This document shows positions 1 to 64,000 of a DNA stretch of 64,000 nt, one piece after another (within the stretch, counting starts at the first letter, position 1; every line of letters starts with the position of its first letter). Made by a program: the position numbers and the translations under genes. Under the pieces are notes generated by a model. It saw only the letters and a program-made list of their open reading frames with translations, was not told the DNA's origin and searched no databases. Origin of the DNA: Octopus sinensis (taxonomy: Eukaryota); contig NC_043000.1 of NCBI RefSeq assembly GCF_006345805.1, forward strand, positions 28,892,001 through 28,956,000, given 5' to 3'.

Positions 1-870
1 TTGCCTCTCCTCCTCTGGGAGTCGAAAAATTTAAAGTACACCTGCGCATAGGAGTCGATGTAATCGAGTAACACTCCTCCGTCTAAGATTACTGGCCACG
101 TCCCAAATTTCGAAATAGGTATTTCGTCTGTCTTCATGTTCTGAGTTCAAATTCTTTATCTTTCATCCTTTCGGGGTCGATAAATTAAGTACCAGTTGCG
201 TACTGGGGTCGATCTAATCGACTGGCCCCCTCCCCCAAAATTTCGGGCTTTGTACCTAGAGTAGGAAAGAATGCGCTAGCGATTGTGCTAGCACGTTTCT
301 TTACTAAAAAAAGAAAGCATTGGTTCTTTCTAATTTTGATACGAGACCAACAATTTTTGAATGGGACAGAAGGCAAGTCGTTTACAACGATTCCAGTGCT
401 TGACTGGAACTTATTTAAACGATCCCTTAGTAAAAGGCATTAATTATACTTTTAAAATGCTACCTTATTATTAGAACGCGAACTAGCAAAATCGTTAGAT
501 CGTCAGATAATTTGCTTAGCAAGATTTCTTTTGATTCTACGTTCTGAGTTTAAATTCCACCGAGATCGTTTTGCATTTCATCGTTTTCAGTTCGATCAAA
601 TAAAGTAAGTACGAATTGCGCACCGAAATTAATGCAGTCGATTAACCCCCCCCCCTCCCTAAAATTGCTGGCCACACACCAAACTTCGAAACCGTTATTA
701 GGTGGCGAACTAGAAGAACCGTTAACACGACGCACAAATTACTTCAGAGCGAGGTCGACTTTGCCTCTCCTCCTCTGGGAGTCGAAAAATTTAAGTACCA
801 CCTGCGCATAGGAGTCGATGTAATCGAGTAACACTCCTCCGTCTAAGATTACTGGCCACGTCCCAAATTA
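1..870 (+). mobile_element. Cluster of SINE family A fragments (tRNA-like head, GAGGTCGACTTTGCCTTTCATCC core)
   Basis: Motifs gttctgagttcaaatt, ctttcatcctttcggggtcgataaattaagtaccag and ggggtcgat recur here and at many other loci. 1-109 is nearly identical to 761-869. Confidence 0.8.
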
Positions 871-904
871 TTAATGCTTGGGCAGTATAGTGAGAGTGCC
901 GGAA

Positions 905-1198
905 ATGCAAACATGAATTGCAAAACAAAAGAACCTCATCTACTGCATCACATGACAACAATGCCACGAAAACTACATTGGGCAGACAGGAATGAAACTA
1001 ACCAGCCGTGTAAATGTACATAAACAACAAACTAAGGATTCATCTCTTAGGAATGTCTCATACAGTGAACATCTAGATATCTGTACAAATTGAAAATTTT
1101 AAATATTTCCATTATACAAAATAAACGATGAATACGTTTAACTACGAAAGGCAAAAGAAGAATAGTTTATAAGAATTCTAAATCTAAAATTAAATCGA
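905..1198 (+). pseudogene. Penelope-like retroelement GIY-YIG endonuclease remnant
   Basis: The frame from 932 reads NLIYCIT*QQCHENYIGQTGMKLTSRVNVHKQQTKDSSLRNVSYSEHLDIC..IFPLYK..LRKAKEE*FIRILNLKLN. This has the LIY/YIG motif, R and H residues and the KE..FI...LN terminus typical of PLE endonucleases, with in-frame stops. Confidence 0.85.
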
Positions 1199-1467
1199 AA
1201 ATAGCCAACTTTCCATATAATAAACACTGGGAAGAGAATATTTATGACTAAAACCGTAAGTCCGAAAATAAACCAGAATTAATACTATCACGTGTGTTTG
1301 AAAAGGTGAAACGAAAGCGCTCACGCACTAGAAAAAGAAACTTCTTCTCCAAAAAGGGTTAGTAACATCCTTATAAAAGATTTGATAACTTTTTAAAATA
1401 TTTTTTTAAATAACTTTTACGCTTCAAAACTGTATAAAGTAATTCTCATAGACTTTCAAATATATAT

Positions 1468-2320
1468 ACAGGCTTCTGTGGTGAAATGTCGTCTAAATTA
1501 CGCGTAAAGGAAAATATCACTGACATCTCATCTGAACAGATATATTTACCAAAATTACATGAAAATATCTTGAAATACTAAAGAGTAAATTTATTCAATA
1601 AAATCGCCATTGGCTTCAACCATGGCCCCCAGACGACTTCAAAATCTCTTGCAACTATTCTAGACGGTCTCCTTGTTTAAGTTGGTGAATGCTGCCATAA
1701 TCCTTACCTTCAGTTCATCTTTGGTGTTACAAGGAGTTCTGTTGGTCTCTCACTCAACTGCACTCCACACATAATAATGAATGAAGTTGCAGTCTGGGGA
1801 TTTAGGTGGCCAGATGTTAGGGGTGATGTGGTCGCAGAACTTGTATGACAGTCATGACTGGGTTCTCCTGATTGTGTGGCATGGTACAGAGTCCTGTTGC
1901 CAGACATAGGGTCTTCCAGAGCAAAATCAGGGCAGCACTACCTCTTCCAGGCATTTGATGTAGGACTCCGTGTTGAGTCTGAGGCCGTGTGAGAAGAGGA
2001 ATGGAGGCATAACGTCGCCATCACTAGTAATCACTTCAAACACCATGATGTTGACAGGATGCTTGATTCTTATCCCTCTCGGTACATGCTTGGGGGACTC
2101 AGATTGATACCCATCACTGAAATGTTCGTATTGGAGCTTCCGGTGCGAATGCCAAGTAGTACAGCATGTCGTTTCCAAATTTCTGGCAAAGAGAATTGCA
2201 TCATGGTGCTGTTTTTCTCACCGACAGTGCCCAACTGACCCAACTATACGGTGTAGTCGACAAAATCAAAAACAAAGTGATTGCGCAAAATCAAAAATAG
2301 GAAATGGCGACAATTATATT
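1468..2320 (-). mobile_element. Tc1/mariner DD37D (maT-like) transposon remnant, internally deleted
   Basis: Minus strand encodes VITSDGDVMPPF..GLRLNTESYIKCLEEVVLP and WQQDSVPCH..WPPKSPDCN..YYVW. It is homologous to 33010-34273 but lacks about 400 bp of the middle. Confidence 0.85.
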
Positions 2321-2373
2321 GTTAGAAACTTGAATTGATTAGAACTACCAGGTAAGTCATTATTTTTCTTTTT

Positions 2374-2411
<38 letters not shown>

Positions 2412-2423
2412 TATATGTATGTA

Positions 2424-2455
<32 letters not shown>

Positions 2456-4214
2456 GCGGCGGCTTTATTTCGTATCTAAGAATTTAGTTCCTTTTTTGTC
2501 GAACGCTTCATTTTGCATAAGATAAATGAATATATAAACAATGTTGTCATGTTGGTGACCATCCCTTCAGAAACTCTACGTCGAACATAACTGGGACTCG
2601 ATAGAGCAATCTATTCTTTATGGAAGGCTTTATAGAATGGTGAAACTTTACTAGCCCACACCACTTATTTACATTCAAGTGAACTGAATCATGTGAATTT
2701 TGACCAATGATAAGCTACCCATTACCATCCCGTAGTATTTTAAGGAATAGTGTACCCTGAAGACATTGACCAATATATCGTTTTTTGGGAGGTGGGGGGA
2801 ACGACATGCCTTCGTTTGAATTATGTTTGGCTGCTATTTCTACAAGATTGTGGTACCACGTAAACCACTCGATTGCCTTGTGAAAATGATAGCAGACGAT
2901 TCTACCGATTTGGTCCTTACTCTATCGATACTTCATCGACTGATTGGTCGGTAAATATATATACCTAGAATAAAAATAAAGGAACGAGTTAAACCATTGG
3001 CCCAAGCCACACATATCGAGAGGCAGAAGTAATTGGCTTAAAGTGGTCTGCGTACATTATTTGTACTTATTTCATCCGTCCCTGAGGAGATGATAAGCAT
3101 AGTCTAACTCAATGGGATTTGGATTAAGAATATAAAGAGATTTAACTGAATATTATTATTTTGCGAGTCTCATTTTACCGTTTCTATTTAGTAAAAGCCA
3201 AATGATATTTTTAAGAGGTTGATTGAAATCCATGATAAAAAAATAACTATTAACAAACGGTAAAAATTTTCTTCTCAGATATCATAAAAGAAACTGTATA
3301 AAGGAAGCAATCGAAATGGCAAAGAGAATTGAAATACACACGCATTCTTTCACAGACACACACTCACACATACTCAGATACACACACCCACGCATACACA
3401 TACACTGCTTTGATACCACGTTAATTCTACTGCGGTTTGTATTTAACCTACCACAACAAACCGATCGATATTTGCCTTAAGGGATGAGGAAAGGTTTTTA
3501 GTCAGCCATAGCTTGTGGCGAAAAGCAAATGAATGAATAATAATAGAACCCGGATTTGTAGTGTGTTATTTTCATGTTTTTTTTTTTTTGTTTGTTTTTG
3601 TGTAAAATAAAATCATGCTCCATCAATTCTCTGTTCCGTGAAATAACAAATGTATTTAAAGAGAAAATTTACATTTGGGGGTAATAGAGAGCTGATATAT
3701 GTGCGTACATACGAGTTTGTATAACACGTATGTTTTTATGTATATCCATATCAAACGCTGACAGTATTGAGGACATACGTAATGCAGTAGCGAGTCTCGT
3801 ACATGATTTTTTGCATAACTATTGTAAAATTTCATATTCTCGAGTTCAAATTACATCATCACCGCCTGCAGGCTTTTCCCCTACTTTTTAGAAATGTAAA
3901 TTAAATCCCTGCAATATTCTAATCTTGATACAGTCACCGTTTCCAAAGACTTCTTTCAAGTACAAATATCGTTTTATATTCAAATATCTCATAATATATT
4001 AACATGTTTTCCTATATTTTAATGAAGAGTCACCAGTTTCCGTGGCCAGTTGAACAATATGTGATATCCATAACAGCAGACACATAGAAAACACAGACAG
4101 ATATTATATACATGTGTGTGTTGTGTGGTGTGTTGTGTGTGTGGTGTGTGTGTGTGTGTGTGGTGTGTGTGTGTGTGTGCAAAAACTTATAAAATGGGTT
4201 GAAAATAACTCATT

Positions 4215-4457
4215 TACTCTTTTAATTGTTTCAGTCATTTGACTGCGACCAGGCTGAAGCACCGCCTTTAGTCGAGCAAATCGACCCCAGGGCTTATTCT
4301 TTGTAAGCCTAGTACTTATTTTATCGGTCTTTTTTGCCGAACTGCTAGGTTACAGGGACGTAAACACACCACCATCGGTTGTCAAACGATGTTGGGTGGA
4401 CAAACACAGACACACAAACATATGCACTAACATACATATATACATACATATATATTA

Positions 4458-4501
<44 letters not shown>

Positions 4502-4605
4502 GACGGGCTACTTTCAGTTTCCGTCTACCAAATCCACTCGCAAGGCTTTTGGGGGGCCCGAGGCTATAGCAGAAGACACTTGCCCAAGGTGCCACGCAGT
4601 GGGAC
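4215..4605 (-). mobile_element. SINE family B copy (5'-truncated, internal TA microsatellite)
   Basis: Reverse complement of the family body seen intact at 6782-7180. Confidence 0.9.
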
Positions 4606-4699
4606 AAGTTTTATTTTTTAACATAGGAAATAAGTATTTCTATTAGTTTTTATTGACTCTTAAGATATATGGTGTGGCTGCTTTGGAAGGCAACGTTTA

Positions 4700-4930
4700 T
4701 GATTTTTCTGAGGTCTCAAAAGGTTTCGAGTCTTTCAACATCAGATCCCACCCGTAGCCCGGTTGACCCACCTGGAGATGTTCAAGTCCCACCTTGTATC
4801 CCAATAGTAGCAAACCACTGCTCTGCCCATTTTATCCAAAGTCACAAAGTGGCCTCCTCTGCAGTTTCCATGATGGAGGCAATGGCCCTCGCCTGCTCCA
4901 AGCCCAGTCAGAACTTTCAAGCTTGGACGC
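4700..4930 (-). mobile_element. 3' end of a HERO-like RLE non-LTR retrotransposon
   Basis: Minus frame LGLEQARAIASIMETAEEATL*LWIKWAEQW resembles the HERO C-terminus (RAI...EAAEKASRWLWIKR...W). It is followed by a 3'UTR motif tctgatgttgaaagactcgaaacc that I recall from HERO elements. Confidence 0.6.
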
Positions 4931-5002
4931 TCAAAGATACATAAGTATATTTTCACATAATTAATGTCTTTATAAAACAGTTTTATCGTTAAATAATATT
5001 AT

Positions 5003-5644
5003 TTTCTACTCTAGGCACAAAGCCCGAAATTTTGGGGGAGGGTGCCAGTCGATTAGATCGACCCCAGTATGCAATTGATGCTTAATTTATCGACTCCGAG
5101 AGGATGAAAGGCAAAGTCGACCTCGGTGGAATTTGAACTCGGGGCGTAAAGACAGACGATATACCTATTTCTTTACTACCTAAAAGGGGCTAAACACAGA
5201 GAGGACAAACAAGGACAGACAAACGGATTAAGTCGATTATATCACCCCCAGTGCGTAACTGGTACTTATTTAATCGACCCCGAAAACATGAAAGGCAAAG
5301 TCGACCTCGGTCGAATTTGAACTCAGAACGTAACGGCAGACGAAATACGGCTACGCATTTCGCACCGCGTGCTAACGTTTCTGCCAGCTCACCGCCATAA
5401 ACAGACGAAATACCTATTTCTTTACTACCCACAAGGGGCTAAACACAGAGGGGACTAACAAGGACAGACAAACGGATTAAGTCGATTATATCGACCCCAG
5501 TGCGTAACTGGTACTTATTTAATCGACCCCGACAGGATGAAAGGCAAAGTCGACCTCGGCGGAATTTGAACTCAGAACGTAACGACAGACGAAATACGGC
5601 TACGCATTTCGCCCTGCTGCTAACGTCTCTGCCAGCTCGCCGCC
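5003..5644 (-). mobile_element. Three head-to-tail SINE family A units
   Basis: Repeated ggatgaaaggcaaagtcgacctcgg..aatttgaactc blocks. Heads (cagctcgccgcc) end near 5397 and 5644. Confidence 0.9.
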
Positions 5645-5962
5645 TTTTTATCGTAAAAATTTTAGATGTCAGATTGTGAGTTTTACACACAAAAAAAAAC
5701 AAAAAAGAGGGAGAATTACACTGTACTGAATAGTTTTCGTATAGAAAAATGTTTTGGCATGCAAAAAGGCTTTACCAAATAAATATTAAGGCATGATGTA
5801 ACCAAATAGGTTTAGCAGGGAAAAGAAAATCACATCTTGCCAAACGTGTTTTGTTGTTCTGCCGCCTTCAAGGCATTTTTAGATCATGTCTAAACATGTG
5901 TGTCTTAGTGTGTAATGTGTGCGCGTTCGTGTGTGTGTGTTTAGAATTGCACTTCATGTCTG

Positions 5963-6044
5963 AGGCACTGATGAAGCTATAGGGCGATAAACAAGCATTC
6001 AACTATGAGAATATTGCATCTTATAGCAGAAAGAGCTGTAAGCT
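5963..6044 (+). ncRNA. Degenerate PLE-type hammerhead ribozyme motif
   Basis: CTGATGA-A-GCTATAG...TTATAGC-A-GAAA-GAGCTGTA followed by AATAAA. Stem II pairs; stems I and III are imperfect. Confidence 0.4.
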
Positions 6045-6178
6045 AATAAAGTTCATGATGCCATTTCTTCTTCCCTTGTGATTTTAATTTCTTATTACTG
6101 CTTTCTACCCAACTGTTGCTTTGTTCTGAAGCATTTGTATACTGAGTTCTAACACCAGGTATCATAACGACTAAGCGA

Positions 6179-6235
<57 letters not shown>

Positions 6236-6239
6236 TGGT

Positions 6240-6680
6240 ATAAAAGACGGGCTACAGCAAATATTCTGCTCAATACCACAGATTTGCTTGTCAGTTGTTT
6301 GGCCTTAACCAGTTGAGCATGTCCCTTAGTGGCTGACGATATGTGCATCTCTGATCACGAGCAGAAGTAGTGGGGGAGCATCATGGCCATGTGTTGAGAG
6401 GGATTCTTTGGGGTTTGAATAATTCACCTCTGGAAACATAGGTGTTTCGTTCAACATCCTAAAGCAACCCTTATTCAGGGACCTTTTGAGCAGGATGGTC
6501 TACTCAACCTGAAGAAAATTCTAACTGGGCTCCACCTGCAAGGTCATGTGCTGTTTATCTTGATATGAGATCACCATGTCGCGCACATATGGTTGTGATG
6601 CATGTGCCTGGTGTACCTTTATCGTATATTTTACCCCAGTGTCACTTTGATGGCATGAACTGCTCTCTCACTCAATAATA
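6240..6680 (+). repeat. Interspersed repeat family E (SINE body or LINE 3'UTR) ending in (AAT)n, copy 1
   Basis: Colinear with 7255-7700. Both end ctgctctctcactc(aat)n. Confidence 0.8.
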
Positions 6681-6704
6681 ATAATAATAATAATAAAAAT
6701 GATG

Positions 6705-6780
<76 letters not shown>

Positions 6781-6781
6781 C

Positions 6782-7180
6782 AGGCGCAGGAGTGGCTACG
6801 TGGTAAGTAGCTTGTTTACCAACCACATGGTTACGGGTTCAGTCCCACTGCGTGGCACCTTGGGCAAGTGTCTTCTACTATAGCCTCGGACCGACCAAAA
6901 CCTTGTGAGTGGATTTGGTAGACAGAAACTGAAAGAAGCCCGTCGTATATATGCATATATATATATATGTATATATGTCTGTGTTTGTCCCCCTAGCATT
7001 GCGTGACAACCGATGCTGGTGTGTTTATGTCCCCGTCACTTAGTGGTTCGGCAAAAGAGAACGATAGAATAAGTACTGGGCTTACAAAGAATAAGTCCCG
7101 GGGTCGAGTTTCTCGACTAAAGACGGTGCTCCAGCATGGCCGCAGTCAAAATGACTGAAACAAGTAAAAGAGTAAAAGAG
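6782..7180 (+). mobile_element. Full-length SINE family B (tRNA-derived)
   Basis: Head ggcgcaggagtggct..gtggtaag (A box) and gggttcagtccc (B-box-like), a conserved body with internal TA/TG tract, and tail ggtgctccagcatggccgcagtcaaaatgactgaaacaagtaaaagag. More than 15 relatives lie in the window. Confidence 0.9.
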
Positions 7181-7184
7181 AGAG

Positions 7185-7692
7185 TACTGGCTGTCGTGGC
7201 TTCTGGTCTTAACTGATTGGAAGTGTTATCATGTACACGTTTTATCTTTGGGTGGACTACAGCAAATATTCTACTCAATACCACAGATTTGCTTGTCAGT
7301 TGTTTGACTTTAACCAGTTGAGAATGCCCCTTAATGACTGGCGATATTTGCATCCCTGATGGCGAACAGAAATAGTAGGGGACCATCATAGCCATGTGTT
7401 GCGAGGAATTCTTTGGGGTTTGAATAATTCACCTGGAAACATGGGTGTTTCGTACATCAATCTTAAACCACCCTTATTCAAGGACCTTTTGAGCGGGAGG
7501 AAATACTAACAGGGACTCACATGTAATGCCATGTACTGTTTATCTTAATATAAGGTCACCGTGTTGCGCACATATGATTGTTATGCATGTGCCTGGTGTA
7601 CCCTTATGAGACGGATAATCATGGTGGGTAAACTGGGATTCATATATTTATAGCCCAGTGTCACTGTGATGGCATGCACTGCTCTCTCACTC

Positions 7693-7700
<8 letters not shown>
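7185..7700 (+). repeat. Interspersed repeat family E, copy 2
   Basis: Diverged copy of 6240-6680 with a longer 5' part and an (AAT)n tail. Confidence 0.8.
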
Positions 7701-7736
<36 letters not shown>

Positions 7737-7769
7737 CAACAACAACGATAATTATAATAATAATTGTCG

Positions 7770-8635
7770 AACGACGAGAATGAGTGCTCAACACCGCATT
7801 GATGGATAGATGATATGTCACAAGCTACGGAGACTCGGCATAATGGGAAAACTGGGAGACTGTTTACATGACTTCTTAAAAGACTAAAGGCGGGTTGTGG
7901 TAGCCGATGAACCCTCTTCAAAGAGACAGTAGCAGTGAGTGGAGTCCCTCGGGGAACCGTCATAGAAATGCTGCTGTTAATGGTAGCGCTTCCAGACATA
8001 CAATCAGTTACACAGATAATCGCACTTACTAACAATGCGAACGACACAAAAACTGAATAAGTAGCCTAGGAACATTCCGATTCAGCAATTCTACAGAAAG
8101 GCCGAGATACCATGTATAAATGGGCTGAAGAAAACAACATGCAATTTAATGCAGGTAAATTCCAAACCTTCAGTTATCAGCGAGCTTGGGTAAACATGCC
8201 GCAACAACGATACTTTGGACTAAAGGAAGTAGCAATCCCAGAATCAAGTACAGTGAGTGATCGGATTGTGGATATAAGCAACAATACTTCGTTTCATGTA
8301 TATATCACCGAGATGGTGGCAATATGCGGGTAAATGGCCGGATGAATTCAAATAGCCTCCAGAACAAGTGGCCATGAAACTATGCTGGTTCTATGTAGGA
8401 CATTTGTATTCAGTCGTTTGGACTACTGCTTTCAACGTGGCCACAGTGTCAATATAATAGCGGAACTTGACGCAGTTCAGCAGTACTATACGAGGAAGAT
8501 TTCAGCAATGGAACAGCTGAGCTACTGGGAGAGACTAAAAGCGGTAAAACTCTACTTGGTGGAGTGAAGACGGGCGAGTTATGCAGTGATATAAGTATGG
8601 AAAAGCCTGGAGGTGTTAGCAGGAAACTATGACAT
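7770..8635 (+). pseudogene. CR1/L2-group LINE reverse transcriptase C-terminal remnant
   Basis: VSGVPRGTV (SGVPQG), NANDTK (YADD-like), YKWAEENNMQFNAGKFQ, SRLDYC and LSYWERLKAVKLYLVE, with frameshifts and stops. Confidence 0.85.
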
Positions 8636-8642
8636 CAAAAGC

Positions 8643-8687
<45 letters not shown>

Positions 8688-8690
8688 ACG

Positions 8691-8735
<45 letters not shown>

Positions 8736-8769
8736 TTACATACATATATATACATATATATGCATATAT

Positions 8770-9180
8770 GTGTGGTAAATAGCTTGCTTACCAACCACAT
8801 GATACCTGGTTCAGTCCCACTGCGTGACACCTCGGGCAAGTGTGTTCTACTATAGCCTCGGGCCGACCAAAGCCTTGTGAGTGGATTTGGTAGATGGAAA
8901 CTGAAAGAAGCCCGTTGTATACATGTATATATACATATATATGTATGTATGTGTCTGTGTATACGTTTGTGTGTCTGTGTTTGTTCCCCCAACAGCGCTT
9001 GACAACCGATGGTGGTGTGTTGCGTCCCCGTAACTTAGCCGTTCGGCAAAAGAGACCGATAGAATAAGTACTAGGCTTACAAAGGAAAAGTTCTGGGGTC
9101 GATTTGCTCGACTTAAGTCGGTGCTCCAGCATGGCCCCATTCAAATGACTGAAGCAAGTAAAAGAGTGAAAGGGTAAAAG
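8770..9180 (+). mobile_element. SINE family B copy
   Basis: Same body and tail as 6782-7180. Confidence 0.9.
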
Positions 9181-9273
9181 ACTATATACATAAATATACT
9201 TACATGTGTCTATATATTTGTGTTTGTGTGTATGTTTGTGTGCATGTGTGTATGTGTGTATGTGTGTGTGTGG

Positions 9274-9304
<31 letters not shown>

Positions 9305-9662
9305 TGTGTGTGTGTGTGTCTATACCATGGTGTTACACGTCATATGTAGGCTGACTTTGAAAGTGTACTTTTGCATCTATGGGTAATATCAGGAATATAT
9401 GGCATGGCATACAGACAATGATTATAATTTAACTTTTATCAAATTTGTTGGCACTTATTCAAAGTGATGAGATGAATACTAAGTTTGAAAAGAAAATTGT
9501 TTATAACCTTAAAATAAAATCATATAAAATAATATTCAAAAGATAAAAATGAAATGAAAACAAAATTACTCTCCGTGTCGGCTTTATATTATGGAAACTC
9601 ACTTTCTCTCTCTCTCTCACTCTCTCTCTCACCCTCCCTCCCTCTCTCTATCTATCTATCTA

Positions 9663-9708
<46 letters not shown>

Positions 9709-10347
9709 TCTCTTCAATTTTCTATACGATGTAAAAATCAACCTACATTCATATCGGCTATTATACATACCTATATAAATATAATTACACACACGCACAC
9801 ACACGCACACACTCGTAGACACGCACACATACACACACACTAACACTGACACGCGCACGTGCACACATACATACACACATGCACACACACACACATATAT
9901 GTACATATTTATGCATAAACATGCACACATACATAAACACACACACATGTATATATATATACTTATTTATACACGCACATACTCGCACGGACACACACGC
10001 ATATACATGTGTGTGACGGGTGTGTGTGTGTGTGTGTGTGCGTGTGTGTGTGTATGTGCACGGTGCATATATGTAGGATTTATGGAGCTTGTGCAGTAAT
10101 TCTGCTAAGGAAAAAGAAAACCTTCAAAATGAACCCTGGGTGAGTCCATTTACTCGAAAGGTTTAGGAAAACACCCTCTGGCTTACAGATTCATTTGAAT
10201 TAATTTCCGATGATCCTGCCCTTTCTTCTCACTGGATATTTAACTATGACCACGAATGCTTAGAGAGTAGCATACCTGTCATACTGATATGTGTTATAAA
10301 ATTCGGCATTCATGGCATAAAATAATGTAATCATATGTATCTGAGTG

Positions 10348-10610
10348 GGGGAACATGGCCTAGTGGTTAGAGCAGCGGACTCGCGGTCGAGGGATCGCGG
10401 GTTCGAATCTAAGCTCCAGGCGGCTCCGGCAGAAGGTAATGACGAACCTCTGCTGATTCTTTCGCCATAACTCTCTCTCACACTTACCTCCTGCATCTTG
10501 CAGCTCACCTGCGACGGACTGGCATCCCGTCCAGGTGGGGAACCTATACGCCAAGGAAACCGGGAAACCGGTCCTTATGAATCAGGCGTGGCTCGAGAAG
10601 GAACAAAAAA
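10348..10610 (+). mobile_element. SINE family D (tRNA-Arg-like head)
   Basis: tggcctagtggttagagc (A box), gggttcgaatc (B box), body cctgcgacggactggcatcccgtccagg and an A-rich tail. A second copy lies at 16995-17214. Confidence 0.85.
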
Positions 10611-10617
10611 GAAAAAA

Positions 10618-10658
<41 letters not shown>

Positions 10659-11209
10659 GTGTGTGTGTGTGTATGTGTGTGTGTGTGCGTTGACATATAC
10701 ATACATATACGTATTTAGAAGAAGAATGTTGTTACACGGCTTGCAGAATTCGAATGCCACATCTGCTGTAAACCGTATATATCAGCTAATTACTGCACTA
10801 AAGTAGTATTACAGCCTTTTATTATTAACGGACTTAAATTAAGTTGCTACGACGATATACTAATGACTTATCAACAGGAATCTCAGTCTGCACAGTATGA
10901 AGGTATTGTATTATACAGATATACATAATACAAACTCGCTCCACAGCATTTACAGAAGTAACCCTACATCCCTTTCGTTGCATATTTGGAACTTAAGGGA
11001 AAATCATATAAATATAAATATGGACTGGACAAGACTGAACCGTATCTATTTTTGTTGTATATTTGTTTATTGCTCTTCGTTGACTGATTCAGAGGTTACC
11101 TTGCATATAGCGATGGATAATGTTTTGCTAAAATTGCTTAATTTTTTATCACCTATCTTCGGTAAAGTGAGTGGTTGTGGTATCTATAGATGTCGATTAC
11201 ACCAATATG

Positions 11210-11470
11210 CTCTGAGAGAGAATTTCGTAGATGGAAACTGTATAGAAGCCCGTAGTATATATAAGTGTCTATGTGTGTCTGTCCTCTTCCCATCGCATCG
11301 CTTGACAACCAGGTGTTTGCTTGTTTACGTCCCCATGACTTAGCTGTTCGCCAAAATAGTTCCATTGAATAAATATCAGTTTTAAGAAATAAGTACTGAG
11401 ATCAATTTACTCGACTAAATACTTCAAGACAAAGCCACAACATGGCCACAGTTCAATGACCGAAGCAAGT
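11210..11470 (+). mobile_element. Old, diverged SINE family B copy
   Basis: gtagatggaaactg..gaagcccg, cgcttgacaacc and catggccacagttcaatgac. Confidence 0.7.
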
Positions 11471-11634
11471 AGTTGTTAAAATACGATAAAAGATCAACAT
11501 GCTAAAACGTCAATCGTCATTGCGTTTGGCTTTTCTCCGCTTTAAAAACGAATATTCTCAGGAAGAGGAATATTCAAGCTATACAATAAAGTTGCAATAT
11601 TTTGGATATTCCAAGTATATATTAGGTGGTCATG

Positions 11635-12008
11635 TGGAGGCGCAATGGCCCAGTGGTTAGGGCAGCGGACTCGCGGTCGTAAGATTGCGGTTTCGATTCC
11701 CAGACCGGGCGTTGTGAGTGTTTATCGAGCGAAAACGCCTAAAGCTCCACGATGTTCATGCAGGGAGTGGTGAAGAACCCCACTGTACTCTTTCACCACA
11801 ACTTTCTCTTTCTTCATGTTTCTTTTATACCTGTATTTCAAAGAGCCAGACATGTCACACTCTGCGTCAGGCTGAATCTCCTCGGGAACTACATTAAGGG
11901 TACACGTGTCTGTCGAGTGCTCAGCCACTTGCACGTTAATTTCACGAGCAGGCTGTTCCATTGATCGGATCAACTGGAACCCTCGTGGTCGCAACCGACG
12001 GAGTGCCA
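11635..12008 (+). mobile_element. SINE family C (tRNA-Arg-like head shared with family D)
   Basis: ggaggcgcaatggcccagtggttagggcagcggactcgcggtcg..ggtttcgattccc. Colinear with 34408-34791. Confidence 0.9.
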
Positions 12009-12189
12009 CGATATGTGGTGATGAACGATAGCAATCCTAGAGACTCTCTTTCGTTAAATCAATTTTCTACTTGAATTTTTGGCAAACTTATATATTCTAG
12101 AATGGTCTATCTTAGTTTTCTATCTTCCCAAATTAATTTTACATTTAAACTACGCACAATGAACCCAATGTAATTCAGCACCCCAATCG

Positions 12190-12221
12190 TGTGTTGTGTG
12201 TGTTCGTGTGCGTGTGTGTTA

Positions 12222-12271
<50 letters not shown>

Positions 12272-12630
12272 TATATATATATAATATATATATTACATAC
12301 ATATATATTACATATATATATGTATAATATATATGTTATATATGTATATATATATGTATATATATACATATATATATGTACATATATATATATAGTATAT
12401 GTACATATATATATATGTACACTCACATATATATACATGTGAGTGTATGTATGCGTATGTGAGTGTACATATATATACACACGCACATGTATGTATATGC
12501 ATAGATCAATATACACACTTGCGTACACACATATATATCAGTGTGTGTGTGTGTGTTGTGTGTGTGCGTGTGCATGTCTGTGTGTCCGTTCGAGCGCGTT
12601 TGTGTGTGTTCGTGTGCCTTTATGTGTAGG
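12190..12630. repeat. Compound (TA)n/(TG)n microsatellite
   Basis: Direct inspection. Confidence 0.95.
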
Positions 12631-12853
12631 CACGAGTGCGCATTGGTGTATTAAAATATTTAAATTGAAAAAAATAATAAGATTGGTGCCAAATTTCAGC
12701 AATCAATTAGGGCATTTCTGAAACAATTATCGTAAACAGTATCAAGTACAGAAATGGCTGTCTGCAACTCTCCCCTATCTCCCCTTTCTCTCTATCTCTT
12801 CCTCCCTCCTCCCTCTAATTTTTCTCTCTATCTATCTATCTTTTTATCTCTCT

Positions 12854-12906
<53 letters not shown>

Positions 12907-13235
12907 AGATTATCTATTTCCAGGTAAGTGGGATGTGAGAGGTTGGGTTCCTCACCGAGGTAACAGAATAGCAACAGTGACGTAAAATGACGGGTGGATA
13001 ACGCCTACACACACACACACACACACACATACACACACAAACACTCCCACCCACAAAAAAACACGCAGATACATACACATACATATACATATGTATATGT
13101 ATATGTATATGTATGTATATATTTGTGAATATGTCTATATGTGTGGAATGTTTTTTACATTTTCCAGTAGCGTTCGTGTAATATATATATATATATATAT
13201 ATATTTGCAAGTATATACATATACATATATATATA

Positions 13236-13290
<55 letters not shown>

Positions 13291-13351
13291 TCATATATCA
13301 TATACACACACACACACACACACACACATATATTATATATATTATATATAG

Positions 13352-13740
13352 GTAAACAGTAAAAATAATTACAGACATGGACAAGAACATGAACACACCA
13401 CAGAGACGACACAAGAACCACAGGACGGACATTCGAAGCCCTCAGTCATCAGTCAAGAACCAGATCATCTTAGCAATTTCGGCTGATTAATCTGAGATTG
13501 CTCCGATATGGCCAGCCGCCAAGGGAAATCTAAGCCAAGCGCATTAGATCCCCTGGAAGAAAGCTTCGAATGTATACAACACGAGGACGGAAAACGAACG
13601 AAGTACACGAACAAAAATACAGAATACGTGACACCAATAAGAATACAAAAACGTAAAAACAATAACGGTAAAAATAAAAAATAAACAACAAAACAAAACC
13701 AGGACGTAGGACAAGGGTCTTTCGACAGGACGAGTTGAAT
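13352..13740. repeat. Probable interspersed repeat with internal inverted segments, between TA tracts
   Basis: cattcgaagc (13430) and gcttcgaatg (13563) are inverted, as are ggctg and cagcc. The A-rich flanks are bounded by TA microsatellites. Confidence 0.45.
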
Positions 13741-14244
13741 ATATATATATATATACGTGCGTGTATGTTTGTGTGTGTGTTTGTCTGTGTGTATGGTGTG
13801 TGGGGGAACAGAGAGAGACAGAAAAGGAGGGAAACGAAAAAAAAAAGACGACAAACGAGAGTTTGCAAAAGAAAGATAAGGGTGTGTGTGTGTGTGTGTT
13901 TGTGTGTGTAAGAACATGCGTGTACGTGCGTGCGTTTTTGCGCATGCGTGTGATTGATCGATAGATAGATAAATAAATTCTTTAAATTTTGTAATATTAT
14001 AGATGATCAATATGGTCAGTAATTGTAAAACTAAGATTATATAATGCTTTGTTTTTGTTTAATTTTTATCTTGTAGTTTAGTTTCATTGTTTTTGTTGCC
14101 CTTATTGTTGTTTCTTCTACAGTTTCTTCATAGCCCCGGGTCATCCTCGATCAAACAGAGCCATGATCCAAAGAATTCAAACTCTAGCCATTCAGTTTCT
14201 TTTGCTCACCCTACCCCCACCCATTTTATTCTTGATGAGTGTTC

Positions 14245-15033
14245 TTTTCCAATATATTTACGTATAAAACGATTATGAAATTTTACTGTTATTTCTAGCA
14301 CGCCATTTTACTACATAGAGAATTTTTCATTGGTCCGTTATTGAATGCAATTTTTTTTTGCCTTTCTCCAGTAGCGTTCGTGAAATAAAAATTGTAAAAC
14401 CATCTGTCAAAACTGGATTTCAGGTTCAGCTCGTGTCTAGTATAGAAGTTACCTCTGCCTCTATAGCACTTGTTGCGTGGAATATGATTGTAAATATTAT
14501 AAACTTCGATTTTAACAAGGTTACAGCATATGCGATTCGTTCAGTATTTCATCGTTTTATGAGCAAAAGTCGCTTGATTTTGTTTGCCATGCGCATGTCT
14601 GTGGAATTTCTTTTCTTCTTTTTTTCCATTTCATTTTATTTTTATATGTTCTACGCTGTATATTTTCCTATATACTTACATATAAAACGATTGGAAAATT
14701 TTGCACTTTTTTCTAGCAGACCAATTTACTACATAGAAAATATTTCATTGGTCCGTTATTTAAAAGAATTTTTTTTACATATTTATTTTTTTTTTTTTGC
14801 ATTTTTCCAGTAGCGTTTGTGAAACGAAAATTCTAAAACTGGATTTCAGGCCTAGCTAGTATCTAGTATAGAAGTTACCTCTATAGCCTTTATAGCATTT
14901 GTTGCGTAAAATATGACTCTAAATATTATAAACTCCGATTTTAACAAGGTTACAACATAGATTCGTTCAGCATTTCATCGTTTTGAGACCGAAAGTCGCT
15001 TGATTTTGTTTAGAACGCACGTGTCCGTGGAAT
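14245..15033 (+). repeat. Diverged tandem duplication, two units with period of about 420 bp
   Basis: 14245-14607 aligns to 14663-15033 (cattggtccgttatt, ccagtagcgtt, aaaactggatttcagg, ctagtatagaagttacctct, aaagtcgcttgattttgttt). Confidence 0.9.
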
Positions 15034-15319
15034 ACTAAGTCGCTAAGGAGTAAATAATTCAATTGGTTAAACAACTGAGAGATCACCGTTGAAACTGACG
15101 AAAGATTTATCACATTTCTATTAACAACAGCACAAACACAAATATAACAATAAGCAGCAATGCTGTCACCAAACAACACCCTAAGTGAAAGACAGCGCCG
15201 CTAATAGTGGCTTGACTTGCTAGAAATAGCAGCTAAATTTCCTTAAATCACACCTGCCATTTTAACAAAGGAAAGAGCCATTAGATAATATAATCCTAGA
15301 TAGAGAAGAAGACGGAATA

Positions 15320-15530
15320 CTGTTTTGGCACAAGGCCAGCAAGCTTGAGGGTGGGTTACGTCGATTACGTTGGCCCCAGTGGTCAGCTAGTGCTTATTTT
15401 TATCAAATCTGGAAGGATAAAATACAGCATCGACCTCAGCGGAATTCGAACTCAGAACGTAACAATGGACGAAATACCGCTAAGCATCTTATCCGGCATG
15501 TTAACGAATCTGTAAACCCGACGCCGTAAT
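15320..15530 (-). mobile_element. SINE family A copy (diverged)
   Basis: cgacctcagcggaattcgaactcagaacgtaac..gacgaaataccgctaagcat. Confidence 0.8.
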
Positions 15531-15594
15531 TCTATTTATACTAATATTATTAGATATATCGTTTTTGTTTTCTCCTCCATGCTTTCTCTTTCTC

Positions 15595-15775
15595 TTTTCT
15601 CTTTTACTTGTTTCAGTCATTTGACTGCGACCATGCTGGAGCACCACCTTTAGTCGAGCAAATCGACTCCGGGACTTATTCTTTGTAAGCCCAGTACTTA
15701 TTCTATCGGTCTCTTTTGCCGAACCGCTAAGTGACGGGACGTAAACACACCAGCATCGGTTGTCAAGCAATGCTT
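15595..15775 (-). mobile_element. SINE family B 3' half
   Basis: cttgtttcagtcatttgactgcgaccatgctggagcacc..cggttgtcaagc. Confidence 0.9.
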
Positions 15776-16049
15776 ATGTAACAAATTAAAACGAATTCCC
15801 TTTAAAATTATGTTAACAATATTACTGCTGTTTTAAATATTGCATCGCTCGAAGCAGGTCGCCAAGATGTACAAAGTTCTGTCCAGAGTACCGATCTATG
15901 TAACGAACAGCCACTCTTACACTCTCTTTCTCCCGCACACGCGCCCTTCCCCTCACGTACACACATGCACGCATTCTCTCATATTATCTCAATCTACCCT
16001 ACACGCACTATCTCCCCTCTCTTTCTTTCAATCTATTCGTTTCACTTTC

Positions 16050-16850
16050 CCTTCAACTGCACGGTTTAATTAATTTCGAAACCGCCTATTATTTTGGCAT
16101 CAGATAAAAATGTCTTTAACATGTATTTAACGTGTATTTAGAGAAGATTTAATATGTATTTAGCATGTAATTTATGTGTGTATTTAAGTTAATCTTCAAA
16201 GTATTCACCACTGCTCTTCTTTTCTTCCAATCTTAACAAGTATAATAAGCGACAATTGAAATTTATGCATTCGCATTTGTAATTTGGCAGAGAAAAATCC
16301 GTTATTAATTTCCTGAACAATGACTGAACAACAGTAATACTTAATCAGTTCAGCATCGATTGAAACTAAGTTTACAGCAAATATCCAACATAATTTTTAT
16401 AATTCTATTATTTATTGTAGATCAACATAGTAACAGAAAAAGCTTTGGTGCTTAGTTAAATTTCGAAACAGCAACACAGCATGTGTGTTGATTTGTCTCC
16501 AGTCATCTGGGACCCAGTTAAAGAAATTATTTCAACCAGTAGATGTTAGATAAACTTTTGTGATTAAGACTCGTTAAAATTCACTTCATTTAGTAGTTTT
16601 GCATGACAGGCACTTGGTGACAAACTTAAATTAAGATAATTCTAGTAAACACGGCTGAACCTGAAAGACAATATTTGTTCAATTAAGTTTCTTAACTCGT
16701 ATCGTGATGAGGATTCTTAACAAACTAAAATCTTGGAGATAATTACTAGCTTAAAACCAAACGATATTTCAGATCTGAGCACATTCTTAATCACTTCATT
16801 TCTCAAGTACACTCAAGCATGCACCATTATATGTTACAGTTCTGTTATCT
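16050..16850 (+). repeat. Local duplication, copy 1 (partner 20335-21420)
   Basis: About 265 bp (16064-16329) is identical by eye at offset 4285, followed by progressively diverged homology. Confidence 0.9.
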
Positions 16851-16994
16851 GAAATTATTTGCACCCTTTGATTCTACTGTATCTAACATCCTTCTTTTTT
16901 TTTTTCCTTATCGCATGAATTTAAGATCTTACTGTTATTTATAACTAGCAGAATCGTTAGAAGATAAGAAAATGCTTTGCAATATTGGTATCGG

Positions 16995-17214
16995 TGGAGG
17001 CACATGGCCTATTGGTTAGAGCAGCGGACTCACGGTCGAGGGATCGCTGGTTCGAATCTCAGACCGGGCGATGTGTGTGTGTTTTTATGAATGAAACACC
17101 TAAGCTCCACGCGGCTCCGGCAGAAGGTAATGGCGAACTTCTGCTGACTCTTTCGCCACAACTTTCTCTCACTCTTTCCTCCTGCATCTTGCAGCTCACC
17201 TGCGACGGACCGGC
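16995..17214 (+). mobile_element. SINE family D copy, 3'-truncated into GTA/GTT/CTT microsatellite
   Basis: Head and body as at 10348-10610. Confidence 0.85.
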
Positions 17215-17739
17215 AGTAGTAGTAGTAGTAGTAGTAGTTGTTGTTGTTGTTGTTGTTGTTCTCTTCTTCTTCTTCTTCTTCTTCTTCTTCTTCTTCTTCT
17301 TGCTGTTGTTACTCTGCTCGAGTCAGTTTTGATTGAACAGAAGTAAGTAGTCAATCAGAAGAGTATGTGAAACTCACCACTCAGTAGAGAATCATACTGC
17401 ACGATCCATCACGCGATGCTTTATCATACGCTGTAAATCGCGGTAGTATGGGTAGGTTCCTTTGTATTTTCTACTGAACAGTCTACTTATGTACGTTAGT
17501 AAGTTCCCACAGAGATCAGACCTTAAACGCTGTTGTTCACTGTACATACCATTGTTGATATCAATGGGATTGCTCTCAAATGCTAAACAGTGTTGTTGAA
17601 TAGAATGGCTATTTTTATGTCTGGTTGCTTTTCTCTGAGGCTTTTTGTGTGCTGAGTTGAAGGGATAAATTTCTTTAAATAGTGTTGCAGTAGTGTTCTG
17701 GAATCGGTAGATTCTTTTTATTAGTTTGATCCGGAGAAA

Positions 17740-18140
17740 ACTGTGGTAAGTAGCTTGCTTACCAACCACATCATTCCGGGTTCAGTCCCACTACGTGGCA
17801 CCTTGGGCAAGTATCTTCTACTATAGCTTCGAGCCGACCAAAGCCTTGTGAATGGATTTGGTAGACGGAAACTGAAAGAAGCCCGTCGTATATATGTATA
17901 TGTATATATATGTGTGTGTGTGTGTATCTGTGTTTGTCCCCCCCCCCCACATCGCTTGACAATCGATGCTGGTGTGTTTAGGTCCCTGTAACTTAGTGGT
18001 TCGGCAAAATATACCGATAGAATAAGTACTAGGCTTACAATGAATATGTCCTGGGGTTGATTTGCTCGACTAAAGGCGGTGCTCTAGCATGGCCGCAGTC
18101 AAATGACTGAAACAAGCAAAAGAGAAAAAGAGTAAAAGAG
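17740..18140 (+). mobile_element. SINE family B copy
   Basis: Family body and tail. Confidence 0.9.
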
Positions 18141-19341
18141 TAAGCCCTTTGCAGCCCCCCCCCCCGACCAGTGAGATTGAAGCGCTGTTAATACTCCTGT
18201 TGGACAGTGGCAAGTAGATACTTGCTGTAGGAAAAACATGAGAGGAAATTCCAATGGCCAACGTCTCATGGAATAAAGCCTGAACGAACTGATTTGTACT
18301 GAACCTGGAACTACAAATATGATATCGAGGATACGAGGAGAGATGAGGTGGAAAATGGGGTTGGGATTATTTTTATAGGTTTAACTTAAGACCAGCCGAC
18401 ACTAAGGAACAGAGGATATTGTACTAGAGGTGAGAAAGGGAACTGAGATGACTGAACGCAGCTGATTGGTTGCTGATGATTAGGCTCGGCTAACTGGACA
18501 TTCAGCCTGTTTCGGCGACTGTATTTCTTGGCACAAGAGGCAAGCACGCGCGAGCGCGCAGAAATATTCACAAACAGATAGAAAGAGTGAGAGAGTGAGA
18601 AAGGGTGAGAGGCTTTAGACTTGAAAACGATTTGGCTTTCCTCCTTTCCTCCAACTCATAAAGAGAAATATGTTCACACATTAATATGGAGAAAATGAGA
18701 GACACAGTAAACATCAATGTGAAAGACGTCAGCATCGAATCAGTGACACCAAGTGAGAGCGCCGAAACAGTTGTGTCAAAAGTCTCGTACCCGAAGAAAT
18801 GGTGGAAGGGGAAAACAGCGTGTCTAAGGATCAGAAGCTGAATATCATGAACATAAACTACTTAGAGAACTAAATTTTCCTTTTACTTGGAGAAAAAAAT
18901 TAGAGAAAAACATGTTGGAGACAAAAATTCTTTGCCATTTTCACAAAAAAGGGAGATAATTTCAAACAATTAAAAATTAATTCCAGAGAAAAGCGAAACT
19001 TTAAGATTAACGGGAAATTCTTACAGTTGTTAGCAGGCGAACTGGCATTTTGACCACTACACACATATTTCAATCTGATTAAACCTTATCAGCAACCTAC
19101 TGTCTACTCAAGTTTCTTATGACTAACGGACAGAGATTGTTTTCTTTATCACAAACAGAAAAAAGAGTTACGTAGGTAGAAAACTTCTATGGCTTGAATA
19201 ACAAAGATTCTCTAAGAGCAAACATTATTTCATAAAGAATTTTTGTGTGTAGGTCATTCGGTGCATCTACCTCAGTCTGATTATATACGTGAGGGTGTTT
19301 ATGCACGAATCTGTGTTTACATAGTCGTGCGTAGGAATGGG

Positions 19342-19379
<38 letters not shown>

Positions 19380-19539
19380 TGTGTGTGTGTGTGTGAGCAT
19401 GCGCTATTCTTGTTATTGAACTTCTTTTCCACAGGTATATCATGCTACTTCTAATTCACTTTCTTTATCTCTGCATCTATAATAATTCATTTGTAATACT
19501 TTTATGCACATAGAAACCTTTTATTCTCTCTCTATCTCT

Positions 19540-19806
19540 CCCCCTATATAGAGACATATATAAATATTTATATATTTATATATATGTGTATGTGTGTATG
19601 TATGTATGTGTATGTATATATATTTAAATATATATACATATATATATATGTATATGTATATATATATATGTATATGTATATATATGTGTATATATGTAAT
19701 TATATATATGCATATACCTATGTGCATATGTACATAGATAGCTAGATAGATAGATAGATAGATTAGAAGATAGAGATAGATAGATAGGAGAGAGAGATAG
19801 ATAGAT

Positions 19807-19837
<31 letters not shown>

Positions 19838-19969
19838 TAATTGGGCAAAATTTAGAGTGTGCATATACTCATATTAAGAGAGATCACTTTCGTTTCTTTC
19901 ACGATATATATATATATAAATATATATATATATACCACACAACACACACACACACAACCACACACACAA

Positions 19970-20011
<42 letters not shown>

Positions 20012-20038
20012 CGTACATATACCCATACATATGTATAC

Positions 20039-20088
<50 letters not shown>

Positions 20089-20090
20089 TT
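19540..20090. repeat. Compound TA/GATA/CA microsatellite
   Basis: Direct inspection. Confidence 0.95.
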
Positions 20091-20334
20091 CATCATCTCT
20101 CTTTCTCTATTTTTCCCTTTCTCTCTCTTTCTCCCTTTGTCTGTCTCTCTCTCCCCTCTCTCTCTCTCATGCTCTTCCTTTTACTAACAATTTATTCCTT
20201 TCTCTTTCTTTTGTCATTCGTATATTCTCATACACTTACACTATCTTTTCTCCTCTTATCATCCTATTCGCTTACTTTATCCCCCTCTCATCCAAGCTCC
20301 TTTCTTTCAATCTATCCAGCTCGCTTTCCTGTCC

Positions 20335-21420
20335 TTCAACTGCATGCTGTTTAATTAATTTCGAAACCGCCTATTATTTTGGCATCAGATAAAAATGTCT
20401 TTAACATGTATTTAACGTGTATTTAGAGAAGATTTAATATGTATTTAGCATGTAATTTATGTGTGTATTTAAGTTAATCTTCAAAGTATTCACCACTGCT
20501 CTTCTTTTCTTCCAATCTTAACAAGTATAATAAGCGACAATTGAAATTTATGCATTCGCATTTGTAATTTGGCAGAGAAAAATCCGTTATTAATTTCCTG
20601 AACAATGACTGAACGATAGCAAGACTTAATCAGTCCAGCATCGATTGAAACTAAGTTTACAGCAAATATCCAACATAATTTTTATAATTCTATTGTTTAT
20701 ATAATGTATTGTAGATCAACATAGTAACAGAAAGACGGTTTGGTTTGGTCCTTAGCTAAATTTCGGAAAAGCAACGACGTATGTGTGTCTGGAACTGAAG
20801 GAACAGTATCTTTCTACCAGCAAACAGAAGACAAACGTTCGTCATGAACATTCTTTTATTCTTTTATTCTTTTATTTGCTTCAGTCATTTAACTGTGGCC
20901 ATGCTGGAGCACCGCTTTTAGTCTAGCAAATGGACCCCAGGACTTATTCTTTGTAAGCCTAGTACTTATTCTATCGGTCTCTCTTGCCGAACAGTTAAGT
21001 GACGGAGGCGTAAACACACCAGCATCAGTTGTCAAGCGATGTTGTGGGGACAGACAACGACACATAAACATACACACACATATATATATTATCCGTTTCC
21101 GTCTACCAAATCCACTCACAAGGCTTTGGTCGGCCCGAGGCTATAGTAGAAGACACTTGCTCAAGGTGCCACGCACTTTCGTTAAAGTTTACTTCATTTA
21201 GTGATTGTCTTTGAAAGGACTTGGCAAAATTGTTACTTAAAGTACTATAATTCAGTAAGAATGGTGGAATCTGTCTGAGCACATGATTTTACATAATCTT
21301 GTACACCAAATGCAAAGACGAAATTATTTTACAGGTAATTGCTAGCTTTCATCAAAAACATATTTCTGATCTGAGCACATTGTGCACCATTTTAAGTCTT
21401 AAATGTTGAGTTATCTTCAT
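20335..21420 (+). repeat. Local duplication, copy 2, interrupted by a SINE B
   Basis: Matches 16050-16850. Homology resumes after 21176 (tcgttaaa..acttcatttagt; atatttc.gatctgagcacatt). Confidence 0.85.
20860..21176 (-). mobile_element. SINE family B copy
   Basis: Family body on the minus strand, absent from the paralogous copy near 16570. Confidence 0.9.
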
Positions 21421-21554
21421 CTGTAATTTCACATTCTGAGAAATTGGAGTAGATTCTCTAAGACTTCTTCATTCGACTATAACTACTCTTCTTACTAGTA
21501 GCTGCATCTTCATTTCTGTTATCCCTAAAACGTTCTCTTCAAATTTTGTCACGA

Positions 21555-21712
21555 GAAAGCAATCTTGGAGGAGTTTAGTCGATTACATCGACCCCAGGGA
21601 TCGACTGGTACTCATTTTATCGATCCCGGAATTTGAACTCAGAACGTAAAGACATACGAAAAGCCGCAAAATATTTTTTCCGGCGCGAAAACGATACTGC
21701 CAGCTCGCTATC
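21555..21712 (-). mobile_element. SINE family A fragment
   Basis: gtcgattacatcgacccca..ggaatttgaactcagaacgtaaagac..ctgccagctcgc. Confidence 0.75.
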
Positions 21713-22306
21713 TTTGTTGTCTCTATAATGTTATCAACTAGTTTTATACCTTCTTCCGAGCCTCTTTTTTCCTGGAGATTCCCCAGTGACCAACAGGTTT
21801 TGTAAGCTATTTGCCTTCATAACGTGCCCAAATTATTAAGAATTTTGCTTGTCTATTTCTTTTACATGGCTGGAATCAAGTACAATTAGGTCCAACCAAA
21901 CCTTATTGGTCTTTTATTCTTTGCTGTGTTCTATAACACCAAACTTGGAAACTTTTCACCGGTCAAGCATCCAGAGCCATACCTTGTTATTGACAATATC
22001 AAGACCTTCAGCAATCTCAGCTCGGTCTTTTACGTATTGACGTATTTCCAAATGTGATGTAAAGAGTCAACAGAATGTTTTCCTGCTGCATTTCTTTTTA
22101 TCTATTTCCATTTATTACATTGATTAATAATAATGCTTCCAACATATCAAAACTAATTTACCACATTGACAGTTTCAATATCAGTTATTATAGGATTACC
22201 TAGATCCTTCGATACACTAAAGTCTAACTAAATATTGAACTATACTCTCCACATTATTTACATTATTTACATTTGATGAATATTTGTCCTCATCTTATTT
22301 GTTGTT

Positions 22307-22352
22307 AACACAACGTTTCGGCTGATATACCCTCCAGCCTTCATCAGGTGTC
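22307..22352 (-). ncRNA. Minimal type I hammerhead ribozyme motif (PLE type)
   Basis: GACAC-CUGAUGA-A-GGCUG-gaggguauau-CAGCC-GAAA-CGUU-GUGUU. Stem I is GACAC/GUGUU, stem II is GGCUG/CAGCC, and palindromic AACGUU replaces stem III. Confidence 0.8.
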
Positions 22353-22538
22353 TTGGGGAAATTTCGAACCTGGGATCTCATTCCTTAGGTATTTTTCAAT
22401 GTTGTTATTATTATTAATATTATTATTATTATATTATTATTATTATTATTTTTATTATTATTATTATTATTCAGGTTACTGCCTGGAGTCGAACTCGGAA
22501 TCTTGGGGTTAGTAGCTCGCGCCATATGCCCCGGGCAC

Positions 22539-22575
<37 letters not shown>

Positions 22576-22623
22576 CCGAAAAAATACCTTAGGAATGAGA
22601 ACCTAGGTTCGAAATTTCCCCAA

Positions 22624-22668
22624 GACTCCTGATGAAGGCTGGAGGGTATATTAGCCGAAACGTTGTTA
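22624..22668 (+). ncRNA. Hammerhead motif in inverted tail (stem I damaged)
   Basis: gactc-CTGATGA-A-GGCTG-gagggtatat-TAGCC-GAAA-CGTT-gttaa. Confidence 0.65.
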
Positions 22669-23714
22669 AACAAAATGAGGACAAATATCCGTCAAATGTA
22701 AATAATGTACATAATTCCTCATCTCTTAAATATAGAACTGTATGCTCTCCCCATTTTCCTTTCATTTCCTTCACCAAAATCCTCGATTCTTCTGACCTAC
22801 AAGCAATATTTGGGGTTAGTAGCATTTTTTGGCATCACTGCTCATAATTTGTCGTTTGTTTTGCATAATTTCATAGTTTTCTTCTTTCTTCCTTTTTTTA
22901 GAAGGATCATACAAACATTTATCAGCGCAATTATCTCCCTTCCTTTTAAATTGCATTATTTCAGCCATGTTATCAATAGGATTTTAAACTCATTTAATCC
23001 AATGAATCTGCCGTAAATTTGTATTCCACATTTTTATGCACAGACAACGTAAATAATTTCATTAATGCTTCTTCGCCATTTTTCTAAAGCTCTGCACTTT
23101 GTCAATCTGCTTCAGGACTTTCGTTCTTTCTAAACTTTTCACAGCTTATCTTTTTACATCAGACGTTAGCAGAGGAGGCTCTCTTTCAGCAAACAATTTT
23201 CTGTGATCACTTTGATTACTTTCAGTTTGATCAGCATGTTTTCTTTTCGTATTAATTGTAGAAGAATTCTTTCTATTTTTCCTTTATCACTCCCTTTTTT
23301 ATAAACCATATCACCATCTTTGTCTTTGATAAGATCATTTCTTGGTACAAATGTTCTTATTATTAGCTTCACTGCTTTGCAAATATCATCCATACAACTT
23401 GCTGTTGATTTTTCTTCAAACTCATAAAAAATTTAGTTGATGATTTCACGTTTGTCTTTTTCTTTCCACGGTTTGAATTTCACAACTCGGTTCATATTCT
23501 TCTCAAGATTGAGATGTTGTAATACCAGTGCATTTTGCAGATCTTTCTTCGGTTTTATCTAATGTCTTGGCTGTTATCCACTTCAACCAGTTTTTCTTTT
23601 ACCATTTTACTAGATAATATTCTTGGCGCTACACTCAAATCATTTTATTCTTGAAGCACACATTCTCTTCTTCTCTACCGTATATATATTATATATATAT
23701 ATATAATATATATA

Positions 23715-23745
<31 letters not shown>

Positions 23746-23846
23746 GGTATGTATGTATATTGCTATAATTGTCTATTTAAAAAAATAAATAGAATAATAT
23801 AATGCAACATGAATACCAACGCTTGATCCCTTCCATTTTCTTATTG

Positions 23847-23922
<76 letters not shown>

Positions 23923-24444
23923 AAGTCTGAAGAGAACGAGTAACCCGAAACATCGAAGTCGTTGTCAATCATTTCCTTGTAAAAGTTTGACAAGATTGTA
24001 CTCCACCAAATGTTTTGAGTAATTCTTCAGTTTCTTCTTGAGTTTCTGTTATATATAATTTGACATAAAGACAAACATTAATATACATATATAAATTTAT
24101 GGTGTTGACGTCATAACAATTTGGAAACTTCGGTAACGCGAAATAATTCATTTTGGAACGGTGATCTCGAAGTAGATAAAGCTTTAAATAGTAGCTTGTA
24201 AATACTGCATTCAAAGACTCTTTGGATAGAAAAGGGTCGATTACTTCCCTGTTACCGAGAATAACTAACCGCTTTTCTTTCAGCTATTTTCAACCACATT
24301 CAAAACAATATGTACTTAGTGGAATCCCTTTCATTTACTAACTATAAAATCTTCAATTTCTGATTCCTAAAAAGGTAGTTCATTTTTTCTGATTTTTCAA
24401 TCAATACTCTTTGTAACTGCCATTATTTCGTATTTTTATCTGAG

Positions 24445-24750
24445 TTACCAGATGAACCGGCATCGCGGTAGGATGCACAAAGGAAAGCAACTCCTTCCAA
24501 CTCGCTACTTCATCAGAAACGGTACAGAAGAGAAACTCAACACACTGAACGGCGGTGCCCGAGCATGGCCTCGTCCCCTGGTTGAAACCTGTAAAAGTTA
24601 AAGATAACTTTGGAGGCGCGTGGCTTAGTGGTTTTGGTGTCAGCTTCATGATCGTAAGATTGTGATTTCGATTCCTGGACCGACGCGTTGTGTTCTTGAG
24701 CAAAACACTTCATTTCACGTTGCTCCAGTCCACTCAGTTGGCAAAATAAA
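24445..24750 (+). mobile_element. Fragments of two further SINE families (tail resembling family B; tRNA-like head F at 24612-24750)
   Basis: ggcggtgcccgagcatggcc..gttgaaacctgtaaaag, then ggaggcgcgtggcttagtgg..ttcgattcctggacc..gtgttcttgagcaaaacactt. Confidence 0.65.
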
Positions 24751-25894
24751 AGATTCCTGCAACACATCAACTTCAAACATGCCAAAATCCATGCCAAAAT
24801 CCATTCATGCCGTTCGCTCTTCAGGACTCTATTGTCTCCTCCATGTTTGTAGGCTTTTGTCGTCTTCTTTAAACACAACGACAGAGTCTGATCTGATGTC
24901 TTTTTTATGAATGCTGAAGCTTCCGCCAAGCTGTTGACCCTCTTATTGGTCCCACTTTTCAAAGCATAGTTTTATTGTCACTATTATTTACTCTAAATGA
25001 TTTCACCGTTTCACCTGTGGATATCCACCCGGAAAAGTGCTGTACACGAATTCATGTCACACCCCTTCAAATTAAGACAACATTGTTCCATCCCATTCAT
25101 GTGATGTCCTCGTTCTCCGCTACCAACCAGTCCAATTCGCTCTCTAATTCAAGCCATTTCATAATTATTTTCCATCGATTCTACCTACAAACTATCCCAC
25201 ATTGCCATTACCATTTTTATTATTCTTTGTAATTTCTCTTTACTTATTGTTATTTTTATTGTTGTTCCATTCATTCGTTAATCCAAAAACTTCCAGAATT
25301 ATGTTCTATTGAATTCCATGGAATATTAACGTCTTTAGCAAACGATAATAACCATTACATCTTTTAAAGAGAGAAAGCAAATGACAAACGAGAACAACAA
25401 AAGAAACATTTACAATCTCAAACAATAACAATACTAAATTTTCAATCATAAAAGGTTTGAATAGATATCATTTAAGATCACTTTAAGTGGTCTGAATCTT
25501 GTGTTTTCTTCTCTTTCTTTTTTTGTTTGCTTTTTTACCTTTTCCTTACTTATTATGTTTTGTAGTTTTGTTTTCGAAGGAGAGAAGGAGGAAAAAATTT
25601 CTGACATAAAATTAGACTTAATGTAGCGACTATAAATGTTATTGAAGACGGTAAACTGGATATGAGTCGTTGAGTCGAACGTCAAATTGATATTTTTAAA
25701 TAGCCGCCTGTATCATATACAACCCAACCTTTTCTAAGCTGGTTGATTGGCTAATGTTCTTATGTTTTCTGATGATTTGAGGATGGAGGATGTTTGTTGT
25801 ATCTAAGTTTCTCTGTTGGGAAGAAGTTTATATTAATTTACTTGTTTCATTATCCATTGCTTGACTTGCTGGCTTCTACGGATTTAATTTCATT

Positions 25895-26100
25895 TACATA
25901 CACACACACACACACATACACAAACAGGCGCACACATATGTATGTATGTGTATATAAGCACATATATAAACATGTGTGTATATATACGTGTATATATATG
26001 TATATATACATAGGCATATATATTATATATATGCATGTATATATATATATATATTTCCATATATATTATATATTTAGGCATATATATGTTTATATATGAA

Positions 26101-26142
<42 letters not shown>

Positions 26143-26460
26143 CATATGTATATATTTCTTTACTACCCACATATGTTATATCATATGTATAATATACGTA
26201 TATATGTATGTGTATGTATACATATATAATAGACTTATATATGTAATGTGTGTATATATATACATATATATGCAATATATTCTATATATACATATATACA
26301 TACATATATATACATATATGCATATACATATGGATATGTATAGTGTATGTATATATATAAACATATAGATACAATATATGTAATATATATACACATATAT
26401 ATATATACATATCTACATATATATATGCATATATATATATATATATCTATGTATTGTTAT

Positions 26461-26493
<33 letters not shown>

Positions 26494-26735
26494 GTATATA
26501 TATATATATATACATATATATATTATATATATATATATATCTATATATATATATAGTATATATATATATATATATATATATATCTATATATATATATATA
26601 TAATATATATATATACACACATATATATACATATATACATATATATATATATATATCTATGTATATGTTATACAATAGATTATTATATATATACATATAC
26701 ACATATGTATAATATAATATATATATACACTCACA
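25895..26735. repeat. Long degenerate (TA)n/(TATG)n microsatellite
   Basis: Direct inspection. Confidence 0.95.
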
Positions 26736-27328
26736 TATACTGCTTTTTCTTATTTTTATGCTTTTTTAAATTTTTTTTTTTTGCCTACTTTGGAAGGTTG
26801 CCTTCCTCGTTTACTGGTTCATATTTGTTGCTGCTTTTATCGACTGATTTATTTATTTGGCCATTTATTTTAAATTTTTCTTTTTCTGGGGGTTCATGGC
26901 AGGTTCATAGTTTCGTGCACGACTTAGTTTGGTTGAATAACGAACAGAAAGTTTTGGTTACTGCAATAGTTTTAAATAAATATAACATAATATAATATAG
27001 AGAAATTGGTTGCAAGAATATGAAGCACATCATTAATTTTCATTCAATTCGATCTCCATTTTGGAAAAAAAATTCATGTTGCTTATCGATCGATGTGTCA
27101 CGCATATGCATATATTATGCAGGTTCATGTGGCTCAGTAACTGCATACATGTAGCTTAAAAAATGACACATGCAGTTGCATACATGCACTTTAGTACAAT
27201 ATCAATATCACCATGGTATATGCGCAAGTTGTTCAAAACGCATCGACATATATGAGTAGATACATTATATATTTGTATATTCATATACAGCTATGCGCAA
27301 ATATTGCATAGTTACATGTGTGCCTTAT

Positions 27329-27359
<31 letters not shown>

Positions 27360-27409
27360 CCATCATTGCAGCAGCAGCATCTTTGCCATCATCATTATTC
27401 TATCATTAA

Positions 27410-27590
27410 GGCGGTTATCTAACCGAATCTTTACCGCGCCGGTAAAACGCTTAGCGGCTTTTCGTCCGTCTTTATGTTCTGAGTTCAAATTCCGCCGAAG
27501 TTGACTATGCCTTTCATCCTTTTGGGGTCTATGAAATAAGTAATAATCAAATAACGGTCGTCGATATAATCGACTATCATCCTTCCCACA
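27410..27590 (+). mobile_element. SINE family A copy (diverged)
   Basis: gttctgagttcaaattccgccgaagttgactatgcctttcatcctttt. Confidence 0.8.
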
Positions 27591-27652
27591 AAATTATTAT
27601 TATCATTGTTGTTATCATATTATTATTATTATTATCATTATTATTATTATTA

Positions 27653-27719
<67 letters not shown>

Positions 27720-27826
27720 TAGTTTTATTTTTATAGCGTGCTTTCACTTCACTACCGAGCGCAGCTCTGTGTGCCTTAGGTATGTGCTGTGATTATTATT
27801 ATTATTATTGTTATTATTATTTTTAC

Positions 27827-27890
<64 letters not shown>

Positions 27891-27891
27891 A

Positions 27892-28320
27892 TTTCATTTC
27901 ACCTCTCAGAGCTCTTGATTTCACTTCTCCCACAAATTCCTCCAATTTTGTTGCTCCCAGAGCCCCAACAATTACTGGAATGACAGTTATTTCCTTCATT
28001 GCCCACATTCGTGCAATCTCGTCTTTTAATGGCTTCTACGTTTCAATATTTTCCAGCCCTTCGTCATCCACTCGTACATCCTCAAGTATGTCAATATCTA
28101 TGATTTTGGCTTCCTTCATCAGTTTGCCAACTACAACAATTTCTAGTCTCCGAACATCAATTACTGATTCACACTAGATTGTAAAATCTCACGAGATCTC
28201 ATGATTCTCAGTGACGTCTTATGATTTATGCTCATACCATTTTAATATCCTTTCAAGACCCTACGTGCCACACAATCTCCAATGAACATACTACGTTATC
28301 ATGTCCCTTTTGTAGTCTTT
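27892..28320 (-). pseudogene. R4/Dong-like RLE LINE endonuclease remnant 1
   Basis: S*DFTI*CESVIDVRRLEIVVVGK..KIIDIDILEDVRV..LKDEIARMWAMKEITVIPVIVGALGA matches the RLE RPDI..IID..EK..KY..VIPVVVGALG pattern. Confidence 0.8.
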
Positions 28321-28329
28321 TATTCTTTC

Positions 28330-28790
28330 TATCCCCTTTCTATGTCACATCTCAGCTCCTTTTAGCAGTTTAGAGACGCAAAACTTATCTCGACTTCCTA
28401 CTCCAAGTATTGCTGCCAATTGTATAATTCCTATAAAATTTGGTGCTTGCAATATTTCATGCGAGAATATTACTTTCCTTGAGATGGTCCCTAGGTTTTG
28501 GCACTTCTCGAATTTACCATCTTCTGTCTTCCCAATATTCTGGTCTGCGAGTATAGCTACATCGATGAATGTCCATTCTTGTTGCAGCTTATTTTCTATG
28601 TACATCGACATATCCTATGTGAGTTTCATCTCATCGTTCTATGCTACTGAAAAAGGTGATGCTCATACCACTTGGAACATTCTAGCCCATACGCCTGGAG
28701 AATTCCCAGTATATTTACACTGGTACGTTGTCATGGTGCCATTTGCACTCCTTTTGCACCAGTTTTGAACATCCACTAATTATGTCTGAC
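28330..28790 (-). pseudogene. R4/Dong-like RLE LINE remnant 2
   Basis: QLVQKECKWHHDNV (Y.RHD motif region) and EWTFIDVAILADQNIGKTEDGKFEKCQNL. Confidence 0.7.
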
Positions 28791-28894
28791 TATAATTATT
28801 ATCATTATTATATGAAAACTCTCAGCTTATATTACTGGGTATGACGGAACGTGTATGAAAACTCACAGCTTATTTTGCTGAGTATGATGGAACG

Positions 28895-29100
28895 TGTCAG
28901 CTGTTCACAGCCAGCAGGCTAAGGTGACACTTGTTTAATGATCATGCTTCAAGAATTCTGCGAAGAATTCTTGCAGTTCCAAGCAATGCTGTGTTTTGTG
29001 AAGGTGTCCTACCTTCACACTTACACCAATGTTTTTTTAGCCATGTTGGTAGCTGAGAGCTGATATTTCCAAGATCACCAATTACTATCGGTATCACGTT
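28895..29100 (-). pseudogene. R4/Dong-like RLE LINE C-terminus remnant 3
   Basis: VIPIVIGDLGNISSQLPTWLKK/../ALLGTARILRRILEA*. Confidence 0.8.
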
Positions 29101-29113
29101 TACTCTCTCTTAC

Positions 29114-29161
<48 letters not shown>

Positions 29162-29321
29162 CATCATCATCATTATTATCATCATCAACATCGTCATCAT
29201 TATCCTCTTTCAATTTTGTTTCCATTTCTGTCCGAGTGTCTTCGCGTATATATCGGTAGGCCACTAGAATAAACACAACAGATTGTTCATTTAGAAAGTC
29301 ATGTGATAAAAAAGAATTATT

Positions 29322-29375
<54 letters not shown>

Positions 29376-29388
29376 GTCATTATTGTTA

Positions 29389-29435
<47 letters not shown>

Positions 29436-29997
29436 CATCATTATTATTATAATTATTATTACTATTATTAATTGTTGTTGTTTTTGTTATTGCTGCTGCG
29501 GTAGCTTCTGTATGTATATATAATATTCTTCACAAATGGATATGTAACTATTTATGAACACACACATATATATATCATTACATATATGTATAATCTTATC
29601 ATCTTATCATACAGATGTGTGTATACACATGTAATTACATTTACACATACACATGTATATGCATATATATATACATATATATACATATATATGCACTTAT
29701 ATGTGTCTACCTGTGAGTGTGCGCGCGCATGTGTGTGGTGTACGAGAGTTCTCTGCCCCTGTTTATATTGATGCTTACACCCTTCTAAAATTAACAATAT
29801 TATTAATGCTGCATCCCCTGACATATGTAAAAGAATTTAATTATATAGGTACATTATGTGTGTGTATATGCGTGTGAGTGCGTGTGTTGTGTGTTTGCGT
29901 ATATAACATACTTTACATATCTATATATATGTACATATATGTATGTTCATATATACATGTATATATATATATCTATATATATATATATATATCTATA

Positions 29998-30340
29998 TCA
30001 GTATCGCCTGGCGTTGCTCGGGTTGTAAGGGAAATAACTATAAAGCATTTTAGAGAGTTATAGCAAAAAATAGCAAAAAAATGAACAAAAATGATATTTT
30101 TTTTTGAGAATATCGAGTGCGTCCCTAGACAGTCTGTGGTTTGTGTTTCTAATCTCGACCCTTTCGATTTATCGATTTTTTACTGGGGAACTTTTCAAAA
30201 TTTTCGCTGCGTTAGTTTGATTATGACATTGGCTATGTTTTGTCAAGTTTCATCAGAATCGGTTGGAAGCCGTGGTCATGAGGTACAACCTGACAGACAC
30301 AAGACACCAGACAGACAAACTGCCGTTATATATCTATATA
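29998..30340 (-). mobile_element. Non-autonomous Helitron-like element
   Basis: GC hairpin cgcctggcgttgctcggg at one end. The other end has caagtttcatcagaatcgg and gacagac..acagacaaactgccgttatatat, an architecture typical of metazoan non-autonomous Helitrons. The terminal CTAG is not preserved. Confidence 0.6.
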
Positions 30341-30466
30341 TATATATTTTACATGTATATATATGTATGTTCATATATACAAGTATATATATATATATAT
30401 ATATATATGTTCATATATATATATATATATAAAGACGGAAGATGGAATATACGAGAATTTATTATT

Positions 30467-30573
30467 AATCACGACAATTGTTTCGAGACATTACCATCGG
30501 TTCCTCATAGGTGGGACACTCAACAACTGGTTCAGGAGCATCCAGTGGTGCAGATGTATCTCGTTGGGTAATA
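30467..30573 (-). ncRNA. Decayed PLE-type hammerhead motif within a probable PLE pLTR fragment (about 30432-30770)
   Basis: AUUAC-ccaACGA-GAUACAU...AUGUCUC-GAAA-CAAUUG-UC-GUGAU, then AATAAA. Stems I and II, the palindromic ACAAUUGU and the GUC site are retained, but the core CUGA is mutated to CCAA. Confidence 0.6.
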
Positions 30574-31590
30574 ATAAACACAACTCATAAAATAACAGTT
30601 CCGCCATGTAACTTCCCCTTTTTGTAGAAAGAAAAGAAGCCAGTCGGAGGAAATATCTTCATTTATATAAAAGACCAAAAATAAAATTACAGATGGCAAA
30701 AAGAGGAACGAACACGCAGTCCAGCCAGAAAAGTAAGCTACCAGGTGTAAACCATTCATTTTATTATCCATTATATATATATATATATATTATATACACA
30801 TACATGTATGCATATATAGACAAAAATGTGTATGTGTGCGCATAAATGTGTGTTGCTCTCCGTTTCTTTTACTCTCTGTCCCTAAACACACGTACCTATA
30901 TACAAACAAATATATAAACATGCATACACATATACATATATTATTTGTCATTCTTAGCGATACGTTTTTTCATTCATATCCTCATATTCCGGGGTTTGTC
31001 CAAATGCCATTTCTTGTTCACCATTATATTCACACTTAAAGCAACCGCCAAAGCTATTAGAGAAGTATTTTGATGAAAAGTGGCCGGAGCTGCAATCATT
31101 CACCAAATATATTTCATAGTCTTCTTATTTTAAACATTTAATCTTTCTCTATAATACGACAGTAACGATCACTATTTAAAAAGATGGCGACGGCAATATC
31201 GGTGTTGGTTTCTGAACAGCGCATCAGCAGTAGGTGTTCTGTTGCTTTCCGACATACAGCAGCTAAAAGGATTCGTTCTTGAGAAGACCAATCTCTAGAA
31301 CAGACTCCAACTTTTCCATAAGGATCTGCTGTTATGGCTTGGAGGAGTTGCAGGCTCTCGTCAAGAGGGAAATTACAATTTATTTTTTGTTTCGCTTTGT
31401 ATTCATACTTCAATAATTGTACACTATTAAGCCAGTGTGTTTATTTCTGTTTGCATGTGGGAGAGTGAGAGATACAAAGAAAGAGAGAAGATAGAAACGT
31501 TATGGGAATGCAGATATATATTGTACATTTCTACTGATGTCAAATATATATATATAATATATATATATTATGTATATGTATAGTATATAT

Positions 31591-31637
<47 letters not shown>

Positions 31638-31651
31638 GTGTAGTGTTATAT

Positions 31652-31712
<61 letters not shown>

Positions 31713-31769
31713 CGTTATATCATATTAAATATATATATATATATGTGTATATATGTGTGTGTGTGTGTA

Positions 31770-31932
31770 CGATGGCCTTCTTTCAGTTTCCGTCTACCAA
31801 ATGCACTCACAAGACTTTGGTCGACTCGAGATTATTGTACAAGACACTTGTCCAAGGTGGTGTCACACAGTGTGACTGAAGCGGAACCATGTGTTTGGAA
31901 AGCAAGCTTCTTACCACGCAGCCAACGCCTAT
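31770..31932 (-). mobile_element. SINE family B 5' half (diverged)
   Basis: ttctttcagtttccgtctaccaaat..aagacacttgtccaagg..cttaccacgcagcca. Confidence 0.8.
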
Positions 31933-32050
31933 GTATACTTATATATACGGTGGGCTCTTTTAAAGTTCTATATCTGAGAGTTGAGGAATTATGTACTTTA
32001 TTTACATTATTTACACTGGGCGGGTAGGTGTCCTCACCTTGTTTGTTGTT

Positions 32051-32096
32051 ACTACAACGTTTCGGCTGAAGTACTCTCCAGCCTTCATCAGGTGTC
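32051..32096 (-). ncRNA. Minimal hammerhead motif
   Basis: GACAC-CUGAUGA-A-GGCUG-gagaguacuu-CAGCC-GAAA-CGUU-GUAGU. The loop differs from other copies while stem II is intact. Confidence 0.7.
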
Positions 32097-32189
32097 CTGA
32101 AGGAAATTCAAACCTGGCCCTCATTCCTAAGAATGATGTTGTTGTTGTTATTATTATTATTATTACTATTATTACTACCATTATTATTT

Positions 32190-32262
<73 letters not shown>

Positions 32263-32273
32263 CATCATCATCA

Positions 32274-32309
<36 letters not shown>

Positions 32310-32332
32310 TATTATTATTATTATTATTTTCG

Positions 32333-32385
<53 letters not shown>

Positions 32386-32486
32386 GTTATTATTATATTA
32401 TTCGGGTTACTGCCTGGAATCAAACTTGAAATCTTGGGGCTAGAAGCCCGCGCTCTTAACCACTACACCATATGCGCGTAGTACTA

Positions 32487-32541
<55 letters not shown>

Positions 32542-32743
32542 TAGACCATAATAAGAAGAAGAAGAGAAGAAGAAGAAGAAGAAGAAGAAGAAGACAGAAG
32601 AAAAGAGAGAGAAGAAGAATAGAAGAAGAAAGAAAGAAAGAACCAAGACAGAGAAGAGAAGAAGAAGAAGAAGAAGAAGAATAGCAACAGCAACATCGGA
32701 AAAATACCTTAGGAATGAGCACCCAGGTTTGAAATTTCCCCAA

Positions 32744-32789
32744 GACACCTGGTGAAGGCTGGAGGGTATATCAGCCGAAACGTTGTGTT
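32744..32789 (+). ncRNA. Hammerhead motif in inverted tail (core CUGGUGA)
   Basis: GACAC-CTGGTGA-A-GGCTG-gagggtatat-CAGCC-GAAA-CGTT-GTGTT. Confidence 0.65.
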
Positions 32790-32844
32790 AAAACAAACAA
32801 GATGAGGATAAATATCCGTCAAATGTAAATAATGTAAATAATTA

Positions 32845-33002
32845 GCTTCTTTTAGTTTCTATCTATCAAATCTACTCACAAGGCTTTGGCCGACCAGGGG
32901 CTATTGTAGAAGACAGTAGTCCAAAGTGCCGCACAGTGGAAGTGAACCTGAAATCACGTGGTTGGATAGCAAACTTCTTACCCCACAACCATATCTGGCG
33001 CC
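32845..33002 (-). mobile_element. SINE family B 5' half (diverged)
   Basis: actcacaaggctttggcc..gtagaagac..gtgccgcacagtgg. Confidence 0.75.
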
Positions 33003-33009
33003 AGTATAT

Positions 33010-34273
33010 ATGTCGTCTAAATTACGCAAAATTGAAAATAACACTGACATCTCATTTGAACAGATATGTTTACCAAAATTACATGAAAATGTCTTGAGAT
33101 ATTCAAGAATAAAATTATTCAATAAAATCGCCATTGGCTTCATCTGGTCTTCAGATGATTTCGGAATCTCCTGCAGTTCTTCTGGACGGTCTCCTTGTTT
33201 AAATTGGTGAATGCTGCTATAATCCTTGCCTACAGTTCATCTTTGGTGTTATAAGGAGTTTGTTGGTCTCTGCGCCCCACACATAATAATCAAGGGGGTT
33301 GCAGTCTGAGGAGTTAGGTGGCCAGATTTTAGGAGTGATGTGGTCGCAGGAATTTTCTGACAGCCATGACAGGGTTCTCCTGTTTGTGTGGCATGGTGCA
33401 GAGTCCTATTGCCAGAAATAGGGTCTTCCAGCAGCCACCCTCTTTAACCAGGGCAGCACAACCTCTTCCAGGCACTTGATATAGGCCTCCATGTTGAGTC
33501 TGAGGCCATGTGGAAAGATGAATGGAGATATAACATCACCATCACTACTGATCACTCCAAATACCATGATTTTGAATGGATATTTGAATTTTAGCACTCT
33601 CAGTACATGTTTTGGCGACACGGCAAGCCACGGTTGTTCTGTATGTTCACTACGTGATCCTGACAGAAATTTTTCTCGTTTCAGAAAAGCATGTTCGGTT
33701 GGAGGGGATGCTTGAGTTTATTCAAAAGCTTCGTAGCACGGCCTTTCCTCTTGTCCTTGACGATTTAGATAAAAAAAAATTGGCCCTTTCTCATTTTGTA
33801 TGAGGGATACCGAATATCTTCATGCAGTACCTGCTTGATAACTCAGACACTCTCATGTCTCTGGCGATGGAACTAGTTGATTTGGAGGGATCGTTGTCAA
33901 TCATGGCCTAGATCTCATAACAAATTCAGAAGTTCTTTTCTTATCAGAGCAATCAGAGTGAGTTTTCCGAGCTGCCTTACCTTCGTAATCACCATTATAC
34001 TCATCCAATTCTTTCCGAATCGTCTGTACTGTCTTCAAATTGACACCCAAACACTCTGAAATGTTCGTATTGCAGCTACCGGTGTGAATTCCAAGTAGTA
34101 CAGCATGTCGTTCCCAAACAAATTTCTGTCAGAGTGAATTGCGTCATGGGACTGTGTTTCTCACAGACGGTACCCAACTGACCCTACTATACTGTATAGT
34201 AGACAAAATCAAAAACAAACAATGCGCGAAATTAAAAATATGAAATGGCAACTATTTACCCATCGCACTCTGT
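33010..34273 (-). mobile_element. Near full-length DD37D (maT-like) Tc1/mariner transposon, pseudogenised
   Basis: IMVFGVISSDGDVISPFIFPHGLRLNMEAYIKCLEEVVLPWLKRVAAGRPYFWQ*D-SAPCH..WPPNSSDCNPL-DYYVWG, with 37 residues between the last two catalytic Asp. Confidence 0.9.
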
Positions 34274-34407
34274 AATATACATCTTCAATCTCAATACATG
34301 TGTCTTGTGTGTCTGTGAGATAAGGTGAGTGAGACACACAGACAAAAGCGGTCGTGGAAATAACGTTTTGAACTTCCAGCTCATGCCTCCTATTTATATA
34401 TGCGCTG

Positions 34408-34791
34408 AGTGGAGGCGCAATGGCCCAGTGGTTAGGGCAGCGGACTCGTGGTCGTAGGATCGCGGTTTCGATTCCCAGACCGGGCGTTGTGAGTGTTTAT
34501 TGAGCGAAAACATCTAAAGCTCCACGAGGTCCGGCAGGGATGGTGGTGATCCCTGCTGTACACTTTCACCACAACTTTCTCTCACTCTTACTTCTGTTCT
34601 GTTGTACCTGTATTTCAAAGGCCGGCCTTGTCACTCTCTGTGTCACGCTGAATATCCCCGAGAACTACGTTAAGGGTACACGTGTCTGTGGAGTGCTCAG
34701 CCACTTACACGTTAATTTCACGAGCAGGCTGTTCCGTTGATCGGATCAACCGGAACCCTCGTCGTCATAACCGACGGAGTGCTTCCATCCA
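34408..34791 (+). mobile_element. Full-length SINE family C with 13-bp TSD
   Basis: tatatatgcgctg at 34395-34407 and 34792-34804. A and B boxes are present in the head. Confidence 0.92.
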
Positions 34792-35255
34792 TATATATGC
34801 GCTGCAACTGTTTCAGCGTATTTTTGGTTTAGATACTAACTCATACACACGTCTCAATTAACTGTATTCCTATGAATGGCACTAGACTTGCATGGAGCTC
34901 TACCTATGTAAGACTTCTATACTCCATCCAAGGAGTATACACCTACCATATAATGAAACTACGATTACACACGTTTAGACAATAATTTCATTTTTTTTTT
35001 ACTCATTTCAGCGATTGAACTGCGGTCATGCTGGGGCTTCTTCGAAAAGGGTTTACGCAATCAAATTGACGGGCACTTATTTTTCAAAGTTGCCATTTAT
35101 TCTATAAATGTATATTATGTATATGTTTGTGTGTGTATATATATATATGTATGTATGCATGCATGTATGTATGTATGTATGTATGTATGTATGTATGTAT
35201 GTATGTATGTATGTGTATATGTATGTATCCGTTTGTTTTATATATATTATATATT

Positions 35256-35298
<43 letters not shown>

Positions 35299-35304
35299 GT
35301 ATAT

Positions 35305-35500
35305 GTTTGTCCCACACCAACGCTTGACAACCGATGTTGGTGTGTTTACATCCTCGTAACCTAACAGTTTGGCAAAAGAGACCAACAGAATAAGTCGTAG
35401 GGTTACAAAGAATAAGTCCTTGGGTCGATTTGTTCGACTAAAGGTGGTGCTCCAACATGGCCGCAGCCAAATGACTGAAAACAAGTACAAGAATAAAACA
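35305..35500 (+). mobile_element. SINE family B 3' half after a TATG/TA tract
   Basis: cgcttgacaaccgatgttggtgtgtttac..aaggtggtgctccaacatggccgcagcc. Confidence 0.85.
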
Positions 35501-35510
35501 ATAAAACACC

Positions 35511-35557
<47 letters not shown>

Positions 35558-36308
35558 GAGTAAAGCAGATGTACACACCTTCATTTATACATATATATAC
35601 ATACAGACAGACAGACAGACAGACATATAAGCATTTTCGGATATGCATATATGTCTGTAGCCTTGTGGCCATTTCACTCAGCCAATAAACCCTTCCACCA
35701 CTACCATCACCACCACCATCATCATCAACAACAACAACAACGAAAGCAACATCCCTACAGCCACAGTCTATCCATTATCAGCTCGATGATTTGACCTTTC
35801 TACAATACTAACAAAACCGTATGCCGTCTTCTCTCTCGCCCCCAATCCGCCCCCATCCTATCCACCACCGCAAGAGAAGCAGTGTCTGGCTGACCTCTTT
35901 GACTCTAGCTTAAATATATCACGTCATTGATCGAATTCTCAAATCTCTCTCTTTCACATATACGCACACATACACTCTCTCTCTCTGAAACACACACACA
36001 TACACTCTCTCTCTCTCTCTCTCTTTCATTTTGTCTCTCCCTCTTTCTCTCTCTCTCTCGAAAATAAACAGCTTCTAACTGTAACACTTCCCAAGGGGAT
36101 TTTCCTTTAGAAGTATTTAGCTTTCTCCATTTCCTTTTGTCCGTTTCAAAACTGCTGTGATAAATATTCCGAATTCTTACGAAGTTTGTGTTTGTATATT
36201 CACAGAAAGTCTCTCTCCCTCCCTTCCTCTCTCTTCAAAGGGTCCTTCGCTCTCTCTCTCTCTCTTTTTCTGTGTTTCTGCTTTCCCTTCAATCTCTCCA
36301 GAGGGTCG

Positions 36309-36355
<47 letters not shown>

Positions 36356-36533
36356 AGACACACACACACTCTCTCTCTCTCTCTCTCTCCCTCCAGGCGG
36401 TCTCAATTTCTTTATCTCTCTTTTTCTATATATTTCTCTCCAAAGGTCGGACCCTCTTTTCTCTCTCTCTCCATCTCCCTCCCTCTCTTCCCTCTCTTCC
36501 TCTTTCTTCCTTTCCCTCCCTCTCTCTTTCTCT

Positions 36534-36564
<31 letters not shown>

Positions 36565-36872
36565 TTTTCATTCGCAAAATATGCATTTTTTTAAAATATC
36601 TGAAAATCGGCTATAATAATAAAGTTTTCAAGTCTCGTTCTTATGAAGGTATGATGTTGTGCAGAAAAAAATTGGAGGTAAAAGTTACAGAGGTTTAAAA
36701 ATCAGAAAAACTCTTTAGCCAATGGCGAGAGCGAAATGTTCTGCGTTTAGCGGAGCGATGTCAAATTTAAGGCTATACCCTGTGAAATTTATAGTTTAGC
36801 GTCTATGAAATTTAGGAGTATTTCAGCATTGTGATTACCTGTCATATATTTGTAAACATCATTAATATATAA

Positions 36873-36938
<66 letters not shown>

Positions 36939-37610
36939 TCTGTGTGTGTCTCTGTGTGTCTGTGTGTCTTCAAAACTGCAAAGTTGAGTAACGTTTTCAT
37001 ACTTGGATTTGTAAACTCCGATAAGAATAACACCGGTGAACAAAGAATTTGTCCCCAAGAAAAAGAATACCTGTATCTCATATGTTTTCCATCCAAAATT
37101 CAAAAATAATGTCAAATTACCTGTACTAAGTTCACATATTCCATTCACCTTCATAATGCCAAGAATCTGTATAAACATCGCCAACAACTTTTGCTATATA
37201 TGAAAAATATGTAAAATATCAAGACAATTGGCGAAAAATATCTATAATAAAATTCTAATTGATATGATTTTGATTTTGATTTTTCCAGTTTCAGCTAATG
37301 AGCTGTGGCCATGCTGGGGCACAATTTTTTATTAAAATAAAGCACGTGGGTGTGTGAAGAATCGACACAACATGTGGGTGAAACACAACACAATATACAG
37401 TTGTCATGGTAACAAGTTGCTAATGCCTTGCTGGCTGTTTATTGGCTAAAATTACCCAAATTTCCCAACTTTAATTCCAAATAATATCAGATACTTTAAT
37501 TTACTAGATAAACTTATTGGTTGATCGCAATCAAAATTCAGAGTTGCATCGATACACCAAAATTGAAAACAATCTGAGCAAAATTAAAGGGGGATCATTT
37601 TGTAAATTAA

Positions 37611-37622
37611 AAGACTAGATCC

Positions 37623-37680
<58 letters not shown>

Positions 37681-38064
37681 CTCTTTATCTATCTATCTAT
37701 CTGTCTGTCTCTACCTCTATCTCTCCCTCTCTCTCTATCTATCTATCTCTCCCTCTCTCTCTCGTTTTCTTTCTCTCCCCATCTCCCTCTATCTCTCTAT
37801 CTATCTATCCTTCTCTCCCTCTCTCTCTCGTTCTAACTCTCTCTTTCTCTCTCTCTCGTTCTAACTCTCTCTTTCTCTCTCTCTCGTTCTAACTCTCTCT
37901 CTCCACAGAGGAATTACATAGCCAATATCCTACAGAATAACGTTTATAGTTTTGCGAATAACAAAGACTAGATCCCTCTCTCTCTCTCTATCTATCTTCT
38001 CTATCTCTATATCTCCCTCACTCTCTCCCTCCCTCTATCTATCCATCTACCTATCTATCTCTCT

Positions 38065-38097
<33 letters not shown>

Positions 38098-49871: not shown

Positions 49872-49928
49872 TGATGATGATGATGACGACGACGACGACG
49901 ATGATGATGATGACGATGATGATTATGA
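49728..49928. repeat. (GAT/GAC)n microsatellite
   Basis: Direct inspection. Confidence 0.95.
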
Positions 49929-50327
49929 TACCAGAATAAATTATATATTTGCTGCTATTTCGCTTCTTTAAGAATTTAACCAACTTCAACTTCTTCTATA
50001 ACTTCTACTACTACTACTACAACTCCAGGTAGTAGTCCTTTTACAGAGACTACTACTGTCACCTCTACTACTACGCTGCTACTGTACAATACCATGTACA
50101 ATTACCTGGTAATTACCAGATACCTGAATGCGGTTCCGTCGGGGAGATAATGGCTCGCCTGTTTGGAATCAAACTTTTCTATTCCATAATTAGATTCTTT
50201 TCAAATTTATTTCTCGATTGTTCGCATAGCTCTTTGGATTTCCTTTTACAAAATATTCACGAACGGCGGCCAGATATATATTCAATCAGAGCTGTATGTT
50301 GATATACTCATTCATACGTGCATATAA

Positions 50328-50672
<345 letters not shown>

Positions 50673-51124
50673 CTGGTATTTAACACGTTGGGTATATGTT
50701 ACCTTTGATTAAAACATCTGATACAGAACTCAAAATGAAATGTAGTGTCAAATATACATATTTCATGTTATACGGCACCACAAAATTTATCCATAGATTG
50801 TAACCAACATTGCATGTAAGAGACAGATGTTAACGCCGTCTCTTTACAGAAAATATCTTTGTGGAGAGAAAAACAGAAATTAACTGGGCTGGTTTGAATT
50901 CCGAGTTGAAATTTCATCATCAACCGAGTGTATAATCTTTATCTGTATACAGAGACTCTAGTTATAAGCTCATCTTTTCTACGTGTTGAATTACATCGTC
51001 ACCATTTTCAAAAACAAAGAAAATAAATGTTTTCGTTCCAACAGTAAAGATATATAGAGTTTCAGGAGACTTTTAACCAAAGAAGATGCTTTATAAAAAC
51101 CTGCCCTGTAACTAAATAGATAGA

Positions 51125-51430
51125 AGGCAGCGAGCTGGTAGAATCGTTACTGCACCGCTCAAAATGCTTATTGACGAGACCACTTGCCCAAAATTTCAGG
51201 CCTTGTGCCTATAGTAGAAAGGATTATTATTAATAAAGGCGGCGAGCTGGCACAATCGTTAGCAGGCCGCGCGAAATGCTTAGAGGTATTTCGTCCGTCC
51301 TAGGTCGACTTTGCCTTTCATCCTTTCGAGGTCGTTAAAATAAGTACTAGTTAAGTATTTGGGTCGGTGTAACCGACTATCCCCCACCCCTAAAATTTCA
51401 GGCCGTGTGCCGATAGTAGAAAGAATTATT
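51125..51430 (+). mobile_element. Two adjacent internally deleted SINE family A copies
   Basis: Heads ggc(a/g)gcgagctgg at 51126 and 51238, tails aaaatttcaggcc.tgtgcc.atagtagaaag.attatt. Confidence 0.85.
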
Positions 51431-51439
51431 AAATAAATA

Positions 51440-51790
51440 GAAACAATCAGACCAGATTCACAATGTGGATTCCGCACGGACAGAGTTGACATTATTTTCG
51501 TTGCGAGGCAGCTTCAAGATAAATGCAGGGAGCAACATTCTAACTTCATTGTTTTGTGGATCTGTCAAAAACTTCTAATACTTTAAACAAGTGCTTTTGG
51601 TAGAATATTCTTAGAAAGTTTAGTTGCCTGTCCAAATTTTTGCAGCTTACCGACAGCTCCAATTTAGATTACTGATACGATATGTTGTTCATGGCAGAAA
51701 TATGAACTTTCGAACGTAAAAACTGGAGTTAGGCAAGACTGTGGATTGGTTCCTGTACTGTTAAATTTCCTTTTGTCTGTATGAGATCAC
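51440..51790 (+). pseudogene. RTE-clade LINE RT fragment
   Basis: RPDSQCGFRTDRVDIIFVARQLQDKCREQH ... NVKTGVRQDCGLVPVLLNF. Confidence 0.85.
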
Positions 51791-52785
51791 TTTTACGCAG
51801 AAAGATGAGAAAGATGAGAAAAGATACAAAACCCTAATTACAAGTATTCAACCAAATTAAATAACGTTATCTGCCCGTGAGTAAATATACACGCATGCCT
51901 TCTTGATAAGTCTTGCAACGCTGAAGTGATCGTCCATGCTGCAGAGGCCACATCCTCTACACTATATCTCAATAAAACATGACATTAGTATGGCGGAAGA
52001 TAATTCTTCTTCTGGAACGTAGGAAAAAAGGGACGTAAACAAAGCCAGCAAATGTTTAGATATTTCAAAAACATTTTATTCGTCCAGCATAAGCAGTATA
52101 AAACGGAAGACCCTTGAAAAATGTAAGGCATAAATAAAAAGAAAAATCCATTCTCACGAACCACAATAAATAAAATCTAACATCTCCAATAAATACCGTT
52201 ACTTCAAGAAACATGTGCTAAAAAGTGAGACAATTTCACCTAACTGAATGGATTGCAACATTGTTATTCTTCAAAAACACTAGCATACAGAATGTGTGAT
52301 CTTTTCTTAACATATCTGCAATAAAAATCCTCAATCTTAAATTCATTTTCTTCCATGTAAGATGTCCTTCATCACAGGTTTCTGCCATCTTTATTCCAAA
52401 TTTTAAGTCCAATTCACTATATTAGAAATTCAACTGCTCTTCACGACACCTCTTAATAGAGTCCTTATTTTTCGATTACTTAAGGATAGATATTTTAAAA
52501 ATCATCGTTCCATTGCAGATCTTTAGTCATCCCAAGAAAGCAGTGATTAGCTGTGACCATAACCATAAATCTTATCTGAGTAAATGTAACTGCAACTATG
52601 GCAATTCCAAATAATTTTCTTTAACTACTGCGAGATATGCCCAATTTTTACGTATAAATTATAAACATTATACACACTGACATATTAGTGTAATGTTGTT
52701 CCAATTCCGTAGGCTGTATGGTGTCTCAAACGTATTTTATCGTAGTGTTTTATACATGCCAACCACAGTAAAACAATTGAAAGTA

Positions 52786-53328
52786 CAGGATTATTCAAAA
52801 AGGAGCAGATTTTAAATTTATTTTTAAAACAAATGGTAAGAGACACAAACACATTTTACATATTTCTTGATTGGGGAAGGTTTAAAGTTTATTTTAAGGT
52901 AGTATGCATTCAACATGAGCACCGTGAGCGCCATGAGCACCGGTGCTTTTTCCTTTACAAATACAACCCCCTTTTCTGTGAAATTTTTATGCCATTCGTA
53001 TATTTGCTTGTGACGAGGTGGATTTTTATTGAATTGGCAGCGAAATTCAAATTTCTCAAACTGCAGGACACAAAAAGACTTTTCTTGTGGCGTCGCCATT
53101 TTCTAAGGGATTACACAAATGAAAATCATACAACTTTAAATAAAATTAACAATATGAAACATTAAAACAAAATTAAAATACTTCATTTAAGGCATAATTC
53201 AATTGGTCATGTTCAGCTATAAAATTTAAACATTCCCCTATCGAGAAATATATAGAATGTGTTTGTGTCTCTTATCGTTTGTTTTAAAAATAAATTTGAA
53301 ATCTTCTCTTTCTTTTTAAATAACTCTG
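52786..53328 (-). mobile_element. Internally deleted Tc1/mariner derivative with ~70-bp TIRs and TA TSD
   Basis: 52786-52856 is inverted at 53255-53328. ORF start MATPQEKSFCVLQF..QFNKNPPRHKQIYEWHKNFTEKG (DUF4817-like transposase HTH). Confidence 0.85.
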
Positions 53329-53699
53329 TATGTTTTCAGTTTGAGACACACATTCGTAAGATTTATAATGTTATACAATGTTTCAAACAATTTACTTTTG
53401 AGTTTTTTGCCAGATTCTCGCCAGACACTGTATGTTACGGTATGTTACTGAATGCTTAACAGTTATCAATATCTAATCTATAGTGACAGTTTAAGGTTTA
53501 TGTATTTCTCATAATATTTTCATTTCCTTTTTTATTTAGTTCTTCAAATATGTTCCCCAGAGGGACTCATAAAATGTTGTTTTAAGAAATTAGCAGTCAT
53601 TTCGCTCATTCTATCACACTATTTTGATCACTACTCACCCTAGAATTTTACAATTCCAATCCCCCCGCTCTCCCTGTTATCTTTCTGTCTGTCTGTCGG

Positions 53700-53732
<33 letters not shown>

Positions 53733-54090
53733 CTCCCTCTGTTTCTTTATCGCACACTATCACTGAATTTCCCTTTCGCTTCCCGTCTCATTATTCAGGT
53801 TAGTTAGCAATATATAATTTACAGTGACACCTTGATCTTACGTGTATATAATTTTTTTTCACAGGGGAATCGAGGAAGATGTTCAAATATTTTCCCTGGA
53901 GCAGAACCAAAACTCGTTGATCTTATTTTAAAAGTTAAATGAAATATATCTCTCCTTCTGAAATTGATCGTTTTTTTTTTTTTGGTTTTTTTTTGCTATT
54001 TCTGTCTGAAATTCTAACTCGATTGCAGGTTCGGTTCAAACTCAACTTCTCTTACACAACAGTTTTCATTTTTCTTACTCCCCCTCCCCT

Positions 54091-54131
<41 letters not shown>

Positions 54132-54284
54132 CCAGATACACACACATACACACACGCATAAGGTTATCCATTTTTCTTTTTAATTGCTTCTCTCTGTCTT
54201 TCACTGCGATTTCCTTTTCCTGACTTGCTCTTAAATGTATTATGCCTTTCTTCCTGATAGCTTTACAAGTCTGCAACAAACTTT

Positions 54285-54475
54285 TACTCGAATATTAAAA
54301 CACATCAAGAAAGGCCCTGATAGAACCACATCCGTTAACTTCAAGCAATATGCCCCAGATCTAGCCAAGACAAACAAACTCTTCAACATTTCACTCACAA
54401 TCGCAATTGACTCCCAATCTAAGAAAACTCGATATAACGTGTCACATCTTAAGGAAGGTCAGTCTCACTGACCAT
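54285..54475 (+). pseudogene. Short CR1-like LINE fragment
   Basis: KKGPDRTTSVNFKQYAPDLAKTNKLFNISL resembles the K.PGPD....LK.CAPELA..L.KLFN.SL motif upstream of RT. Confidence 0.55.
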
Positions 54476-54644
54476 TTTTAATTGAAAAAATTTTTAGGGG
54501 CCCTATAGCTCATAAGGCCGCTTACCCGGTTTACATGGCGTATAATTGATTGAGAGTCGCTATGCGCGGTACCCAAGTATGGCCACGTGTATAATGACTA
54601 GAACCAATGAAAGGACAAAATAATGATATATTTGGTTCATACTA

Positions 54645-55927
54645 TCAGGCTGAGTAAAATGTAAGCAACGTTTTGAAACATGAAATTCATCACAATATAT
54701 TTCAACAATGCCGAAATTTTATTCTTCAAAGTAAGTACCATTACAATCAACACGTTTTTGCCAACGAGTTACAAGTTTATTTATTCTGGTAACATAAAAA
54801 TCTAAAATTCCGAAGTTGATGATCTCTTTGAACGCACTTTGAGCATCAGTTTGATTTTTGAACTTCTCTCGCAGGAAAGCATCATAGTATATGAAAAAGG
54901 GGTAGTGGGTAAGAGAAAAGTTTGAAGAATAAGCTGGGCGGGGAAGAACTATGTAGCCAAATTCCCTCAACTTCTGGAGCGTCATTAGTGAAACGTGTAC
55001 TTGAGTATCATGATGAATAATAAGTGTCCTTCTGTTGACCAGTCTGGGACGGAAGAGCAGCAGTTTTTCGTTCATTTTTACAATTTCATGGCAATATGTT
55101 TCTGCAGTAATGGTTTTTCCGGGTTTTTAGAAGTTATAGTAGATGAATCCAGCAGTACACCATCAAACACTCACCATAACCTTCTTTTTGAAGAGCTCGG
55201 GTTTAGGGAAGGTTTTCGGTGCTTCATTTTGGCCCAACTACCGAGAAGAATGTTTTTTTTTTATTATTGTACAGAATCCACATTCCTTTGCAAGTTACAA
55301 TACGGTCGGTAAATGGATCGGTCTGGTTACGGAGAATAAACAACGAGCGAATTTAATATCTGCGCATTTTCTAATTTTCATTCAAATCATGTGGTACCTA
55401 TTTGTCGAGCGTTTCTGATTTTCCCATCGTATGTTTATGGTTGCAGACAGTTTTCTGGCTAACCTGAAGTTCTTTTGCCAATTCTCGGGTGGTTTTACGT
55501 GGATCTTTCACAATGATGGTCTTTAATTAACCGCCGTCGTCGATGGCAGATGGGCGTCCATTACGCTCACGATCTTCAAGGCTCAGATCTCCACTGCAAA
55601 ACCGTTTAAATCATTTTCGAGCTGACCACTCACTGGTCATTTCCACACCAAATGTTTCATTGATATCGCGAGCGGTTTCAGCTGCTTTACATCCTTTTTT
55701 GAAGTTAAATAGCAAAATTCCTCGAATATCGCGCCTTCACAGTTCCATTTCAGATTATTGTAACAACGGTGGAAAAGTACCGATGTTAATTTATTGATGC
55801 ATTTGGGCAAGTCTATGTCTGTTTTATCAGACACCTGCAAAAAATGTTTTAAAAATTCATAACCCTGCATAAATCCGGTATAAATTCTTCATGGTTCAAA
55901 TTGTTGCTTACTTTTTATTCAAACTGA
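54645..55927 (-). mobile_element. Full-length mariner (DD34D-type) transposon, 1283 bp, pseudogenised transposase at 55748-54719
   Basis: TA flanks and ~33-bp TIRs (tcaggctgagtaaaatgtaagcaacgttttgaa / ttcaaattgttgcttactttttattcaaactga). Protein reads MEL*RRDIRGILLFNFKKG..FKRFCSGDLSLEDRERNGRPS, LDK*VPHDL (WVPHEL) and PAYSSNFSLTHY (YSPDLSPTDY). Confidence 0.92.
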
Positions 55928-56127
55928 TATTTAAAACATATCACTTGTTAATTTATCCATTCACCTATCTATCTATCAAATATATGTATATGAGTGTGTG
56001 TGTTCATGTATATACATATACATGTATGTGTGTGAGTGTGTGTATATATACATATATATATATACATACATATATACATATACATATATACATGTATATA
56101 TATATATATATGTATATACATATAATC

Positions 56128-56410
56128 TTCAGTCATTTGATTTTGGCCATGCTGGAGCACACCATATAGTCGAGCAAATCGACCCCAGGACTTATATTTG
56201 GGGGAGAAACATAGAGACACAAACATATACACACACATACATATATACATATATACGACGGGCTTCTTTCAGTGTCCGTCCACCAAATCCACTCATAAGG
56301 CTTTGGTCGGCCCGAGGCTATAGTAGAAGACACTTGCCCAAGGTGCCACGCAGTGGGACTGAACCCAGAACCATGTGGTTCGTAAGCAGGCGACTTACCG
56401 CACAGCCACT
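56128..56410 (-). mobile_element. SINE family B copy with internal deletion
   Basis: Family tail and 5' half. Confidence 0.85.
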
Positions 56411-56751
56411 ATACATATATATGCATATATACATGTTTGTATATGTATATGTGTTTTTGCGTGTGCTTATGTGTGTGTACGCGAGTGTGTCGCGTGTATG
56501 CTTCTTCTTAAACAAGAATCGTCGGACGATGGGTTAACTAGCATAAGCTTCGAAGACACTGTCAGCAGCATTCTTCTTAAAGAATAAACTAGTACGCTAC
56601 AAAATTATAGAATAGCCCTCAGATTGATGTAAAATTGTTTTATTATAACTAACACACATACCGACACGCACACGTACACATACACACACATACCGACACG
56701 CACACGTACACATACACACACATACACACACACACGCACACACACACACAC

Positions 56752-56784
<33 letters not shown>

Positions 56785-56790
56785 GTATAC

Positions 56791-56867
<77 letters not shown>

Positions 56868-57060
56868 CATACACACATACATACAGATGCATATATCTAT
56901 GCATGAAGTCCGTATGTATGAATGTGATGGCTATATTTCTATACCGTCAAATATTCAATATTTTCCGAATATGTTGGATTCTGAATCTCTTCAACTCTAT
57001 ATTTATGTATTTATGTACATCTAATTTAATAGGAAAATGTTTCCTAAACAAATTTAATGC

Positions 57061-57160
<100 letters not shown>

Positions 57161-57644
57161 GACACATACATCATACATATATATACGTATTCATTTTTTT
57201 TCTCTTTTATTCAAATTTTTGTTTCATTTTATTTTTGTCATCTATATTTATTCAATATTTTTCTTCTCTTATAATCCTGGAATTTATCAGATTTGCAAAC
57301 AAAAGCGAAAACATGAAGGCAAGAAGAAAACATTCATTTCTACGTTTTTTTTTAATACATACACTAACGCTCAGCGGGAAAGAAACAGCCAAAACAATAT
57401 GGCTGTATCCATTAATAACGCAGCGTGTATGTTTAAAAGCTTCTCTCAATAGCGACATTACTGCAACTCCATTGGTAATTATACATACAAATTTTTGGAG
57501 AAATCTCACTTCTTTTTCTTCATTTTAATAAACAAGTGTTTTTTAAATAGCGTAGTTTCACACACACAGAAACACACACACACACATACACACATATATA
57601 TGTTTGTATATGTGTGTCTCTAAATATGAGTATTTGTGTAAATA

Positions 57645-57680
<36 letters not shown>

Positions 57681-57692
57681 TGCATACAAACA

Positions 57693-57723
<31 letters not shown>

Positions 57724-57849
57724 CTATATACATGCACATATATATGTATGTATATCTTAACAGTCATACATGTATGCATGTATTTATACATATTTATTCA
57801 TACATTGTCTTATACATACACACAAGAAATATTTCATAGCTTTATATAA

Positions 57850-57895
<46 letters not shown>

Positions 57896-58000
57896 CATGT
57901 GTGTGTGTCTGTGTGTCTGTGTGTCTGTGTGTCTGCCTGTGTACATGTATATATGTATATATATATGTAGGTAGATACATACACGTATGTATATATATGT

Positions 58001-58053
<53 letters not shown>

Positions 58054-58259
58054 CATGCAAGTATGTACATTTAATGGGAATGCTGTTTTGTAAAAACAAG
58101 ATGAAATATATTTCACATTGACAAGACAGTGAAGAAGCTGATTATGAAATCTAAAATAAAAAAAACACATTACAACAGCAACAACAATACAATATTAATC
58201 CCGGAGACTAAGCATTGTTGTGTTGTTTATTCTGTTTTGTGAGGCTGCAATATTTTGTC

Positions 58260-58293
58260 TTATTATTATTATTATTATTATTATTAATATTAT

Positions 58294-58337
<44 letters not shown>

Positions 58338-58353
58338 ATGGTGGTGGTGGTAT

Positions 58354-58388
<35 letters not shown>

Positions 58389-58505
58389 ATGGTGGTATTA
58401 GTAGTAGTGGTTGTAGTATAAGTAGTAGTAGTAGTGGTAGTAGTATTAGTAGTAGTAGTTGTAGTAGTAGTAGTTGTAGTAGTAGTAGTTGTAGTAGTAG
58501 TAGTT

Positions 58506-58537
<32 letters not shown>

Positions 58538-58685
58538 GGTGTTGGTGGTGGTGGCGGTGGTGGTGCTAGTGGTTATGATGAGGATGATGATGCTACTCCT
58601 GTTACTGATAATGATAGGGGTGATGCTGATGATGAAACCGACGTTGACGACGACGACGATGACCATGATGATGATGATGATGATG
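58260..58685. repeat. Compound ATT/AGT/GGT/GAT microsatellite
   Basis: Direct inspection. Confidence 0.95.
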
Positions 58686-58699
58686 GGTAAACAGTTTCC

Positions 58700-58890
58700 G
58701 GTTTTGGCACCAGATCAGTAATTTTGTGAAGTCGTAATTAGTGGACACCATTGACTCGAGTACTTCGCTGTCTCCTAATTTTATCGATCTCGAAAGGATG
58801 AACGGCAAAGTTGACCTCAACATCATTTGAACTCAACAAAATGCCGTTAGACACTTCGTCTGCTGCTCGAACGACTCTACCAGTTCAATT
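58700..58890 (-). mobile_element. Old SINE family A fragment
   Basis: tcgatctcgaaaggatgaacggcaaagttgacctc..atttgaactca. Confidence 0.65.
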
Positions 58891-60532
58891 TGAACTCTGT
58901 GTTCACGGGGTATTTAAACATTGAAAATCACTTCACTGGGGTGGAATTTGAGGGGCAACTGGCTGTCATTTCTCGCAAGCCATGTTCCCGCACGGTAGCG
59001 TTTTCATTTGCTTGTAGGATTCAATGTTGTGTGTAGCGGGAACAATGTAAAAATGGCGAGTAAAACATACTTGTGATAAGCCAGTATCTTAACCATAGGA
59101 AGACGCTAAACGTTGCCATGAAAGCTGAAGTTAATCAATAGTCTTTTTTATATTCGGGCGCAAAGAAAGAATATTTCCACATGCAGCGATCTCTACCTCT
59201 TCACACTACTTCTTTATAACTGGAAGGACCATAACATCGAAAGTTAATTACCATTTACTGAGGGACAAGGCAGCGTATGTGATGGAATACATATCGTTGC
59301 TCCATCAGTATTCTCTCATCTTGGATAGAGGTGACGGCTTATATTCGAGTCAATGTAATCGCTCTGCATGCGATATAGAAGCCAAGTAACCTTCAAATCA
59401 CATCTTAACTGTCTTTAAAAATGGAAGACACATTCGATAATGTTCTTCCAAATACACCACGTCTATAAAAGTAGAACGGTGATGAATGGAAATGTTTTGA
59501 TCTTATTTCTAATCAAACGGCAGTGTATAGTTAATGATACTATACAAGCACTTGGTGCTTTTAAATACAAAAGACCCATAATGCTAGCATTCAGAAGACA
59601 GGAGTCTATGTTGCTATGATGCTCTACAGTTGTGGGATTTCTCTATTTGCTACAATATTCTGAGGATGAACGGTTCACTTCTATTTTCGTAAAAAATATA
59701 CAATGCAACTGAGAAGCTTGAACGAAGGGCCTATAGTTGCAGTAAAATGGCTACTGGTTTAGACGCAAGATCGGTACTTTTTAATGGAGGGGATAAGTCA
59801 ATACCATCGGTCCCAGAACTTCACTGTTGCTTTATTCAACCGCTGCAGGAGAAATGACAGTAAAGAACGTGAAGAACCGATTTAATGAGCCTCCCAGTCT
59901 ATTGACAAGAGCTTTGTAAAACGCTTTGAAACAATCATTTTGGCTCTTTAAGTTCTGAGTTCAAACACTGCCATGATCACGTTTGGTTTTTATTATTCCA
60001 GTCATACGGTGAATATGATGTTATCGACTACCCGGCACCTCCTCACAATTGCTGGCTTTGTGCCTAAATCAGAAACCACTTTAGTTGCCTGCTGAATTCA
60101 CACGGTTATGGAAGGAAATTTTTCATATATAAATCACTTTTTCTCTCAGCCTCTCCTTCCCTCTTTCTCTTACTTTCTCCTCTCCTTCGCGCACTCATAC
60201 TTTTGTTCACTGTCTTTCTTCTTTTACCCTAAACATGTGTGTGGAGGGGCGTGTGTGTGTGTGTGTGTGTATGTGTGCTCTGTGGATATCCCGATATCTG
60301 TACACATTCCGATATTCTGTAAATGTTAATTTCTTATATTGACAGAAAGGGCAGATATTTCTACAGTCAAGTACAGGATAAATCTGTTTAGTCAACTCAC
60401 TTATCATGCGTGCCGCAACAGAAGGAAGAAAGAGAAAATTACTATTGATATACACTACAGTACAATATAATGTATGCAATGCAAATGAACGAATAAGCAA
60501 GAAAGGATATTGTGCCCATGTATATGTATATA

Positions 60533-60592
<60 letters not shown>

Positions 60593-60760
60593 TGTATATA
60601 TACAAAAAGAGTAACGATAATAAATAATTGGATTTATGTCTTGCAAATACATAAATACATAGTAAAGTATTGTTTGTAAAACGTGTAGCATCTAAGCCAA
60701 GATAGATGGTAATAATAATGACAACAACAACCAAATGATAATAATAATAATAATAACAGC

Positions 60761-60804
<44 letters not shown>

Positions 60805-61015
60805 GAATGAAGATGATGATAATGATGATGATAATAATTATAACGCAGAAGAGCATATAGTGCATAATTATTAGAGTGATTGATAAAGTGAAGAGATGAT
60901 GGAAACATATGCTTGAAAAGTGCAGAAAAGTACGAATGAACTTCTTTTTGTCGAACTTTGAAAGATATGCATACACACACAGACACACACACACAGACAC
61001 ACACACGCAGACACG

Positions 61016-61083
<68 letters not shown>

Positions 61084-61094
61084 ATATATATATA

Positions 61095-63026
61095 CGAAAG
61101 AAGGTTTGAAAATGCAATTTTAAAAGATGTTTATTTACTTTACCGGTTTCAATTTTTGGAAAGAGATTGTCAAAAGTAACATGTAAAAGTTTGGTTGCGT
61201 TAATTATTGGTTGTTACAAAATGCTACATTACATATATACAGTCTTTGGTAACAAGAACATGTTAAGGACATCAAAACTTTAACAAGTTCATTAAAATAT
61301 TGGGCACAAAAGATTACAACATATATATACATTCTCAAGGCAATGTTAAAGATAATTTCCAGAAGGAATTATTAAAAAGTTCAGTGGAATATTGGTATAC
61401 ACGCACATAATATTATGAGTTCAAAAAGGTTTACATTATAGTAGTAGGCAAGCTCAAACTGACCTGGTCCACCATGTTATCGTAAAAGACTACATACTAT
61501 TTCAAGAGACACTGTAGGTGTGTTTGGGGGGGAAGAGTAATGTGGAGCTGAAAATAATTTCTTCATTTTGCCTCTCCTTCACGCATCAATGATTTGGGGG
61601 ATTGGTCTTTAGAGGTCAGAATGGTGCGAGTGTGTGTGTCTTTGTGTGTGTATATACATATGTGGTATGAATAGATGTGTCTGTGTGTTTGTAACATTTG
61701 GTAGGATGGTGTGTGTGCATGTGTGCCCGTTTGTCAACCGTGTGTGTGATTGTCTTGGTGTTGTGTGTGTGTGTATATATGTGTGTGATTGGCATTTGTC
61801 ATGGTGCTGTGTGTGCATGTGTGTGTATATGTGCGTCTGTTTACAAACACACAGACACATCTATTCACCCCACATATGTATATACACACACACAAAGACA
61901 CACACACTCGCACCATTCTGACCTCTAAAGACCAATCCCCCAAATCATTGATGCATGAAGGAGAGACAAAAAGAAGAAATTATTTTCAGCTCCACATTAC
62001 TCTTCCTCCCAAACATACCTACAGTGTCTCTTGAAATAGTGAATAGTCTTTTACGATAACATGGTGGAATAGGTCAGTTTGAGCTTGCCTACTACTATAA
62101 TGTAAACCTTTTTGAACTCATAATACTATGTGCGTGTATACCAATATTCCACTGAATTTTTTAATAATTCCTTCTGGAAACTATCTTTAACATTGCCTTG
62201 AGAATGTATATATATGTTGTAATCTTTTGTGCCCAATATTTTAATGAACTTGTTAAACTTTTTTATGTTCTTAACATGTTCTTGTAACCAAAGACTGTAT
62301 ATATGTATTATAGTATTTTGTGACAGCCAATATTCTGTACGTGTATGAATATACAGATACAATACAAATATTCCACTGAACTTTTTAATAATTCCTTCTG
62401 GAAACTATTTTTAACATTTTCTTGAGAATGTATGTTTATGTTGTAATCTTTTGTGCCCAATATTTTAATGAACTTCTCGTTTACTTGATTCAGTCATTTG
62501 ACTGCGGCCATGCTGGAGCACCGCCTTTAATCGAGCAACTCGACCCCGGGACTTATTGTTTGTAAGCCCAGTACTTATTCTATCGATCTCTTTTTGCCGA
62601 ACCGCTAAATGACAGGGACATAAACACACCAGCATCGGTTGTCAAGCAATGCTAGGCGGACATAGATATACATACATATATATGACAGGCTTCTTTCAGT
62701 TTCCACTCACAAGGCATTGATCGGCCCGAGGCTATAGCAGAAGACACTTGCCCAAGATGCCACGCAGTGGGACTGAACCCGGAACCATGTGGTTGATAAG
62801 CAAGCTACTTACCACACAGCCACTCCTGCGCCTATTAAAACTTGTTAAACTTTTTTATGTGCTTAACATGTTCTTGTTACCAAAGACTGTATATATGTAT
62901 TATAGTATTTTGTGACAACCAATAATTAACACAACCAAACTTTTACATGTTACATCTTTTTCTAAGAATTGAAACCGGTAAAGTAAATAAACATCTTTTA
63001 AAATTGCATTTTCAAACCTTCTTTCG
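61095..63026. repeat. Long inverted repeat / foldback-like element (600-bp arm, 146-bp spacer)
   Basis: 61095-61694 is the reverse complement of 61841-63026 once the internal duplication and SINE B in the right arm are removed. TA lies on both outer flanks. Confidence 0.92.
62476..62837 (-). mobile_element. SINE family B inserted in the right foldback arm
   Basis: Near-complete copy with aactt on both sides. The uninterrupted paralogues read ttaatgaacttgttaaa. Confidence 0.92.
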
Positions 63027-63068
63027 TATATAATTCCACTCGTGCGGTACCTTACAACTCCACTTTGT

Positions 63069-63155
<87 letters not shown>

Positions 63156-63520
63156 TATGCATATAAATATATATATATATGTACATATATAAATATAGGT
63201 ATATATGTATATATAGAGAGAGAAAAATAAAAAGATATATAAATAGATATAAAGATATATAGATAGATAGATAGCTAGATATATAGATACATACATAAAT
63301 ATATAAATAAAGGTTAGAAACCACATTAAGGGATAGCAAAATCTTATGAAAGTACTGGTTAGTTACCTATACAAAGAATGTTGAACATCACAGTTTATAC
63401 TCAACTGCAAGGTAACTATATAAACCGTAGTTTATATATATTTATTTATTACAATAAGATAAGGAAATAGAGAGATAATTAATATATTATTATTTATTAA
63501 TTTTAAAGAATTGACATGCA

Positions 63521-63610
63521 TCCCTTACAGATGTTTCGATTCAAGACCTTCAGAAAATTAATTAATGAAATTAAAAAATTATTTGAAAGTCGAATCTCAT
63601 CAGAAGTAGT
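63521..63610 (-). ncRNA. PLE-type hammerhead ribozyme motif with long stem II
   Basis: cuu-CUGAUGA-GAUUC-GACUUUCA...UGAAGGUC-uu-GAAUC-GAAA-CAucUG-UA-agg. The core is intact, stem II is extended, the site is GUA and AATAAA lies downstream. Stem I is short. Confidence 0.7.
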
Positions 63611-64000
63611 TTAAGATATACAAAATAGGGTTTCAGTTCCTGCATGTTGAGTAAACGGCTGCAAACCGTTAACTGATAATGTTTTTACATAAAGGACATA
63701 GTATAAAACATAGTATAGACCTTAGAAAGGGTGAGGAAGGTTGTGCATATTGGATTTGTAAAGTAAGAATAGATCATTGTATTCATCTAGAGTGTTTAGT
63801 ATAAGGAAAACTTATTGGTAAACATGTCATATATTATGTCCTTCCGTATTAAATCAATAAAAAATTTGTATGTTGAGTTTAATTCATGTGTGTATAGTTA
63901 TTATTAATATTTAATTAAGGTGGAAGACATTCCAGGCAATCTATTACATATTATAAATATCGAAAGAGTTAAAAGACTTATAAGTTATATTAACTTAATG

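Follow-up and report, generated by a model that had tools for sequence, protein, structure and literature searches.

Our analysis of the palindromic insertion at 22241-22750 of the window (the whole 64,000-nt stretch of Octopus sinensis DNA that was analysed) indicated that it is quite likely a single insertion of an EN+ Penelope-like element (PLE), in which two 5'-truncated pseudo-LTRs (pLTRs) were placed head to head, probably by two-ended priming. The interpretation of the palindrome as one insertion event and a known PLE footprint is supported by an empty site, equal divergence of the two arms, TSDs around 52 of 73 family pairs and a link to a PLE ORF, which together bear out the original prediction of one integration event as a fingerprint of PLE reverse transcription. 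What appears to be new is the coupling of long and short arms that could be counted across the family, where either arm may reach further 5'. The SINE-like unit concerned (family H) is, to judge from its sequence context, the pLTR of an autonomous EN+ PLE with an ORF encoding RT and GIY-YIG domains, and the window palindrome itself is a dead, ordinary copy.

Pairwise alignment showed that 22253-22396 and 22580-22715 are reverse complements with 88.9% identity (in a second alignment, 87 nt at 94% plus 48 nt at 90%). Both arms point outwards and differ from one another by 11%, as had been predicted for 22251-22400 and 22575-22740, with ends now placed at 22403 and 22742. The space between the arms is filled by a - strand head (22472-22537) with an (AAT)n tract on either side. 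The arrangement had been described as an inverted tail duplicate upstream of the head; the inverted outward arms are real, but they are rather two independently 5'-truncated pLTR copies placed head to head. The + arm extends to 22742, placing its 3' end ~32 nt beyond that of the - arm. In comparison to the majority of 62 heads, the window head carries a 15-nt deletion that takes out the A box. Of 125 sites that could be compared, each arm departs from the family majority at 5, none in common, and this equal divergence, which had been proposed as a check against the consensus, indicates arms of equal age. The features of the locus are as follows.

21750-22250, - strand: 3' portion of an RTE LINE relic, from the end of RT into the C-terminal region, with an approximate left boundary
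22241-22250, + strand: left TSD copy, tatactctcc, from the sequence; occurs once at the run X20 empty site
22251-22403, - strand: short arm, the 3' part of the pLTR lacking the PLE tail, coding the first PLE ORF residues; matches the family majority at 96.0% across 151 nt
22307-22352, - strand: minimal type I hammerhead motif, intact in the predicted fold, with stem I of 5 bp, stem II and a palindromic helix III
22404-22471, - strand: (AAT)n linker of the short arm, from the sequence
22472-22537, - strand: tRNA-derived head, B box kept and A box lost, starting at the family 5' pile-up site
About 22538: inversion junction
22539-22571, + strand: (AAT)n linker of the long arm, from the sequence; the arm is 5'-truncated within it
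22572-22742, + strand: long arm, comprising the 3' part of the pLTR and the tail; matches the family majority at 91.1% and has an 8-nt gap
22595-22597, + strand: position of the ORF start codon in the long arm
22624-22669, + strand: hammerhead motif with core kept and stem I broken; stems I and II unformed and centroid unfolded in the predicted fold
22710-22742, + strand: PLE 'tail' of about 32 nt, on the long arm only, defined by the bimodal 3' ends
22741-22750, + strand: right TSD copy, tatgctctcc, whose first 2 nt are also the last two bases of the long arm
22751-23400, - strand: the RTE LINE relic continued in its 5' direction and bearing an older internal deletion, with an approximate right boundary

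The 490-bp unit had been proposed to interrupt an old RTE relic between candidate TSDs, and this placement was borne out by the repeats (identical at 9 of 10 bases), by paralogue continuity and by the empty site. The flanks were read, from RTE-like motifs in their translation, as an RTE relic on the - strand. DNA searches recovered RTE paralogues that matched the flanks at only 68-74%. Among five paralogues compared, three (L072, L075 and L077) were continuous over the site, with left alignments ending at 22248-22250, right alignments starting at 22752-22754 and a gap of 2-6 nt. Their right-flank scores beat 200/200 shuffles for L072 and 197/200 for L077, in comparison to only 139/200 for L075, and the right flank gave no alignment in L074 and L076. 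A contig from run X20 (record 10), ~93% alike, aligns from 22741 rightwards with no arms and one repeat copy, and the 30 letters ahead of 22741 resemble window 22211-22240. This record shows the empty site, and we infer that it is an orthologue from a related lineage. Contigs of runs X18 and X19 span the left and right junction, respectively, and hence carry the insertion. The empty site alone cannot prove that both arms arrived jointly. Additionally, the RTE relic lacks much of the RT core at 22807-22828 relative to L072 (about 900 nt), and the run X20 contig holds 130 other letters at this point; this deletion is separate from the PLE insertion.

The pLTR of the tRNA-headed family holds a minimal type I hammerhead, predicted from motif and fold. 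The claim that both strands of the window unit encode a hammerhead held for the - strand, where stems I and II fold, but not for the + strand, where only the core is kept and stem I is lost; the + strand hammerhead is probably dead according to its modelled fold. Rfam returned no hammerhead match in either window arm and no tRNA match in the head. As RNA, the whole unit was predicted to form one long hairpin (-255.6 kcal/mol, z -25), in agreement with the hairpin first proposed for it. RNA reads of run X21 (~6% of the run read, unstranded, and possibly not O. sinensis) covered the arms deeply and left the unique flanks at zero coverage; in this weak test no read-through transcript of the locus was seen. 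The depth of this run exceeded 1000 per mate direction over the window arms (22251-22742) and came from family reads.

The frequency of inverted tails in the 2.72-Gb genome was then surveyed with an exact 35-mer of the hammerhead, which has 1463 matches. The census covered 90 loci spanning 94 of 100 listed matches (of the 1463), all on C1, with one anchor each. An inverted tail was found within 1.2 kb upstream in 47 of the 90 anchors and downstream in none, against a chance of ~0.5% for an opposite-strand neighbour within this distance (at a density of 3 tails per 400 kb). For the remaining 43 anchors the 1.2-kb range contained no inverted tail, and 8 of these 43 had an inverted head only; a tandem neighbour was present in 3/90. 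An arbitrary-sequence sample of 40 stretches of 10 kb held 3 tail matches within 2 stretches, both of them inverted arrangements, and we infer a family of roughly 7,000-20,000 arms genome-wide. Heads were present in both arms of 13 pairs, in one arm of 21 and in neither arm of 13.

Family 3' ends were bimodal, at 139-151 and 173-178, and these two classes, about 32 nt apart, match the optional 30-40-nt end tail of EN+ PLEs. The 47 pairs comprised 36 long+short, 3 long+long, 1 short+short and 7 with an unclassified arm, giving 36 long+short among 40 classifiable pairs (p 2e-7). When best-hit loci and the window were added, 60 of 73 pairs were long+short and 9 were unclassified (60/64 classifiable). 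A TSD score of at least 8 was obtained for 52/73 pairs in comparison to 8/432 mismatched flank pairs used as control. Among long+short pairs, 50 of 60 had a TSD with a median of 12 nt including microhomology (range 8-18). The family thus has the inverted 5'-truncated upstream copy with an enclosing TSD known from EN+ PLEs. The gap between arms ranged from -18 to 921 nt with variable content and unequal ends, and the same long/short palindromes were seen in ORF-bearing copies (e.g. L382, L386, L388, L396, L403).

Two further family members were noted in the window. At 31961-32843 a second palindrome (long arm -, short arm +) interrupts a different abundant repeat and is bordered by a rough duplication of 9-10 bp; its two linkers differ, AAT versus AAG. 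Its arms are 84% (long) and about 94% (short) like the family majority, the long arm matches no scored copy better than 84-86%, and the changes in the long arm look conservative in the ORF frame; this pair perhaps reflects two different templates or two events. A solo short copy on the - strand at 44950-45362 has an (AAC)n/(CAG)n linker in place of (AAT)n.

Comparison of paired arms showed that the short arm reached further 5' in 28 of 60 pairs and the long arm in 23, with 9 ties (p 0.58). Across 5909 sites, 20 non-CpG variants were common to both arms where about 7 would be expected, and 0/2000 permutations were as high. Variant 132T was found in both arms of 4 pairs, in the short arm only of 3 and in the long arm only of none (59 pairs, p 8e-5). 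The near-strict long+short pairing together with these shared rare variants suggests that both starts are used within one RNP, often on one RNA or source. Alternatively, shared variants could result from gene conversion or from a common period of activity. Copy number of a 9-mer beside the short start was discordant in 19/47 scored pairs (Fisher p 0.53) and was higher on the short than on the long arm in 10 of these 47, where some long-arm counts rest on single substitutions. An indel at 88-95 and variant 32T were likewise mostly discordant between paired arms. On account of these three discordances, the 'same RNA' for both arms is not established. Arm divergences were not correlated across 50 pairs (rho 0.004).

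Three additional ideas were tried and set aside. Telomerase-like slippage adding the 9-mer to short arms, hinted at by site 146, found no support, one- and two-unit forms occurring in either class. An A-to-I-edited RNA source of paired arms was not indicated by A>G changes (13.1 per 1000 in paired arms and 14.7 in other tails). A target mimicking the element end gave 157/481 matches (0.33) in comparison to shifted controls with a mean of 0.29 and a maximum of 0.32, and is unproven.

The parent element has the layout head, (AAT)n, hammerhead with ORF start, RT, GIY-YIG and again head. It was recognized from sequence upstream of heads: 8 of 37 heads reaching their own 5' end have a common upstream sequence that translates to a GIY-YIG-type ORF end, and 29 of 30 loci found with that ORF end (a set including the query and four near-identical copies) run on into head and/or tail. 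The top 30 GIY-YIG loci had been tried as parent and were other families with no common tail. A full unit was found in L246 (head 921, tail 1070, ORF, head 3623), and the pLTR, which contains the ORF start, is repeated at both ends also in L253, L384 and L241. The reading frame opens within the 'tail', upstream of the hammerhead, and continues through the long end, an N-terminal domain, RT and EN; the sequence of the window short arm also opens the ORF in L246, L253 and L384. A single ORF with RT and C-terminal GIY-YIG was read over decayed copies (L246, L253, L241), among which no intact copy was seen, and ORF sequence beyond the pLTR was present in only 10/90 anchored loci. The RT piece matched RVT_1 at E 8e-6 with a score of 26.1, below the cut-off of 29.6. 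The L246 GIY-YIG piece matched no Pfam family, its assignment having been made by eye. The best of 420 homologues had 67% identity, and the best 120 of the 420 mostly carried PF00078+PF28514+PF26215, a few of them PF01541. One homologue (P0006) retains the hammerhead-coded stretch at its N terminus, as judged by eye. No extra Zn-finger linker motif was seen by eye between RT and EN. The parent element probably belongs to the Penelope/Poseidon group, as far as its sequence allows placement.

Several other structures were observed in the course of this search. At the start of the full unit in L246 (1200-1270), the tail end and the ORF bases that follow it occur three times, head to tail, and L253 has a short tail piece ahead of its 5' pLTR. 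A second, much younger GIY-YIG family (L174, L175, L183-L197) has open frames of ~780 aa at several places, with no similarity to the tail and no hammerhead by pattern. Four near-identical loci (L215, L221-L223; L241-L244) contain a long PLE palindrome that includes a partial tandem, and are either redundant contigs or duplicated segments of the genome. In L005, L093, L140 and L166 the (AAT)n linker was later entered by LINE-like sequences of 400-700 nt, possibly of R4/Dong or another clade that targets TAA repeats.

When compared with 27 tRNA genes (from 30 loci), the head scored above shuffles for 25 of the 27. It was closest to tRNA-Arg(TCT) at 56.5 against a shuffle maximum of 33, but Ala followed closely at 53.5, so that the Arg isotype is tentative. 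Positions of the A and B boxes were judged against the consensus. ARAGORN at default made no tRNA call in 7 loci, and lowered thresholds gave noise. Among 118 heads, 41 begin at positions 1-9 without an upstream ORF (13 of these at tRNA +1), 8 extend upstream into the ORF end and 70 start within the head, with one head counted twice. Head 5' starts per nt were accordingly 14.5% at positions 1-9 versus 1.2% inside. This pile-up can be interpreted as transcription that probably begins at the tRNA-derived head by Pol III, or, in a rival reading, as RT stalling at a small hairpin there.

Pol III terminates at T runs. The ORF sense strand in 69 kb of natural copies held 0.43 T4 runs per kb versus 1.93 expected, and there was no TTTT site common to 25% of ORF copies. 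In 65 open ORF pieces, 6 T4 runs were counted against 28.5 +- 4.2 under synonymous shuffling; these pieces represent one family and effectively one 2.4-kb observation with 3-7 runs expected. Nine own-family copies had 8 runs in comparison to 34 expected. Another GIY-YIG family of the same genome (8 loci) had 2.3-4.9 runs per kb, the same as shuffles. Metagenome relatives, of which 73/80 were used after 7 were dropped (under 1 kb or duplicate), had 485 runs versus 338 expected with a median of 3.2 per kb, and only 1 of the 73 had 0.5 per kb or fewer. The evidence for T-run depletion is moderate, with p estimated at about 0.001-0.06 depending on the null model. A T-run-poor ORF would be compatible with Pol III read-through. 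We tentatively put forward, at somewhat below even confidence, a wider scenario in which a PLE took a tRNA gene as its pLTR promoter, is transcribed end to end by Pol III with a 2.4-kb ORF purged of TTTT, uses one RT start per target end and has left thousands of dsRNA-forming palindromes. If the head were the Pol III promoter of the whole unit, this would be a protein-coding Pol III retrotransposon and would raise the question of how uncapped RNA is translated. Neither a protein-coding Pol III-driven retrotransposon nor a pLTR that combines a tRNA-derived head with an ORF free of T runs was found in the literature searched, Repbase and most subscription journals lying outside its scope.

Fixed outer ends on both sides, combined with either arm reaching further 5', favour two-ended priming with one start each. 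The GIY-YIG domain would nick both strands in a staggered cut about 10 bases wide. One target 3'-OH would start cDNA at the distal RNA site and produce the long arm, aided by 1-3 nt of microhomology, while the other would start at the proximal site and produce the short arm. Both cDNAs would extend toward the RNA 5' end, halt at variable points and be joined through short homologies, and repair would copy the overhang into the TSD. Internal RT starts on head-initiated RNA may likewise generate the many head-to-tail copies that resemble a SINE.

Fold-back or self-priming, in which one cDNA (or an antisense RNA, PMC3846280) folds and is copied again to form the inverted arm, is unlikely in our estimation. 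Junctions that often fall in short head palindromes (L016, L023, L102, L144) and rare variants common to both arms agree with it, and self-priming was proposed for the head-to-head form in the available part of PMC3846280. Starting from a long first strand, however, it predicts a long arm that always extends further 5' (seen in 23 pairs versus 28 for the short arm), offers no reason for a fixed short-arm end that matches the second RT start and is at odds with the 10/47 pairs that carry more 9-mer units on the short arm; the long/short rule with variable 5' reach runs contrary to this model. It is doubtful, though somewhat conceivable, that the copies are a separate tRNA SINE whose short Pol III RNA is moved in trans by PLE protein, the palindrome still being one PLE-type event. 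The A/B-box-like head nearest tRNA-Arg(TCT) among 27 genes, the 5' pile-up and the rarity of ORF sequence beyond the pLTR (10/90) point in this direction. Set against them, the same head stands at both ends of the autonomous element (L246; 29/30 ORF ends), and internal RT starts on full-length RNA would yield the same short copies. A SINE would be non-autonomous and separate except for its 3' tail; here both head and tail lie within an ORF-bearing element. This reading and two-ended priming are not exclusive.

That a first insertion was later hit, in its (AAT)n tract or head, by an independent second one appears very improbable. The linkers do attract later insertions, as in the four loci with LINE-like insertions (L005, L093, L140, L166), and the arms of the pair at 31961-32843 are unequally diverged, but a single TSD pair surrounds both arms with no inner TSD seen, the window arms are equally diverged, and neither the 47 versus 0 orientation bias nor the long+short rule would be expected. 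L1-style twin priming, a TIR/MITE element or an assembly artefact has, in our view, next to no likelihood, even though the structure is inverted with a TSD and long palindromes are prone to misassembly. Twin priming yields non-overlapping arms, whereas the same 150 nt is present in both arms here. The unequal ends, variable junctions and lack of a fixed interior speak against a TIR/MITE element, and arms that differ by 11% with X18/X19 contigs crossing the junctions speak against an artefact. Two-ended priming by an EN+ PLE thus remains our preferred explanation.

According to the accessible portions of PMC3846280 and PMC8557442, PLE insertions often have an inverted truncated 5' copy, a 30-40-nt one-sided tail (a tail length also given in the portion of PMC11167929 available) and 8-10-bp TSDs, and the second of these papers (PMC8557442) describes as undefined how PLEs come by inverted repeats and tails on one side. 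With inverted pLTR, tail and TSD already published for PLEs, the palindrome architecture is known. The closest likeness is with the Adineta vaga elements Pen2a_Av, Pen2_Av and Pen3a (PMC3846280; scheme in PMC8557442), for which the sections available describe an inverted 5'-truncated pLTR at the 5' end, an 8-10-bp TSD enclosing the whole, a ~31-bp tail on one inverted pLTR, a pLTR with the first ORF codons and an empty site with one repeat copy. As described there, these elements differ in having few copies and a TATA/Inr-like promoter, in contrast to the thousands of copies, long+short rule and tRNA-derived pLTR head of the octopus family.

In the part of PMC11167929 available, the anole PLE protein was purified and shown to cut each of the two strands and to extend it, RT starting at two adjacent internal sites bounding the tail. 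This element (PAc, Poseidon_Ac) resembles the octopus family in its hammerhead within the ORF start, two RT starts about one tail apart and both strands being cut and extended. It differs in that, within the same portion, its start sites are without strand preference in vitro and no tRNA head is described, and in that the octopus family has its start codon ahead of the hammerhead. Equal use of the start site on both strands means that the long/short coupling is not explained by the anole assay. The metazoan PLE minimal hammerheads covered by the available text of PMC4209133 share with the family an unpaired base before helix II, the G10.1-C11.1 pair, a palindromic 15.2-16.2 and a short helix I. 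Schistosoma hammerhead pairs on opposite strands 100-700 bp apart are also reported there; ends, TSDs and arm relations lie outside that analysis, as far as the text available extends. Non-LTR retrozymes (bioRxiv 10.64898/2026.07.22.740005, in the part accessible) are alike in their type I hammerhead and PLE pLTR origin and differ in forming tandem arrays, in comparison to 3/90 tandem and 47/90 inverted arrangements here. The tRNA-headed family is not described in the available passages of PMC13282606, PMC8967140, PMC4758252 and PMC10886601, whose supplementary libraries may hold it.

Copies of the tRNA-headed PLE family are easily mis-annotated as tRNA SINEs. The octopus tRNA-derived SINEs OK, OR1 and OR2 were reportedly described by Ohshima and Okada in 1994, and OR1 and OR2 are said to be of tRNA-Arg origin. 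Likened by description and not by sequence, they share a tRNA-like head with our family, whose best match is tRNA-Arg, and differ in that our family is the end of an autonomous PLE. In comparison to these known systems, a tRNA-derived pLTR head with a 5' pile-up together with an ORF without conserved TTTT runs appears new and tentatively suggests a Pol III protein-coding retrotransposon, and the high copy number of the family turns the origin of PLE inverted repeats into counts, with nearly always one end per RT start and either arm longer 5'.
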